Positions 1 through 64,000 of a stretch of 64,000 nt of DNA are shown one piece after another. The notes under the pieces are model-generated. The model did no database searches and had not been told where the DNA came from. It saw only the letters and a program-made list of their open reading frames with translations. A program made the position numbers and the translations under genes. The DNA comes from Myxococcota bacterium (GTDB lineage: Bacteria; Myxococcota_A; SURF-8; G963663525). Numbering within the stretch: the stretch's first letter is position 1; each line of letters starts with the position of its first letter. The stretch is taken from NCBI GenBank assembly GCA_963676915.2, contig CAXXVK010000072.1, positions 96,001-160,000 of the forward strand, given 5' to 3'.

Positions 1-1243
1 GGTCGGTGATTCTCAGAGCGTAGGCCACCATCGACCCAGCGCCGGAACCACGGCCCGGTCCCACTGGAATGCCGTTTTTCTTGGCGTAGATGATGAAGTC
101 CTGCACGATCAGGAAGTAACCGGGGAAATCCATTTTCAGAATGACGCCGATTTCGTATTCCAGTCGTTTGAGATAAGCTTCCTCATCCACTTCGTAAGGC
201 AGCTCGGCGATGCGCTCTTTCAGACCTTCGCGGGCCAATTGCTCGAAATACCCGGCTTCGTCCATGCCTTCTGGGACGGGGAAGTGCGGCAGAAAATTTT
301 CTCCCAGCGGAATTTCGCAGTCGATTTTTTCCGCGATTTTTACGGTGTTTTCAAGTGCTTCGGGGATATCTCCGAAGTCCTGCCACATTCGCTCGGGACT
401 GCGCACATGATGTCCGGTAGTGTAGGCTTCACCCATTCCGGGATCTCCCAGCAGTTTGCCTTGTCCAAGGGCAAGCAATGCCTGATGGGCTTGGTGGTCT
501 TCTTCGGTCAGAAAGTGGGCGTCGCAGGTGGCGATCAGGTCGATATCCAGTTCTTTCGCCAGCCGGATCACGCCCTCATTGGCGATTTCCTGTTCCCTTG
601 TGCCATCCCGTTGGATTTCGAGGTAGTAATCCTCGCCGAAAAGTTCTTTGTGCCAGAGTGCCGCTTTTTTTGCAGCCTCGTATTCGTTTCGAAGAATTAG
701 TTGAGGAATCTCGCCCGCTCGGCAAGCGCTGGTGACGATCAGTCCTTCCTTGTGCTTTTCCAACAGTTCATGGTCGATACGAGGCTTTTTATAAAACCCT
801 TCGATGTTGGCGAAAGACACCAGCCGACAGAGGTTGCGGTAGCCTTCGAGGTTTTTGGCCAACAGTACGAGATGATAGTTTTTTTCCTTGTGAATCCGGG
901 AACTTCGACCGCTTGGCGCGATGTAGGTTTCGACGCCGATCAGAGGTTTGATCCCTGCCTTTTTCGCTTTCTTGAAAAACTCCACCGCGCCGAAAAGCTG
1001 GCCGTGGTCGGTCAGTGCTACGGCATTCATCCCGTGCTTTTTGCAGTGTTCCATCAGGTCGCCGATACGAATCCCGCCGTCCAGCAACGAATAGCTGGTG
1101 TGCAGATGCAAATGAACGAAGGGCGGACCTTTCGGGCTGTCTTCTTCTTTTGTTTCCTCGGGGGGAGCCTCGGAAGCGTTCACCTCGGGAACCGAAGTGT
1201 TTTCGGGGGCTTTTTCGTTGGAAACGGGAGTTTCTTCGGACAT
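1..1243 (-). CDS. dnaE: DNA polymerase III alpha subunit, 5' part (runs off window start)
   Basis: My own translation of the minus strand from ATG 1243 (absent from the ORF track because it is open-ended): PHP motifs [42 protein letters not shown], then [31 protein letters not shown]. Short acidic N-terminal extension. Confidence 0.97.
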
Positions 1244-1546
1244 GAGGACGATCCTTTGCAATCTCGAAACCGGACCGGAATATTTTATTTTTTCGATCCG
1301 ATTGGAACGTGTTTTTGTAGCACTGAATATAGCGCTCGAACCTGGGGGCGGCAATCGAAAAAATCAGGATATCGGAGCACCGAAAGGACGTTTGAGTCGT
1401 AAGTATCGAAGGGTAAACGACAAATACCGTTTGAAGAGGTGAATTTATTTTTTGGCGAATTTGGAATGGACCTGGAAGCTCGCATAAATTGGATGGTTTT
1501 CATCCAACAATGTTCGAAAACGAATCCCTGTATCGGATGAGCTCAG

Positions 1547-1623
1547 GTAGGTCGGGCAAATTTTTTACCCGACAAAGCCAAAGATAATGCCAAGGTGTCG
1601 GGCAAGAAATTTGCCCGACCTAC
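1547..1623. repeat. REP-like inverted doublet (GTAG-type), family A
   Basis: GTAGGTCGGGCAAATTTTTTACCCGAC (1547-1573) and an inverted copy GTCGGGCAAGAAATTTGCCCGACCTAC (1597-1623), 25/27 identical. Each unit is an imperfect palindrome preceded by GTAG; intergenic. Confidence 0.85.
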
Positions 1624-1675
1624 GTGTTAATTGCTTATGCTTTATTGATGGAAGTTACTGAAAGCTAAAGGTAAT

Positions 1676-2284
1676 TTACTGTTTCCGTAGGGAAAATTCG
1701 AAGCGGCAGTTCGGTGCTCCTTCGGCCAACGTGCCTGGTCGCTTGAGTTCGACCGGACCGGAGGCGAAAAACGCAAGGTCGCCTTTGCAAAACAGTGGGG
1801 CCAGTTCGGGAACTCCGGCTTTTTGGCACAGTGGAACGAAGCGGCAGGCGGTGACGCGGTAGACGAAGCCGGTTTCCTCTACGGAATCAAGAACGCTGGT
1901 GGCGTTGAAAAAGCGTGAGGTCAGGGATTCGATGGTTTTTTGTCGCTCGGTCTGATTGCTGGCAAGATAGTTGGGGATGTCGAGAGGGCCGATGGTCTTT
2001 TGAAGGTGGACCAGCGTTGCTCGGACGATGACCTTTTCCATAACGTCAAGCGCTTTAGTCTGGCCGAAAGCCTCGCGAAGCAGGCTGTAGAGCTTGACCG
2101 CCGAGCGGATCTGGTCGCGGGAGAGCCGGTCGTTTTCGTTTTCTGGAGGTCCGAGAGTTTCGAAGGGGTCGGTCATCGTTTCGGAACGCAGGCCGAAACG
2201 TAACGCATCGACGGGACCGAGACGGCGAACCAGTTCGAAAAATCCAACTACTTTCAGGCGTAATTCATGCAACGACTCGTTCAT
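1676..2284 (-). CDS. L-2-amino-thiazoline-4-carboxylic acid hydrolase-family (ATC hydrolase-like) protein
   Basis: C-terminal pattern VTACRFVPLCQKAGVPELAPLFCKGD...LKRPGTLAEGAPNCRFEF is typical of the family. Confidence 0.75.
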   Translation of the reverse strand: MNESLHELRLKVVGFFELVRRLGPVDALRFGLRSETMTDPFETLGPPENENDRLSRDQIRSAVKLYSLLREAFGQTKALDVMEKVIVRATLVHLQKTIGPLDIPNYLASNQTERQKTIESLTSRFFNATSVLDSVEETGFVYRVTACRFVPLCQKAGVPELAPLFCKGDLAFFASGPVELKRPGTLAEGAPNCRFEFSLRKQ

Positions 2285-2295
2285 TAAACCAACCT

Positions 2296-3309
2296 TTATT
2301 CTCCTGACAAGGATTCGTCAGCCGGACCGGTTTCGTCGAACACCCCGGTTTCATTGAGTTTTTCAACAGCCGGAACCAATAGCCGGGGGATGTCGGTTTG
2401 CAAAAGCAATACTCCCGCATCGACATAGTTTTTCCAGCCGGAATAATCGCCGCTCATTCCTAAGATATCGCCTCCGGCCATGACATCCTGTTGGACTTTA
2501 AGTCCCAGTGTTCCGGCCTGGGTGCAGAAATCGGCGTCGGCGCCCACCTTGGACAACTCCACGATGGTCAGCGTCGGTATTTCTTCTTGGGCGGCTGATA
2601 ATTCTTCCGCATCGGAAAACGGCGGCATGACTAGCAGTTGGTCGTCTTGGGTCGCCATTTGCGAAACAATGCTGAAATCGTCGCGAACGAGCGATTGTTC
2701 GTAATACGGTCCGGCTTGGATCGCTTCAAGTACCAGCTCCCATCGTCCGGTTTTTTGGTCGATGTAAAGCATGATTCCCAACTCTTTCGCCAACGCCAGA
2801 ATCTCGGAAAATTGGGGGACTTTTTGCGTTTCCGGGTCGGCGGCATCGGCGTCCGCGAGCGTCAGTTGTTGGATTTCATCCCAGGTCATTTCATCGACGT
2901 ACCCCGTCCCGTCGGTGGTACGATCCACGTCGCTGTCGTGCATGAGTACCAACACGTCGTCGGAGGTTTCCCGCACGTCCACTTCCACGAAATCCGCCCC
3001 GTGTTCGGCGGCGTCACGAAGAGAGGCCAGCGAATTTTCGGGAGCGTCGTGGTGGTCTCCTCGGTGTGCCGCTACCATTCGACGAGTGCAGGACGTGTCG
3101 ATCAGGCAGGCGTAGGCGGAAAACGGCTTTTGTTCTTCCGCTTCGGCGTCGAGATCGTTCTCGGCGCTTTCTTCTTCGACCACGTCCGTATCTCCATCGG
3201 AAACGGTGGAAGTGTCGTCGTCGGAACAGGAAAACAGAAATCCCGATGAAATGAACAACAACAAGGCGGCCAGCCATCTCAACCGTTTTATCCCGATAGT
3301 TTCGTGCAT
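2296..3309 (-). CDS. Glycerophosphodiester phosphodiesterase (GDPD) lipoprotein
   Basis: AHRG, APENSLAS, EVDVRETSDDVLVLMHD and DRTTDG motifs; lipobox LFSC. Start moved to ATG 3309 (GGAG upstream). Confidence 0.9.
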   Translation of the reverse strand: MHETIGIKRLRWLAALLLFISSGFLFSCSDDDTSTVSDGDTDVVEEESAENDLDAEAEEQKPFSAYACLIDTSCTRRMVAAHRGDHHDAPENSLASLRDAAEHGADFVEVDVRETSDDVLVLMHDSDVDRTTDGTGYVDEMTWDEIQQLTLADADAADPETQKVPQFSEILALAKELGIMLYIDQKTGRWELVLEAIQAGPYYEQSLVRDDFSIVSQMATQDDQLLVMPPFSDAEELSAAQEEIPTLTIVELSKVGADADFCTQAGTLGLKVQQDVMAGGDILGMSGDYSGWKNYVDAGVLLLQTDIPRLLVPAVEKLNETGVFDETGPADESLSGE

Positions 3310-3565
3310 AACGTGCTCCCTGAACCCTGGCGAAATTTCCATGAAATCGGATTGTTCGCGAGTATACCTCAGTCTTGCTCCATCCTGTGAATTTTTATTA
3401 TGGTGAAGCCAAGCTGAGTTTTTGTGGTTCTCCAGTATGTTTTGGAGCAATTTATCGCATCTTTTCCTGTTCGGGGAACCTTTACTCTTTTAAGGGATAA
3501 CGGTAAGATAGCTTCTCCACGATAGAAACTGACCATGATGAGTCCCGATTCAGGAGAGAAACACG

Positions 3566-4291
3566 ATGGATCGATACAGGACATTCGGTTTGGGAATACT
3601 GTGCTGGATGATGCTTTTAGGCTGTCTCACAGCCTGCGATTCGTCCGGTTCATTCGAAGCGACACCCGACCGGGACCGTGAAATCGAAAAGTTTTTGGAG
3701 ATCTTCCGCTATACGTTGCTGGATGGCAACCAGCAGGAGTACCTCAACCTGTTTTCCGAGAAAAGCATCGTTTTTATGCCGGAATTGGGTCGTACGTGGG
3801 TCGGAAAACCCCAGGTTCTGGGTCTTTACTCGCTGTTCCACAATGATTTCAAATCTTTCGAAATCTGGTTCTGGGATCATCAGGTTGTGACGGCGGGCGC
3901 AAAAGCCGTGGTGAGTTTCCAGATCAAATTCCTGGGAGTTCACCCGGAAGGTTCCAAAGAGTTTTGGACCTCTTCCGCCATGATGACGATGGTCGTCGAA
4001 GACGGAATCTGGCGTATCGATTCCTTGTTTGCCAAGGATACGCCGTTCGATATCAAACCCTCCAACGCGCTGATTCCCCCGCAATCTCTGCTTGTTTCCA
4101 AGGCGAAACTCAAGGAAATGATGGAAAACATGCGTCTGGAGCGGCCATTTCTTTTCGGGTTTCCTCCCGGAAAAAATCCGATGGATTTCGGCCCGAATGG
4201 TGCTCCAGGAACGCCAAATCCAGGACTGCGTGACGAACAAGGGGCTTTTCCCGCTCCTCCCGCTCAACGTTTCGAATTGCCGGAAGAATAG
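3566..4291 (+). CDS. NTF2/SnoaL-like lipoprotein with Pro-rich tail
   Basis: Lipobox LTAC; NTF2-like ending MVVEDGIWRIDS; AGGAG RBS. Confidence 0.6.
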   Translation: MDRYRTFGLGILCWMMLLGCLTACDSSGSFEATPDRDREIEKFLEIFRYTLLDGNQQEYLNLFSEKSIVFMPELGRTWVGKPQVLGLYSLFHNDFKSFEIWFWDHQVVTAGAKAVVSFQIKFLGVHPEGSKEFWTSSAMMTMVVEDGIWRIDSLFAKDTPFDIKPSNALIPPQSLLVSKAKLKEMMENMRLERPFLFGFPPGKNPMDFGPNGAPGTPNPGLRDEQGAFPAPPAQRFELPEE

Positions 4292-4297
4292 CCATCG

Positions 4298-4951
4298 ATG
4301 GAATCCCGAAATAATCATACCCGGTTGATGGATAGCATCTACGGGAAGCAGACGGCGATTTACGACCTGACACGCAAATACTACCTGCATGGTCGGGATA
4401 TGTTGCTCAAAGAAATCGAACGGGAATCCGACGGGCGGGTGCTCGAAGTCGGTTGCGGAACGGCGCGCAACCTGCTCGTTTTGCACCACCGTTGTCCCAC
4501 GTTCGAACTCTACGGACTCGATGCCAGCCGGGTAATGCTGGAGGTTGGCGAACGAAAGCTGGCCCGTCGGGGATATCCCGAAAACCTGCGATTGGTCCAC
4601 GGTCTGGCCGAAGACGTTTCACCGGCGCTATTCGGTGCGCGTGAACCCTTCGATACGGTATTTTTCTCGTTTTCGTTGAGCATGATTCCCGACTGGGAGG
4701 CTGGTCTCAAAGCTGCACTGGCCTCGCTGAAGCCTGGGGGAAGGCTGTATGTCGTGGATTTCGGAGATCTTTCCGGTCTTCCTGTGCCTCTTCGCCTGGG
4801 ACTTGCCTGGTGGCTCGACCGTTTCCACGTCCACCACCGCCCCGAAGCGATCCGATTTCTGCAACAACAGGCCGAAGAGGGCAGGGGTACTTTCGATTTA
4901 CAGATCTTTGCGGGAAACTATTCCTACCGGGTGAAGTTTACGAAAGCGTGA
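4298..4951 (+). CDS. Class I SAM-dependent methyltransferase, BtaB-like (diacylglycerylhomoserine N-methyltransferase family)
   Basis: N-terminus LMDSIYGKQTAIYDLTRKYYLHGRD, VLEVGCGTARNL, FSFSLSMIPDW and YVVDFG match the BtaB pattern as I recall it. Confidence 0.75.
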   Translation: MESRNNHTRLMDSIYGKQTAIYDLTRKYYLHGRDMLLKEIERESDGRVLEVGCGTARNLLVLHHRCPTFELYGLDASRVMLEVGERKLARRGYPENLRLVHGLAEDVSPALFGAREPFDTVFFSFSLSMIPDWEAGLKAALASLKPGGRLYVVDFGDLSGLPVPLRLGLAWWLDRFHVHHRPEAIRFLQQQAEEGRGTFDLQIFAGNYSYRVKFTKA

Positions 4952-4963
4952 ATTTTTGCATTC

Positions 4964-5130
4964 GAAGAACTTGCATAAATCCCGAAGATAAATCTTCAAG
5001 GTACGGACCGGAAGGTCCGGGAGACTGTGCAAACTATTGAAAACACAGCCTTCCACGCTTCGCGCGTAAGACTATGGCACACATGGGTTTTGTAAAAACC
5101 ATCAAAATCCTGATTTATGCAAAAGCCACC
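4964..5130. mobile_element. Probable degenerate MITE/IS-end relic
   Basis: Inverted repeat TTGCATAAATC (4971-4981) / GATTTATGCAA (5112-5122) between convergent genes, with internal hairpin CGGACCGGAAGGTCCG. A similar end (GCTCGCATAAAT) occurs at ~1478-1489. Confidence 0.4.
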
Positions 5131-5152
5131 TAAGGCATTTCGACCGTTTTGT

Positions 5153-6814
5153 TTACTCCCCTTCGTGTCCTTCCAAAACTCGCTTGTAGATTTCCTCGAT
5201 GCTTTCGTTTTCGAAATCTCCCAGAGGTTTCGGGGTACGCATCAGGCGCACGAAGCGGTCACGGACCGTAGCAAGGTAGCTTGCGTCGTGGATGATACCC
5301 TCGCTTGTGTACGGCAGGTCGAAGAAGTCAAGCGTCGTTTCCGTTTCCGGGGCGATGTCCATACCGAGAAGGTCGGGTTTGGAATGCGCCAGACAGTTGC
5401 GGTTGAGTAAAAAAGTCTGCAAGATCGTCATGTGAATGTGCTGTCTGTGGCGCAGGCAGAATTTCAAGGTATGTTCGAACTCTTGCCGGTCTTCCTCCGG
5501 GCTTAGGATCAGGTACACGCTGGTCTCGATCCCCTGCGCGCTGGTGTTTTCCAGCATTTTCGGCACCTTTTCCAGATCGATACCCTTGCGGTAGCTTTTC
5601 AACCGCTGTTTGTGGGCGGTTTCCAACCCGAAGAAGATGATTCGACACCCGGCGCGGGCCAGCAGTTCGGTGTATTCGGGATCGGCGAATTCCTTATTGA
5701 AACGAGCCTGCATAAACCATTCGATCTCCAGTTTTTCGGCCAGCAGTCGTTCGCAGATTTCCTTTGTAGCTTGTGCGTTGACCGCATTGTCGATGAACGA
5801 AAAACGCCGGACGCCCGTCTGCTCGATGTATGTTCGGATGCGGCGGACGATTTCCTCCGGGTCGAGTTGAATCCATTGGCGGTCGTTGTAGTTGTGCCAG
5901 CAAAACGTGCATTTGCGGTAATAGCACATGCTGGCGCGTTCGATGGGCAACGAAAGTTCGGTGTAAAGGTCGAAATTAAGGCCGGAAAAATCAGGGGGCG
6001 GCAGGTGATCCAACGGCAGAGAGGGCTTTTCGTGGGTCGCTTGGGGGTGACCGTTTGCGTCGCGATAGATCAGGTTGGGTGTTTCTTTGAAATTTTCCTT
6101 GTTTTCGGTGAGATTCACCAGATCGAGCAAAGGTTCTTCTCCGTCGCTAGTGACGAAGAACTCGAAAAAGTCGAAGAAAAACGCATACTCTTTCCGTGTA
6201 AGAAAATCTCGTCCTAGCTTTACGTACGGTCCACCGGCGACCAGTGGAAGGTTGGGGCGAAAGCGTTTCAATTCACGGGCGAAGCGGCAGGCGTACACGA
6301 CCTGTTGCGGAGATACCAGCGAGATGCCGACCACGGACGGCTCGAAGCGGTCGAAAAACGTTTTCAGGCGCAATTTCAAAAAGGTATCCATCAGCGGATC
6401 GCGCACCTGGAGGCGTTCGAGCAGTTTGTCCCGGTTCAGACGATGGATTTCGGTTTGTTCGTAAAGCCAATTGAACAATTCTTTGCGATTTTCGTACACG
6501 AAGCGTCGCAGAGATTCCCCCGAAACGATGTTGCGATCCAGAAAACGCGCGTATAGCTGGCGGACCGAGCGGTAAAAGCCTTCGTCGCCTACTGAAAACG
6601 AGGTTTTGAGCCGTTTCATGAACAGCTCGAACGGGCCTTTTCGAAACAGAAAATCTCCCCAGTACAAGGCGTTCCAGTCGGCTTGCTGTACCGATTTTCC
6701 CTGTGTTTTCAGGTAGGCCGTAAGGCGGGGGAGGGCGATCTCCGGCATGAAATAGCATTCATAGGAGGGCGGAAAAACCAGCCAGGCATCGAGGGGTTGT
6801 ATATCTCGTGGCAT
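5153..6814 (-). CDS. B12-binding domain radical SAM protein
   Basis: N-terminal LVFPP...ALPRLTAYLK, VVGIS..VAGGP cobalamin-binding module, CYYRKCTFC Fe-S motif, FFGLET. ATG overlaps the upstream stop (TGATG). Confidence 0.9.
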   Translation of the reverse strand: MPRDIQPLDAWLVFPPSYECYFMPEIALPRLTAYLKTQGKSVQQADWNALYWGDFLFRKGPFELFMKRLKTSFSVGDEGFYRSVRQLYARFLDRNIVSGESLRRFVYENRKELFNWLYEQTEIHRLNRDKLLERLQVRDPLMDTFLKLRLKTFFDRFEPSVVGISLVSPQQVVYACRFARELKRFRPNLPLVAGGPYVKLGRDFLTRKEYAFFFDFFEFFVTSDGEEPLLDLVNLTENKENFKETPNLIYRDANGHPQATHEKPSLPLDHLPPPDFSGLNFDLYTELSLPIERASMCYYRKCTFCWHNYNDRQWIQLDPEEIVRRIRTYIEQTGVRRFSFIDNAVNAQATKEICERLLAEKLEIEWFMQARFNKEFADPEYTELLARAGCRIIFFGLETAHKQRLKSYRKGIDLEKVPKMLENTSAQGIETSVYLILSPEEDRQEFEHTLKFCLRHRQHIHMTILQTFLLNRNCLAHSKPDLLGMDIAPETETTLDFFDLPYTSEGIIHDASYLATVRDRFVRLMRTPKPLGDFENESIEEIYKRVLEGHEGE

Positions 6815-8346
6815 CAAAAACGCTCCGCAAGCCGGTCGAACAACGGATGTTTCTTGCGCCCGGCGAAAATTTCGGCCTTCGAAAACAGCTTGAGATTGAA
6901 GGTTTTGTAGACATCTTCCATGAACGTTACCGGCAACTCGGGAGAAGCCAGCGGAAACAGGAAGGAATCGAGGTCTTCCAGTCCACGGTCTTCGTACAAA
7001 TGTCGGTATTTGTCGAAATCCTCCGTTCCCGGAATGGGGGTATAGACCCGGATGTCGATCAACACATGTCGCTCGATGATCGCTTTCAGGTCGTCGAGCA
7101 CGTCGTTTTCAGTTTGTCCCGGATAGCCGATCATGATGACCGCGTTGATACGCTGTCGTTCGAATCCTGCTGTCAATGCCGTTTCTACACCGGTATCGAA
7201 GCGCTTAAATAAGTGTCTACGGTGGAATTCGGCGATTTTGTCTTCTCGGGTCGTTTCGAGGGGCATGATGATGTCTTTGAAACCCACGGCTTTCATTTTT
7301 CGAGCCAGATCCATATTAAAACGAGCCAGGGAAAAACCGCTTGGCACGCCAAGGGAAATCCCTCCTTGCAAGTGTATCAACAAATCGAGCAATGCATGGG
7401 CTTGATCGAGATCCAACAATAGATCCGAATCCCAGAAATGCAGTTCACGCAGTCCCCACGCGGAATAGGTTTGCAACTGCTCCAACAGGCTGTCACGATC
7501 TAAAGAGCAGGCCCGGCCTTCCAGTTTACGAACCGCGCAATAGGAGCAATGGTTGTTGCAGCCGTACGAGCTTTTCAAGCTCATTGCCGGGCTTGCATAG
7601 TGTTTCCAGGTGGGTTCGTCGATCCACTGAGCGGCGAGTTCGGCATCCGTGCCGACGATGATTTCGTCCGCGCCGCTGTGCTCGGCATGTTCCGGGCAAA
7701 GGCTTGGATAAATGCCTCCCATCTTGACGTGAGCCGAAGGATAGCGTTCTTTTACCAGTTCGACGGCTTCCCAACTTGTCGGCCAACAGTATGTAAATAC
7801 AGAGGAAATCGCTACTTCTTCCACACCATCGGGAAGGCTTTTAAGTCGCTGCCGGATGTCGTCGGGCATCATGCCGATACGAAACACGGGACGGGCGATG
7901 CCTTCGTTTTCGTAATTGCCGCAGGGAGCCATCCTTCGAACCCGCTCACGACGGAAAAAGGTTTTCCGATTCATGACCGCAGAACCGAGGTTGAAGGCGT
8001 CGAGCAGGTGAACGTCATACCCCTGTTTGCGGTACTGGCTGACCAGTTTCAAGGCGGCAAGCGGAAAATTCGTGACGAAATCGAAGGCGTAGTCCATTAC
8101 CGCCATGGCCGGGTTTTCGAGCGGCGGTACGATAACCAACGCACGTTTCGTTTTTTTCAGCCTGGGAACGCCGGAAAGCGGAACGAAAGAGACACCACTG
8201 CTTTTAGAGATGCTTGTTGGTGGGAAGTTTTCGTGGCTCAGGGGCTTTTTCGTGACGGAATGAGGAGTTTTGGAGTTTTTTTTTTCGTCTCTTGTACAAG
8301 AGCGCCGGGGACTTCCATGCGACCGAAATCTTTCAGACGGTCGCAA
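6814..8346 (-). CDS. B12-binding domain radical SAM protein (start uncertain; may be the distal part of a frameshifted fusion)
   Basis: ALVIVPP, MGGIYPSLCPEH, SYGCNNHCSYC, YTPIPGT. No ATG/GTG with an RBS upstream of the conserved N-terminal strand. Confidence 0.85.
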   Translation of the reverse strand: MRPSERFRSHGSPRRSCTRDEKKNSKTPHSVTKKPLSHENFPPTSISKSSGVSFVPLSGVPRLKKTKRALVIVPPLENPAMAVMDYAFDFVTNFPLAALKLVSQYRKQGYDVHLLDAFNLGSAVMNRKTFFRRERVRRMAPCGNYENEGIARPVFRIGMMPDDIRQRLKSLPDGVEEVAISSVFTYCWPTSWEAVELVKERYPSAHVKMGGIYPSLCPEHAEHSGADEIIVGTDAELAAQWIDEPTWKHYASPAMSLKSSYGCNNHCSYCAVRKLEGRACSLDRDSLLEQLQTYSAWGLRELHFWDSDLLLDLDQAHALLDLLIHLQGGISLGVPSGFSLARFNMDLARKMKAVGFKDIIMPLETTREDKIAEFHRRHLFKRFDTGVETALTAGFERQRINAVIMIGYPGQTENDVLDDLKAIIERHVLIDIRVYTPIPGTEDFDKYRHLYEDRGLEDLDSFLFPLASPELPVTFMEDVYKTFNLKLFSKAEIFAGRKKHPLFDRLAERF

Positions 8347-9782
8347 TAGAACAAATCGTGAAGGCGGTAGTAGACCACGCGATCCACACCCGCTTTCAGC
8401 AGCAGATTGGGGAAATCCCGGTTGTCGGGATCGACGTAAGCCACCACGGTCACGTTGCGTTCAGACAGTCGCTTGATTCCCGCCAGCATGTGCTTGTGGC
8501 CGTTTTCGATGCGGACATACGCATCGTATTCCTCGGGTGTTTGTCCCCACACCGGAACGTGAACCTCGCGAAGTCCCGCTCGCGCGGCTTTTTCGGCCCG
8601 TTCCAGCGTGGCGAAGATCCGGGCGTTGCTGACGGCACAGGCATTGTAGCCGTGCTGTGTGATTTCCTCTAGGATATCAAAAGCTTCCGGGTGTAAGAAA
8701 GGCTCGCCGCCACGTAGCCAAATGTCGGAATAATGAAGCGTTTCGGTGTTCCAAAGCGCATCGAGTTGAGAACGGATGTCCGGTCCCATGGATTCGCTGC
8801 GGCTCTGGCATTCCGGACAGCCGTTGGTGCAACCGGTGTGGAACTCGATTTTTTGGAAATCTCCCAGCGGATACAAGTGGCTTTGGGGGTCCATGCCCTG
8901 CTCGATCATCCGCAAAAACTCCGGCGTCATCATCGGACAACGGGCCTCTTGGTGCCGTGGTGTGAAGAAATGATGTCGTTTGGCACGATCGAGGATGATT
9001 TCCAACGGTTCTTCGCGAATGTTGCCCAAATAGACCGGAACGAAATTACAGGGCTGCACTTCACCATAAGGCGAAATAAATAGCGAACCTCCGCTGATGG
9101 CGGGACAGCCTTCGAAGTCTGGCAGGTTCATACCTTCCGAAACGAAGACGAAGCGGTTGTCTACGTAACGGTTGACGGCGGCTTTTTCTTCGTCGGTAAG
9201 CAGGATGTCGTCGTTGTCGAACCAACTGCCGGATGCCAGCGGATACAACAGACGGATACCATTGACTTTTTTCCGTTTCGCTAGGGCGATCAGCTCTTCG
9301 AGTCGGCCGTCTTTGAGGTGTTCTCGGAAGATACAGGTCGAATAAAACACCGGGATACCTTCGTTTACAAGGATGTCCGTCGATTCCATGATTTCATCGA
9401 ACACGCCTTTACGACGATGCATCTGCTCGTTGAACTCGGGATCGGCGGAAAACAAACTCATATAGAGCAGGCTCAGGCGGGCTTGTTTCAGTTTGCGGGC
9501 GATGTCTTCGGTGATCCGTACACCGTTTGAGTCTAAGGTAAGGTATTGTGTTTTATCGCGAACCGCGTGGAGGATGTCGAAGATATCCTCTCGCAACAGC
9601 GCTTCCCCGCCGAAAAGATTCAGCTCTTTGAGTTTGTGTTCGGACGCGGCCTCGACGACGCGCCGGATTTCCTCGAAGGTCAATTCTCCTTTAGGATCGA
9701 CCGGGTACGAACCTTGAGAGCAATGCACGCAACGACACTGGCAACGATAGGTTACACCCAAAATCAGTCGTTCCAGTTTCAT
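8238..9782 (-). CDS. Tandem radical SAM protein (radical SAM + twitch/SPASM-like domain + second radical SAM domain)
   Basis: CQCRCVHC/GGEALL, twitch-like GCPA..ISPYGEVQPC..GNI, then CTNGCPEC/GGEPFLHP/SNARIF. ATG 9782 has a GGAG RBS. Confidence 0.9.
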   Translation of the reverse strand: MKLERLILGVTYRCQCRCVHCSQGSYPVDPKGELTFEEIRRVVEAASEHKLKELNLFGGEALLREDIFDILHAVRDKTQYLTLDSNGVRITEDIARKLKQARLSLLYMSLFSADPEFNEQMHRRKGVFDEIMESTDILVNEGIPVFYSTCIFREHLKDGRLEELIALAKRKKVNGIRLLYPLASGSWFDNDDILLTDEEKAAVNRYVDNRFVFVSEGMNLPDFEGCPAISGGSLFISPYGEVQPCNFVPVYLGNIREEPLEIILDRAKRHHFFTPRHQEARCPMMTPEFLRMIEQGMDPQSHLYPLGDFQKIEFHTGCTNGCPECQSRSESMGPDIRSQLDALWNTETLHYSDIWLRGGEPFLHPEAFDILEEITQHGYNACAVSNARIFATLERAEKAARAGLREVHVPVWGQTPEEYDAYVRIENGHKHMLAGIKRLSERNVTVVAYVDPDNRDFPNLLLKAGVDRVVYYRLHDLFYCDRLKDFGRMEVPGALVQETKKKTPKLLIPSRKSP

Positions 9783-10071
9783 GCCTGTATACTCCAAAAG
9801 ATTCGACGAAAAAGCCGATAACGTTCGATTCAAAAGAGTATGCGATGATTCGACCGGCTGTCAAGGTACATGGTTAGTAAGCACGAACATTGATTGAAAA
9901 ATGGGGAACAATTCTTCTTTTTTCAGAGAGGAAAATTGGAAAAAGAAGGAAATATCTGCATTTTCGGTGAGAATCGTGTTTGCCTCCTTGATTTCATTCA
10001 TGATTTCCCGATAAATTACTATTAGGTGTTTATGTTCGATTTGTATTGTTGAAAAAAAGGAACAGACGGGT

Positions 10072-11655
10072 ATGTCGGGTTCTATGGTGCAAAAAACATA
10101 TTTCGCGCCAGCCGAGCGGGCTTCGAAAGAAGAAATCAAAGAGGCGTGGCACAAGGTGCTGGATGCTGGTCTTGTATCTTCCGTTCTCGATGCCATGCCT
10201 CAACCGGCCATGATTCTCAATAGCCAGCGGCAAATCATTGCTGTGAATCGGCATATGGTCAAAGAATTGGGGTTTTCCTCCCATGAAGAGGCATTGGGTA
10301 ACCGCCCCGGAGAACTTTTCGGTTGCTACGAAGCGAAAGAAGCTCCAAACGGTTGTGGAACGGGAAAAAATTGCCGATATTGCGGACTTCTTAAAACGGT
10401 TTTAACGGCTACGAAGGCGGATACCGAAGTCGGTGGGGAGTGCTCTGTTCGTTTGGCTTCCGGAAAAGCCATGGAATATCATGTGCTTGCAGCTTTGAAA
10501 AAAATCGACGACCTATCGGTTGTGTTTATTGGATTGCGGGATTTGTCTGCCGAAAAACGCCGGAAAATTCTGGAACGCACTTTTTTTCACGATATTCTTA
10601 ATACGGCTGGTGGTATCAAAGGTTTCATGACGTTGATCGAGTCTGAAAATCCAACCGATGCCAACAAAGAATTCCGTGAATCCATTGCCGCGCTTTCCAA
10701 CGTACTGGTCGATGAAATCCACAGCTACCGTCAGTTAGCCCAAGCTGAAGACGATTCGCTCGTTTTGCACAAAACCACCATTTCCATTCGCCGTTTCATA
10801 GAAAACCTGCGCATTCTCTACAAAGGGCACCAGGTTGCGAAAGGCAAGACGATTCGAATTGCTGTCTTCGATGACCGAAGGCTTCATACGGATCTCTCGC
10901 TCTTGCGCCGTGTTCTGGCTAATATGCTGAAAAACGGTTTGGAAGCCACCCCCGAAGGTGAATCCGTCGTTCTCGACGTTTGTAACGGTGCCGATTTCGT
11001 TGAGTTTTCGGTGGCCAATCCGGGCGTTATGTCTCCCGAAATACAAGCGCAGATCTTTCACCGTTCTTTCAGTACCAAAGGACAGGATCGTGGTTTGGGA
11101 ACCTACAGTATGAAACTGTTGGGAGAACGATACCTCGGAGGCTTAGTGACGTTCGAAAGTCGCCCGGAAATCGGCACCGTTTTCCGTTTTCGACTTCACG
11201 GAGAAACGGCGAATCAGTCGGAAGAAGAGACGCTTGTTCCCGTTGTGGAAGAAAAACAGGATGAGCAGGAAAAACTGAGTCGGATTCGAGTGTTGCTGGC
11301 TGATGATGACCGTTTCAGTCGTACGGTCAATGCCATTATGCTCAAAGACATGGTTGGTTCGGTTCATGAGGCGGAAAACGGCCGGGACGTGTTGAAATGC
11401 CTGCAGCCGGGGATGTTCGATATTGTCCTGCTCGATGTGCACATGCCGGTTATGGATGGTTTGGAAACCGCTCGGGCCATTCGAAAAATGGATGGTTTGA
11501 AGGACTTGCCGGTTCTCGCCATTACCGCCGGGACGTTGGAGGAAGACCGGATTGCTTGTCTCGAAGCCGGAATGAACGATTTTATCGATAAACCGGTAGA
11601 TCCCGACGATCTTCGTCGTAGCCTGATCCAATGGGCTATCGATAAAACCTTCTAA
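10072..11655 (+). CDS. Hybrid sensor histidine kinase/response regulator with Cys-rich PAS domain
   Basis: FFHDILN H-box, NMLKNGLEA, FSTKGQDRGLGTY, C-terminal receiver (LADDD, LLDVHMPVMDG, KP). Confidence 0.93.
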   Translation: MSGSMVQKTYFAPAERASKEEIKEAWHKVLDAGLVSSVLDAMPQPAMILNSQRQIIAVNRHMVKELGFSSHEEALGNRPGELFGCYEAKEAPNGCGTGKNCRYCGLLKTVLTATKADTEVGGECSVRLASGKAMEYHVLAALKKIDDLSVVFIGLRDLSAEKRRKILERTFFHDILNTAGGIKGFMTLIESENPTDANKEFRESIAALSNVLVDEIHSYRQLAQAEDDSLVLHKTTISIRRFIENLRILYKGHQVAKGKTIRIAVFDDRRLHTDLSLLRRVLANMLKNGLEATPEGESVVLDVCNGADFVEFSVANPGVMSPEIQAQIFHRSFSTKGQDRGLGTYSMKLLGERYLGGLVTFESRPEIGTVFRFRLHGETANQSEEETLVPVVEEKQDEQEKLSRIRVLLADDDRFSRTVNAIMLKDMVGSVHEAENGRDVLKCLQPGMFDIVLLDVHMPVMDGLETARAIRKMDGLKDLPVLAITAGTLEEDRIACLEAGMNDFIDKPVDPDDLRRSLIQWAIDKTF

Positions 11656-11688
11656 TCTGCTGCACTTTTCTTGGATGAAGTAGATGAC

Positions 11689-11739
11689 GTAGGTCAGGCT
11701 AGTTTTTTTACCCGACCTGCTTCGTTGCATTTTGTGATG
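11689..11739. repeat. Degenerate REP family A unit followed by a partial MITE TIR
   Basis: GTAGGTCAGGCTAGTTTTTTTACCCGACC, then ATTTTGTGATG (11729-11739), identical to the first 11 nt of the right TIR of the 41657-41859 element. Confidence 0.55.
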
Positions 11740-11853
11740 TCGTAACCTCACCAATCCTCAAAAGATTCCATGCTAGACAATCCTTGACGCTTCCAGTAGA
11801 CTTGAGACACTTTCAGGGAACGGTTCCCGCGAGATGTTCAGGAGGCGCAGGAT

Positions 11854-12702
11854 ATGACGCACGTTGCTCGAAAATGTGGAATGATATCGGTTCTTTTCGT
11901 TTTTCTACTGTTTAACGGCTTTGCGTCGGCGCAGGATGCTAGAGACTTCATTCCGGGGCGAGACAAAAAGCCGACCATCCAGCACCTCGGTCCCTCCAAA
12001 GTGATTCCCGTGAGTTCACGGGACATGTTTTACTACGACGAAAAAGGGCAAAAACGCGAACTGACTCAGGATTTTCAGTTTGTGGGTTGCCAGTTCAAGA
12101 AAGCGTATGCCGACAAACAAAGTCGGTATACCTATTACAAAAACAAAGTGCGCTTGGTGGTTTCCGAACTCAAGGAAGAAGAGTTGCTGGAACGAGGAAT
12201 TTATGGTTTGCGTCTGTTGCCGGGAGCGGATGAAAATAAATGGAACGTGATGGCGGAATGGATGAGGAACGACAAAGAGTTGGATTTCTCCTATCGCGTG
12301 TTCAGTGAAGTCCCGAAAAAAGGTTTTAAGAAACTGATGTTTCTTACGGATCGTATCGAACTGGCCTTTGTTGCCAAACCCGACGAAAAACGGCTGGCTC
12401 AACTCGCCGCCGATTATCCCATAGAGCCGGTCGGTAAACTCGAAGGAAACCGCTTGACGGTGCGTATGCTGGATAAAAAAGAGGACAGCATCAACCTCGC
12501 CAATGTCATGCGCAGAGCCAAAGATATCAGCTATGCGGTGCCGGAATTCATCGAAATTCAAGGACGCCCTGTCACCAAGGAAGATGTGGACAATCTGCCG
12601 CCTATGCCACAGGACATGATGCCCATGCCGGACCCGACCAAACCGCCCCAGCGCAAAATCAATCCTCCCCGAGCGCCACGGAAAAAACCGGGGAAACAAT
12701 GA
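11854..12702 (+). CDS. Secreted hypothetical protein resembling a stand-alone subtilase-type prodomain
   Basis: Signal peptide (ASA|QD), FYYDEKGQKREL...LTDRIELAF...SINLAN...YAVPEF, Pro-rich tail; GGAGG RBS; no catalytic domain. Confidence 0.55.
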   Translation: MTHVARKCGMISVLFVFLLFNGFASAQDARDFIPGRDKKPTIQHLGPSKVIPVSSRDMFYYDEKGQKRELTQDFQFVGCQFKKAYADKQSRYTYYKNKVRLVVSELKEEELLERGIYGLRLLPGADENKWNVMAEWMRNDKELDFSYRVFSEVPKKGFKKLMFLTDRIELAFVAKPDEKRLAQLAADYPIEPVGKLEGNRLTVRMLDKKEDSINLANVMRRAKDISYAVPEFIEIQGRPVTKEDVDNLPPMPQDMMPMPDPTKPPQRKINPPRAPRKKPGKQ

Positions 12703-13175
12703 ACCGCCTGATTTCCATTGCAGGTATGTTCTTGGTGTTCACCGTCTTTTCTTTTGCCCAGGCGGCGGATACTTCCCACTATCTGGTGCAGGTTCGTTTT
12801 GGGACCGATTCGCTTGAAATTCTCGATAGCTGGCAGAAAAAAGGACCGGCATGTCAAAAAAAACAGGTTACACGTTCGAGGGCTTCCCATCGTCTGGTAT
12901 TGCTCGATGACGCCGGTAAGCAACGGTGGTCTCGAAGGCTGGACGATCCTTTTCGGGTTCGTGTCCCTTTGCCGGAAAATTCCGAACAAAACCATGTTTC
13001 TTCGGTTCCGATTGAAACATCGGTTTTGTTGATCCGGCTTCCCGAGTCGGCGTTGCCGGGGTGGCTGGTATTCGAAAAAGCGAAAGATAGTGGTAACGAA
13101 AACCCTGTGTCTTATGTTGAAGTGGCTAAAGTTCGTGTCGATGCATCCCTGTTGAAACAGAAAACGGACGAATAA
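12699..13175 (+). CDS. Secreted hypothetical protein (possible split N-terminal partner of the M64 peptidase)
   Basis: Signal peptide; ATGA overlap with the upstream gene; 1-nt gap to the downstream gene. Confidence 0.6.
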   Translation: MNRLISIAGMFLVFTVFSFAQAADTSHYLVQVRFGTDSLEILDSWQKKGPACQKKQVTRSRASHRLVLLDDAGKQRWSRRLDDPFRVRVPLPENSEQNHVSSVPIETSVLLIRLPESALPGWLVFEKAKDSGNENPVSYVEVAKVRVDASLLKQKTDE

Positions 13176-13176
13176 G

Positions 13177-14643
13177 GTGAGAATCTGCTCGATTATTACT
13201 GTTCTGGTGCTGCTTTTCGCGTTTCAGGACGTTCACGCTGATACCTATCGTTTCGAGACGCTGGAGCAAAACGGCGATCCGTCGAGTACCATCGATCTCA
13301 TTGTGATCGGCGACGGTTACCGCGAGGAGGAACAGGAAGCCTTCGTCGATCATGTGGACAGTTTTTTCAGCGGGATTTTTGCTCAAACGCCCTACAAAGA
13401 ATACCGACGTTTTTTCAATCTGTACCGTTTGCATACGGTTTCGAACGAATCCGGCGCGGATTACGGTGACACCACCGGCGGTGAGGTAGACACGTTTTTG
13501 GATTGCACCTACTACTCGTACGGAATCGAACGTTTGTTGACCTGCGATTCGGCCAAAGCGCAGAGTGTCGCGGCGCAGGTGGCACCCGACGTCGATTTCG
13601 TTTTCATTCTCGTCAACGACTCGAAATACGGTGGTTCTGGTGGCGAAATCGTGCAGACGGCTTCGGTTCATCAGTATTCTACCGAAATCGTCGCCCACGA
13701 GATGGCCCACGATTTGGGTGGGTTGAGCGACGAATACAGTTCCGCTGTTACTCCAGGAACCTATCAAGCTCACGACCACGATCCGAACGTGACGTTCGAG
13801 TCTGAGCGTGACGAGATTCCCTGGACTCTTTGGATCGAAGACGAGACTCCGCTCCCAACGCCGGTGAACGGCAGTTTTTCGGAGTATAAAGATGTGGTTG
13901 GGCTGTTCGAGGGGGCGAGGTATTCCGACACGCCGGGTATGTACGACCAACCGATCTACCGACCGAAATACACCTGCAAAATGCGGGAGTTGAGCGTGCC
14001 GTTCTGTTCCGTTTGTGCAGAGGCGATGATTGGCGGTGTCCACGAACGCACCTATTTGAGCGATCTCGGCCCTGATGCTATCGAGGAAAGCGTATCTCCG
14101 GGAGAGTCGCTTTGGCTCGATCCTCAAGCGAAAAGTCCCGATCCCGATGCCATTTCCACGACGTGGACCATCGATGGCGAAGAGGTTCAAAACTCCGGGG
14201 CGCTCGAATTCGTCGCTGACCAATATGAGGCTGGGCGGCATACCGTGGATGTCCAACTGTACGACCGGACATCCCTGATGCGGAACTCCTTGTTTTCCGA
14301 TATCTCCCGGCAGACGATCTATTGGACGATCACGGTCGAGGGCGACACGCCGGAGATCGATGGCGATACGGACGAGGATTTCTCTGAGTTTCCAGAGGAT
14401 TCCGACACCTCGGAGGAAATGACCGAGCAGGATTCTTCTCACCCCGGCGATCTCGACGAGATAACGGAGTGGGAATGGGAATTTTCCGGGGAGGATACCA
14501 GGGAAGATCGTGAAGAAGGGAAGAAGTCCGGTTCAAGCGGTTGCCGAACGTCCGAGATTGGTTTGCAAGGGTTGATTTTCATTGCAGGTTTGGCGTGCTG
14601 GTTTGGGCGCAGACGTTTGCGACGCGAAAGAAATGCTGGATGA
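13177..14643 (+). CDS. M64 family (IgA peptidase-like) metallopeptidase with MYXO-CTERM-like sorting tail
   Basis: IDLIVIGDGY, KYGGSGG, HEMAHDLGGLSDEY zinc motif, GLFEGARY, CKMR..FCSVC; C-terminus SGC-hydrophobic-RRRLRR. Confidence 0.9.
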   Translation: MRICSIITVLVLLFAFQDVHADTYRFETLEQNGDPSSTIDLIVIGDGYREEEQEAFVDHVDSFFSGIFAQTPYKEYRRFFNLYRLHTVSNESGADYGDTTGGEVDTFLDCTYYSYGIERLLTCDSAKAQSVAAQVAPDVDFVFILVNDSKYGGSGGEIVQTASVHQYSTEIVAHEMAHDLGGLSDEYSSAVTPGTYQAHDHDPNVTFESERDEIPWTLWIEDETPLPTPVNGSFSEYKDVVGLFEGARYSDTPGMYDQPIYRPKYTCKMRELSVPFCSVCAEAMIGGVHERTYLSDLGPDAIEESVSPGESLWLDPQAKSPDPDAISTTWTIDGEEVQNSGALEFVADQYEAGRHTVDVQLYDRTSLMRNSLFSDISRQTIYWTITVEGDTPEIDGDTDEDFSEFPEDSDTSEEMTEQDSSHPGDLDEITEWEWEFSGEDTREDREEGKKSGSSGCRTSEIGLQGLIFIAGLACWFGRRRLRRERNAG

Positions 14644-14663
14644 AAACGAGCAGGTAGGCTCGT

Positions 14664-16880
14664 TTGTTCGAAAACGGAACCATGCCGAAATATCGACAAC
14701 AAATGGGCGGGCGGTGCATTGTTCTAGCAACTTTGATTGTGGTCATCTTTTTCCGCATGGGTCTGGCTTGTGCGGCTTCGAAGGAACCACTCGAACTCCT
14801 GATAGACAAAGGGCAAACTCTCCCCGTCGCCTTCGACGAGTGGACTCTTTCGAGCTTCGAGGCCAATCCGAGAACGCTTACCTATCTTTTTACACACAAA
14901 ACCTACGGACCGTTGCGGGTGATGTTGCAGCATCGCGACGATCGAGACCGTTGTTTCGGACGAACGAAATCATTCAACATTCTGTACGAAGGTCAACCCG
15001 CCGACGACAAGCACGGCCAGGCCATCGGTGCGTTGATGGAACGGATTATCGCTCGTATCGATTCCCGTGACGATGGATCGTTGACGCTCGAACCCTTGCC
15101 TCGATTGGGCCATGATCCTCCGGGAACCAAAGCACCGGAACATGAGTTGACTATTGCCAGTCCCGATCGCACCGGGATGGCCGACGGGCGGTTGTATGTC
15201 TGGTTGGATCGCTACGAGCGGTATTTTTCCGGCATTCTCCTTTTCCTCTCGCTTTTAGGCGTGTTGTTTCTAGTGGTTCCGTTTCGACGGAAACTTGCTG
15301 CACTATCGACGAAAGAGCGCTGGATTTTATTCTTTTGGCTCTTTATGGCGGCGCTAGTTCGGGCCGTGATTCCCTCGCGGCTGGTGATGGTCTACGGCGG
15401 TTATCCGCTGATCAACCAGGCGATCTATTTTTCCGATTTGTTGCGTTATGGTGGAGGAACGCCGGTTTTTTACCATCTTTTCATGCACGTTCTTCCTTTC
15501 GAAAACGAACAGGCTTATTTGGTACTCAATACGATCATCGGTTGGGCTACGCTGCCGTTTGTCTGGCTTTGGGTGCTGCGAAAATTCCCGAAACAAAGCG
15601 GGATGGCTCTTTGGTTCGCGGTGATTCTGGCTATACATCCGATGTTGTTGAAAGATCACAACTCCGAAAGCAACCTGATTCCGACTCTTTTCTTCTTTTT
15701 CCTTGGTCTCAACCACTGGTTCGAATTTCGTTCAACGACATCCCGAAAGCATTTTATTTTCGCACTGGCTGCGTTGGGGTTGGCGGTATTGAGCCGTCCG
15801 CTGATGATGTTTCTCGTTCCGCTGACCTTGGTCATCGACGAAGTATTTTCTTCAAAAAGCTCTGCCGGAATCCCTAAAAACGCCAAGGTTCTCGGTGGCT
15901 TAGTGCTACTGGCGTTGTTGTTGCTCCCCCATGTCGGGTTTATTTACACCTGGTGGGAGATCGAACAGCGCTTCAATCTTTCGGCCGGTTTGTCCGGCTT
16001 GGGGATTGGTGTTATCGAGGTGCTCAGTCCGCGAAACTTGTATTTTCATCCCGGTTATTCTCCCTTCGTGCTGCCTTTGGCGGTGGTAGCGGCATTCGTG
16101 CTTACACCGAAGGGGAGACGTGCTCCGCTATGGCGTTTCGCCGCGCTTGCTCTGCTGTTCTATGCACCGTATTCCATTGACAAAACGCCGCCTTCGATGC
16201 CCCGGTTGCAGATTCCGGCTCTCTATTTTCTGGCGGCGCTATCGGCGGTCGGTTTGCATCTTGTCTGGCGCAAGGCTGTTGAAATCCATCGAACGCGCTT
16301 TGCGGCGTTTTCCCTGATTTTACTGGGTATTGTGGGAATGCTTTGGCCCTTTGCTACACTTTGGACAAAGGGAAACGACCAGACCGAGCACGAGGCATTG
16401 GTCGAAGTCGCCCAACGTCTGCCGCAAGGTCGAGTGACGTTGGGGGTGCTCAAGTTGGGTGATTCGCCTTACCCCTGGGGAATATACTTCGAGTATCCCG
16501 ACTATCTGTGGCGGAGTTCGTCGAGGGACGTTCGCAGGTTTGGGCTGGGCGAGCTTGTTTCGCGTGTTCGCCGGGAAACCCTCCAGAGGGAGGGCTATGT
16601 GTATCTCGGGATTCGTTGCTACGCCCTGATGCGGGAAAAACCACCAGAAGGCGTAGGAAGTCAAACGATCAGCGCCGCAAGCGACGGAATCGACGATACC
16701 TACGTACATCCCGCCTGCAAAATGGTGCGGGAAAAACTGGAGTTGCAACCCGTGTTTGAATGGAACGCTCCCAACCTGGAGCGACAGGGCGATTTCATCT
16801 GGTATCCCGACCGTGAAACGCTGCCTGTTGGACTGTATCGAGTGCTAGGGATGAAATCATCTCCAAAGTCGAAGAAATAA
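14664..16880 (+). CDS. Polytopic membrane protein, GT-C fold glycosyltransferase-like (GT39/ArnT-like)
   Basis: About 12 hydrophobic segments, AIHPMLL..SESN and LSRP motifs, periplasmic N- and C-terminal domains. Confidence 0.55.
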   Translation: MFENGTMPKYRQQMGGRCIVLATLIVVIFFRMGLACAASKEPLELLIDKGQTLPVAFDEWTLSSFEANPRTLTYLFTHKTYGPLRVMLQHRDDRDRCFGRTKSFNILYEGQPADDKHGQAIGALMERIIARIDSRDDGSLTLEPLPRLGHDPPGTKAPEHELTIASPDRTGMADGRLYVWLDRYERYFSGILLFLSLLGVLFLVVPFRRKLAALSTKERWILFFWLFMAALVRAVIPSRLVMVYGGYPLINQAIYFSDLLRYGGGTPVFYHLFMHVLPFENEQAYLVLNTIIGWATLPFVWLWVLRKFPKQSGMALWFAVILAIHPMLLKDHNSESNLIPTLFFFFLGLNHWFEFRSTTSRKHFIFALAALGLAVLSRPLMMFLVPLTLVIDEVFSSKSSAGIPKNAKVLGGLVLLALLLLPHVGFIYTWWEIEQRFNLSAGLSGLGIGVIEVLSPRNLYFHPGYSPFVLPLAVVAAFVLTPKGRRAPLWRFAALALLFYAPYSIDKTPPSMPRLQIPALYFLAALSAVGLHLVWRKAVEIHRTRFAAFSLILLGIVGMLWPFATLWTKGNDQTEHEALVEVAQRLPQGRVTLGVLKLGDSPYPWGIYFEYPDYLWRSSSRDVRRFGLGELVSRVRRETLQREGYVYLGIRCYALMREKPPEGVGSQTISAASDGIDDTYVHPACKMVREKLELQPVFEWNAPNLERQGDFIWYPDRETLPVGLYRVLGMKSSPKSKK

Positions 16881-16888
16881 AGCCCCGA

Positions 16889-19300
16889 CTATTCGTCGTC
16901 ATCCCCGGAATCCTGAAGGTTTTTCGACAGTTCCCGTAGACGGTTATCGGCTCGCCAGTGGATCGTGTCTTTGGGCCAGTTTCCGCTTTTCAAGCGTTTA
17001 CCCGCCTTATGGTGCATGACGATTTCCAATCCCTGATCGATAGTGGAAATGGGATAAATGTGAAATTTTCCGTTTTCCACGGCTTCGACGATTTCCCGGT
17101 CAAGCATCAGGTTGATGCGGTTTTTCTCGGGGATGATAACCCCCTGTTTGCCGGTCAATCCCTGGGTTTTGCAAATGCGGTACACACCTTCGATTTTCTC
17201 GTTGACACCACCGATAGGTTGGACTTCGCCCCGTTGGTTGACCGAACCGGTGACGGCGATTCCCTGATCGATCGGCAGATCGGCAAGGGAGGAAACCAGC
17301 GCGAACAGTTCGGCACAGGAGGCGCTGTCGCCATCGATATTGCCGTACATCTGCTCGAAAACCAGCGATGCCGAGAGCGACAACGGCTTGTTGCGTGCGT
17401 ACAGACTGCCGATGATACCGATAAGAATCAACGACGCCTTGTTGTGGATGACGCCGGTCAACCGGGCTTCACGGTCGATATTGACCACACCGCCGCTTCC
17501 GGTATAGGTCTGGGCCGTGATCCGGCTTGGAATACCGAAAGCATGGTCGCCCATATCGTACAAGGCAATACCGTTGATCTGGCCGACCACATCGCCTTTG
17601 GTGTCGAGAAGTACGGTCCCTTCACGCAGGTACTCGTACATTTCGTCTTCGACTTTGCAGGCCCGATTGCGTCGCATGGCCAGAGCCTGGTCAACGTGGT
17701 TGGCATGAACCTGCGTTGCCTTGTCCATGCTTGCCCAGTAGTTGGCTTCGGAAACAATATTGATGATGTTGATGAAACGCGTGGTCAGTTTTTTCTGATG
17801 CTCACAGGTGCGCGAGGCCAGCTCGACGATTCGGGCCAGCGCGTCACGATGGAATGGCAGGAGATCGTCTTCTCTGCAAAGTCTGGTGATAAATCCCACC
17901 ATTTTCATAATATTCGCTTTATTGCGTGGCATGAATTCGTTGAATTCCGCCTTGACTTTGAACAGTCGCTGAAAATCGTCGTCCATGTGCAGCAGGAAAT
18001 AATAAGCTTCGGCATTGCCGATGAGAATCACTTTGGTGCTCAACGGAATCGGCTGCGGTTTGGGCGAAACGGTCGATCGGGCGCGGTGCTCGATGTCGAG
18101 TTCCTGGATGGTGATTTCCTTGTTACGCAGCGATTTTTTCAGAGATTCCCAGGCATAGAAACTTTTCATCAGGTCGTGGGCCTGGATGACCAAATAGCCG
18201 CCATTGGCGAGATGTAGTGCACCGGGACGGACCAGGGTGAAATCCGTGTGGAGCATTCCGTATTGTTCTGTGTATTCCGTGCAACCGATCAAGTTGTGAT
18301 ACGTCGGGGTGTTTTCGAAGACGATCGGTGCGCCTTTGAGTCCCTTGTTGTTGACGAAAACGTTGACTTTCAGCTCTTTAAACTCGGGCTTGGGAAGCAT
18401 GGGTAGAGGCATGCCCTCCGGGTTCTGTTCTTCTTCTGTTGCTCGCTGATAGGCTTGAAACGCCTCCGGTACATGTTCGCACACCTGATCGAACCAATCG
18501 GAAATTCCGTTGGTTTTGTCGTATTTTTCCTTAAGTTCGTCGAGGATTTCTCTGGCCACCTCACGGATCTGGCTGTCTTCGAGCCTGGAAACTTTTTCCA
18601 GTCGCTGTTTTTCCAATTTCCGTTGGAAACGTAGAAATTCGCCGATTTCATCCTGGAGAGAACGAACTTGTTCTTCGTATTGGGCATGTTCTTCGGGCGA
18701 AAGGGCCTCGAATTCTTCTTGGACCAGCGGTTTCCCGTCTTTCATCACCTGGATGATCAACTCACTTTGTACGAGATCCAGGAGCAACTGCTTAGCTTTT
18801 CCTGCCCGTTGCAGTTTTTTGAACGCTTTTTCCTCTTTTTTACGAAACGTTTCTTCTATTTCGTTTCCTTTTTGCAGGAAACTATCGCCTTCCTGCATTC
18901 GAGGAATGATACGTTTGAGGTCTTCGACGAAACCGGCCATATCTTTTTTGAACGCTTCGCCTTTTCCGGGGGGGAGCGCCATGGCTTTGGGGCTGCCGGG
19001 ATCTTCGAAATTGTGAACGTAGATCCAATCGGACGGCGTTGGTTCCGTTTTGGCGCGTTTGAGGATGAGATTGCGCAAGATGGAGGTTTTACCGGAGCCG
19101 GAATCTCCAAGAAGGAAAATATTGAACCCTTTCGATTTATTGGAAAGACCGAACTCGATGGCGGTTACAGCTCTGTCGTGTCCGTAGACTCCTTTGAGTT
19201 CCTGAGCCTCGTCCGTGGTGTCGAAAGGAAACATTTTCGGATCGCATACCTGTCGTAGGCTTTTGGCAGCGAGTTCTTTGGGGGCGCTCGGATTTTTCAT
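16889..19300 (-). CDS. Lon-like S16 protease, LonC type
   Basis: GDSGSGKT Walker A, coiled-coil insert, PGALHLANGGYLVIQ (no acidic Walker B), IDGDSASCAEL catalytic Ser, GGVNEKIEG catalytic Lys. Confidence 0.92.
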   Translation of the reverse strand: MKNPSAPKELAAKSLRQVCDPKMFPFDTTDEAQELKGVYGHDRAVTAIEFGLSNKSKGFNIFLLGDSGSGKTSILRNLILKRAKTEPTPSDWIYVHNFEDPGSPKAMALPPGKGEAFKKDMAGFVEDLKRIIPRMQEGDSFLQKGNEIEETFRKKEEKAFKKLQRAGKAKQLLLDLVQSELIIQVMKDGKPLVQEEFEALSPEEHAQYEEQVRSLQDEIGEFLRFQRKLEKQRLEKVSRLEDSQIREVAREILDELKEKYDKTNGISDWFDQVCEHVPEAFQAYQRATEEEQNPEGMPLPMLPKPEFKELKVNVFVNNKGLKGAPIVFENTPTYHNLIGCTEYTEQYGMLHTDFTLVRPGALHLANGGYLVIQAHDLMKSFYAWESLKKSLRNKEITIQELDIEHRARSTVSPKPQPIPLSTKVILIGNAEAYYFLLHMDDDFQRLFKVKAEFNEFMPRNKANIMKMVGFITRLCREDDLLPFHRDALARIVELASRTCEHQKKLTTRFINIINIVSEANYWASMDKATQVHANHVDQALAMRRNRACKVEDEMYEYLREGTVLLDTKGDVVGQINGIALYDMGDHAFGIPSRITAQTYTGSGGVVNIDREARLTGVIHNKASLILIGIIGSLYARNKPLSLSASLVFEQMYGNIDGDSASCAELFALVSSLADLPIDQGIAVTGSVNQRGEVQPIGGVNEKIEGVYRICKTQGLTGKQGVIIPEKNRINLMLDREIVEAVENGKFHIYPISTIDQGLEIVMHHKAGKRLKSGNWPKDTIHWRADNRLRELSKNLQDSGDDDE

Positions 19301-19344
19301 CAATCGTCCTCTTTTATAAATAGTAGCCGCGTACGACCTTGTTA

Positions 19345-21807
19345 TTATTTCTTTTTCTGTCGGCGCTTCTGACGTTGCTCTGCAATTTCCCGTTTCTGAC
19401 GAGCGATGGTGGCGACGGCTTGGGTAACTGCTTTGGATTTGGAAAGAGTTTTGATTTCTTTTTCACGCAACGTTCCCATGATCTGGGTAGCGATTTGTAT
19501 TGGAGTCTTGGGGTTTTGCACGAGCGCCCAGCGCGTCTGGTAGTTCCGCATTGCGGCAGCATCCTTGGCGATGGCTTGAATGACTTCCGGCTGCACGGTT
19601 TTTGACTCGGCGGCCCGTTCGATTTCGGTTCGAGTGATTCGGGGCGATTTCAGCACCGCGACGGCGACGAGTTGAAGGCGGTCTTCGACGAGAATCTTGC
19701 GGGCTTCCATGTTGCCGCGCACCGCCAGTCGGAGTTTTTGTGGAACCGACATTTCACGAATCAGCTCGCGCATGTCCTTTTTCTGCTTGATTTTGTCGTC
19801 GATGACTTCGGCGTCGGCATCCAAATCCAGGATAGAATCGAAATCATCGGTCATGAATCCAGGGAATTCCCAGTCGAGTGTGCCGTCTTCGTTACGGGTT
19901 TCAGGAACGGCCTCTTTAAGTTTTGCTGCAGCGCTGTCCGGATCTACTTCGGCTTCCCAGTCGGGGTTGTCGCGGTTTTCGAACTGTAGAACCAGTCGTT
20001 CTTCTTCTTCTTGATTGATCAGCCGTTGGCGTTTTGCGAACTCCAACACCCGGTTCAACAGACCGATGGTTGTGTTGGGGTTGTAGGGGAACAGGAAAAT
20101 CAACTGGGGTGATTTTTGCAGTCGTACCTGGTTGCGGGAGATGATGTCCAGAATCGTTTCCGAGCAGATCGTTACCAAGGCTTCGAGCGTGTGGTCCCCG
20201 ACTGCCGAGTTGAACACGATCGTTTCGATGATTCGGTCCGGATCATCCTCGCTGAACCGTGATCGGGCGATCCAGTCCAGAATCTGGATGGGAAGTTTCT
20301 GCTCGGCGATGGGCCGCATGATGGACGCGGGCATCTCGGTCAAGCTCTTGGTGGCGGCTTGTCGGACGGCCTCGTTTTCATCGTTCATCAACAAGTAGAG
20401 GGTGTAACCCATCTCATAGTTGTTCATCGGAATGAGGTTTCGGGCCAGCAGCATCTTTCGGGCGTTGTCCGCTTCGAGCTTTTTCTTGATTTTTACAGGA
20501 ATATCCAACTCGTCGATAGGGACGTACTTCGGTTTCCAAACCGCAACGCCATTTTCATCGAAGGACGGAAGGTATTCCTTGTCGTCCATGCCGCCGATTT
20601 TTTTCTCTTTCTTTTCTTCGGCGATTTCGGTGGCCTCATCCTCATCCGATGGGGTTTCATCGTCTGTTTCTTCTTCGGAATCTGTGGTTTCGTTCGTTTC
20701 GGCAGATTCCTCTTCGTCTTCTGATTCGGCTGTATCTACCGATTCGGTATCCGAAGTCATTTCCTCGTTTTCGGCTTCGGGTCCTTCTTCGGCTACGGTT
20801 TCCATTCCCTCGACCGGTCCCAAAGCAATCACGGCGGGCGCGTCGACGGGTTCTTCTGTTTTTTCAGCTTGTTCCGGTTCCTCATCCGACGTAGATTCTT
20901 CTTCGTCCTCGTCGTCCAGTCCTAGTTCCGCAGCCAGAGAAGCAAGGTCGATACCTTCTTCGTCTTCGTCGTCATCCGTTGCGGCTTCCGATTCCGGTTC
21001 TTCTTCCGGTTCATCCGTTTCGGAATCCTCTTTACCGTCGTCGTTCAAAAGATCGACGACATCATCATCGTCGTCCTGCGATTCTTCTTCGTTTTGCTCG
21101 TCGGAGGGAGGTTCTTCCTCTTTTGAAGACTCCTCATCCGTATCCAACTGGTCGAAATTATCGTCCAGCATCATCGAAAGCTGATCCAGGTCAACCGAAC
21201 CGATGTCGTCCTCATCGGAGGTTTCTTCCTCCTCTTCCTCGGTTTTCTCTGGAGTATCGAACGGTTGAGTGTCAATGGAGGCGAGTGTGTCGGTCAAATC
21301 GTCCTGAGATTCATCTTCCGACTCGTTATCCTTGTTCGGGGGGCTTTCCAATCCGGCGACTTTCATCGCCAGTTCCATGGCTTCCTCATCCGACACATCG
21401 AGCTCCGAACCATCCGCGTTATCCAGCTCGTTCAGCATCCAGTCGAGATCCAACGGGGCTTTTTCCGGTTCGGGGTCGAAGTCGTCCAGCGTATCTTCCG
21501 GGGGCGCCCATTCTTCTTCTGCCAGGTTGGCCAGTTCGGGAACGGGTTTTATGTTGGGGGAAACCGTTGCCACCGTAATTTCGCTCGATGGCATGGAGTA
21601 TTCTTCCCCGATGATTTCGTTGTTTGTTTTTGATTTTTTGGTTTTCACGGAAGAATCGTTGTCAAATTCGTCCGTTACTTCCCAATAATCTTCATCTTCG
21701 GAGGTTTCCCTGCCGTCCGATTCCCCCTGATAGTCTAATGATGCGTCGAGTTCTGAGGATTCGGGGTTCTTATTTTTTGGTTTGCGTGTTCCGTTGGTTT
21801 CGCTCAT
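19345..21807 (-). CDS. Hypothetical protein: ~400-aa acidic disordered N-terminus plus helical-repeat C-terminal domain of deltaproteobacterial type
   Basis: D/E-rich N-terminal half; C-terminus KLRLAVRGNMEARKILVED...AVLKSPRIT...ALVQNPKTP. Confidence 0.8.
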   Translation of the reverse strand: MSETNGTRKPKNKNPESSELDASLDYQGESDGRETSEDEDYWEVTDEFDNDSSVKTKKSKTNNEIIGEEYSMPSSEITVATVSPNIKPVPELANLAEEEWAPPEDTLDDFDPEPEKAPLDLDWMLNELDNADGSELDVSDEEAMELAMKVAGLESPPNKDNESEDESQDDLTDTLASIDTQPFDTPEKTEEEEEETSDEDDIGSVDLDQLSMMLDDNFDQLDTDEESSKEEEPPSDEQNEEESQDDDDDVVDLLNDDGKEDSETDEPEEEPESEAATDDDEDEEGIDLASLAAELGLDDEDEEESTSDEEPEQAEKTEEPVDAPAVIALGPVEGMETVAEEGPEAENEEMTSDTESVDTAESEDEEESAETNETTDSEEETDDETPSDEDEATEIAEEKKEKKIGGMDDKEYLPSFDENGVAVWKPKYVPIDELDIPVKIKKKLEADNARKMLLARNLIPMNNYEMGYTLYLLMNDENEAVRQAATKSLTEMPASIMRPIAEQKLPIQILDWIARSRFSEDDPDRIIETIVFNSAVGDHTLEALVTICSETILDIISRNQVRLQKSPQLIFLFPYNPNTTIGLLNRVLEFAKRQRLINQEEEERLVLQFENRDNPDWEAEVDPDSAAAKLKEAVPETRNEDGTLDWEFPGFMTDDFDSILDLDADAEVIDDKIKQKKDMRELIREMSVPQKLRLAVRGNMEARKILVEDRLQLVAVAVLKSPRITRTEIERAAESKTVQPEVIQAIAKDAAAMRNYQTRWALVQNPKTPIQIATQIMGTLREKEIKTLSKSKAVTQAVATIARQKREIAEQRQKRRQKKK

Positions 21808-22555
21808 GGATGATCCTCAATCCTTGTAACGTCAGATCGGCTTGGACTTCTTCGATCCTCTCGGAATGCATGGCGATCATCGGTGCAAGTCCGCCCGTGG
21901 CGATGATTTTCGGCTCGAAATCGATTTCCGCACAAAGCCGATCCACCAAACCGTCCACGAGCGCGACGTAGCCGAAAACAATTCCCGAAGCCATGGATTC
22001 GACCGTGGTTTTTCCTAAAGCACTCCGTGGCGCCTTGATGTCCGGTCGAGGTAATTTGGATGCTTTGAAGTACAAGGCTTCGGTAGAAACAACAATGCCG
22101 GGCGAAATAGCCCCGCCGAGGTATTCACCTTTCGGAGTGATGACATCGAATGTCGTGGCGGTGCCGAAATCGACGACGATCAGCCCGCAATTGTATTGGC
22201 TGAATGCTCCGACACCATTGGCCACGCGGTCGGAACCGACCTCCCTCGGGTTGTCATACAAGATAGGCATCCCGGTTTTGATGCCAGGCTCGACAAATAC
22301 CGCCTCTTGATTGAAATAGCGCTTGCACACATTTTCGATGGTGGAATTGAGCGGAGGAACGACGGAGGCGATAATCACCGACTCCACCGCCGCAGGGTCG
22401 ATATTTTCAGAATTGAAGAGCTGTTGAAACTGAACGCCGTATTCATCGGCGGTTTTGTTTGTTTTGGTCTGAACCCGCCATTGATGGGTCAGTTGGTTCT
22501 CCTCGAACAGTCCGAGACAGATGTTTGTATTTCCCATATCGATGACGAACAACAT
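21770..22555 (-). CDS. coaX: Type III pantothenate kinase
   Basis: IDMGNTN, ASVVPP, EVGSDR, VVDFGTATTFD, GGAISPG, ATGG; AAGGAG RBS. Confidence 0.96.
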   Translation of the reverse strand: MLFVIDMGNTNICLGLFEENQLTHQWRVQTKTNKTADEYGVQFQQLFNSENIDPAAVESVIIASVVPPLNSTIENVCKRYFNQEAVFVEPGIKTGMPILYDNPREVGSDRVANGVGAFSQYNCGLIVVDFGTATTFDVITPKGEYLGGAISPGIVVSTEALYFKASKLPRPDIKAPRSALGKTTVESMASGIVFGYVALVDGLVDRLCAEIDFEPKIIATGGLAPMIAMHSERIEEVQADLTLQGLRIIHERNQRNTQTKK

Positions 22556-22673
22556 CGCCGCACTCCTTGATGCCATGGAATAGTATTGGCGATAACACGC
22601 TATCGGTATGGATGCAACCTAATTCTTATTGGTCCACAAGAGAAAAAGACCATTCTGACAAGGCAATACGAAC

Positions 22674-25600
22674 TTATTCGGCAACGATTACCACTCGGTT
22701 GACTGCCGGTTTGCTTACGGCTCCACTGTCATCCACGCAGCGAACCGCGATCTTGAATTCACCCTGCGGGGGCGTTTCGATCGTCAGACGGTTAAGCTGA
22801 ATGCCTTCATGCTCGGGGTCGAAGTCTTTGCCATCGTAATTGATATCCCATTGGTAGGCGGTGATGGTGTCCCTTTTTCCGGGGTCTTTGCAGATGGCTT
22901 TGAACAGGATTTTTTTCTCGGGCTTTGCCTGCACTTCCTGGGATGGGACAATGGTGACGGTCGGAGGCGCATTCCCTACAATAAACCGGCGTTTTGCGAT
23001 CTCGCTTTCGGCTTTTTGCGGGTCGCGCACTTGAACGGCAAACGTGAAATTCCCGTCGTTGGCGAATTCCCATTCCAGATAGTTCTGATTTTTCATCACT
23101 CTGTCAGGTTCGAAACGACGTCCGTCGTAATCGACATCCCAGAGATAGGTCAATTCCTCTTTACCAAAGGAAGGATCCGAAGCTTTGGTGTATATGGTGA
23201 CGGGTTGACCTTCGGTGAACGGTCCCTGCGTGGGAATTTCCAGTTTCGGGGGCAAGTTTTCGACCTTGATTTTCACCGAAACGGGTTTTCCAACGCCGCC
23301 ATCCTCGTCGTAGCCTCTCATTCCGATCGTGAAATTTCCGTTGCGCAGGGGATAGTATTCGAGTGCCGATGCCGCCGGAATGAAGAGATCCGAATGGAAG
23401 GCACGTCCATGGTAGTCGAAATCGTACTCAATCCAATAGCTATCGAGGGTTGTGGCCGGATCGAAAATCCTGTGGTAAATCGTTACAACTTCGCCTTCTT
23501 TGACGCTATACGATGTTTTTTGGAGCGAAATCTGCGGTTCGACGTTTTTGATGGTGACGAGGAACAAAACCGGCATACTGATGGAATGTTCGTCGTCCCG
23601 TATACGAGCGGCGATGGTGTAGTTTCCGTTGTCGTACCAGGTATGCGTCAAGCGGTTTTCGAACCGTTTTTCCTCATTAACGACAAAACCTTCTTCCGCA
23701 TCGTAGTCCAGATCCCATTGCATGAAGGTGTCGCCTTGAGTGTTTTCGATATCTTTGGTGATGAATTCGAAATCCATCGGTTTGCCTTCGATCCCGTATT
23801 TCGGTCCTTTGATCGAACCGTTGAGATCGATATTGATATGTTCGACCACTTCCGATTCAATTTCCGTCAGGAATTCGAGGTACCGTTTGTAAGTGTGGAC
23901 GAGCAACAGTTGGTTCCGGTGCTTGGCGGCTTCCATTAAGTGAGAAAAGATTTTCGCGAGTTGATCGCGATGAACGCCCCAAGTCATGGCTTTGGAAACC
24001 AGTTGTTTGTAGGCAAGAGTTGCTTTTTTCTGATTTTCGTTAGGTTGAATGAAGCCCAAGAGGTTGTTGAGGCTATCGGTCGCGGTACGGATCTGATTGA
24101 AATCCTTTGCGGCCAAGGCATCTTGCAGAGCCTGCACAATGGAAATCAGCGTAATGCGGTCGATACCTTCATTCAATAACAGTTCAGTTCGGTCTAAAAC
24201 ATTGAGATCTTTAGGTTTTACGTCGTGAGGGATAACGGTAAATCCTGTTTGGCGCGACACTTTCAACGAGAGCGTCTTGAGGGTCTGGTACTCTTCCGTA
24301 TCGCCAAAAGTCGTACCTGGGACATGCGCCAGCGCTGCAACTGCCAGTGAACAGGACAACAGAATCGGCAAGAACATGTTGGAGATGTTCTCCCGCTTTT
24401 TTATCCCCATGGACGACAGCACCATCAGTAACGGCAACGTGCCGACACAACCGATGAGAAACGCAAGAAAACCGGTGTTGCTGATGTGAAATTTCATCAG
24501 CACCAAAAGAAGAAGTCCTCCCGGCAACACGACCGCAAAACGGATCAATCCCAGGGCTTTGAATAAAAATGTCAGGGGTACGCGGTCCGAACGCATCCGC
24601 ATCAGCAGCCATAACACGAGCGTCAGAGCCAATAATCCTACGCCTCCATCGACCGCGATCATCAGAAATTCCGGGAAGGCTGGAAGAACCGATCGAATCA
24701 CCGGGCGCAAAACAGGGATGGTCAACGTTGCGGGAGCCAGTCCCCAGCCGAAAGCCACGCCATCGGACAACGAAGCGACCAAGCCTTGAAACAAAAGACC
24801 GACAAATGTGATAAATCTCAGAAAATCATTGAAAAAAGGTCGTTTCTGGTACACAAGTTCCAGAATGGATTTCCAATAGATATCCGGCGAAACCAGCAAT
24901 GTGTGAATCAACTCAATGGCGATTCCCCCGGAGGTGTTCTTTTTCACCGTTGGAAAATCGGGGTCGACCGGGATCTTGCGCAAGCGTATTTTTTCCGTCG
25001 CCAGTCGAAGCCTCGGCGATTTGGAATTTTCATCGAAAACATTTTCTGTTTTCGGATCGTTTTTCTTTTTCTTTTGGTTTTCCAATGTGCGTGAAGAATA
25101 GGCATCCACGCTTTCGGGAATATCGTCGAAGAGGCTGAAAATATCGACTTTTCCGGATTGCGACTGATTGTTTGGATCGGTTTTGGGATCTTTCGGCGTT
25201 TTCTTTCCGATGACGGGCGCAACCTCCAAAGCATCCCCAATCCCGGAGTCACTTGGAGAGCTTGGAGTAAGGTTGCTGTTGAATTCTGTACTTTTCTCTG
25301 CATGAGAAAGAAAGTTCGGATCGTCTTTACCTTCAGAAGCTACGGATTCTTCGCTGTCTGGATCGAACGTGTCTTCTTCTTTGTACAGGGCACTGACGTT
25401 GATTCCGGCGGATTCGGATGGCGAGGAAGAAGAGCCTTTTCTTCGTAAGATAGGGTCCGTTTGGGATTCTGTCGCCTGGGCGGAATCGCCATGGAAATCA
25501 GCCTGATCCGTCGGGGGGGAAGACGCTCCGGCGAAATCGAAAGCCGGAACGTCTTTGGTTCCCAGCATCCCGGTTTCGATTTTTTGCAATGCGCCTCGGG

Positions 25601-25940
25601 CATGTTCCAGTCGGGCGTCATTCTCGGTAGCGGGTGCGGTCTGAACGACGGTATAGCCGAACTGACCGAACTGGTCGTCGAGAAATTCCACATCGTTTTG
25701 ACTGCACCCCAGTCGATGAAATGATCCGTCGGGACTTCGAACCACCAGCACCGTGTCAATGGCTAGAGCGGACCCGGTCCCCTGGGTTTGGGGTGGTTCA
25801 TCCGGGATTTCCGTGCAGGAAAGAAGGTTGAACCCTCGGGATTCCATGCTTAATACGATCTGTTCCTGATCGTTTGCACGGACTTGATTCCGGTGAGTTA
25901 CCCCCCGGCTATCGATATAACGAATAAGGAATCGCGCCAT
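22674..25940 (-). CDS. Large membrane protein: PilC/GspF-N-like N-terminal modules, acidic linker, ~5 TM segments, four PKD-like repeats
   Basis: Repeats WDLDYD/YDFDYHG/WDVDYDG/WDINYDG with NGNF/YT and V.N.PP boundaries; hydrophobic block at residues ~375-540. Confidence 0.75.
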   Translation of the reverse strand: MARFLIRYIDSRGVTHRNQVRANDQEQIVLSMESRGFNLLSCTEIPDEPPQTQGTGSALAIDTVLVVRSPDGSFHRLGCSQNDVEFLDDQFGQFGYTVVQTAPATENDARLEHARGALQKIETGMLGTKDVPAFDFAGASSPPTDQADFHGDSAQATESQTDPILRRKGSSSSPSESAGINVSALYKEEDTFDPDSEESVASEGKDDPNFLSHAEKSTEFNSNLTPSSPSDSGIGDALEVAPVIGKKTPKDPKTDPNNQSQSGKVDIFSLFDDIPESVDAYSSRTLENQKKKKNDPKTENVFDENSKSPRLRLATEKIRLRKIPVDPDFPTVKKNTSGGIAIELIHTLLVSPDIYWKSILELVYQKRPFFNDFLRFITFVGLLFQGLVASLSDGVAFGWGLAPATLTIPVLRPVIRSVLPAFPEFLMIAVDGGVGLLALTLVLWLLMRMRSDRVPLTFLFKALGLIRFAVVLPGGLLLLVLMKFHISNTGFLAFLIGCVGTLPLLMVLSSMGIKKRENISNMFLPILLSCSLAVAALAHVPGTTFGDTEEYQTLKTLSLKVSRQTGFTVIPHDVKPKDLNVLDRTELLLNEGIDRITLISIVQALQDALAAKDFNQIRTATDSLNNLLGFIQPNENQKKATLAYKQLVSKAMTWGVHRDQLAKIFSHLMEAAKHRNQLLLVHTYKRYLEFLTEIESEVVEHINIDLNGSIKGPKYGIEGKPMDFEFITKDIENTQGDTFMQWDLDYDAEEGFVVNEEKRFENRLTHTWYDNGNYTIAARIRDDEHSISMPVLFLVTIKNVEPQISLQKTSYSVKEGEVVTIYHRIFDPATTLDSYWIEYDFDYHGRAFHSDLFIPAASALEYYPLRNGNFTIGMRGYDEDGGVGKPVSVKIKVENLPPKLEIPTQGPFTEGQPVTIYTKASDPSFGKEELTYLWDVDYDGRRFEPDRVMKNQNYLEWEFANDGNFTFAVQVRDPQKAESEIAKRRFIVGNAPPTVTIVPSQEVQAKPEKKILFKAICKDPGKRDTITAYQWDINYDGKDFDPEHEGIQLNRLTIETPPQGEFKIAVRCVDDSGAVSKPAVNRVVIVAE

Positions 25941-26310
25941 GAGAAGTTATCGTTCCCGTTTTCAGGGACAAAATGCACAAGATGAATTCAATGTTGTTTT
26001 CAAGGATAAACGATTTATTGCTTCTTGAAAAGGATTCTAGAATAAAAAAAGACGATAAAATATTGTAAAATTCAATAAAATTTAGCAGAATTATGTTTAA
26101 CGATAGTGGTTCGTTCAAATAGTATGTTCAAGTTGTTTACGTTGGTCGTGCGAGAATTGAAAAAATTGCGAATAAAGACAGCGAGAGAACTCGTTGACGT
26201 AAGGGGGAAAAATTCGCTATAACATGGATGAAAAGCTGGACGTAAGTCCTATAATTTAGATACGTTGCAATTCTTGGCCATGGCTACCGAGGACGGGTTT
26301 AGGTGACACC

Positions 26311-28281
26311 ATGACGATACATTGCCCCAACTGCGGAGTTGGATTCGAACTGGAAGACGGAACGGGAAACCGGGCGGTCTGTCCGTTGTGTTCCCATGAA
26401 TTTCAGGTCGAATCCGATACGGCACCTGCTGGTCAGCCGGTTTCCGCGCCTTCCCTCGCCGAAGAAACGGATTCGGTAGTCGATGACGTTCTTGTTTCCG
26501 TAGCTGCTGGAGAGCCACCCGCGAAACAAGCGGTACCGCAAGAGATTTCTGAACCTCTACCTAAAATTCACTATACCGAACCTCCCTCCGCGAAGCGTGT
26601 TCCTCGAGAACCGGCTGCGTTGACGGAATCTCAGGAAATGCTCTTGGACCTCAGCGTGCGATCCGCACGCAAAGATGCCTCCCAGGAAATTGGCATTCGT
26701 AAAATTCCCTATACCAGTTCCCCAACAGCTGATATTGCTGCAGCGGTGCCACAGATATCCGCCGGTGAACCTCCTGCCAGAAAAGGCACGGAGCCTCCCC
26801 GTGTAGTGATGACACAGGAATTCGGTCAGGTGACCGAAGCACCGATGGCTCCTCCCGAGGAAAGCCAACCGGTAAAAACCCTTTTCATGGATAGCCTTTC
26901 CGTGACGACTCCGGCTCGCGAGCCGGAACCTCGAACGCCGATTTCCCGTGGCGAACCGGACCCGGAATTTCCTTTCCGTAATCAACCGCCAGTTTCGGCA
27001 ACGGAACCAGAACCGCAAACCGTCGCACAAGAACCTTTACCTGCGCTCGAACCTCTCGAAGAGGAGACGCTGGAAGAATTGGAGCCACTTGTCGAGGAAG
27101 AGAAGCAGCCCGATATCCATACGGCTTCAACCATGGAAATCGACCAGATCCGCAGCAAGCCTCCGGCAACGAGAGAAGTTCCTCCGCCCACTCCGAAAAC
27201 TTCAGCGGATGTGCCACAACTCTCTGAATCTGCAAGCCTGTTGGCGGCGGCGATCAGCGGGATGGATACCCCGGAGCCTCAAATCGCTCCCGAGCCTTCT
27301 TCCTCCTCGGTGTCTTCCGAAGTTTCGACCGATCTGCCAGCCATTTCGGATACCCAGGCGGAAACCCTTCCTGCCGTTCCGACACCTGATGTGTCTTCGT
27401 CGCAAAGTGACATGCACATCGAAATCGTGTCCGAAACCGGCGAAGTGTTTCAAGCAAAAACCACCGAGAAAGTCACCGAGAAGCCAAAGATTGAGTCACC
27501 TTCGTCTACGTCTCGAACCGGTCAAATGGAGACAAGCTTTTTCGATAAAAAGGAAGCCGTATCCAGAAGCCAGTACCAGATGGATTTGTCAGATACGGAT
27601 TTTTCCGATCTCGATGACCACGACGCCCACAGGGAAGAGGTACGGAAATTCGCGATTTATTCGTCCATTATTGCGGGTATCATCGTGATTGTTGCCGGTG
27701 GATTGGCGTACATGTTCTACCTGAAATCCGAGGAAAACGGCCATCAGGCAAGTGCCGCCATTTACGAAGAAGAACCCGCCGAAGAGACGGTTTCCGGCTT
27801 CGAGCAAGCCGCCAACGGTACGGTGGATGCTCTTCAGGAGGAAGCTCCCGTCGAAGAACCGATGCAGGAAGCGGTTGCCGTGGCAGAGGAGATCGACGAA
27901 GGGGCATTGGCACAAGACGAACCCGAGCCTGAGCCAGAGCCGGAACCTGAAAAGGTAGTAAAAGAAGACGTCAAACCCGAAAAGAAAACTCCTGCCGAAC
28001 CTGCAGAGTTGTCGGAGGACGAAAAGAAAGCCAAAGCCAGCGAGCATTTGATAGCAGGGAACAATGCGTTGCAAAAAGGTAAATTTGACAGCGCATTGAA
28101 GGAATACAAGAGTGTTCTCAAATACTTCCCACAGTCTTCCGGTGCTTATATGGGAATCGGCTCGGTGTATGCTTCGACGGGAAAAGACGAAAAAGCCCGC
28201 AACGCCTATCAAAAAGCGCTGGATTACGACCCGAACGGTCCCCAAGCCGCCCAACTTCGTCAGATCCTGGGCGTGGAGTAA
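26311..28281 (+). CDS. Zinc-ribbon / Pro-Glu-rich linker / single TM / TPR protein
   Basis: IHCPNC...VCPLC at the N-terminus, one TM helix, C-terminal TPRs ending YQKALDYDPNGPQA. Confidence 0.85.
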   Translation: MTIHCPNCGVGFELEDGTGNRAVCPLCSHEFQVESDTAPAGQPVSAPSLAEETDSVVDDVLVSVAAGEPPAKQAVPQEISEPLPKIHYTEPPSAKRVPREPAALTESQEMLLDLSVRSARKDASQEIGIRKIPYTSSPTADIAAAVPQISAGEPPARKGTEPPRVVMTQEFGQVTEAPMAPPEESQPVKTLFMDSLSVTTPAREPEPRTPISRGEPDPEFPFRNQPPVSATEPEPQTVAQEPLPALEPLEEETLEELEPLVEEEKQPDIHTASTMEIDQIRSKPPATREVPPPTPKTSADVPQLSESASLLAAAISGMDTPEPQIAPEPSSSSVSSEVSTDLPAISDTQAETLPAVPTPDVSSSQSDMHIEIVSETGEVFQAKTTEKVTEKPKIESPSSTSRTGQMETSFFDKKEAVSRSQYQMDLSDTDFSDLDDHDAHREEVRKFAIYSSIIAGIIVIVAGGLAYMFYLKSEENGHQASAAIYEEEPAEETVSGFEQAANGTVDALQEEAPVEEPMQEAVAVAEEIDEGALAQDEPEPEPEPEPEKVVKEDVKPEKKTPAEPAELSEDEKKAKASEHLIAGNNALQKGKFDSALKEYKSVLKYFPQSSGAYMGIGSVYASTGKDEKARNAYQKALDYDPNGPQAAQLRQILGVE

Positions 28282-28288
28282 CCTCGCC

Positions 28289-29032
28289 ATGTCCGGCTCT
28301 GTTTTTTCGCGCCGGAATGTCATCAAGGGACTTCAAACGCTTGAAACGATTCTGTTTCCTTCTCGCTGCTGGTTGTGCGACTCATGGAGCGTCCAGCCGT
28401 CGAAACCTCTTTGCGCAACATGCTTGGGGCAGATGGAAGTCGTTGCACGTCCTCGCTGCCCTACCTGTTCCCTTCCATTACAGAACTCCGATGACGAATG
28501 CCCGGATTGCCGCCATTGGCCGGAACCACGAGTTGTGGTTCGTGCTCCATTCCGATTCGAGGGGGCTGTCCGTCGATTGATTCATCGTGCGAAATTCAAC
28601 GGCGCAGCCGAGTTGGGACCGATTGCCGCGAAATTGATGCTTCCGTATGCCGTTAAATGGTATGGCGCGGATACCCGTTGGCGACTTGTACCGGTTCCCT
28701 CGCATGATCGAACGCTTTGGGAAAAAGGCTATAGTTTTCCGGCGATTATGGCTCGGTTCCTCGCACGGGACATGCAGCGAAACGTTTTTCCCACGGCTCT
28801 TTCCAAAATATCTTTGACCCCTCCTCAGCGAGAGTTGAAAGCGGATTTGAGGCGCGACAACCCCGCCGGGACGTTCGCCGTTCGCCAGCCGAAAAACATC
28901 GAGAATCAATCCATTTTATTGATTGACGATGTGGCAACGACCTGCGCAACGGTCCATCACGCCGCCAAAGCGCTGGTTGACGGCGGGGCGGCACGGGTCG
29001 AGGCCTTGGTGCTTGCACGTTCCGTTCGGTAA
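28289..29032 (+). CDS. comF: ComF family protein (double zinc ribbon + phosphoribosyltransferase)
   Basis: LFPSRCWLC..LCATC..RCPTC..CPDC, LVPVPSH, ILLIDDVATT; start ATG 28289 after GGAG. Confidence 0.9.
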   Translation: MSGSVFSRRNVIKGLQTLETILFPSRCWLCDSWSVQPSKPLCATCLGQMEVVARPRCPTCSLPLQNSDDECPDCRHWPEPRVVVRAPFRFEGAVRRLIHRAKFNGAAELGPIAAKLMLPYAVKWYGADTRWRLVPVPSHDRTLWEKGYSFPAIMARFLARDMQRNVFPTALSKISLTPPQRELKADLRRDNPAGTFAVRQPKNIENQSILLIDDVATTCATVHHAAKALVDGGAARVEALVLARSVR

Positions 29033-29171
29033 AGTGGTAAGATTCGTTGGGTTTCCACCGTACCTTTTTTCCTTCAATTTCCTTGTTTTTCTCTTTGTGA
29101 CGCTTACCTTTTGGGTGGATTGACACCGAACCCGGCCCATATGCCGATTCTGATTTCAAGGGAGAAAAAAT

Positions 29172-30845
29172 ATGTCGGATTTCAAACTGTTGCCTCATCC
29201 CGATTTCGAGGGAGTGAAAAAGCCGCTCGTGTTGATGATTCTCGATGGTGTGGGTATGTACCGGGGCGAAGCGCAAGGCTATGGAGGAAACGCTTTCGAT
29301 AAGGCACGAACGCCGGTTCTGGACGCTCTGCTCGGTGGGCGGTTGACCACCAAATTGAAAGCTCACGGTACGGCGGTGGGTATGCCGTCGGACGGTGACA
29401 TGGGTAACAGCGAAATCGGTCACAACGCGCTAGGAGCGGGGCGGATTTTCGATCAGGGTGCGAAACTGGTGCAAAAAGCCATTGAATCGGGCGAGTTGTT
29501 CGAAGGAAAAACCTGGAAAGAGCAGGTCGAACGAGTCAAAACGCGAAAAAGTGCGCTGCATTTTATCGGGTTGCTCTCGGATGGTAACGTGCACAGTCAT
29601 ATCGAACATCTGTTGGCGATGATTTCCCGAGCCGACCGGGAAGGAGTCGAAAAACTTTTCGTGCATCCGTTGCTCGATGGTCGGGATGTGGACGAAACCA
29701 GCGCTCATCTGTATCTCGACCGTTTGGAAAAGCATCTCGAAACGTTTCGTAAAAACGGACGGTCGTATCATATCGCATCGGGCGGTGGACGTATGGGCGT
29801 GACGATGGACCGCTACGAGGCCGACTGGAGTATCGTAGAGCGCGGATGGACAACCCACGTTAAAGGCGAAGGGCAGCGTTTTGCCTCTGCGATGGAAGCG
29901 CTCGAAAGCTTGCGGAAGGACATTCCTGGCGTGATCGATCAGGATCTGCCGCCTTTCGTCATCGAAGGTCCGGACGGTGGACCGATCGGACCCATTGTGG
30001 ATGGCGACGCGGTGATTTTCTTCAATTTCCGGGGGGATCGGGCTATCGAGATTTCCAGAGCGTTTACGGAAGAGAATTTTGACGCATTTCCACGGGGAGA
30101 GCTTCCCGATGTTCTTTATGCCGGAATGATGGAGTACGATGGCGATCGCCACATCCCACCGCGCTTTTTGCAGGAACCGCCGAATATCGACCGGACGTTG
30201 TCCGAATATCTCGTGCATAACGGAAAACGCCAGTTTGCGATCAGCGAGACGCAGAAATTCGGACACGTGACGTATTTCTGGAATGGCAACAACTCTGAGA
30301 AATTCGATGAAAATCTGGAAGACTGGATGGAAATCGAGTCCGACCGCATTCGTTTCGACAAAAAGCCGGAAATGAAAGCGGTGGAAATCACTCGTGAAGT
30401 CATTGCCGCCATTTCGAAGGACTACGATTTTATCCGAGTGAATTATGCCAACGGGGACATGGTGGGTCATACCGGATCTCTTGACGCCGCCGTCATCGCT
30501 ATGGAAACCGTGGATCGCTGCCTGGGTGACGTGCTCGACGCCGTGAAGGCCGCTGGTGGAACGTTGGTTGTTACCGCCGACCATGGCAACTGCGACATGA
30601 TGTGGGAAGTCAACAAGAAGACGGGCGAAGTCAAGGCAGACGCCGAAGGCCGCCCGGCTGCGAAAACCGCGCATACGCTCAATCCCGTTCCCTTGATGTT
30701 GGTAACGCCCGACGAGGAGCGCATCGGCTTGCGGGACGATCTCGACACCCCCGGTCTGGCCAATGTGGCTGCTACGCTGCTCAACCTGATGGGATACGCC
30801 GAGCCGGAGGGCTATCGTCCGGGACTGCTGACATTTAAAGTATGA
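29172..30845 (+). CDS. gpmI: 2,3-bisphosphoglycerate-independent phosphoglycerate mutase
   Basis: LMILDG, MGNSEIGH, GLLSDGNVHSH, FNFRGDR, NGDMVGHTG, TADHGN. Confidence 0.97.
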   Translation: MSDFKLLPHPDFEGVKKPLVLMILDGVGMYRGEAQGYGGNAFDKARTPVLDALLGGRLTTKLKAHGTAVGMPSDGDMGNSEIGHNALGAGRIFDQGAKLVQKAIESGELFEGKTWKEQVERVKTRKSALHFIGLLSDGNVHSHIEHLLAMISRADREGVEKLFVHPLLDGRDVDETSAHLYLDRLEKHLETFRKNGRSYHIASGGGRMGVTMDRYEADWSIVERGWTTHVKGEGQRFASAMEALESLRKDIPGVIDQDLPPFVIEGPDGGPIGPIVDGDAVIFFNFRGDRAIEISRAFTEENFDAFPRGELPDVLYAGMMEYDGDRHIPPRFLQEPPNIDRTLSEYLVHNGKRQFAISETQKFGHVTYFWNGNNSEKFDENLEDWMEIESDRIRFDKKPEMKAVEITREVIAAISKDYDFIRVNYANGDMVGHTGSLDAAVIAMETVDRCLGDVLDAVKAAGGTLVVTADHGNCDMMWEVNKKTGEVKADAEGRPAAKTAHTLNPVPLMLVTPDEERIGLRDDLDTPGLANVAATLLNLMGYAEPEGYRPGLLTFKV

Positions 30846-30884
30846 TGTAGAATCGTCTTCACCACGAAGTTCGAAACGTGATCG

Positions 30885-30924
30885 GGGAGGTGTTGTGCCA
30901 AATGTACGACGCCTCCCTTTTTTT
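30885..30924 (+). terminator. Rho-independent terminator after gpmI
   Basis: 14-bp stem GGGAGGTGTTGTGC/GTACGACGCCTCCC (with G-U pairs, so it folds on the + strand) followed by T7. Confidence 0.85.
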
Positions 30925-31277
30925 ATGTTTTTTCTCATTTATATTTCTGGAAAAATTTTTAATAAAAAACAATCCCAAAATGAAACCCGTGACGGTTTCG
31001 TGGCTCTGGATAAGTAGTGGAACCATTTGACGCGAATTTTCGTAGAGTGGAGCGGACACGATGCATAAAAGACCGACAACCAAAGGCGTAACGACGAATC
31101 AACCAGTTAGCGAGGTTCGGATGAAAAGCACGACGTTGCATGGTCTGTTATGTTTCAAGTTCAGGGATCTTTACTAAAATAAGCTCTTATATGAGTTGCC
31201 TTTTCAATGTTGTTTCCTTACAATATATAGATGATGCAAATCACAAGACCGATCCTTACCATCTAAAGGAGGACACG

Positions 31278-31727
31278 ATGACCAAGAAAGTTTTGATTGT
31301 GGACGACGATGTGAATAACCGGGATTTTCTGAGCACGGTATTGAAGAAAAACGGCTATGAGTCCGCACTTGCCAAAGACGGCGTGGAAGGTTTTGAAATG
31401 CTCAAAGCCGCCCCGCCCGACGTAGTGGTGCTAGACGTGATGATGCCGCGCAAGACCGGTTTCGTTTTCTTCAAACAGATGAAACGAGATGACGCCCTCA
31501 AGGACATTCCCGTCATCATGCTGACCGCTATTGCCGGAATCATGGAAGAGGACAAGACCAAGGACACCAACTGGACCATCGGCGAAATCAAAGACGCCTT
31601 CCAGGAGAAAATGGAGAACATGGTCGAGTCGTTCCGTTCGGAAGGCGAGATGAAGCCGGAAATGTTCCTGGACAAGCCGATTCAGCCGGACAAATTCATC
31701 GAGGCGATCAAGCAGGTTATCGGGTAG
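31278..31727 (+). CDS. Single-domain response regulator with internal insertion
   Basis: VLIVDDD, VLDVMMP, MLTA, DKP; AAGGAGG RBS before ATG 31278. Confidence 0.92.
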   Translation: MTKKVLIVDDDVNNRDFLSTVLKKNGYESALAKDGVEGFEMLKAAPPDVVVLDVMMPRKTGFVFFKQMKRDDALKDIPVIMLTAIAGIMEEDKTKDTNWTIGEIKDAFQEKMENMVESFRSEGEMKPEMFLDKPIQPDKFIEAIKQVIG

Positions 31728-31766
31728 CCACGATCTCGTCACGCAGAGAATTTTCGGGAGGCTCGG

Positions 31767-33626
31767 ATGGAAGGCACGCCGAAAATAAAATCCGTCATTA
31801 TTGGCGGTGGCAAAGCCGCCCGAGCCATTCTCGAACTGGTTTCTTCGAAGAAACTGACGGTGTTCGACCTGGAAATTCTTTGCGTCGTCGATCCCAACCC
31901 CAACGCTCCCGGTACGCTATTTGCCAACGAGCACTGGTGGCCGACGCTCGACAGTATCGAAGAGGCGTTGCAGCTCCCCGACCTTCAAATGGTCATCGAG
32001 CTGACCGGCGACAACAAAGTACTTGCCGATTTGTACAAGTGGGTGCCCGAAGGCGTTCGTGTGATGGATCACCTCACCGCTCGGATTTTCTGGGACGTAT
32101 ACGAGTACGATCGAGCCTTCGTGCGCGAGATGAACGCCAAAGCTGCGTTGCAAAAGCAGCTTGAAAAAGAACGTCAGCAGCTACAAAACATTCTGAACAG
32201 TCTGCCCGATGTCGTCATGGTCGTGAACATGGACCAGAAAATCGAGTGGGCCAATGAAAAATTCGCGAAGGTGACGGGGACCAATTGTCTCGAAGCCCGT
32301 GGCCGGAAGTGCTGGGAAACGTTCTGCAAGCATCCGAAACCGGATGACACCCCCCAGACGCCTTGCGCCTGTCGTCGGGTGATGACGACGGGCAAGCCCG
32401 TGGTCCTGCATACCTCGCGCTATGTCGATGAATTCGACACCAAGCATTATCAAATCACCGCCAACCCGATCTTCGACGAAAACGGGAAAATGGTGCAAGT
32501 GGTTGAAACCTCGCGAGACATCACCCATTTGATCAAGCTTCAAAGGGAGACGGAGCGCTCGGAAAAACTGTTCCGGCAACTCATCGATACGGCGCAGGAA
32601 TTTATCTGGATCAAAGATATGGACGGCGCGTATACGGTAATCAATCAGACCGCCGCGATGTTTTTCGGGAAATCCCCCAAGGAGATTCTCGGTCATTACG
32701 ACGAGGATTTTTTGCCACAGGATGTCGCCGAGGTATTTAGCGCGGGATACAAACAGGTTCTGGAAAGCAAAACCCACCTTTGCTTTACCGAAACCATTCG
32801 TCTCAACGACAACGAGAACACGCTGCTCACCTGCCGATTTCCGTTGCTGGATGTCAACGGCGATGTGACGGGAATTTGCACCATCGCAAGGGATGTCACG
32901 GAAGAAAAACGACTGGAAAAGAAGCTGCTACGTTCCGAACGACTCGCTGCGGTGGGAAAAGCCGTCGGTGGATTGGCGCACGACATCAAGAACATTCTCA
33001 ATGGATTCCAAGGCGCCGAATATGTTCTGGATTACGGCATGGAAATCGGTGACATGGACGAAGTACGCAAAGGCATGCGCATCGTCAGTCGAAATATCGA
33101 GCGTGTCTCGATGATGGTGCAGAACATGCTTGCCTACGCCAAAGACCGCAAACCGACCCTGCAACGGGTCACGCCGCACAAAATGATCGAGGAAATCTGC
33201 GAGTCCATGACACCGACTCTCACCGAAGCGGGCATCGTGCTGGAATGCAGTGCCGTGGAAGGTGAAAACATTCTGCTCGATACCACGTTGATCCATCGGG
33301 TGTTGCTCAACCTCGTTTCGAATGCCGTCGATGCTTGCAACGAGAAGATTTATGCCGAGAACGAGCAACCGGCGATTCGCATAATGGCGGACTGGCTGGA
33401 TCAGGATACCTACACGATCGACGTGTCCGACAATGGCGTCGGCATGACCGAAAAGGTCAAGCAGCATCTTTTCCAACAGTTTTTCTCCACCAAAGGATCT
33501 CGTGGGACCGGTTTCGGCCTGTCTGTGAGTCAAAAACTGGTAGGTGAAATGGGTGGTGAACTGGACGTGGAGTCCACGTATGGTGAAGGCACCACAATGC
33601 GAATCAAGCTTCCCTCCAAAAGCTGA
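31767..33626 (+). CDS. Multi-PAS sensor histidine kinase with Rossmann-like N-terminal domain
   Basis: IIGGGKAA N-terminus, two PAS domains, GLAHDIKN, NLVSNAVDA, DNGVG, FSTKGSRGTGFGL. Confidence 0.93.
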   Translation: MEGTPKIKSVIIGGGKAARAILELVSSKKLTVFDLEILCVVDPNPNAPGTLFANEHWWPTLDSIEEALQLPDLQMVIELTGDNKVLADLYKWVPEGVRVMDHLTARIFWDVYEYDRAFVREMNAKAALQKQLEKERQQLQNILNSLPDVVMVVNMDQKIEWANEKFAKVTGTNCLEARGRKCWETFCKHPKPDDTPQTPCACRRVMTTGKPVVLHTSRYVDEFDTKHYQITANPIFDENGKMVQVVETSRDITHLIKLQRETERSEKLFRQLIDTAQEFIWIKDMDGAYTVINQTAAMFFGKSPKEILGHYDEDFLPQDVAEVFSAGYKQVLESKTHLCFTETIRLNDNENTLLTCRFPLLDVNGDVTGICTIARDVTEEKRLEKKLLRSERLAAVGKAVGGLAHDIKNILNGFQGAEYVLDYGMEIGDMDEVRKGMRIVSRNIERVSMMVQNMLAYAKDRKPTLQRVTPHKMIEEICESMTPTLTEAGIVLECSAVEGENILLDTTLIHRVLLNLVSNAVDACNEKIYAENEQPAIRIMADWLDQDTYTIDVSDNGVGMTEKVKQHLFQQFFSTKGSRGTGFGLSVSQKLVGEMGGELDVESTYGEGTTMRIKLPSKS

Positions 33627-33924
33627 ATGTTTTTAAAAAGTTGGGGAATGATTGATCGCTTGAGAGAAGCGAACGTTGCTCTGTTGCGAGTGAGATCCGC
33701 CGCTAATCCGAATAATATATGAAAACATGCCTGGAATCCTTTCAATGGGCGTGAATGAAAATGTCGGGAAATGGCATTTCTCGCACGAAATCAATTATCG
33801 TGTAACTATTTGGAATCACAACATTATCTGTTTTTAGTGATGAATCCTGACAATTATTGCACCGAAAATGCAAGAAACAGAAATATGCTGTTTCCCTAAA
33901 AAAAATACGCCGCATTTCAATCCA

Positions 33925-33953
33925 TTGACATAGCACTTGTTTTTCGTTATCTT
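33925..33953 (+). promoter_or_regulatory. Sigma70-type promoter
   Basis: TTGACA-N17-TATCTT. Confidence 0.6.
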
Positions 33954-34214
33954 TATATAAGAGAAGATGGTGATTTGGGTTAGCTACCGTTGCGTTGCGA
34001 AAAAAAGCTGAGAATACATCCGGGTGGGAACCGGAGGTGTGTGCCGTTTCGATAGGGGCGGGTGGAATGGTTTGGATTCGTGAAGGGCGAATTCTTTAGA
34101 GCAAGGTTTGGTGACTCGTTACGAGTTGTAGGTACTTTGACTTTTTTACAACTGTTTGTGGGATGGAGAACCGTTTGTGTTTCTCCCGTTTCGCCCATGT
34201 GGGAGGGGGACATT

Positions 34215-34532
34215 ATGTCTGAGCGGTATATTTTGGATATTGAAGCCGGAATCGTTCACTACGCCATGAAACGCGATCCTCGATGCAACCTGCATCGTCT
34301 TCACAATGCAGTTTACGTGGATGAAATCTGGCCGGTCATGAAGCGGGATCTGAAGATTCGAAAATCGATGTCCGATCTTTTCAAAAAATTCATTGTGAAA
34401 GTTTCGAGTGAAGGCATGGAGCGCGCTCTCGTCCGTGAGTTGCGTACGTTGCACGAAAAAACGCAAGAGGGTTTCGATGCCTGCCCGTGGTGTATGCCGG
34501 AGCTTTCCAGAGATCCCAAAGCCAAGCGCTGA
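34215..34532 (+). CDS. Small hypothetical protein with His/Cys putative metal ligands
   Basis: GGAGGGGG RBS before ATG 34215; IVH..RC...GFDACPWC. Confidence 0.65.
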   Translation: MSERYILDIEAGIVHYAMKRDPRCNLHRLHNAVYVDEIWPVMKRDLKIRKSMSDLFKKFIVKVSSEGMERALVRELRTLHEKTQEGFDACPWCMPELSRDPKAKR

Positions 34533-34842
34533 AAAATCATTGGGGGGACAATGCAGGTCTTGTTTGCTCTGAAACAGGATGTTTGCGCTGTATGCTTCGA
34601 TTGACAGTCATAAAGGAGATATTTTTCCCTTGTGATTGGAGAGACGTGGGAATCTTTGACAAAATGGACCTGTTCTTTCCTGCCTGAGTGTCGTGAATTG
34701 TCGGTTTCAAACCGCTTTCGACGGATGTTCAACACGGTGTCTGTGGAAATTCCGACACTTCCCATCCATTTGGAATCATTGAACTTTAACGTGACGGAAA
34801 ACCAACGGATCAGAAAAAAATACATGCAAAAATCGATACATA

Positions 34843-34953
34843 TAACGTATTGATTTTACTGGCTTTCGCAGAAAGTTCATTTTTTTTCGGATTTTTCGGA
34901 ATAGAAAACGTCCTAAAAGCGTTCCAATTAATGAAAGCGGCACGTATCCTGCA
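34843..34953 (+). promoter_or_regulatory. Sigma54 (-24/-12) promoter with upstream IHF-like site
   Basis: CGGCACGTATCCTGCA (GG-N10-GC, 34938-34953); TAACGTATTGATT (34843-34855) is the reverse complement of WATCAANNNNTTR. Confidence 0.65.
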
Positions 34954-34963
34954 TTTACCTTGT

Positions 34964-35065
34964 AAATGCACGTAGTCTTGAAGTCCTACCTTGTCAATCC
35001 TCCTAATTCTCCTCCTCCTCCCCTCCGGGAATCGGGAAACCGATTCCCACCCACCCTCCTTTTGT
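34964..35065 (+). ncRNA. Candidate sigma54-dependent CU-rich small RNA
   Basis: Directly downstream of the sigma54 promoter; six CCUCC motifs; perfect 9-bp hairpin with GAAA tetraloop (35027-35048); the next gene has its own sigma70 promoter. Confidence 0.5.
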
Positions 35066-35082
35066 TCTTATTCCTTCATTTC

Positions 35083-35111
35083 TTGACAGCGGCGGTAACC
35101 TTGGATACCAT
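35083..35111 (+). promoter_or_regulatory. Sigma70-type promoter
   Basis: TTGACA-N17-TACCAT. Confidence 0.65.
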
Positions 35112-35144
35112 CCGGGCTTCCAAGATAGGAATGGAGTGCTTAAC

Positions 35145-35441
35145 ATGCCGAAAATAAACATCTCTTCCCATCATAACCACGAATGGACCGAGTTGACGCG
35201 ACGGGTGGAGGATTACCTTCTCAAGTTGCGGGACGAAAAGCTTCGGAGTGTCGATTTGCATTTCAAGTGGACCGATGCCGACAAGAAACGTGCCGAGTTC
35301 AAAGGCAAGGGGTTCGATGGGTATATTACGTTGACACAAGACGAGATATCGTTGCACGTCAATTTGAGTATGATGCTTTCTCCCTTCAAATCCAAGGTCG
35401 AGCAATCCATGAAAAACGGCCTGGAAAAAGCCATGCAATAA
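35145..35441 (+). CDS. Polyhydroxyalkanoic acid system (PHA_gran_rgn) family protein
   Basis: ~98 aa; MPKINISSHH...FKW...AEFKGKGFDG...LSMMLSPFKSKVE pattern. Confidence 0.75.
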   Translation: MPKINISSHHNHEWTELTRRVEDYLLKLRDEKLRSVDLHFKWTDADKKRAEFKGKGFDGYITLTQDEISLHVNLSMMLSPFKSKVEQSMKNGLEKAMQ

Positions 35442-35465
35442 ACGATAGCCGCCAAGGGGGCCGAA

Positions 35466-36281
35466 ATGCGTTTCCGTTTGTTTTCATTGATGTTTTTGTT
35501 GTCCTTCCTGTTTCTCGGCGTTGCTTGCGAGCAAGAAGGTCCGTTGGTGGAAAAACACGCGATGGACCCCGTGGAAGCTGTCACCATGGAATTTCTCGAT
35601 TACGTGAAAGCGAAGAATTGGGACAAAGCCTATGGTATGCTTACCGCGAAAACCCGCGAAGCCTGGCCCAAAGAAGAATTCATCAAGGAAACCAAGTTCC
35701 AGATTTCCCCTAAAATCGGTAGCTTGCACATTCGCCGGATCGAAAAGAAAGCCGAAACCGCAACCCTGTATACCGACCTGATCGGCGAGTGGGCGCACCT
35801 GAATACGGTCGAAAGCCAGCGGGTGACGTTGCTCTGGCGCAAAGAAAACAACCGCTGGATGATCGAAAAGCCCGAAATGATTGCGAAACTGGAGGAGCAA
35901 CGCGCCCTAGACGCTGCCCGAAAAGCTCGTGCAGACAAATGGCGGGACAAGCTGGAGTGGACCGAATTCAAAGTTAAAAGCGAGTTGACCGAAGAAGGTC
36001 CGGCCCTGGTGTTTACCGGCAAAGTGAAAAATACGGGAACGAGTGCTCTGGAAATGGCCCAGGTTTTTACGTATTTCTTCAATGCCGATAACAAAAAAGT
36101 CTATAGCGTCGTGGTCGTGCCGGTTTACATTTCCCGCTGGGATCCCAAAAAGGCAAAACCCTTGATGCCCGGCGAAACACGGGATTTCATCGAAACCATC
36201 CTTTCCGAAATTCCTGATGACTGGTCGGGAGAGTTCAAATACGAACTCTGGGACGCCGGAGACATGCCCAACAAAAAATAA
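35466..36281 (+). CDS. Lipoprotein with NTF2-like and FxLYD-like domains
   Basis: Lipobox GVAC; KNWDKAYGMLT...WRKENNRWMI; TGKVKNTG..YFFNAD..PGETRDF. Confidence 0.65.
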   Translation: MRFRLFSLMFLLSFLFLGVACEQEGPLVEKHAMDPVEAVTMEFLDYVKAKNWDKAYGMLTAKTREAWPKEEFIKETKFQISPKIGSLHIRRIEKKAETATLYTDLIGEWAHLNTVESQRVTLLWRKENNRWMIEKPEMIAKLEEQRALDAARKARADKWRDKLEWTEFKVKSELTEEGPALVFTGKVKNTGTSALEMAQVFTYFFNADNKKVYSVVVVPVYISRWDPKKAKPLMPGETRDFIETILSEIPDDWSGEFKYELWDAGDMPNKK

Positions 36282-36366
36282 AACCGCTTGAAATTACTGG
36301 AAAATTTCAAAGAACGGCGATTTTTTTGGTGCCTTTGTTATTCGTAATCATTACAAGAAGTGAGAT

Positions 36367-36389
36367 GGAGCGGGATTCAATCCCGCTCC
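36367..36389. repeat. Perfect intergenic palindrome (REP-like or terminator stem)
   Basis: GGAGCGGGATTCAATCCCGCTCC, 10-bp stem, no U-tract. Confidence 0.45.
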
Positions 36390-36614
36390 TAAACGTTTCG
36401 GGCCAGCTTTGAAACCTGAACCATCGGAATTTGTACAAGAACAAAGATTTCCCCACATTTTCATTTCAGATTCAACGATATTTCCACGTTGTTTTTAGAC
36501 TTGCGTCCCTTGGGTTCCATCGGTAAAATCAAATATGTGTAAAAAAGTCGCACCCTTTCCCGGTTTTTTTGCACAAAGGTGTGCAAACGCCTCGTCCAAT
36601 AGCTAAAGGAAAGG

Positions 36615-37214
36615 GTGCAGGAGATGCAACTTTTGGCGCTAGACATGGGGCAAGACAAGGCACTAAGCGAACTGAGCGACCTGGGCCTGCTTGAAAAAGC
36701 AAAGGAAGGAAACCGTCGCGCCTTCGAAGTGCTGTTCAAACGACATTATACCAGTGTCCGGCGTATTGTGATCTCCGTCATCGGTCCTTGTGACGATGTG
36801 GAAGATGTGGTTCAAAACGTTTTTTTGCGCGTCTACCGAACCGCGATGAATTTCCAAGGAAAAAGCAAGTTCACATCCTGGCTTTTTCGGGTAGCGGTCA
36901 ATATGACCTACGACCACATGCGTCAAAAGAAGAGAAGCGGGCAGTTGATCGAACATTGGCTGGAAAAACACCCGGAACCGGCACCCAGCACGACCCCATT
37001 GGATAACAGTCTTAACCGGGAGGAAGTGAAAAAAGTCAGCGAAGCTCTCGACAAATTGAAAGTTCACAAAAGGAATGTCTTTATTCTGTTTGAGATTCAG
37101 GGTTTGACTTTGGATGAAATTGCCAAAACCTTGGATCTCAGTACCACCACGGTCTGGTCAAGATTGTACCAGGCACGTAAAGATTTTAAAAAATTCTACG
37201 AAAAAGCAAAGTGA
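36615..37214 (+). CDS. ECF RNA polymerase sigma factor
   Basis: GNRRAFEVLF, DVEDVVQNVFL, FTSWLFRVAVN, EIAKTL..TVWSRLYQAR. Confidence 0.95.
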   Translation: MQEMQLLALDMGQDKALSELSDLGLLEKAKEGNRRAFEVLFKRHYTSVRRIVISVIGPCDDVEDVVQNVFLRVYRTAMNFQGKSKFTSWLFRVAVNMTYDHMRQKKRSGQLIEHWLEKHPEPAPSTTPLDNSLNREEVKKVSEALDKLKVHKRNVFILFEIQGLTLDEIAKTLDLSTTTVWSRLYQARKDFKKFYEKAK

Positions 37215-39008
37215 TTGATCGATATGAAACCCTTCAAAGTACATCCTAATCGCCTTTGGGATCTCGCCGCCGGGAGGCTGGCGGACGAAGAGGCGTTCAT
37301 GGTGCGGCGGCACCTGATGGAAAACGACAAAAGCCGCCTTCGCTTCGAGTCGTTTCAACGAAGTGTGAAAGGACTCGAAGCTTACAGTGATATGATCGAT
37401 GCCACGGCAGACGATCCCGACGACGCCTGGGCGCGTTTCGAAGGCCGTCTCAACCAGGAAATCGTTCATCCTGCCCCCCGTCGTCGACGGTTTTCTCCGC
37501 GCAAGTTGCGCTTGGTTCTCGTTCCTCTGATGTCCGTTTTGTTGATCGGTTCGGCCTTTGCCGCCTATTCCGTCTACCAGAATCCAACCTTGCTGACCAA
37601 ATGGTTCGGTGGGTCGAATACCGTGGAGACGGTGCCTGTGGTTGTACCCGAACCTCCGGCTCCCGAAGTGATTCAGGAACCCGAACCTCTTGCCATCGAA
37701 GGTAAGGTGGTGTGGAGTTCGGATCATTGCAAGACGTTCACGAAAGGCGAGGTTGTCGGGCAGAAGATCGAAAGCGGATCGTGCCAGTTGCACGTCGATT
37801 ACGGCTCTGGCGTTCAAGCGCTTTTGATGCCGCAAGCCGGATTCACGATGTCGCGCAGTGGTGAAAATTTTGAAGCCCAAATGACGCAGGGACAGGTTTT
37901 CATGCTGTTTGATCGTCGCGAATTCATGCTGAAAGCCGGAGGACGGGAGTTCGTCGGCGAGGATGCTCTGTTCTTTGCACGCCGAGATCGTGAACGGATG
38001 CATGTTGCCGTGCTGAGTGGCCGGGTCGGAATCCGTCGTACTGGCGGGGACTTGCGACATCTGCTGCTTGGTCCTCAACGCTGGATGCAGGATGGCGACC
38101 GCGAAGAGTTGGGCCTCGTATCCGCCGAAGAAAAAAGCGCACTGTTGGACTTCGCCGAACGAGCGCGCCATGGGTATCCCACCCAAACCGCCCGCTTGGA
38201 CGATACGAAAAAAGCGCGTTCGGTTCGTCGTTCTCCTGTCAAAACCGTCGATTCCGTCGCGATGATGCAGGCCGAACCGAAAGAGGAAGCGTGTGACGAG
38301 CACCCGGATGCTCAGCGTCTCTATCGTGAAGGCAAATACGCCGAAGCGCTCGAAGCGGTTGAAAACGAGATCCGCAACGATCCTTCCTCCTGTAGTGATC
38401 TCTACTACCTTCAAGGCTTGATCCATACCGCGCTCAAAGATCCGCGCCGTGCTGTGGATGCCTTTGCCAAAGTACAGGAAAAAGGTTCGGGAGAACTCGT
38501 AGGACGAGCGTTGTACGAAGAAGGCCGGGTATTGGCCGACCTGTTGCATCAACCTGGGAAGGCACGCATTCGCTGGGATCGCTATCTTGCCAAATACCCG
38601 AACGGTATGTTGGTTCAGGATGTACTTAGCCGGTTGTGCGAATACGAGCTCGAACAAGGCGAGTCCGGGAATTGTCAAACCTATCTGCAACGGTTCTCGG
38701 ACGGATTCCGAGCGCCGCAGATTCATTGGGCGTTGGCCAAGCTGGCGTTGGATCACGGGCAATATCGTGAAGCGCTGGATCACCTGAAGCAGATCAAGGA
38801 AACCATGCTCGCTCCGACGGATCGAGAATCGTGGCGATACCTTCAGGTGTATTGCTATGCCGGTTTGAATCGTCCCGATCCTGGACGCACTGCCGCGAGA
38901 GTCTACCTGCGTCACCATGCCGACGGGCAGTGGTCCGGGCAGGTTCGGGATATTCTCCAGCGTTGGAAACAAGCGCCTTCGGACCTTGGCTCCGATCATG
39001 AACGATGA
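37215..39008 (+). CDS. Anti-sigma factor-like protein: degenerate ZAS, TM, FecR-like domain and TPRs
   Basis: GRLADEEAFMVRRHL N-terminus, single TM, VAVLSGRV FecR-like strand, TPR/YLAKYPNG C-terminus; abuts the sigma gene. Confidence 0.8.
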   Translation: MIDMKPFKVHPNRLWDLAAGRLADEEAFMVRRHLMENDKSRLRFESFQRSVKGLEAYSDMIDATADDPDDAWARFEGRLNQEIVHPAPRRRRFSPRKLRLVLVPLMSVLLIGSAFAAYSVYQNPTLLTKWFGGSNTVETVPVVVPEPPAPEVIQEPEPLAIEGKVVWSSDHCKTFTKGEVVGQKIESGSCQLHVDYGSGVQALLMPQAGFTMSRSGENFEAQMTQGQVFMLFDRREFMLKAGGREFVGEDALFFARRDRERMHVAVLSGRVGIRRTGGDLRHLLLGPQRWMQDGDREELGLVSAEEKSALLDFAERARHGYPTQTARLDDTKKARSVRRSPVKTVDSVAMMQAEPKEEACDEHPDAQRLYREGKYAEALEAVENEIRNDPSSCSDLYYLQGLIHTALKDPRRAVDAFAKVQEKGSGELVGRALYEEGRVLADLLHQPGKARIRWDRYLAKYPNGMLVQDVLSRLCEYELEQGESGNCQTYLQRFSDGFRAPQIHWALAKLALDHGQYREALDHLKQIKETMLAPTDRESWRYLQVYCYAGLNRPDPGRTAARVYLRHHADGQWSGQVRDILQRWKQAPSDLGSDHER

Positions 39009-41541
39009 CGGATTAGCCTGGTCGATTTTGTTTCCTAGAAAGTACTTTTTCGCCTTTTTGCGCCTTTTCTCTCGTTTCTATACCTCATTGTTCCAAATTC
39101 TCCGACCATCTTGTTGGCTCGTGCCGGTCTGTTTTGTTCCGGTACTGTGCTTGGCGGCGTGTTCTGAAGATCGTTATCACAGCTACGAGTTCGAACGCGA
39201 GCCTTCCACGGATGGAGATCAAGATCCCGATAGTCTTCCCGAAGATGATTCCGAGGAAGATTCGGACGTGGATCTCATAGATTTCGATGGGACGGAGGAC
39301 GACGAAACCATCATCGGCGACGTTACGCTGTTTTGTGAACAAACCTTGCAATATTGCGCAAGCGATCCGTTGTTTTTCGATGGAACCGAACGTTGCGAAC
39401 GCAAGGAAGTCAACGGAAAAATCTACTGGGAACGCATTCTGTGCGTTTCCTCCTCCACTTATGATCCCTATTCGAAAATCTGTAGGAATACCGCAGAAGT
39501 GCGGACACTGGAAATGTGTCCTTACGGCTGTTCTCCCGATGGTTCGCGAACGCGCTGCGACCGCATTTTTACCGGTACGATCGATTGGGGCATTGCCGAT
39601 GATCCCGGCGGCGATCAAGATGAAGATGTCGAAGAAGAGCAGGTTCTACCCGTACCGAATCGTGAAACGCTGTGTTCGACAGACAACTGGTGCTGGTCCG
39701 ATGCTCGACCCTTTGGCGGAAGTGTCTACAATGTGTACGCTCCGGACCCGTCGCATGTCTGGCTGGTTGGAGATATGGGACTTGTGTTTTACGACGGAGA
39801 AAGCTGGGTCGAAGCGCCGGTAGTCCGTTACAAAGTTCCTCGCGATCTGGCCGGTTTGAACAAAGACAACGTGTGGGTAGTAGGAGACAACTGTTTCGTG
39901 GCTCACTGGAAAGGGGATGGCAGCCCGTTTTGGAGAACCTCCAACCCGGTATCCGATGGCGATGACATCGATCTCAAAGCCGTGGACATGGTTCAATATT
40001 CTTACAATGACGGTGTGTACGATTGGGATGTAAATGCCATGATAACCGTAGGTTCTCCACGAAAAATCCTGCTGTTCGAAGGCAAAACCCGAGAGTCTTC
40101 GAATCCTCCGGGAACGGTGCAGCAGGACGTTTGGAGTGTGATCGAACCGCCGGATGAAAATCGTCTCGTATTTCAGGATGTATGTCAGTTCGGACGTATG
40201 GATTTCTGGGTAGTGGCCGACGAAGTATGGTTGTATCACCATGACCCGGAAACCGGCTGGGATGAACCGCGTCACCACCATTCGAGAGTCAACGCCATTC
40301 AATGCTCGTTGGATGGGGATTTGTTGATTGCGGAATCCTCGTTACAAGGTTACTCGTTGCGATATCTTTCTCGCTGGGACACCTTCGACGAGTTGCGTTC
40401 GGTGGATAAGGAAATTACTCGGATTATCAGTAAGGATGATGGTCGTCTGGCTGCCACGACGGTTGGAGGACTCGTGCTGCGTTGGCAGGGAGGACGTTGG
40501 ATCGAAGATTTACTGGTTTATGCGCCTACCGGGACGTTTCCCAATCTCTACGGTATGGACTGGGATGAAGAAGGTAATTTCTGGGCAGTTGGCGATCAGG
40601 TGTACCAGCTTCCAGCGGAGGATGACTGGCAGGCCGTGACCACGGGAATGGATCTTCCCTGGCGGACCATTTGCGCCATGAACGAGTTGGAACTATGGGC
40701 AGCGGGAGATCAGGGACGGTTGGCTCGATACGATGGAGAAAGCTGGAGCCTGGAGCCTTCCGTCCAGAACGAAACCTTACGGGCGTCGATTGCCGTTCCG
40801 GCCAACCGAACCGAAGATTCTACCGAACCCTACGTATTTTTCGGGGGAGATAACGCCACGTTGCTGGGCTATAACGGAAATTCCTGGCTGACTTATCCCA
40901 ATCCCAATGGTAGTGATGGACCCGTCTTGCAAGAAGGCGCCTGGCGTGATCTGTGGTACGATGAAGAAACCCAAGAACTTTGGGCCGTTGGTGACGATGG
41001 TTGGATCATTCACGGGGATTTCAAAACCTGGAATTATATCAGCACGCCCATTTTGGATTGTACGATGGGAGCGATTTGGGGGGCGCGGAGTTCCGGCAGT
41101 TTGATGATCTACGCCGGAGGTGACAAACCCGGATGCTTTTATCGTTACGACGGACGGACACTGAATTTCGTTGGAGAAGCCGACGCTCCGACGCAAAATA
41201 TCGTGGATATCGGCGGTACGGGATTCCAGTCGGTTTATGTAACGACCACGACAGGGCTGTATCGTTACGGCGGGTGGTCCTGGAATATGGATCGCGAACT
41301 CAGCGAGGGACGACACTTCCTGTTTACCAGCGCTTTGGAACAGCACATTGTTTCGAGTTTCGATTCGGGACGGGCACAAAGCTTGCGGAGACATTCTACC
41401 GGCTGGACTCGAAGTGAACTGCTGTATGGGGGAGAACTGTTCGATATGGTTGGGGTTTCGTATTTCGATACGACTGCTCAGCGGTACATTGTCTGGGCTG
41501 TGGGAGAGCACGGTATTCTCATGCGGCATCCCGATCTTTAA
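38917..41541 (+). CDS. Beta-propeller lipoprotein with Cys-rich N-terminal region (true start probably downstream of 38917)
   Basis: Lipobox LAAC, DGDQD linker, repeated (V/L)WAVGDxG...YDGxSW blades. Confidence 0.8.
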   Translation: MPTGSGPGRFGIFSSVGNKRLRTLAPIMNDDGLAWSILFPRKYFFAFLRLFSRFYTSLFQILRPSCWLVPVCFVPVLCLAACSEDRYHSYEFEREPSTDGDQDPDSLPEDDSEEDSDVDLIDFDGTEDDETIIGDVTLFCEQTLQYCASDPLFFDGTERCERKEVNGKIYWERILCVSSSTYDPYSKICRNTAEVRTLEMCPYGCSPDGSRTRCDRIFTGTIDWGIADDPGGDQDEDVEEEQVLPVPNRETLCSTDNWCWSDARPFGGSVYNVYAPDPSHVWLVGDMGLVFYDGESWVEAPVVRYKVPRDLAGLNKDNVWVVGDNCFVAHWKGDGSPFWRTSNPVSDGDDIDLKAVDMVQYSYNDGVYDWDVNAMITVGSPRKILLFEGKTRESSNPPGTVQQDVWSVIEPPDENRLVFQDVCQFGRMDFWVVADEVWLYHHDPETGWDEPRHHHSRVNAIQCSLDGDLLIAESSLQGYSLRYLSRWDTFDELRSVDKEITRIISKDDGRLAATTVGGLVLRWQGGRWIEDLLVYAPTGTFPNLYGMDWDEEGNFWAVGDQVYQLPAEDDWQAVTTGMDLPWRTICAMNELELWAAGDQGRLARYDGESWSLEPSVQNETLRASIAVPANRTEDSTEPYVFFGGDNATLLGYNGNSWLTYPNPNGSDGPVLQEGAWRDLWYDEETQELWAVGDDGWIIHGDFKTWNYISTPILDCTMGAIWGARSSGSLMIYAGGDKPGCFYRYDGRTLNFVGEADAPTQNIVDIGGTGFQSVYVTTTTGLYRYGGWSWNMDRELSEGRHFLFTSALEQHIVSSFDSGRAQSLRRHSTGWTRSELLYGGELFDMVGVSYFDTTAQRYIVWAVGEHGILMRHPDL

Positions 41542-41597
41542 AAAGTCTTTGTCGGTCCTCAAAATCAAGGTCTTTCAGCAAAACATTGATTCAATCG

Positions 41598-41622
41598 GCA
41601 GGTCGGGTGGTTTTCACCCGGC
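41598..41622. repeat. REP family A unit
   Basis: GCAGGTCGGGTGGTTTTCACCCGGC. Confidence 0.6.
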
Positions 41623-41656
41623 AATTTTCCTAAAAAAATCACGCCTCAATACAGGT

Positions 41657-41859
41657 GGGTGCATCACAAAATGGTGCGAATAGGCCCAATACTATTGAAG
41701 CATTCATTCATTTGGTTGTAGCGGCGAGGCGTAAGCCCGCCGAAAAGGGAGATTGGGGGTATAAAAGCAACTTTCAAAAAGGCAAAAACGGCGGGCTTAC
41801 GCCTCGCCGCTACGAAAAAAGAGGATTTTACGAAAGTCGCTATATTTTGTGATGCACCC
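41657..41859. mobile_element. MITE (203 bp) with 16-bp TIRs, 9-bp target site duplication and internal GTAG-REP doublet
   Basis: TIR GGGTGCATCACAAAAT (41657-41672)/ATTTTGTGATGCACCC (41844-41859); flanking direct repeat AATACAGGT (41648-41656, 41860-41868); internal perfect 25-bp inverted pair 41718-41742/41789-41813. Confidence 0.85.
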
Positions 41860-41951
41860 AATACAGGTTTTCCAGTACAAAACGGTTTGTCAATTGCCAT
41901 GGTTTCGGGTATAACGGGAACGTTTTCACCCACCTGATGACGAGGTTGACG

Positions 41952-42743
41952 ATGCATCGCAAACTATCGGTTTTTGTTGTTGTAAGCTTGGTTTTCGGAT
42001 TTTCTTTTTCCGTATGGTCCCAGGAAGTGGTTCCCGGACTCCAACCTGCCGCGAACCCCAATGCCACCGTCCAGGAGATTCTTGCAGGTTGTGACAAGGT
42101 GACATACGGCTTCAAAGATTCGTGGATGGATGTCAAAATGGTCATTCGTGATACGGATGGCACCGAAAAGCATTACTTGTTGGAGTTTATGCAGAAAGAT
42201 GAATACAAGCGACTGATCACCTTTAAAAGTGCCGAAGCCAAGGGAATGCGGGTGCTGTTTCGCAGCCAGGATGAGATGTACATCTACCTTCCGTCGTTCA
42301 AACGGGTACGACGCCTGGCTCAGCACAACATGAAAGAAAAATTCATGGGTTCGGACGTGACGAACCAGGAGATGGGTTCAGTCTGGTATGCTGTTGATTA
42401 TACGGGGAAAATGGTGAAGCAGGATGACAAATACTGGTGGATCGAAGTTACGCCGAAACCCGGAATCAGCGATCCTTTCGTCAAACGTATCCTCAAAATC
42501 AACAAAAAACGCTACGACCTGGAAGGCGTCGATTTCTTCGAAAAAGGGCGCGATACCCCAGTAAAACGGATGTACATCGATCCCGAATTCGTCAATTACG
42601 GGCAAGTCTGGCGGTCCAAAGCTATCACATGGCGCGATCTGGACACGGGACACGAAACCACGACCGAAGTTCACGGTTTCAAAGTCAACCAGGGTATCAA
42701 GGACAAACTGTTCACCAAGCGAAACCTGCAATGGGGGCGTTGA
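41952..42743 (+). CDS. Outer-membrane lipoprotein-sorting (LolA-like) protein
   Basis: Signal peptide; F.S.AE.KG, YIYLPSFKRVRRL, FMGSD, LFTKRNL motifs. Confidence 0.88.
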   Translation: MHRKLSVFVVVSLVFGFSFSVWSQEVVPGLQPAANPNATVQEILAGCDKVTYGFKDSWMDVKMVIRDTDGTEKHYLLEFMQKDEYKRLITFKSAEAKGMRVLFRSQDEMYIYLPSFKRVRRLAQHNMKEKFMGSDVTNQEMGSVWYAVDYTGKMVKQDDKYWWIEVTPKPGISDPFVKRILKINKKRYDLEGVDFFEKGRDTPVKRMYIDPEFVNYGQVWRSKAITWRDLDTGHETTTEVHGFKVNQGIKDKLFTKRNLQWGR

Positions 42744-42793
42744 GGAATTCCCTCGTGCTTCTATCGCCTGTTGGCGTCGATCGGTTTTGATTC

Positions 42794-43726
42794 ATGGCAA
42801 ATGCTGAGTCTACATGGCTCCATGGGGTGCGAAGCCGTCAGATCGACGTGTACGCCGGGTTGATCCTCGTACAGTTGTTTTTCGGTACGTTTCCCGTTGC
42901 CGGGAAGATCGTATTGGGGCATTTTTCGCCGTGGGCCATGATGGGCCTTCGGATGACGGCCACGAGCGTCATTCTGTTTGTCTTGTCCTGGGTTTTGGGC
43001 GTACTGTCCCTGCCGACTCTAAGGCAGCTCGGATACGTGGTGTTGTGCAGCTTTTTCGGAATTGTACTGAATCAGGCTTTGTTTCTTCATGGTCTGGCGC
43101 GCACCACGGCATCCAATGCGGCGATTTTGATGGTGCAGATTCCCGTGTTCACGTTCAGTGCCGCTGTTTTGTTGCGGATGGAGCGCCTCACCGGTAGGCG
43201 ATTGTTAGGGTTGCTTTGCGGGCTGGCCGGAGTTCTCGTCCTGTTGAAAGTCGAGACGTTTTCCTTTGTAGCCGAGCACCAGTTCGGTAATCTACTGATT
43301 CTTTTCAACACGATGAGTTACACCGTTTATCTCCTGGTTTCCAAAAAAGTTCTGCCCCAGATGAACCCGTTGAATTTCGTGACGTGGTTTATTTTTATCG
43401 GGGCTGTGATGATTCAACCCCTATCGTTGAAACCGATGCTGGAAGAAGTGGTATTGGAAGCCGACCTAAAAGTTTGGTTAGCTTTGGGTTGGATTATTCT
43501 CATGATTACGGTCGTGAATTACTTTTTGAATGCTTATGCCTTGCAGAATATTGCCGCGTCGATTGTCGCTGCTTTCGTGTATCTCCAGACCGTCGTCGGA
43601 ATCGGTCTGGCTATCGTGATGCTGGACGAACGCTTGAGTCTGCGTACAGCGCTTGCGGCGCTTCTGGTGTTTTCCGGTGTGTACCTCGTTACGTTGCAAT
43701 CGTCGTCATCGAAAAAAAAGAGATAA
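42794..43726 (+). CDS. DMT/EamA family transporter
   Basis: 10 TM segments in two EamA repeats (GLARTTASNAAIL, LLRMERL, MLDERL). Confidence 0.92.
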   Translation: MANAESTWLHGVRSRQIDVYAGLILVQLFFGTFPVAGKIVLGHFSPWAMMGLRMTATSVILFVLSWVLGVLSLPTLRQLGYVVLCSFFGIVLNQALFLHGLARTTASNAAILMVQIPVFTFSAAVLLRMERLTGRRLLGLLCGLAGVLVLLKVETFSFVAEHQFGNLLILFNTMSYTVYLLVSKKVLPQMNPLNFVTWFIFIGAVMIQPLSLKPMLEEVVLEADLKVWLALGWIILMITVVNYFLNAYALQNIAASIVAAFVYLQTVVGIGLAIVMLDERLSLRTALAALLVFSGVYLVTLQSSSSKKKR

Positions 43727-43810
43727 ACACCGAAAACGATTTTCTCTTTCGAGATTGGGTCAAATCGGGTATTTTCTTGCAAAATTCTAATTAAATTGAG
43801 GACCAGAGCG

Positions 43811-46213
43811 ATGAAGTTTTTTTCTTTTACTCTGTTGGCTTTGTTTTTTGCTGGAATCCTGCTTTTGGGTGGGTGTTCCTCCGACAACGACGACGTAACG
43901 CAAAATCCACCAGGTGACGAAGATAGCGACACCGTCGAAATCGTTGGGGAAACCGACGAGGAATCCGTCGAGGATGATGTGTTCCAACCCCCTGAAGTTA
44001 CTTGCGAAACACCGTGGGAACTCGATTCGGAACCCTGGACGCCAACGGCGACTTACCAAGATGTTGCCTATCGGCAGAAGCAATCCAGGCTGGTCGAGGA
44101 TGGTCTGCCACTCGTGACGATCGACGGTGTGGACGGACAGCAGCCTGCTGTGTTTGCCGTGGTGGCGTTGGAAAGTTCTCGCAGCGTGCTGGCGGCGACG
44201 GGTTCGGGCCTGTTTACGATTACGGAGATGGGAGAGACGGAAAAAGTCACGACCTGGCCGGAAGTTTCTTATGACCGGTTCATGCGTCTCGATGACACAA
44301 CGTATGCCGCCATTTCCGGTCGAACGTTGTATGTCGGTGGAGTCGATGCCGCGCCGACCTCTACGGAACTCGATCAGGACATTCGCGCTACCGTGGTGTC
44401 AAGTAATGGAAATCTTTGGGTTATTAAGGAATCTTCGGAGATTCTGTTGCTGGATGTCTCGACCGGTCAAACTTTGGAAACCTATGGACCTTCGGCGGCG
44501 TTTCAGGTCAACGATCTGTGTGAGTGGAATGGTAAACTCGAGTTGGGTACGACTTTGGGAGTCTGGGAAGTGGATCGTAGCGACGGTTCGCAGCAGGTCA
44601 AGGTCGCTGCCGAATCTTTACCCAAACCGGATGTGCGAGGGGTCGAATGCCTGGACAATGAAAGCCTTTGGTTAGCTACGGAAAACGGGTTGATCGGTGT
44701 CGAGGGAGAGACGTTGACGATCTTAAGGGGGAGTCAGGGATTGCCCTATCGGGATCTGCAAGGAATTTCTCGTAATTCCGAGGGGTTGTTGCTGCTAAAG
44801 ACTGAAAAAGGCTTGATCACCTACAAACCGGAAACGCAGGCGTGGGATTATTTCCATACCCGTTATTGGGTGCCGAACTGGTTTATTTATGATGTGGCTT
44901 GGCTGCCCGATGGAACGCTGTTCATTGCGACCCAGGGAGGTCTTGGTATCGTGTATACCACAGCGATGACTTTGGCCGACAAGGCTGCGGTGATCGATCT
45001 GGGCTACTATACCCGTCACAATCGCTATGGCATGTTTTCACAATGTCGTTTGGGCGCTCCGGGGGATTTGTCCCAGCCGCTGGTAAATGACGACGACAAC
45101 GACGGGCAGTGGACCAACCAGTATCTGGCTTCTCAATGTTTTCGGTATGCCGTAACCGGTGACGAGACGGCGCGCCAATATGCCTCGGAAGCGGCGGAGG
45201 CGATGCTTAAACTGCTGAACGTGACGGGTAAGCAGGGGTTCTTCTCGCGCTCGATCGTTCCGCCGGATGAGTGCCTGCAAAAACTCGCCTGCACGCCGGA
45301 TTGTGGAGAATGGCATGCGTACCAGGAGGAGAACGGCGAGCAGTGGTGCTGGAAGGGCGATACCTCGACCGATGAATATGTCGGACATATGTTCGGACTG
45401 TCGCTGTTTTACGATCTCGTGGCTGATGAAACCCAGAAACAGGCGGTGCGCGAAGCCTATTCGGAATTGCACCTGGGGATCATCGAACACGGCTTCACCA
45501 TCGAAGATATCGACGGCGAGGTGACTACGCACGGGCAGTTTTCGCCGGAATTCATGGATATTTTCGGACGTTTTGGAGACGCCGGGCTGAACTCGGCGAT
45601 GGTTCTCGGCGGTCTGCGTGCCACCTACCACATGACGGGCGATACACGTTTTCTCGAAGCGTTTTATTATCTCGCCGTGGAGCAAGGATACACCGACTGG
45701 GTAAGCCGCATCCAGGAAATCAACCACATTGCCCACATCAACCACGATGCGGAGGAAATGTCTTTTCTCGCGCTGTCCACGCTGATTCGATACGAAACCG
45801 ATCCCTGCCTAATGGCGTATTGGCAAAAAGGGCTGGATTGGCTGTGGGAGTCTCAGCGTATCGAAAACAACCCTGAATTCAATATGTTGTACGCCTGGAT
45901 GCGCAAAGCGAACGAAAACGATCTCGATCATTCGATTCAAACTCTGAAAGAAATGTATCTGAACGGGATCAAGTGGGAGGTGATCAACAGCCATCGCGCC
46001 GACTACGAAATGGACCCCGAGATCGACCGCCACGGCGACGAACAGGCCACCACCGTGTTTCCCTATGATCAGGATCAGGCAATGCGCTGGAGCGAAAATC
46101 CCTTCCGTCTCGACCACCCTGGCGACGGTCGCCTGGAAGAAATGATGCATCCCTGGTTGTTGCCCTACTGGCTCGGGCGTTATCTGGGTTTGATTTCGGA
46201 ACCTCAGAAGTGA
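43811..46213 (+). CDS. Lipoprotein: beta-propeller plus (alpha/alpha)-barrel-like domain of unknown function
   Basis: Lipobox LGGC; LWLATENGL/LFIATQGGL propeller blades; DNDGQWT..YLA..FRYAVTG and WKGDTSTDE motifs. Confidence 0.75.
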   Translation: MKFFSFTLLALFFAGILLLGGCSSDNDDVTQNPPGDEDSDTVEIVGETDEESVEDDVFQPPEVTCETPWELDSEPWTPTATYQDVAYRQKQSRLVEDGLPLVTIDGVDGQQPAVFAVVALESSRSVLAATGSGLFTITEMGETEKVTTWPEVSYDRFMRLDDTTYAAISGRTLYVGGVDAAPTSTELDQDIRATVVSSNGNLWVIKESSEILLLDVSTGQTLETYGPSAAFQVNDLCEWNGKLELGTTLGVWEVDRSDGSQQVKVAAESLPKPDVRGVECLDNESLWLATENGLIGVEGETLTILRGSQGLPYRDLQGISRNSEGLLLLKTEKGLITYKPETQAWDYFHTRYWVPNWFIYDVAWLPDGTLFIATQGGLGIVYTTAMTLADKAAVIDLGYYTRHNRYGMFSQCRLGAPGDLSQPLVNDDDNDGQWTNQYLASQCFRYAVTGDETARQYASEAAEAMLKLLNVTGKQGFFSRSIVPPDECLQKLACTPDCGEWHAYQEENGEQWCWKGDTSTDEYVGHMFGLSLFYDLVADETQKQAVREAYSELHLGIIEHGFTIEDIDGEVTTHGQFSPEFMDIFGRFGDAGLNSAMVLGGLRATYHMTGDTRFLEAFYYLAVEQGYTDWVSRIQEINHIAHINHDAEEMSFLALSTLIRYETDPCLMAYWQKGLDWLWESQRIENNPEFNMLYAWMRKANENDLDHSIQTLKEMYLNGIKWEVINSHRADYEMDPEIDRHGDEQATTVFPYDQDQAMRWSENPFRLDHPGDGRLEEMMHPWLLPYWLGRYLGLISEPQK

Positions 46214-46234
46214 GGAGTCTTTTAGAAGAAATCC

Positions 46235-47155
46235 CTACTTCATAACGACGGAGTCATCCTTTCCCCCCGGAATCGTAGGTGAATTCGGTGTTTCCACCGC
46301 TACCGTTGCCGGTCGAAGATCTTCGGCGTTTTGTGGCAGGATTTTGAACTCGCCGAAGCTGACGTGCAAAAAACCCGTAATCGACGCGAAACGGGTGCCT
46401 TCCGCCGGTTTTTCGTAGCGGTAGAGGGTGTCATCTACGACCAAGCCTCCAGTTGTTCGGAAACGACCGTATCCTATATTCGGTTTCATGACCGACACGT
46501 CGGAGACTTTGACCAGCCTATGTTTCCATTCATAGGCGGTGGCGCTGGCCGTGGCGACATCCTCGGGACGAATCTCTTGCGGTTTCGGCAACGTAACGTG
46601 GTTTCCTGTGGGTTTTATGCTTCCTTTTCTTCCCCGATAGGGCGTCAGTTCAAGCTGTGTGGAGCAATGGGGGTAGCGTGTCGGCGGAATTCCGCAGAAT
46701 TCCCGGTAGGTTGCCGTTACGTCGATCACGTCCCCGACCGCCAGTTTCGGAGGATCGTAGCCGTACTTCGGAGCGTCGGCGGTAGGCTTCCAGGTCAGCA
46801 TTGCACCGGACTTTGGACCGAAGCCGGAATCGGCAACGAAACGACCTCGTAACCCCTTTTTACCAATAGGAAACGACTCGGAGGTAACGACCAGCCCATG
46901 TAGGGTTACCGTGCCTTGGGGGCTTCGTTTGTCATCAGCAAGGCGGTTCAATGTGGAGAGGGTAGGTGGCTGATTTTTAGCTTGATCCTGCCGAAAAGGG
47001 TCATAGCGTTTCGTGGCTTGTTTCATCGCCTGTGTATCTTCAAGGGAGGTGTTTTGCTCCGGGTACGGGCAACAGGATTGGTCGCAACCCCACCAAAGGG
47101 TGCTCCAGCCCAACAGGAGAGCCAGTCCGATGACACGTTTCTTTACAAATTCCAT
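46235..47155 (-). CDS. Hypothetical lipoprotein with OB-fold-like domains
   Basis: Lipobox WWGC; VTLHGLVVT..FVAD, LAVGDVIDV, SITGFL..FKILPQ. Confidence 0.6.
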   Translation of the reverse strand: MEFVKKRVIGLALLLGWSTLWWGCDQSCCPYPEQNTSLEDTQAMKQATKRYDPFRQDQAKNQPPTLSTLNRLADDKRSPQGTVTLHGLVVTSESFPIGKKGLRGRFVADSGFGPKSGAMLTWKPTADAPKYGYDPPKLAVGDVIDVTATYREFCGIPPTRYPHCSTQLELTPYRGRKGSIKPTGNHVTLPKPQEIRPEDVATASATAYEWKHRLVKVSDVSVMKPNIGYGRFRTTGGLVVDDTLYRYEKPAEGTRFASITGFLHVSFGEFKILPQNAEDLRPATVAVETPNSPTIPGGKDDSVVMK

Positions 47156-47297
47156 AAGAATACCCTGTAAATATTAAATTAATCTTATGTAGGTTTATAT
47201 GTTGCATGTATGAGAGGTAAAAGTCAACTAAAAATGTGATAAAGAATAATAAATGACAACATGATAAGCGCAATAGATTATAAGTTCTTCTGGGAAA

Positions 47298-47367
47298 CAG
47301 GTCGGGTGATTTCACCCGACATTTTTCGAAAAAAGACCTTTGTGCCGGGCAAGAAATTTACCCGACC
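47298..47367. repeat. REP family A doublet
   Basis: CAGGTCGGGTGATTTCACCCGAC ... GCCGGGCAAGAAATTTACCCGACC; the second unit nearly matches 1597-1620. Confidence 0.75.
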
Positions 47368-47482
47368 GATTTACTTATTACAGATATAGGAGAATGGTTG
47401 TCGACGTGGATGCTCTACCGCGTAACAATACACTTCATAAGTACTGATAAAGCTACCGCTTCTAATGTACGACGTGAGAGAC

Positions 47483-48619
47483 TTACCAGTCGAACAATTG
47501 CGAAATGCCGAACGCTGCCAACGGCAGAAGGTAAAACACGCCGATGATGAAGAAAAATGCCACGCGCTTCTTTTCAACCGCGATTTCCGATAGTTTTCGG
47601 GCGATAGCCAATGGAATTTTGCGCATCGGTTTGATCCAGTACACGATGACCATACCGGTGAGATTGAAGCAGAGGTGTACGAAGGCGATGATCAGGCCGT
47701 TGACGTTTCCGGCCAATGAGGCCAGAATGGCGGTAATCGTTGTGCCGATATTCGCTCCGATGGTGATCGGGAACGCAACTTCCAGGCTCATGGCTCCGGC
47801 AGCGATCAACGGCACCAGCATGGATGTCGTAATGGAACTCGATTGAATGATGGCGGTCAGAATCATTCCGATAACCATGGCAAACACGGGATTCGCACCG
47901 AAAAGCCGGTCGATGGCGCGTTCCATTTTGCTGAGCATCAAAGCCCGCATGTTTTTCACGATGAAAATCAATACGATGAACAGCAAGCCCAGGGAAATAC
48001 CAATCATGAGTATCCCGGAGACGAACGGGTCCAATCCGAACGTGTCGAGGAACAGGGTTTTGACCATTCCCGTAGCGGGTTTCACGATGGCTTTGAGCGG
48101 GCTATGGAAATGAACGCCGGATGTTCCAGTGAAGACATGGGCTAGAGCCGTTGCCATTTTGGCAAGGTAACCCGTCATTATTTCCAGGGGAAGCAGGATA
48201 ATCACGGTCACGAAATTGAACATATCGTGGACGGTCGCCCCGGCAAAGGCACGGCGGAATTCGGTTTTATTCCCGATATGACCCAAGCTAACGATCAAGT
48301 TGGTAACCGAGGTGCCGATGTTTGCACCCATGATAATAGGAATGGCGTTGGGTACCGTAATCACGCCACCGGATACCATACCGACGACCATGGAGGTGGT
48401 AAACGACGAACTTTGCACCACCGCTGTGGCGAGAATGCCGATCATCAACCCGGTAAAGGGATTGGATGTGGCCGAGATCAACGCTTCGGCTGTTTCCTTG
48501 CCCAGCAGCTTGAAGGACGAACCCATCAAGCCGATAGCCACGAAAAACATGTAAAGCAGGAGCATAAACGCAAAAATGCGTAGCCATGTGGTCACTCGCG
48601 AAACAGGCTGTTGTTCCAT
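47483..48619 (-). CDS. Na+/phosphate symporter (NptA/SLC34-like)
   Basis: Two QSSS repeats (VQSSSFTTS, IQSSSITTS) and GANIGT motifs. Confidence 0.93.
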   Translation of the reverse strand: MEQQPVSRVTTWLRIFAFMLLLYMFFVAIGLMGSSFKLLGKETAEALISATSNPFTGLMIGILATAVVQSSSFTTSMVVGMVSGGVITVPNAIPIIMGANIGTSVTNLIVSLGHIGNKTEFRRAFAGATVHDMFNFVTVIILLPLEIMTGYLAKMATALAHVFTGTSGVHFHSPLKAIVKPATGMVKTLFLDTFGLDPFVSGILMIGISLGLLFIVLIFIVKNMRALMLSKMERAIDRLFGANPVFAMVIGMILTAIIQSSSITTSMLVPLIAAGAMSLEVAFPITIGANIGTTITAILASLAGNVNGLIIAFVHLCFNLTGMVIVYWIKPMRKIPLAIARKLSEIAVEKKRVAFFFIIGVFYLLPLAAFGISQLFDW

Positions 48620-48879
48620 GACGTCCCTTGAATAATTGTCGATTGCCTAGCAAGCTTCCTGACCAACAGAACGCACCCCTACGTCCTGTTTTGTGTCCCT
48701 TACGTAATGGTATCGGATGGAAAAGTCAAGCCGATATACCGTTTCAAACGAAAATCGAATCGGTAAAAACCCTTGAAAAACAAGAGGTTAAAAAACTAAT
48801 GCAAAGTTAACAAATCTTAAGGCTGGAAAAGCTCAATTATTCTAACGGGTTATAGCTTTTTTTATTGGCTTGTATTCCT

Positions 48880-49188
48880 TTATCGGTTTTCCCATAAAGG
48901 CTCGACGTTTTCGAGCGCACATTCCAAGAATTCGTCGCAATCGTCGAGAGATGCGCATTGGGTCAGAGCGGTGTTGATGGTTGTGTTCGACCCCCCGACG
49001 GCTACAGCGCTACATGCCTTTATACAATCTTCCTTTTCGCTGTCCGAGAGCGGGCTCACTCGGTCGCATTCCTGCATTTTCTCACAGTATTTTTGGCATT
49101 GTTTGATCTCGGACGGCGTTAATTCGTCTCCGCAACTCCAGGTGGTTCCAACGACAACCAACAATATCAATACGAAGCATTTTTTCAT
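48880..49188 (-). CDS. Small Cys-rich lipoprotein
   Basis: Lipobox TWSC; CQKYCEKMQECD..CIKAC..C....DCDEFLEC. Confidence 0.75.
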   Translation of the reverse strand: MKKCFVLILLVVVGTTWSCGDELTPSEIKQCQKYCEKMQECDRVSPLSDSEKEDCIKACSAVAVGGSNTTINTALTQCASLDDCDEFLECALENVEPLWENR

Positions 49189-49216
49189 TGCTTGAATGTT
49201 CCTTCGGGTCTTGTAT

Positions 49217-49711
49217 CTAGTCCAGCGGGTAGGGATAGTACTCGGGGTCTTCCTCGTTTTCTATGGGTTCCTGTTCCCAATAGCAATGGACAACCTCTGT
49301 ATAGGTGTCGGCGTTTTCCTCGAATTGTTCGTAATAGGTAAACACTCCGTTTTGAATGCACGTAAGAAACGTTTCACAATCGTTCAGACGGCAACAAGCC
49401 AACCGGCGAGGATACATAAAATTGTTGTCCGGCGTGCAACGTTCGAGGCATTGGTCCAACCATTCTTCCGTCAGGTAGCCGCTTTCGTCGCATTCTCCCA
49501 GTTTGTTGCAGTAGTTTACGCACTCCTGTTCGCAGGTCAGGTTTCCCCAGTAGGCCAGCATATCCATTTCTTCAAGATCGAAGTCCGCCCGAAGTTCTAT
49601 TGTACTCGGCAAGCCTTCGTCATACGTCGTTGAATCTTCACAGCCCATGACAACCCACGTGTTCCAAACGACGCAGCAAAGCAGAAATCCTGTCGTTTGG
49701 AAGATTCTCAT
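49217..49711 (-). CDS. Cys-rich lipoprotein, paralogue of the neighbouring gene
   Basis: Lipobox VMGC; CVNYCNKLGECD..CLERC..CC...DCETFLTC; TGATG coupling to the upstream mutase. Confidence 0.75.
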   Translation of the reverse strand: MRIFQTTGFLLCCVVWNTWVVMGCEDSTTYDEGLPSTIELRADFDLEEMDMLAYWGNLTCEQECVNYCNKLGECDESGYLTEEWLDQCLERCTPDNNFMYPRRLACCRLNDCETFLTCIQNGVFTYYEQFEENADTYTEVVHCYWEQEPIENEEDPEYYPYPLD

Positions 49712-51504
49712 CACGAACCTATGCTGAACGCGAGTTCACTTAAACGGCGGTCCATGGCGATCAGGCGATGGTGAGCGAACAGTTTGGCCTGGTCCAACCC
49801 GTGAGAGGAGAGAGGATCGAAAACGCTGTAATAGAACTTGATTTTCGGTTCGGTGCCGCTCGGACGCAAGGCAATCCAGCTTCGGCCTTCCTCTTCGAGG
49901 TGGAAAATCAGCAGGTTGGCTTTCGGTCCGTCGATTTGACCGATGACTTCGTTCTGTGGGCTACGGATCTCTCCGGTTTTGCGATCGAGGATGCGTACCA
50001 CTTTTTCGCTGGCGAACGAACACGGCGGCTTGGTGCGCATTTTTTCCATGATGGCTTCCATGACCTCTTGGCCCTGGGCGCCTTCAAAGAACACCGCACG
50101 TCCCCAGTCACGGAAGTAGCCGTATTTTCTGTAAATATCGTCCAGGAGGTCCATCAGCGTGCGCCCTGCGCCTTTCAATTCGCTGGCGACTTCGCAGAGC
50201 ATCAGGGCGGCACAGGCGGCGTCTTTATCCCGAACGGCGGCACCTTTCATGTAGCCGATGGACTCTTCGGTGCCGAACAGGAAATCGTCGGGATTTTCCA
50301 TAGCTTCGATTTCCTTGGCCAGCCATTTGAATCCCACGAGCAGATCGTGTTTTTCCTGGATTTTGTAGCGTTTGGCGATCGCGGGAATCAGAGGTGAAGA
50401 AACCGCCGTGGACAGCACAAGTTGCTCAGGGTGCAACTCGTTTTTTCCTTTCATCTTCGCGCAGATGTATTCGAGGATGATGGCAGCCGTCTGATTGCCG
50501 GTCAGAAGCGCCCATTCTTTGTTTTGCAATGGGGTAGCCGCCGCGAGACGGTCGGCGTCGGTGTCGGAAGCAAAGGCAACATCGGCACCGATTTCTCTGG
50601 CAAGTTGAACGGTTTCGATCATCGCCGCATCGTTTTCGGGATTGGCCTGATTATCGGCGACATTGGGGCAGGTTCCGTCCGGTTCGGCCTGTGATTCAAC
50701 CAGATGGATGTCTTCGAACCCGGCTTTTTTCAACATCGGAAGCACCGAAGTCACGCCGACACCGTGCAGCGGGCTGTAGACGATACGAGCGGTTCGTTTG
50801 GCGCTTAGGCTTCCTGCAAGAACCGAATCGATGAATGCCTCATCGATGTCCGTTTCCAGGTAGCGGATGGTTCCGGCCTCGACGGCCTCATCAAAAGGAG
50901 TAATTTCGATGGTTTCGACGTTTTTCACTTCCTCGATCAATTCCGCGTCGAGTGGCGGAGTGATCTGTCCGCCGTCGCTCCAATACGCCTTGAAGCCGTT
51001 GTCACTCGGTGGGTTGTGCGAAGCCGAAATGACGATACCGGCGTCGCAGTTCAAGTGGCGTACCGTAAACGAGAGTTGCGGCGTCGAGCGGAAACCGTCG
51101 AACAACAGGACTTCAATGCCATTGGCTGCCAGCACGCAGGCGGCGCTATGGCAGAACGCCTCGGAGGTCGTTCTCGTATCGTAGGCGATTGCGACCTTGG
51201 GGGTGTGGTCTTCCGTGGCTTTGAGTTTGTTTGCCAGCCCCTGAGAGCTTTCGGCGATGGCGATTTCGTTCATGCGGTTGGGGCCGATACCGACCGGTCC
51301 GCGTCTTCCCCCCGTTCCGAACGGGATGACTTGGTAGAACGCGTCGTTTAACGTGTCCCACTGCTCGTTCTCTATCATCTCGTGGAGAGCCTCGCGATAG
51401 GGAAGATATCGCTCCACAGTCAACCAGCGTTCGAGATGTTCTTTTGATGACGGGGCGATGCGTCCTTCCTGCGCCGCTAGGGCGACGGATTCCAGATCGT
51501 TCAT
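49711..51504 (-). CDS. Phosphoglucomutase/phosphomannomutase family protein
   Basis: FGTGGRRG, ISASHNP, DTDADR, GTEES, RPSGTEPKIK; GGAGG RBS before ATG 51504. Confidence 0.95.
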   Translation of the reverse strand: MNDLESVALAAQEGRIAPSSKEHLERWLTVERYLPYREALHEMIENEQWDTLNDAFYQVIPFGTGGRRGPVGIGPNRMNEIAIAESSQGLANKLKATEDHTPKVAIAYDTRTTSEAFCHSAACVLAANGIEVLLFDGFRSTPQLSFTVRHLNCDAGIVISASHNPPSDNGFKAYWSDGGQITPPLDAELIEEVKNVETIEITPFDEAVEAGTIRYLETDIDEAFIDSVLAGSLSAKRTARIVYSPLHGVGVTSVLPMLKKAGFEDIHLVESQAEPDGTCPNVADNQANPENDAAMIETVQLAREIGADVAFASDTDADRLAAATPLQNKEWALLTGNQTAAIILEYICAKMKGKNELHPEQLVLSTAVSSPLIPAIAKRYKIQEKHDLLVGFKWLAKEIEAMENPDDFLFGTEESIGYMKGAAVRDKDAACAALMLCEVASELKGAGRTLMDLLDDIYRKYGYFRDWGRAVFFEGAQGQEVMEAIMEKMRTKPPCSFASEKVVRILDRKTGEIRSPQNEVIGQIDGPKANLLIFHLEEEGRSWIALRPSGTEPKIKFYYSVFDPLSSHGLDQAKLFAHHRLIAMDRRLSELAFSIGS

Positions 51505-51768
51505 CCATTTCCTCCGGTAAAGCGTTGTGCACCGAGTAAGATTATCACCGATTGGGCGGGCACACAAGCAAACAGAATCACGAGACAGATGATTTTTATC
51601 TTTTTAGGCTCATGCCGGTAGGTTCTTTGGGGAGAGGGAAGGATCGTATCATTTCGGTATGAATTCGCGATAAATCTTGTGAAATCATAGTGTTGGGAGA
51701 ATGTGCATCTCAAAATGACGCGATTTTTTCTCTTTGATCTGAAAATTCGGACTCTGGTATTGTGGTTG

Positions 51769-51826
51769 TAACTTGTTGAAAATACGTGGGATTATGGTTT
51801 TTATGTGTTTTGGCACTCTATTTGCT
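51769..51826 (+). promoter_or_regulatory. Sigma54 promoter with IHF-like site
   Basis: TGGCACTCTATTTGCT (51811-51826), near-consensus; TAACTTGTTGAAA (51769-51781) is a one-mismatch reverse IHF site. Confidence 0.8.
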
Positions 51827-51863
51827 TTGATAATGGGCGTTATCGCGCTCGTAAGGCAGATGG

Positions 51864-52292
51864 ATGAAATTACACCGGAACGCAGGCCCCCAATCCCAAG
51901 GGTCGAAAGATAACAGAACGATGCGAGTGTTGGTAGTTGATGATGAGCGAAACCAACGGGAAACCATCTGCCGCGGGCTTTTCCTTTACGGATATGATTG
52001 CATCTCCGTAAAGGATCTCGATGACGCCCTGTTGATCCTGAACGGACCGGATGGGCAAGGCATCGAGATGCTGATAACGGATATGACCAAGCCCGGCACC
52101 GATGGGTGTGGGCTGATTGACAACATCAAAGGCTTGCATGAGAACCTGAGAGTTCTCGTCATTGCAGGGTTGCACCGTACGGCCGAGATCGATTGTCTAC
52201 GGCGTCGGGGTATCACGATCCTGCAAAAGCCATTCGATCCGGACAACCTCCACATGCTGATGCAGCGGATGGTGTCGGACCGAAACCATTGA
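51864..52292 (+). CDS. Single-domain response regulator (atypical)
   Basis: VLVVDDE, LITDMTKP, QKPF; the conserved Thr/Ser is replaced (VIAG). Confidence 0.85.
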   Translation: MKLHRNAGPQSQGSKDNRTMRVLVVDDERNQRETICRGLFLYGYDCISVKDLDDALLILNGPDGQGIEMLITDMTKPGTDGCGLIDNIKGLHENLRVLVIAGLHRTAEIDCLRRRGITILQKPFDPDNLHMLMQRMVSDRNH

Positions 52293-52491
52293 CATACAAA
52301 TAAACGAACACTTTCCCATACCTCACCTTTAATTTCCCTTCTTCTTCTGCTTCAATTATCCCCTTCCTACGCTTTTTTTCGCCTGCCCGGGGGAGACTGA
52401 CCCTCCCCCGCAGGTCCTTTCCAACGCTTCGAGCTTCCGGGGTGCATTTGGATTACGGTGATTGGTGAAGAATTCGAATCCCCCTTTTTAT

Positions 52492-52521
52492 AAAGCCAGC
52501 AATTTTTTTGCTGGCTTTTTT
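52492..52521 (+). terminator. Rho-independent terminator
   Basis: AAAGCCAGCAA-loop-TTGCTGGCTTT followed by further Ts. Confidence 0.8.
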
Positions 52522-52748
52522 CATGGTTTCAGGTAGGGAAATGACCTACAAAACGTAAAAGGGGGGATTACTTTCGGGAAAAACTTGCCTGAAAGGTAAT
52601 TCTATTCAAAATAAAATGAAAAAAACGCCAAATTCATGCATGAATTTTGTACAAGATTCAACTAATGCATGGAAACGAAAAGGCAATCTTGACTGAAAAA
52701 CCGGTTTTTACCAGTAATTTCAGTTGGTTGATAATACGAGAGGAAATT

Positions 52749-55157
52749 ATGGCCCGAGTCGATCTTCATTGTCATTCCATTTATTCCGACTACCCCGCCT
52801 ACTGGATTATGCGACGCTTTGGATCGGGAGAATCCTATACCGAGCCCGAAGACCTGTACTGGACTCAGAAACGCCGGGGTATGGACTTCGTGACCGTCAC
52901 CGACCACGACCGCATCGAAGGCGCGGTGGAATTGGCCGAAAAATACGATGATGCCTTCATAAGTACCGAAATCAGCACGGGATTTCCCGAAGATGGTGTG
53001 AAAGTCCATATTCTCGCCCTCGGCATCACCGAGGAGCAGTTTAGGGAAATTCGACTCGTGCAGCCCGATATTTACGAGTTGCAGCAGTTGTTACGCGAAC
53101 AGAACATCGTCCATGTTGCGGCGCATCCTGTTTTCGATATGACCGGCGTCATGAAGCCGGACCACATCGAAAAACTGATCCTGATGTTCGAAAACATCGA
53201 GGTTCACAACGGGGCGTTGGTCAAACAGGCCAACATGCAGATTCGTGAAATTCTCAATACCCTGACGCCGCAGCTGATCGAGCAGTGGTCCAAAAAACAC
53301 AAAATCGAACCCGTTGGGAAACAGCCCTGGTTGAAGGCGTTTACCGGAGGTTCCGACGACCACAGCGGTTACAAACTCGCCAAAGCCTGGACCCGCGTCA
53401 ATGGTGCGAAAACCTGGCAGGAGTTTTTGCAAGGGATCGTCAACCGGGAAAGCGACGGCGAAGGGCAGCACGAAGACGCTCTGGCTTTTGCACACGGCGC
53501 TCACTCGATTCTGGCCAAGTGGTACCATCGGAAATTCCTGTCCGATACACCGGTCGAACACCGGCCTGTGAAGATGATCGAACGGGTCTTCGGTCCGGTG
53601 GCGATGGAATCCGGTTTTCCGGCATTGTACCGGGTCGGTTTGTCGCATAAAAGCGACTCATGGAATCCCTCACCGGAAGTCAAAGGCGACGATACCGACC
53701 TTTGGAGCTTCGTGAAGCTTCTGACCCAGGACTGGAACAACGACGATCTGTTGCTCGACCGCCAACCCAGCCGCAAACTTCAGGATGAAACCTTCGCTTT
53801 TGCCAGTTCGATGTTCAACCGGATGATCAAAAGCAGCGGTGAAAATTTCATGGAGCACATGCGCAACGGACGAGTGGTTCAGGCGCTGGAGGCTCTTGCT
53901 CCGCTGATGCCGGCTCTGATGTCCTTGTATCCATACTGGAGCGGTTTCAGTCACGTATATCGCAACGTGAATTTCCGCCGCAGCGTGTCCAGTCACTTCA
54001 GTCTCAGCGCAACCGTCAATCTTCCCCCGAACTGGGGATGGTTCACCGACACGCTGCTGGATGTCAACGGCGTGGCGCGTACGATTCAGACCATCAGCCG
54101 GATGGCCAAGCAGTTCGATACGCCGATCAATGTCATCACGTCCAGTCCGACCGTGCCGAATTTCGAAGGCGATATGACCAATTTCAAGCCGGTGTTCAAT
54201 TTCAAACTGCCGGAATACGAAATGATGTCGCTGTCTCTGCCGCCGTTTTTGGATGTCCTCGGGCATTGCGAGCGCCGACAGTTCACCCGGCTGATCATTT
54301 CGACGCCGGGACCGGTCGGTGTGGCCGCGTTGATGGTTGCCCGCGTGTTGAGTCTGCCCACGGCGGGAATTTACCATACGGATCTTCCCAACTACGTGAA
54401 AATCCTGACCGGTGACAAGTCCCTGCTGAAGCTCACCTGGTCTTACGTCAAATGGTTCTATGGTCAGCTCGATACCGTATACGTGCTTTCCGAATACTAC
54501 CGGGACATGCTTCGCGAACACGGTCTAAAACATCCCGACATTCGGATTTTTCCGAAAGGGATCAAGTTGGAGGATTTTTCACCCGAATTCCGTACCAACG
54601 AGATCTGGGAGGATTACGAACTCAACGGGAAAACCAAAATTCTCTACGTCGGGCGGATTTCCAAGGAAAAAGATCTGGATGTCCTGCGCGATGCCTACCG
54701 CATGGTGAAGAAGTCGAACCCCAACATTACGTTGATTTTGGTGGGCGATGGTCCTTATCAAGAGGAACTTCAAGAGCAGTTCAAGGACGAAGATGTTGTG
54801 TTTACAGGATTTTTGGAGGGTGAGGTTCTAAGCCGAGCCTTTGCCTCGTCGGATATCTTCGCATTTCCCAGCACGACGGATACCTACGGTACCGTGTTGC
54901 TCGAAGCCCAGGCCAGTGGATTGCCCACTATCGTCAGTGACATCGGTGGTCCCAAGGAAGTGATCATCGATGGTGAAACCGGGATCGTGACACGCGGCAA
55001 AGATGCCAAGGATTTTGCTCGCGGTCTGGCGAAACTGGTGGAAGATGACAAACTGAGAAAGAAAATGGGGCAGGCGGGATACAAGCACGTTCAGTCCAAA
55101 AGCTGGGAATCTGCATTCTGGCGTTTTTGGAACGATATGCCGGATACCCAGAATTGA
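52749..55157 (+). CDS. PHP-domain / GT4 glycosyltransferase fusion
   Basis: VDLHCHS, VTDHD, AHP, GGSDDH (PHP); FTDTLLDVNGVART, YHTD, YVGRISKEK, FPSTTDTYG..LEAQASG (GT4). Confidence 0.92.
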   Translation: MARVDLHCHSIYSDYPAYWIMRRFGSGESYTEPEDLYWTQKRRGMDFVTVTDHDRIEGAVELAEKYDDAFISTEISTGFPEDGVKVHILALGITEEQFREIRLVQPDIYELQQLLREQNIVHVAAHPVFDMTGVMKPDHIEKLILMFENIEVHNGALVKQANMQIREILNTLTPQLIEQWSKKHKIEPVGKQPWLKAFTGGSDDHSGYKLAKAWTRVNGAKTWQEFLQGIVNRESDGEGQHEDALAFAHGAHSILAKWYHRKFLSDTPVEHRPVKMIERVFGPVAMESGFPALYRVGLSHKSDSWNPSPEVKGDDTDLWSFVKLLTQDWNNDDLLLDRQPSRKLQDETFAFASSMFNRMIKSSGENFMEHMRNGRVVQALEALAPLMPALMSLYPYWSGFSHVYRNVNFRRSVSSHFSLSATVNLPPNWGWFTDTLLDVNGVARTIQTISRMAKQFDTPINVITSSPTVPNFEGDMTNFKPVFNFKLPEYEMMSLSLPPFLDVLGHCERRQFTRLIISTPGPVGVAALMVARVLSLPTAGIYHTDLPNYVKILTGDKSLLKLTWSYVKWFYGQLDTVYVLSEYYRDMLREHGLKHPDIRIFPKGIKLEDFSPEFRTNEIWEDYELNGKTKILYVGRISKEKDLDVLRDAYRMVKKSNPNITLILVGDGPYQEELQEQFKDEDVVFTGFLEGEVLSRAFASSDIFAFPSTTDTYGTVLLEAQASGLPTIVSDIGGPKEVIIDGETGIVTRGKDAKDFARGLAKLVEDDKLRKKMGQAGYKHVQSKSWESAFWRFWNDMPDTQN

Positions 55158-55342
55158 CGTTCGTCCTTTTCGGAATTTCATGCCGTTGTATGAAAAACCG
55201 CACGTTTTCCGTCCAATGTATTGGTGTGTTTGCTTTAGAACGTAGCGATTCGGCTTGTACGAAGCGTTGACGTTTTGTAGCAAAACAGGTATGCTTACGG
55301 GCATCGGACGCAGTTCTGTCAGCCACACGCATGGAGGCAACC

Positions 55343-56293
55343 ATGGGCATTCGAATAGGGAAAATCTGGATTTCATTTCTACTCATCGCCACAATGGCGG
55401 CGTTACCTTTCCTCCATTGTGGAGAAGAAGACACGACCGATACTGGAAATGCAGATGAAGATCAAAGTTCCGAGTCGCCCAATCAAGGGGACAGGGATGT
55501 GACTGATCGTATCCAAAATGATTTCGATGTGCCCGATATTGTCGAGGAACAGCCGGTTTCGTCCGATCCCGTTGCGCTCTGGACTTTCGACGAATCCACG
55601 GGAGAATTTGCCAACAGCGGTACTTGTGACGCTCCCGGAACGGCTGTCGGCAACGCTCGAATGGGTGAGGACGGCAAAGTGGCTTATGCCGTGGAATTGG
55701 AAGGTGTCGAACAGTACATCACTATGTCCGATGAAGATTGCCTGAAGGTGGAAGACGGCGATTTTTCCTATGCTTTGTGGTTCAAACCGATTGAAAACCA
55801 GGATTTTCACGGAATTTACACCAATTCTCAATCTCTTCAGACCGAAGATGCCGTGGTTGGTTTCATTGTCATCAACGGTGTGGTCAACTTCTCCGTTAAG
55901 GAAGCGGGATCGAGTGCGGAAATGCATGTTTGTACCGGTCAGAACTCTTTGGCTGAAAACCAGTGGAATCATCTCGCCGTAACGCGAAAAAATGGCAACT
56001 TGACCATTTACATCGATGGCAGTCCCGAGGAACCTTCCGAGGTTCCCACCGATGGGGACGAGGATGACGAGGAAACGACGAATCAGCGCCGTGACGAAGA
56101 TGTTTTCGATGGACCGACTTGTACCGATTTTGCGGGAGATTTCACAAACGACAGCAACGATTACCAGATCGGGAATTTTTCGATCGGAACGGATCAAGTC
56201 GGTTTCGAAGGTATGATCGATGATTTCCACGTGTTCGATTACGCACTGACCAGCGATCAGATTCTCGAAGTAATGGCGCGCTCGAACCTGTAA
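55343..56293 (+). CDS. LamG-like jellyroll domain lipoprotein
   Basis: Lipobox FLHC; ALWTFDE, DFSYALWFK, QWNHLAVT, IYIDG, FEGMIDD...ALT. Confidence 0.88.
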   Translation: MGIRIGKIWISFLLIATMAALPFLHCGEEDTTDTGNADEDQSSESPNQGDRDVTDRIQNDFDVPDIVEEQPVSSDPVALWTFDESTGEFANSGTCDAPGTAVGNARMGEDGKVAYAVELEGVEQYITMSDEDCLKVEDGDFSYALWFKPIENQDFHGIYTNSQSLQTEDAVVGFIVINGVVNFSVKEAGSSAEMHVCTGQNSLAENQWNHLAVTRKNGNLTIYIDGSPEEPSEVPTDGDEDDEETTNQRRDEDVFDGPTCTDFAGDFTNDSNDYQIGNFSIGTDQVGFEGMIDDFHVFDYALTSDQILEVMARSNL

Positions 56294-56318
56294 CTATTTC
56301 AAGCGGTTAAAACTTTAT

Positions 56319-56346
56319 TGCCGCCCCTCTTTCGGGCGGCATTTTT
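56319..56346 (+). terminator. Probable terminator after the LamG gene
   Basis: TGCCGCCC-loop-GGGCGGCA followed by TTTTT. Confidence 0.6.
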
Positions 56347-56359
56347 CGTAGAGGTGAAC

Positions 56360-57049
56360 GTGCACAAACCTTGGATTCAAGCGGTTTTCTTCGATATGGA
56401 CGGAACTCTAGTAGATTCCGAATCCGCCGCGACGGAGGCGACGAGGCTGGCGGTTGCGGATTTCGGAGAAACGCTATCCAAGGAAGATGAAAGGGCGGTG
56501 ATCGGCCTGCCATGGCAGAGCATTTTGGACCGCTGTATCCTCAATTATAGCCTGCCGGTGACTCCTGAAATGCTAATGGAGAAGATCAAGCGCCACAAAT
56601 GGGATCTTCTCGAAGGTGCGACGAAGGTTTTACCGGGAGCGGTCGAAGCCTTGCGTTTGTGTGCCGAGCGTTTTCCCGTGGCGATTGTAAGTGGCAGCTA
56701 CCGGGAGGAAATCGAGCAGGTCATTGAATTGTTGGAGATTCACGACGAAGTGCGGTTCATTGTCGGGGCTGAGGACGTGATCCCTGGAAAGCCCTTTCCA
56801 GGGCCGTATATCAAAGCCGCCGGTTTGGTTCAGGTTCCGGAAAAACACTGCCTGGTGTTCGAAGATTCCGCCATGGGAACCCAGGCGGCTCGCCGTGCCG
56901 GGATGTATACCGTTGCCGTCGAGGCGGCTCAATACGATGAAATGGACCTGTCATCAGCGCATGAGATTCTTGCCACGTTGGAAAGCGTGACTCCGGCATG
57001 GCTCGAAGATGTATCCGAACGAGCACGGGCGATATTTCCATCTGCCTGA
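56360..57049 (+). CDS. HAD family phosphatase (beta-PGM/CbbY-like)
   Basis: FDMDGTLVDSE, GKPFPGPY, VFEDS..G..AA..AGM. Confidence 0.92.
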   Translation: MHKPWIQAVFFDMDGTLVDSESAATEATRLAVADFGETLSKEDERAVIGLPWQSILDRCILNYSLPVTPEMLMEKIKRHKWDLLEGATKVLPGAVEALRLCAERFPVAIVSGSYREEIEQVIELLEIHDEVRFIVGAEDVIPGKPFPGPYIKAAGLVQVPEKHCLVFEDSAMGTQAARRAGMYTVAVEAAQYDEMDLSSAHEILATLESVTPAWLEDVSERARAIFPSA

Positions 57050-57067
57050 AATATCGGGGAAGCCTGA

Positions 57068-59557
57068 TTATTCCTTGGGATTGATTTCCTGGAGGCTCAA
57101 TCCCGCCACGTAGGCGTACGATACGTAGCTGGAATACCCGTAGACGTACAAACCCACCGGCATGTCCGATACGATCCGGTGTACCCCGTCGGTCATCAGT
57201 CGTTGATGGACGTTGAAATCCGACGAAGCGATATCCCACTGATCTTCGGTGATGGCTTCCCCGTCCAATGTTACCTGAGCACCGATGGGAGCGACCAACG
57301 TAATGTAATCCAACGCGTAATAGGGGGGAACCAGGAAGGTGTAATCTTTGCGGAATTGTTCGTCGGGAGCAAGCAACATGAACGCCGGGTCGCCTGCTTC
57401 GTCGCTGGTGCTCAGACCGGTGGCGTTCTGACTGGCCAGGAATTGACCGACCTGAATCGGCTTGTCCGCAGAAATTCGGAAGTGCTCTTCACGACTCATG
57501 AATTCACGCAAATCCCCTTCGTTCAACGTGAAGGATGTATGGCCGGAAACGCCTGTCGTAACCTGCGTGTTGTCTTCCGAGGCGATGATGCGATAGAACG
57601 CACCTTCTGGATGAGAAGTGTTACGGGCGAAGGGACGAATGGCGAGGTATTCCTTGCCCCAGGTGGTCAGCGGAAGGAGTTGGTGCTCGATGTGATCGCA
57701 GGCCCATGTGTCTTCGGGGACGAAAACGCAAGCATGGGTTCCGAAAGCCGCAACTTCCTGATCGGCGGTGACGAATGCGCCGGTGAGGTCGTAATCGTAA
57801 ATAGCGGTTCGGATGTTGTCGTCGGTGATGGTGCTGCTTGTTTTGTTGGCCGTCGCAAGGTTGAGCACTTCATATTGTTGGAGCTGATAAGTACGAGTCT
57901 GGCCTGCGCTCATCGCGGATAACCCCGTTCCCGAGCGTGTAGGTACCGGGACGGTTACCGTCACGTTGGTAGTGCCCTCGTACGTGCCGACAATGACGAA
58001 ACCCGAAGGGAGCTGACCGGAAATTTGCGGTTCGAACCAGTCGAAAAGATCGCCCTCCCTCTGGATGCGCAAGTGTGGCAGCGTCAGATTGAAATACTCT
58101 TTTCCGAGATTGCCGGAAGGCAGCAGCAACGTGGCGTCGTTGGAGTGAATCTCCTGCCCGTTGTCGAATGGATTCATTTGCACGACAGAAACGGGAATGT
58201 CGCTAGTGAGCCGGTACGCGTTCAGGCTTTTGGAAGCGACACTCAGCAGAAGGGAATTTCCCAGCAGAAACGAGGATAAACCACCCGGTTCGATGCTCCC
58301 CGAAGCGACAACCGTACTGCTCGACCCGGAAGGTTTGCGGATTTCGATATTCGCCGTCATGGTGGGGTGTGGATTGTATACCGCAACGCCGAATTGCGAA
58401 CTTGGATTGGACGAACGGCTGTCGTTGTAAAGATCAACCGGCCAGTATTCGCAGCCGATATAACTTCGGTCATAGGCGGCGATCTGGCAGGCGTCCATGC
58501 ATTCCCCGCCTCGGCAACTCGTACCTTCAGGGCATTCGAATAAATCCACCCATTCCGTACCGTTTTCGGCGCAATAGGTGACCGTTTGTTCGTCACTTGG
58601 GTTGCAACTGGTTTCGTCGGTTTCGCAGATACGGGGGAAGCAACCGTATTGAGAGCAGACGAGATCCTGGCTGCCGCAGTCCATCACTTCATCGAAGGCC
58701 GTACCTAAGTAATTGCAGAATTTGAGGATTTCGTCGGTGCAGTCGTATTCACCCGGCTCGCAGATTTGCGGATGGCAGTCGTCGAGATAGCAGACTTCAT
58801 CGCCCTGGCAGTTTCGTTGTACGTAACCTGTGCCGAATTCGTCGCAAACGATGAGAGTCAATGTATCCATGCATTCTACCGGGGAATCCGGTTCGCAGGT
58901 GATGGCCTGACAGCCTTGTTCGGGGATGCACTCGAATCCATCCTCGCAAACGCCGCTTTCCCAACCCGTTCCAAGCATGTTGCATTGGGTGTAGGTAAAG
59001 CGGTCTTCGCAGTCACCGAAAGTGTCGGGTTGGCATTGCATGGGGATGCAGGCGTCCACGAGGCAGATTTCATCGGTGGGGCAGGCCGAGGAATCCCAAC
59101 CGTTTCCGTCAGAACGACAGACTGCAATTGTGGTGTCGTCATAACACACGGTTTCACCTGCTTCACAGGAAGGAGGGAGACTGTTTTCGGGCTCTTCATC
59201 CATCGTTTCGATACTTTCGGGAGAATCCGTGTCCGTGTCGGTTCCGGTTTCGAGATCTGTATCCCCCGGAATTGTCATGTATGTATTTACGCAGGCTCCG
59301 TTGAAACAATTGTAGCCGTTAGGACAGGGGTTGGAATCGGAGCACAATAGCCCGATACATACACCGTACACGCAAAAACTTCCATCCGCACAAGGGGAAC
59401 TGGCAGAGCATTCGTCCTGAAATTCGGCTGTACCGGTCACATTGGAGCTATCTCCGCAGCCAATGAACCCAGTGAATGAAAGCACCAACAATACGCCGAG
59501 TGTGGCACGAAAAACGGAAATTCGCATCATGGCAAAACCTGCTTGCATGAAAAACAT
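57068..59557 (-). CDS. Lipoprotein with Cys-rich repeats and IgGFc-binding-protein N-terminal-like domain
   Basis: Lipobox FIGC; repeated C..(L/F)GT.(W/Y/F)...C units; SYIGCEYWPVDL, SNDATLLLP, CDHIEHQLLP..WG, GDP, YAYVAG. Confidence 0.85.
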   Translation of the reverse strand: MFFMQAGFAMMRISVFRATLGVLLVLSFTGFIGCGDSSNVTGTAEFQDECSASSPCADGSFCVYGVCIGLLCSDSNPCPNGYNCFNGACVNTYMTIPGDTDLETGTDTDTDSPESIETMDEEPENSLPPSCEAGETVCYDDTTIAVCRSDGNGWDSSACPTDEICLVDACIPMQCQPDTFGDCEDRFTYTQCNMLGTGWESGVCEDGFECIPEQGCQAITCEPDSPVECMDTLTLIVCDEFGTGYVQRNCQGDEVCYLDDCHPQICEPGEYDCTDEILKFCNYLGTAFDEVMDCGSQDLVCSQYGCFPRICETDETSCNPSDEQTVTYCAENGTEWVDLFECPEGTSCRGGECMDACQIAAYDRSYIGCEYWPVDLYNDSRSSNPSSQFGVAVYNPHPTMTANIEIRKPSGSSSTVVASGSIEPGGLSSFLLGNSLLLSVASKSLNAYRLTSDIPVSVVQMNPFDNGQEIHSNDATLLLPSGNLGKEYFNLTLPHLRIQREGDLFDWFEPQISGQLPSGFVIVGTYEGTTNVTVTVPVPTRSGTGLSAMSAGQTRTYQLQQYEVLNLATANKTSSTITDDNIRTAIYDYDLTGAFVTADQEVAAFGTHACVFVPEDTWACDHIEHQLLPLTTWGKEYLAIRPFARNTSHPEGAFYRIIASEDNTQVTTGVSGHTSFTLNEGDLREFMSREEHFRISADKPIQVGQFLASQNATGLSTSDEAGDPAFMLLAPDEQFRKDYTFLVPPYYALDYITLVAPIGAQVTLDGEAITEDQWDIASSDFNVHQRLMTDGVHRIVSDMPVGLYVYGYSSYVSYAYVAGLSLQEINPKE

Positions 59558-59678
59558 TCGTCCCTAACCATACTTTATTATTGGACGAACGACAAGTTCC
59601 CGGCTATTGAGTTTTGCCGATGTTTGTTCAATGATATGAGGATGTATCACACAATCGGTTTTATAGAGCCACGAAAGC

Positions 59679-60722
59679 CTACATAAACCACCCCAAAACC
59701 TTGATAATTCCTTGTTTGACTCCTCGCCTGTGATGGGATCGGGTGGCGTTTTCCTGGAGGACGTCCGTTCTGTTTTCGAGGTACCAGTCGTAGGATTGCT
59801 TGAACATCTCGATGTTTCCATATCGGGGACGATATCCCAGTTCCTCTTTTGGGCGTGTCACGTCAAAATACATCGAGCGACCATACATCAGGTGGTGGTA
59901 TGGTCCGAGGGGAGATAGCCCGATTGCCGATGTAAGCTTCATGGCCCATACGGTGGGTTCCATAGGTAGGGAAATCACCCGGCTTCCGGTTCCCGCATGC
60001 TTTGTTAGCGCTTCGAGGGTTTCTCGAATAGAACAAAACTCCTCTGCTCCGATATTGTATACCGATGCTCCTCGCCGTTCTCCTGCCGCAATTACGGCAT
60101 CGGCCAGATCGTCGGCGTGGACGAACTGGTAGAGATTATCGCCCGATCCCAAAACCGGGATGTTTTTTCCCTGACGAATCCATTCGAACAAAATTTGCAT
60201 GATACCCAGCCGCCCGTGTCCCATGATGGTTCTCGGACGCACGATGGTAACGTCAAGTCCTTGATCGATGTACGTTTTGCAGACATCTTCCGCCGCGAAC
60301 TTGGCTCGGCCATAATCCTCCATGGGATTTGGGGGCACGCTATCGTCCACGGGATTTTTCGACGGAACGCCAAAAATAGCAGAGGATGACATGTGCACGA
60401 CTTTTTCGACTCCGTTTTCCAGACAGGCTTTCATCAGATTTTCGGTGCCGTCGTAGTTGACGCTCCAAAATGCCTCTTTGTCTTTTGCCAAAGGTACGAG
60501 AGCGACATTGTGATGTACCACCGATATTCCCTCACAAGCCTTTCGGACGGCTTCGAGATTTCGAATATCCCCCTGAACGAATTCGACATCGCCGGGGCGG
60601 TCATCGGCGTCGTTGAGGTCGAAGACTCTTACCTGGTGACCCGCTGCTCGGATTTTTTTCAGAAGCGCCGATCCGAAATAGCCGGAACCGCCTGTAATCA
60701 GATGTATTTTTTTTGTCGTCAT
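59679..60722 (-). CDS. NAD-dependent epimerase/dehydratase (extended SDR, 3-beta-HSD-like)
   Basis: TGGSGYFG, HMSSS, YGRAK. Confidence 0.9.
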   Translation of the reverse strand: MTTKKIHLITGGSGYFGSALLKKIRAAGHQVRVFDLNDADDRPGDVEFVQGDIRNLEAVRKACEGISVVHHNVALVPLAKDKEAFWSVNYDGTENLMKACLENGVEKVVHMSSSAIFGVPSKNPVDDSVPPNPMEDYGRAKFAAEDVCKTYIDQGLDVTIVRPRTIMGHGRLGIMQILFEWIRQGKNIPVLGSGDNLYQFVHADDLADAVIAAGERRGASVYNIGAEEFCSIRETLEALTKHAGTGSRVISLPMEPTVWAMKLTSAIGLSPLGPYHHLMYGRSMYFDVTRPKEELGYRPRYGNIEMFKQSYDWYLENRTDVLQENATRSHHRRGVKQGIIKVLGWFM

Positions 60723-60742
60723 GGTTGTTGCGAGCCTTTGGT

Positions 60743-61801
60743 TTAGATCTCGATTCCCTGGTCTAAAATCCATGCGATACTGCGGCGCATTCCTTCTTCG
60801 AGTGAAATCTTCGGATCGTATCCCAGAACACGTTGTGCTTTTTCAATAGAACAGGCAATTGTTTTGTTCATTTCACCCAGAACATGAATTTTCTGATGGT
60901 AGATTCCCACCGATTGCAGCATTTTGTCGCAAAGTTGAGCGAAATCACCGGAAAAACCGGGCAATTTCATTCTCTTGTGGGCCACTTCAATGTTGAAATC
61001 GTTTTCCAAGACCCTCTCGACGGTGTCGAGGATGGTATTCATGGAATACGGCTCTGCGTCGGCGATCCAGAAGATTTCACCGTTTGCGGCTTTTTCTTTT
61101 TCGCAAAGTCTCATTCCCTGGCAGATGTTGTCCGTATAGGCCATCGAACGCTGATTTTCGCCGTTCCCTAAAATCGGTCCCATACCCTTTTTGATCATGC
61201 TGAAAAACAATGTCTGCCGAGGTGGTTGGTCAGGTCCGTAAAACCATGGGGGACGAATCACGCTGACCTCGAATTTGCCCGCTTCATGAGCTTTCAAAAC
61301 GGCTTGTTCGGCCAGCATTTTGCTCTTTCCGTAGCCCATGTAGGGGTTGTACGGGCTGGATTCGTCGAAGCGATGATCGGCCGATGGATTTACACCGATT
61401 GGGGAATTGGAGGAAACATGCACCATTCGTCGGATATTCGCCGTTGCAGCGGCTTCGATAAGGTTTTGTGTGCCTTGTACGTTTGTTTCGTAAAACTCTT
61501 TCACCCCTTTGGTGGGGTGGATCACGGCGGCGGTGTGAAAAAGCGTAGCTCCTTCCGCTCCATTGAAAAATGCCTTCATACTTTCCGGTTGGGTGATATC
61601 ACCTTCGAAAATTTCGATGGAACCGGAAATCTTTTTCAGTTTCGAAGCGCCTTCGCCTGTTCTGACGAGGCAGCGGATCGGGCGGTCGGGATTGGGAGCT
61701 TCGAAGCGTGCGACTCCGGGAAGACCTTCTGCCAGCGTACGAGTAAATCGAGTACCTAACCATCCCGTTGCACCCGTAATCAGGGCTATCGGTTTCGTCA
61801 T
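60743..61801 (-). CDS. NAD-dependent epimerase/dehydratase (extended SDR)
   Basis: TGATGWLG, HVSSNS, YGKSK, RPPWFYGP; ATGA-coupled to the GMC gene. Confidence 0.9.
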   Translation of the reverse strand: MTKPIALITGATGWLGTRFTRTLAEGLPGVARFEAPNPDRPIRCLVRTGEGASKLKKISGSIEIFEGDITQPESMKAFFNGAEGATLFHTAAVIHPTKGVKEFYETNVQGTQNLIEAAATANIRRMVHVSSNSPIGVNPSADHRFDESSPYNPYMGYGKSKMLAEQAVLKAHEAGKFEVSVIRPPWFYGPDQPPRQTLFFSMIKKGMGPILGNGENQRSMAYTDNICQGMRLCEKEKAANGEIFWIADAEPYSMNTILDTVERVLENDFNIEVAHKRMKLPGFSGDFAQLCDKMLQSVGIYHQKIHVLGEMNKTIACSIEKAQRVLGYDPKISLEEGMRRSIAWILDQGIEI

Positions 61802-63273
61802 GAGGATTCCTTTACGAAATGAAGGGCGTTTCTGCGGGCAAAGCCCATGATAGAGCCTTGTGGATTGACGCCTGGAGAGTCGGGTAACATGCTTGCATCG
61901 TTGATACGGAGGTTTTCGAAATGTCGGACCCGGCCAAACGAATCCACGGCGCAACGGTCCTGTCTCTCTCCCATGGGACAGGCGCAGAAACCGTGTACGG
62001 TGGTTAAACTGACGGCTTTTTTAGGCAACGTCCGATCCAGCCAGCCGACGGCTTCCAGCTCTGTTGTTATCGGCTTTTGTCCATGGACTGTCGGATACAG
62101 TTCCGTCGCACCTGCCGCAAGCAACAGCATACACAGTCGTGCAAATCCCTGACTGAGATACCACATATCTCTATGGGACAATTCATAGCGAATATGTGTG
62201 CTTCGGTCCGTTGTCAACGAGGCATGAACGGAACCTTTGCCGGACCCTCGAACCGCGACATAATACGTGGCCATGGAACGGTAGTGTTCCATGATCCGCT
62301 GGTAGTCCAGTCCGTTTTCGCTGAGATTCAAGGCCAGGTGTCCTGGAGAGAAATAAGCCCCCCCCAAAGAGATTTCCGGCCAGAATTCCTTGATCTGAAC
62401 CAACGGAAGCACTGTTTCGTGGCTGTTTACCGGCTCGTTGAATCGTGCCGAAACTTTGAGCATGGGATGGAGGTTGAACGAAGCACCTACGTGGTAGCGA
62501 ATACCGCTACGTCTCAACAAGGCTGGGGTTTCAGTGGGACCGCAACAGACGAAAACATGTTCGGCGTCGATTCGGACGAGTTCTTCCGAACCGTCGGATC
62601 TTGTCAACCCGGCAAGAACCCCAACCGCACGACGGCCACTTCGGAGGATCATTTTTACACGACAATTCGTGATAACCGTTACTCCCATAGCCTCGGCTTT
62701 CGGAAGCAGTGTTCGGCTCATGCTTCGTTTGGCGTCCGTCGGACATCCGCTGGCACATCGATTTTTTCCGCTACAGGACGAAGCCATACGCGGAACTTCC
62801 ACGGCCGACCATCCCATTGCTTCCACACCTTCTTTGAACAGACGGGTGCTTGGGGGTAGATCGCCCCTATAATATTCAATAGTTACCTGATTTTCAGCCC
62901 AGCCGAAATACGGTTCCATTTCTTCAGGAGAGGCGTATTGAAGATCGTACCGAGCTTTCCAGCGCAACAGGATTTCGTTGGGGGTTCGGTGCCAGAATCC
63001 GGAGTTGATTTCGGAACTTCCACCATAGCAACGACCTTCTACGTAGCCGATCGGTGTTTTACCCACAATCGGCGTCATTCCTCGATTTCGATACAGCCTT
63101 CGCATTCCCTGTGTTGCGGAGTCGCCGTAATCGGATCGATCCCATTTGGCTCCTTCTTCCAGTAGAAGCACATCCATTCCGTTTTCGGCGCAGGTCATGG
63201 CCGTTACCGCGCCTCCCGGTCCGCTTCCTATGACAAGAACCTGAATTTTCTTTTTTTTCTCGAATGAGGTCAT
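61798..63273 (-). CDS. GMC family FAD-dependent oxidoreductase
   Basis: VIGSGPGG, GGSSEINSG, C...C..GCP..AK, TPALLRRSG, H...ACPMG, DASMLP..PGVNPQ. Confidence 0.92.
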   Translation of the reverse strand: MTSFEKKKKIQVLVIGSGPGGAVTAMTCAENGMDVLLLEEGAKWDRSDYGDSATQGMRRLYRNRGMTPIVGKTPIGYVEGRCYGGSSEINSGFWHRTPNEILLRWKARYDLQYASPEEMEPYFGWAENQVTIEYYRGDLPPSTRLFKEGVEAMGWSAVEVPRMASSCSGKNRCASGCPTDAKRSMSRTLLPKAEAMGVTVITNCRVKMILRSGRRAVGVLAGLTRSDGSEELVRIDAEHVFVCCGPTETPALLRRSGIRYHVGASFNLHPMLKVSARFNEPVNSHETVLPLVQIKEFWPEISLGGAYFSPGHLALNLSENGLDYQRIMEHYRSMATYYVAVRGSGKGSVHASLTTDRSTHIRYELSHRDMWYLSQGFARLCMLLLAAGATELYPTVHGQKPITTELEAVGWLDRTLPKKAVSLTTVHGFCACPMGERQDRCAVDSFGRVRHFENLRINDASMLPDSPGVNPQGSIMGFARRNALHFVKESS

Positions 63274-64000
63274 TGGCCGACCTCGTAAGTCGATGACAGT
63301 ACAGGCTTACCTTTGGAATCGGAATCGAGTGTGGCCAGCGTTTCAGAGGCTTCATAAAACGCGAGCAACGATGTCGCCCGCACAAGTCGGAAAAGCTGCC
63401 TCGTCAGTCCGATGGGACCATAAGCCCATGCATTCACCCAACGGGTTCGACGTTCAACTGAAAGTGCACAAAACGGTCTGCCGTACCGCATCCATGAAAA
63501 CGTGCGGAAACCGGTCATTCCGATTGTAAACAGCACGATATAGCGTCTGGGGATACTGTTGATTTGTCCTTGCAAGAAAGAGGCTACGTTGTTGAGCAAT
63601 TCCTCTCTCTTTTCGGAAGGAATTCTGTCGAAAGGACAGATGGCTTCGGCCAGTTTGGTTGTGAAGAGAGACGGTGTATCCAAGACAGTGGTGACGGAAC
63701 TGGTTCCGAGGCGTTCGTTCGAAATTTGATCGAATTGTTCGAGGTTTTTCAGAGGTTTCGCTTTTTGGGAGAGCTTCACGATGGAACCGAGTTCGATTCC
63801 GTACCACAACATAATGACAACACCCCAAAGGGTGATGGGAATGTAAAAGGCCAGGTGAACCAGAGTGGCGAAACTGATCGCGGTGGCTTGGTTGGCTCCT
63901 ACAAGCAGAAGACCTTGCATACAAAAAAAATGAAACGCTCCGATAAATCCAGGAGCCGAAGGAATCATGATGCCAAGGTTGGTCAACGACATAACCAGGA
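63270..64000 (-). CDS. 3' part of a lysylphosphatidylglycerol-synthase-TM (flippase-like) protein with extra C-terminal domain; 5' end outside the window
   Basis: IPSAPGFIGAFH TM motif, then a soluble domain (F.ALSVERR..W...W...LVRATSLLAFY) resembling the small partner domain of GMC enzymes. Confidence 0.7.
   Translation of the reverse strand, partial: LVMSLTNLGIMIPSAPGFIGAFHFFCMQGLLLVGANQATAISFATLVHLAFYIPITLWGVVIMLWYGIELGSIVKLSQKAKPLKNLEQFDQISNERLGTSSVTTVLDTPSLFTTKLAEAICPFDRIPSEKREELLNNVASFLQGQINSIPRRYIVLFTIGMTGFRTFSWMRYGRPFCALSVERRTRWVNAWAYGPIGLTRQLFRLVRATSLLAFYEASETLATLDSDSKGKPVLSSTYEVGQ

Follow-up and report, generated by a model that had tools for sequence, protein, structure and literature searches.

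A 64,000-nucleotide window of a Myxococcota genome carries two overlapping minus-strand open reading frames, ORF1 and ORF2, and their boundary raises the question of whether they are two genes or one gene interrupted by a frame change at a run of ten adenines (A10). On the minus strand the run lies at 8285..8276, in the context ...CAA GAG ACG AAA AAA AAA ACT CCA... in the ORF1 frame, and ORF1 stops 12 codons past it. The ORF2 frame is −1 relative to ORF1 and is open from 8460 to 6817, across the run. Around the run, the ORF1 frame is open for 525 codons upstream and 15 downstream, and the ORF2 frame for 58 upstream and 490 downstream. Adding one A gives, by conceptual translation, a single protein of 989 aa (502 + 487) that reads ...QETKKKNSKTPHSVT... 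at the junction. The initial annotation had proposed an A10 run near the end of ORF1, an ORF2 open across it in the −1 frame and a 989-aa fusion upon gain of one A; direct reading of the sequence confirmed all three. From the comparisons below, we consider it somewhat probable that the run is a selected recoding site, acting probably by transcriptional slippage, that would yield isoforms of 514 and 989 aa. The features are listed in Table 1, where G000 is the genome holding the window and G001 is a species of the same genus.

Table 1. Features at the ORF1–ORF2 junction and in the downstream genes (coordinates of the window).
Feature	Position	Strand	Description
A10 slippery run	8276..8285	-	ACG AAA AAA AAA ACT in the ORF1 frame; proposed one-base slip site; same in G001
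ORF1 (0 frame), 514 aa	8238..9782	-	ATG at 9782, stop TGA 8240-8238; candidate short product without a slip
ORF1 0-frame tail, TPKLLIPSRKSP + TGA	8238..8275	-	overlaps the -1 frame leading into ORF2
Linker in the -1 (ORF2) frame, NSKTPHSVTKKPLSHENFPPTSISKSSGVSFVPLSGVPRLKKT	8149..8277	-	length and sequence vary among relatives
18-nt block GACG-A10-CTCC	8272..8289	-	identical between G000 and G001 within a diverged linker
In-frame ORF2 CTG overlapping the ORF1 stop (CTGA)	8239..8241	-	GTG (GTGA) at the same place in G001; candidate reinitiation codon
ORF2 core, B12-binding-type radical SAM module	6814..8148	-	from the KRALVIVPP strand to the stop TGA 6816-6814
ORF3, second B12-binding radical SAM gene	5153..6814	-	ATG at 6814 overlaps the ORF2 stop (TGATG); GGAG upstream

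The domain content of the two frames was examined with Pfam. ORF1 matched Radical_SAM in two stretches (125.8 bits, 2.4e-36) and also matched SPASM (30.3 bits against a cut-off of 21.5, profile positions 4-52 of 67). Its first module has a radical SAM core followed by a C-terminal SPASM/twitch Fe-S domain, as in radical SAM/SPASM proteins, and its second is a further radical SAM module; the two carry the CX3CX2C motifs CQCRCVHC and CTNGCPEC. ORF2 matched Radical_SAM with 66.7 bits (cut-off 29.5), contains the CX3CX2C motif CNNHCSYC and has a B12-binding match of 27.2 bits, under the cut-off of 32.1. These matches agree with the order of twitch-type radical SAM, radical SAM and B12-type radical SAM modules read earlier from the sequence, the B12-binding part at a sub-cut-off score. 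No NCBIfam model reached its cut-off for ORF2, no specific equivalog was met for ORF1, and the protein atlas returned only generic B12-radical SAM clusters. Homologues of ORF1 begin with MRIERLI..., in line with the assigned ORF1 start.

The state of the gene in relatives was investigated at the protein and DNA levels. In a search for longer proteins, all eight matches (958–1003 aa) spanned both halves, with 36–53% identity to ORF2; the uninterrupted homologues, P0024-P0031 and P0084, are all within this length range. At the DNA level, both halves lie in one frame in L013, L014, L015/L016, L093, L094 and L099, and six of the seven distinct more distant loci with both halves are in frame, L095 being the exception. 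The initial annotation had asked whether homologues are fused, split or keep the A-run: most of the more distant ones with both halves are fused, and the same-genus species and a closely related strain are split with A10. Homologues of ORF3 (43–47% identity) directly follow the fused gene in L013, L015, L093, L094 and L099, and L014 holds an ORF3-like 84-aa fragment at its contig end. On gene order, ORF3 is the partner that relatives conserve next to the fused gene. Beyond the ORF3-like gene and one further B12-radical SAM gene, the relatives' loci that were compared had no common neighbor that would hint at a substrate.

Some relatives of the ORF2 module stand alone. Same-order homologues (L003-L005, 32–36% identity) lacked an ORF1-like part at E <= 1e-10 within flanks of ~1.5 kb, and stand-alone B12-radical SAM relatives (38% identity or less) occur in the wider family, so this module can work by itself. 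Two proteins considered as stand-alone split forms, P0003 (56% identity) and P0004 (52%), were set aside because their N-termini retain the final conserved motif of the ORF1 module. Stand-alone relatives would suit a gene fission, in which the two frames encode distinct proteins, termination-reinitiation (GTGA in G001, CTGA in G000) drives translation of ORF2 and A10 is no more than a retained lysine tract. We regard a fission as unlikely, weighing a stop-start overlap that aligns between the two species, an ORF1 stop position kept in four lineages, a similar overlap between ORF2 and ORF3 and a linker length difference in multiples of three, which suits any upstream start, against the start signals and the conservation described next.

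Candidate start codons of ORF2 were cataloged in G000. Ahead of the KRALVIVPP strand the in-frame candidates are TTG 8346, CTG 8241, ATC 8211 and CTG 8160; a further TTG at 8139 is within the strand, and the first ATG (8106) is past it. None of the candidates has a GGAG, GAGG or AGGA core within 20 nt upstream, and ORF2 is without ATG or GTG before its first conserved strand in this genome. The earlier observation that no ATG or GTG with a ribosome-binding site precedes this strand, and that the first ATG follows it, was therefore upheld; its list of a TTG and two CTGs was correct as far as it went and lacked ATC 8211 and TTG 8139. For comparison, both ORF1 and ORF3 have GGAG and ATG (the ORF1 GGAG 12–15 nt upstream), and a Shine-Dalgarno (SD) core precedes 866 of 2207 long ORFs of this genome (39%) versus a background of 11%. 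The source gene caller starts ORF2 only at MDYAF, after the strand (P0001, 427 aa). The ORF1 stop of G001 is overlapped by an in-frame GTG, at which a source's gene caller starts P0002. Such a GTGA stop-start overlap is the classic arrangement of translational coupling. Given this GTGA and an ORF1 stop whose position is shared by all four lineages, ORF2 could be translated on its own, either in addition to slippage or in its stead. A fission fits G000 and its near strain less well: they offer only CTG and no SD, although ORF2 is under as much constraint as the genes beside it.

Conservation of the run was assessed against the divergence of the two species. The GACG-A10-CTCC block and its frame relation are identical in G001, as the sole conserved island in a fast-evolving linker whose length differs by 63 nt, a multiple of 3. 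Between the two genomes, 362 of 724 four-fold sites are identical (50%) and dS is 1.15–1.58. The split is kept in four lineages, with A10 in all three for which DNA is available and the fourth deduced from proteins; P0032 and P0033 end in ...TKKKT plus 11 residues, as ORF1 does. Conservation of the site beyond neutral expectation was thus found within one genus. The 0-frame tail of ORF1 is poorly conserved (TPEPFIRLRRTL in G001). A retained lysine tract would leave the invariant ten A's and their flanks unexplained at dS >1, as the linker otherwise diverges freely and AAA is kept at 33 of the 55 conserved lysines that are encoded by AAA in G000. In the 36-nt overlap itself, G000 and G001 share 4/12 residues in one frame versus 5/12 in the other, too diverged to separate the frames.

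Frame of selection was resolved with a strain of 94% identity from sequencing run X4. Its 615-nt contig, from a different study, crosses the A10 run with 35 substitutions and no gaps, and the 26 substitutions that were listed were classified. Upstream of the run, 15 were synonymous and 3 were not in the ORF1 frame, versus 1 and 17 in the ORF2 frame. Downstream, 0/8 were synonymous in the ORF1 frame and 5/8 in the ORF2 frame, or 4/7 changed codons when counted by codon (8152 and 8153 fall in one codon). The two substitutions in the ORF1 tail each change an ORF1 residue, and one of them is synonymous when read in the ORF2 frame. This one, at 8254, lies upstream of CTG 8241; it alters the ORF1 tail while remaining synonymous for ORF2, which a fission does not predict, and together with one change deduced from proteins it makes up the whole strain-level signal ahead of that CTG. 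An independent start at CTG 8160, the case that the initial annotation had named as refuting readthrough, is disfavored because strain changes upstream of this codon are of the synonymous type. Against G001, dN/dS was 0.060 for ORF1, 0.086 for ORF2 and 0.095 for ORF3. These substitution patterns indicate that ORF2 is expressed and under purifying selection like its neighbors, and that the selected frame changes from that of ORF1 to that of ORF2 at the A10 run.

Long homopolymers were surveyed across both genomes as an internal control. In the 5.18-Mb, 52%-GC genome of G000, A/T runs reach at most 10 nt, with only six of that length, and G001 has no A/T run longer than 10. Two of the six A10 runs are at junctions of two long same-strand ORFs, versus 374 of 20000 random positions (1.9%). 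By run length, such placement was found for 8/333 A8, 2/38 A9 and 2/6 A10 runs, with A5-A8 at the 1.9% background; placement of A10 at ORF junctions exceeds chance expectation. The second A10 junction in G000 has the same layout and lies in a chlD-type AAA+/vWA gene, and its A10 is also present in G001; by hand count, the -1 frame after it is conserved at 20/24 residues and its 0-frame tail at 3/10. A T9 at C43:49775 fits the junction pattern and was discarded, as two ordinary genes flank it. Two further breaks in G000, each at an A9 and one in PtsI, the other in a prim-pol/helicase-like gene, are lineage-specific and may point to miscalling of long A-runs in this assembly.

A miscall would make the true tract A11 and the product a plain fused 989-aa protein. 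Of the four junction-type runs in G000, three (radical SAM, chlD-type and PtsI) are one A short of an in-frame gene, and k-mer depth of the contigs is only ~6 in X1 and ~3.7 in X4. Nevertheless, G000, X1 (the run from which it probably derives), the X4 contig of a separate study and G001 all carry this A10, and matching split proteins come from two more public contigs (P0032; P0033 with P0002). Runs of A5-A8 had no excess of broken genes, and G001 is likewise free of runs >10. All run-length evidence is from assembled contigs; X2 and X3 cover parts of 7821-8170, short of the run. The 151-nt records in X2 and X4 suggest short reads, from which we infer good calling of A10. The assembly error raised earlier is very unlikely, because independent assemblies agree and shorter homopolymers are without an excess of broken genes.

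During replication, long homopolymers mutate at a very high rate (PMC1088944), which would allow DNA-level phase variation between A10 and A11 or a recent inactivating frameshift toward gene loss; the lineage-specific A9 break in PtsI of G000 also speaks for this reading. At the radical SAM locus, all three lineages with DNA have A10 and none has A9, A11 or A12, and the proteins of the fourth show the same split. The split predates the dS >1 divergence and ORF2 has a dN/dS of 0.086, so it is neither recent nor decaying. Phase variation, also suggested initially, is not supported because all lineages seen share one tract state at the contig level, and we consider switching or decay highly improbable.

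A selected frame change at the run could be made by the RNA polymerase or by the ribosome. A ribosomal shift of -1 on A_AAA_AAA or A_AAA_AAC, or sliding on the AAA lysine codons, would give the same two proteins. Valid X_XXY_YYZ heptamers are present in the ORF1 frame, frame changes at poly-A/T may be transcriptional or translational (PMC3711429), and ribosome sliding on poly-A has been reported (PMC4363877). Folding of 90 nt downstream predicted no structure at the radical SAM site (z +0.89 in G000, +0.81 in G001) or at the chlD-type site (z -0.26 and +0.56), and an Rfam search of 7900-8700 gave nothing beyond two matches at chance level (E 0.36 and 0.71). This lack of a predicted stimulatory structure fits slippage on the run itself and counts against a ribosomal shift, as does the absence of an SD-like stimulator upstream of the run. 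All ten A's are conserved, more than a heptamer needs, and in the chelatase class longer runs shift more efficiently (PMC3711429), which we infer to be more typical of polymerase slippage. We therefore consider a ribosomal shift quite unlikely.

Transcriptional slippage at a selected A10 remains the favored reading. ORF1 and ORF2 would be one gene for a three-module enzyme (radical SAM/SPASM, radical SAM and B12-type radical SAM), interrupted in this genus by a -1 frame change at the run. RNA polymerase would slip there to give mixed mRNAs with A9, A10, A11 and so on. Standard reading would end 12 codons after the run as a two-module protein of 514 aa; a run read one A longer or two shorter would enter the ORF2 frame and give the three-module protein of 989 aa. 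The tract would thereby set the ratio of short to long product. Since relatives are fused and the run is unchanged across diverged species, the cell most likely makes both forms; the programmed short and long isoforms among the initial suggestions are thus favored by the fused homologues, the kept A10, the frame switch and the lack of ORF2 start signals. Because the fused relatives make no separate short product, any function of the 514-aa form is speculative. A bolder and rather doubtful proposal is that A9-A10 slippage is a regular mode of expression in this free-living genus (5–7 Mb). The two- and three-module radical SAM proteins would work together at a fixed ratio, like the small and medium chelatase subunits, the breaks in PtsI and the prim-pol/helicase-like gene would stay functional, and this would be the first radical SAM enzyme with a subunit make-up set by recoding.

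Annotation pipelines render the locus as two genes, the second starting after its first conserved strand (P0001), and would thereby misread the architecture and chemistry of the enzyme. Recoding is told from error here by a hypermutable tract conserved at saturated synonymous divergence and by a switch of selected frame at that tract. If the slip is real, poly-A recoding reaches a radical SAM enzyme, beyond chelatases, dnaX, IS elements and secretion genes, and the locus would be a natural example of one gene giving two enzyme forms at a set ratio. The conserved cassette of a three-module enzyme and a further B12-type radical SAM protein is without known function and merits biochemistry.

A literature search on radical SAM with slippage or frameshifting, and on proteins with multiple radical SAM domains, found nothing relevant; "Radical SAM" does not occur in the main text of PMC3711429, whose supplementary cluster tables could hold such a cluster. 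Among known systems, the locus resembles translationally coupled split genes (ATGA/GTGA) in the GTGA at ORF1/ORF2 of G001 and the TGATG at ORF2/ORF3. It differs from them in the CTG of G000, with no canonical start and no SD, and in the conserved A10 island, which has no role in coupling. At ten A's, the run is above the length of ~9 from which slippage is evident in many genomes (PMC1088944). In Thermus thermophilus dnaX (A9) and in two-ORF dnaX (A10), slippage fixes the ratio of two products that share their N-terminal part, as proposed here; the long product of Thermus dnaX comes from the templated frame and the short one from slippage, whereas at the present site it is the short product that is templated (PMC1088944, PMC3711429). 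Citrobacter rodentium tssM1 has poly-A before a premature stop, a truncated and a full-length multi-domain protein, and full-length relatives (PMC4256274). RNA polymerase adds A's at tssM1, and experiment showed both forms, and the ratio between them, to be required (PMC4256274). The tssM1 tract is A11 versus A10 here, and its recoding was demonstrated by experiment, whereas that proposed here is deduced from sequence.

The closest likeness is to frameshifted chlD of the 'magnesium chelatase' cluster (Antonov et al. 2013, PMC3711429; Kuznetsov et al. 2022, PMC9227772), which has sense-strand poly-A in an inter-domain linker, a downstream ORF in the -1 frame and a 0-frame stop a few codons past the run. 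It too is annotated as two adjacent genes, is fused in other taxa and conserves its run across species (PMC3711429). Reporter assays of this class gave frameshifting of 63% for A11, 40% for A9 and 10% for A7 (PMC3711429). The chlD short product is a small subunit with a known role and chlD has been assayed with reporters, whereas the radical SAM site has so far been seen in one genus only and joins radical SAM modules rather than AAA+/vWA domains. Poly-A recoding itself is already known, and the radical SAM locus would add a member to it.

ORF1 is the first of three minus-strand radical SAM genes. As the initial annotation had proposed, an A10 run lies near its end and ORF2 is open across that run in the −1 frame; both features were read directly in the sequence. 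The run falls 12 codons short of the stop, and the frame of ORF2 extends from 8460 to 6817. Conceptual insertion of an 11th A gave ...QETKKKNSKTPHSVT... and a 989-aa product (502 + 487 residues), reproducing the fusion predicted for one extra A. Homologues of ORF1 begin at the MKLERLI/MRIERLI position, and a GGAG lies 12–15 nt upstream of the ATG; the alternative start TTG 9833 would add 17 residues. Pfam searches placed Radical_SAM in two stretches and SPASM in ORF1, and Radical_SAM with a below-threshold B12-binding match in both ORF2 and ORF3 (5153–6814). No NCBIfam equivalog matched ORF1–ORF3 at or above its cut-off.

Coordinates of the run, reading frames, start candidates and comparable sites (plain numbers are window positions; C denotes contigs of the same genome, L extracted loci)
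Feature	Position	Strand	Basis
A10 run, CAA GAG ACG AAA AAA AAA ACT CCA	8285-8276	-	read from sequence
ORF1, 514 aa	ATG 9782 to TGA 8240-8238	-	homologue N-termini and GGAG
ORF2-frame start candidates before the KRALVIVPP strand	TTG 8346, CTG 8241, ATC 8211, CTG 8160	-	codon listing
KRALVIVPP, first conserved strand of ORF2	from 8148	-	
TTG within the KRALVIVPP strand	8139	-	codon listing
Second junction-type A10 of the genome	C25:11171-11180, outside the window; L103 1772-1781		
PtsI A9 break	C72:200488-200496, outside the window; L105 1589-1597	minus	
Prim-Pol A9 junction	C55:26720-26728; L104 1721-1729		

The start signals of ORF2 were investigated. No GGAG, GAGG or AGGA core was present within 20 nt 5′ of TTG 8346, CTG 8241, ATC 8211, CTG 8160 or TTG 8139. 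This organism does use such signals, as a core occurs at −20 to −5 in 866 of 2207 long ORFs of the genome, compared with 11% in the background, and its position peaks sharply; GGAG with ATG is present at both ORF1 and ORF3. The earlier list of starts held for TTG 8346, the two CTGs, the lack of any ATG, GTG or core before the conserved strand, and the earliest in-frame ATG (8106) falling after it; ATC 8211 and TTG 8139 had been omitted. The recorded gene call for ORF2 (P0001) begins MDYAF and lacks the KRALVIVPP strand. The ORF2 stop and ORF3 start overlap as TGATG (6812–6817) with a GGAG 13 nt upstream, which is an ordinary coupled junction, unlike the ORF1/ORF2 boundary.

The question of whether homologues are fused or split was answered in favor of fusion. 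When longer relatives of ORF2 were sought, 8/8 hits were proteins of 958–1003 aa that contained both halves (36–53% identity to ORF2), and an exhaustive search added P0084, a further fused protein of 1000 aa. Both halves occupied a single frame at the DNA level in L013, L014, L015/L016 (near-duplicates), L093, L094, and L099. One locus, L095 (1895–6009), shows another arrangement within this family: its ORF1-like and ORF2-like modules are in different frames and are separated by 1.4 kb that contains additional B12-rSAM-like sequence. Judging from these relatives, in which the separate 514-aa form is not made, the fused gene is the usual state of ORF1/ORF2. An ORF3 homologue (43–47% identity) directly follows the fused gene in L013, L015, L093, L094, and L099, while L014 retains only an 84-aa ORF3-like fragment (49% identity) at a contig end; the conserved unit therefore comprises the three-module enzyme and an additional B12-type radical SAM protein. 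A further B12-binding radical SAM gene adjoins the ORF3 homologue in L093 (7051–8388), L099 (6992–8359), and L094 (4813–6177), bringing these cassettes to five radical SAM modules. Neither a substrate nor a precursor gene was recognized in these three fused-gene loci. In the junction alignment, the A10 run sits just 3′ of FGRMEVPGA, the last conserved motif of the second module, and starts a linker whose length and sequence vary in all relatives. An A7 run at 8151–8157, within this linker and 3′ of CTG 8160, is not conserved: two of its bases are changed in the strain of sequencing run X4 (below), and it differs in G001.

G001, the sole congener in the set of genomes compared, has the same ORF1 end (...TKKKTPEPFIRLRRTL) and the same −1 relation, with 83% amino-acid identity in ORF2. 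An 18-nt block, GACG-A10-CTCC, is identical in the two species, and the linker around it has many substitutions and a length difference of 63 nt (divisible by 3). The two genomes are widely diverged. Nei–Gojobori dS was 1.58 for ORF1, 1.15 for the ORF2 core, and 1.42 for ORF3; four-fold sites were identical at 362/724, and AAA codons of the window's genome (G000) were kept as AAA at 33 of 55 conserved lysines. At ~50% neutral identity, ten invariant bases have a chance of ~1 in 1000, before allowing for the high indel rate of such runs. The dN/dS of ORF2 (0.086) is close to those of ORF1 (0.060) and ORF3 (0.095), which indicates that ORF2 is expressed and constrained like its neighbors and is no dead gene. 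A 615-nt contig from another study's sequencing run (X4, ~94% identical) covers 8106–8720 with 35 substitutions and 0 gaps, so that strain also has A10. Two other public contigs encode P0032 (98% identical to ORF1) and P0033 (85%), proteins that have the same end and the same TKKKT. The tract was A10 in 3/3 lineages with DNA, and a fourth is split alike at the protein level. The split at A10 is thus old and has been kept.

Of the 35 X4 substitutions, 26 could be classed in both frames, the remainder lying near the contig ends. The 18 located 5′ of the run were synonymous 15 times in the ORF1 frame and once in the ORF2 frame; the corresponding counts for the eight located 3′ were 0 and 5. Counted by codon, 4 of 7 changed ORF2-frame codons 3′ of the run were synonymous, as 8152 and 8153 share one codon (jointly K to R); the non-synonymous changes were H to R, R to K, and K to R. 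Synonymous changes at 8209, 8194, and 8164 lie 5′ of CTG 8160 and TTG 8139, so translation begins farther upstream than those codons; this disfavors the independent start at CTG 8160 that had been raised earlier. Reinitiation at GTGA (G001) or CTGA (G000) may add free ORF2 protein: in G001 a GTG overlaps the ORF1 stop, which counts against slippage, and CTG occupies the aligned place in G000. However, the substitution at 8254, in the overlap 5′ of CTG 8241, is already synonymous in the ORF2 frame; it alters the ORF1 tail from S to L, matching P0032. The ORF1 tail of P0033 differs from G001 by R to K, which, if one base change, would be AAG to AAA, also synonymous in the ORF2 frame. The events are few but concordant, and point the same way, to a selected frame that changes at the run.

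A miscalled run was also considered. The genome contains 38 A/T runs of length 9, six of length 10, and none longer. The junction pattern required one frame to be open for ≥150 codons upstream and to end within 45 codons, and a second frame of that strand to be open for ≥150 codons downstream. It occurred at 374/20000 random positions (1.9%) and, for sense-strand A-runs, at 303/16708 (A5), 127/4969 (A6), 24/1285 (A7), 8/333 (A8), 2/38 (A9), and 2/6 (A10). Values for A5–A8 stayed near 1.9%, with no excess at shorter homopolymers, unlike the expectation for technology-driven error. A miscall at the radical SAM run nevertheless keeps some weight, mainly on the ground of two lineage-specific A9 breaks. 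In one, PtsI (PTS enzyme I) is broken into ORFs of 256 aa and 327 aa, which an additional A would bring back into frame; G001 PtsI is intact (586 aa) without an A-run at that place, and the break may be an error, recent frameshift or decay, or a slippage-rescued gene. The other separates a Prim-Pol ORF (443 aa) from a 456-aa ORF without a Pfam match, and joining them takes one A fewer or two more. A Prim-Pol query found no homologue in G001, so this site is probably on a mobile element; the break may be an error, decay, or a slippage-rescued gene. G001 has eight A10 runs and none longer, and among those examined the junction-type ones were a chlD-type site and the radical SAM site (L002). Its A9 run at L118 fits the pattern (253 codons upstream, 231 downstream in another frame). 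Two others, L122 and L133, share near-identical contexts (…TCGTTGCTCC-A9-CGGCCCCGAACA) close to where long ORFs end (open for 234 and 499 codons upstream), and could represent a repeated element carrying a slippery run.

The mechanism of the shift was considered at both A10 sites. RNA structure in the 90 nt 3′ of the run was no better than shuffles at either site in either genome (z-scores for G000 and G001: +0.89 and +0.81, radical SAM; −0.26 and +0.56, chlD-type). This, together with conservation of all ten A's at the radical SAM site, beyond a heptamer, favors RNA polymerase slippage. The polymerase would slip on A10, and transcripts of altered length (A8, A11, and A14 each give the fused frame) would carry ORF1 into ORF2. 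A shift made by the ribosome, through −1 frameshifting or sliding on A_AAA_AAA, is a less likely alternative. The A11 tract of Citrobacter tssM1 (PMC4256274) and the A9 of Thermus dnaX (PMC1088944) are demonstrated cases of polymerase slippage.

Literature searches that paired radical SAM with recoding, programmed frameshifting or transcriptional slippage, or that looked for multi-radical-SAM-domain proteins, returned nothing relevant, and the term "Radical SAM" is absent from the main text of PMC3711429. This genome's other junction-type A10, on C25, served as an internal control; it connects a ChlI-like AAA+ ORF (ending ...SDGKKKAPANPVTPIR before the stop) with a vWA ORF in the −1 frame. G001 retains this A10 (L108 2616–2625); the −1 frame 3′ of the run is conserved (SPGKPRDTHPLKSLNQDNPAMSWG vs. 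SPGKPSDRQPLKSLNQPNPAMSWG) whereas the 0-frame tail is not (APANPVTPIR vs. AQESPLTDNL). This site belongs to the published "magnesium chelatase" recoding cluster, described as a −1 shift at poly-A, annotated as two genes, with fused forms elsewhere (PMC3711429; PMC9227772). Reporter frameshift efficiencies given for that cluster were 63% for A11, 40% for A9, and 10% for A7 (PMC3711429). The radical SAM site is laid out like this one and occurs in the same organism, which makes slippage on A10 plausible there and suggests that the fused radical SAM product would amount to tens of percent. Poly-A recoding of a radical SAM enzyme is a well-supported prediction that would add a member to the poly-A recoding class.
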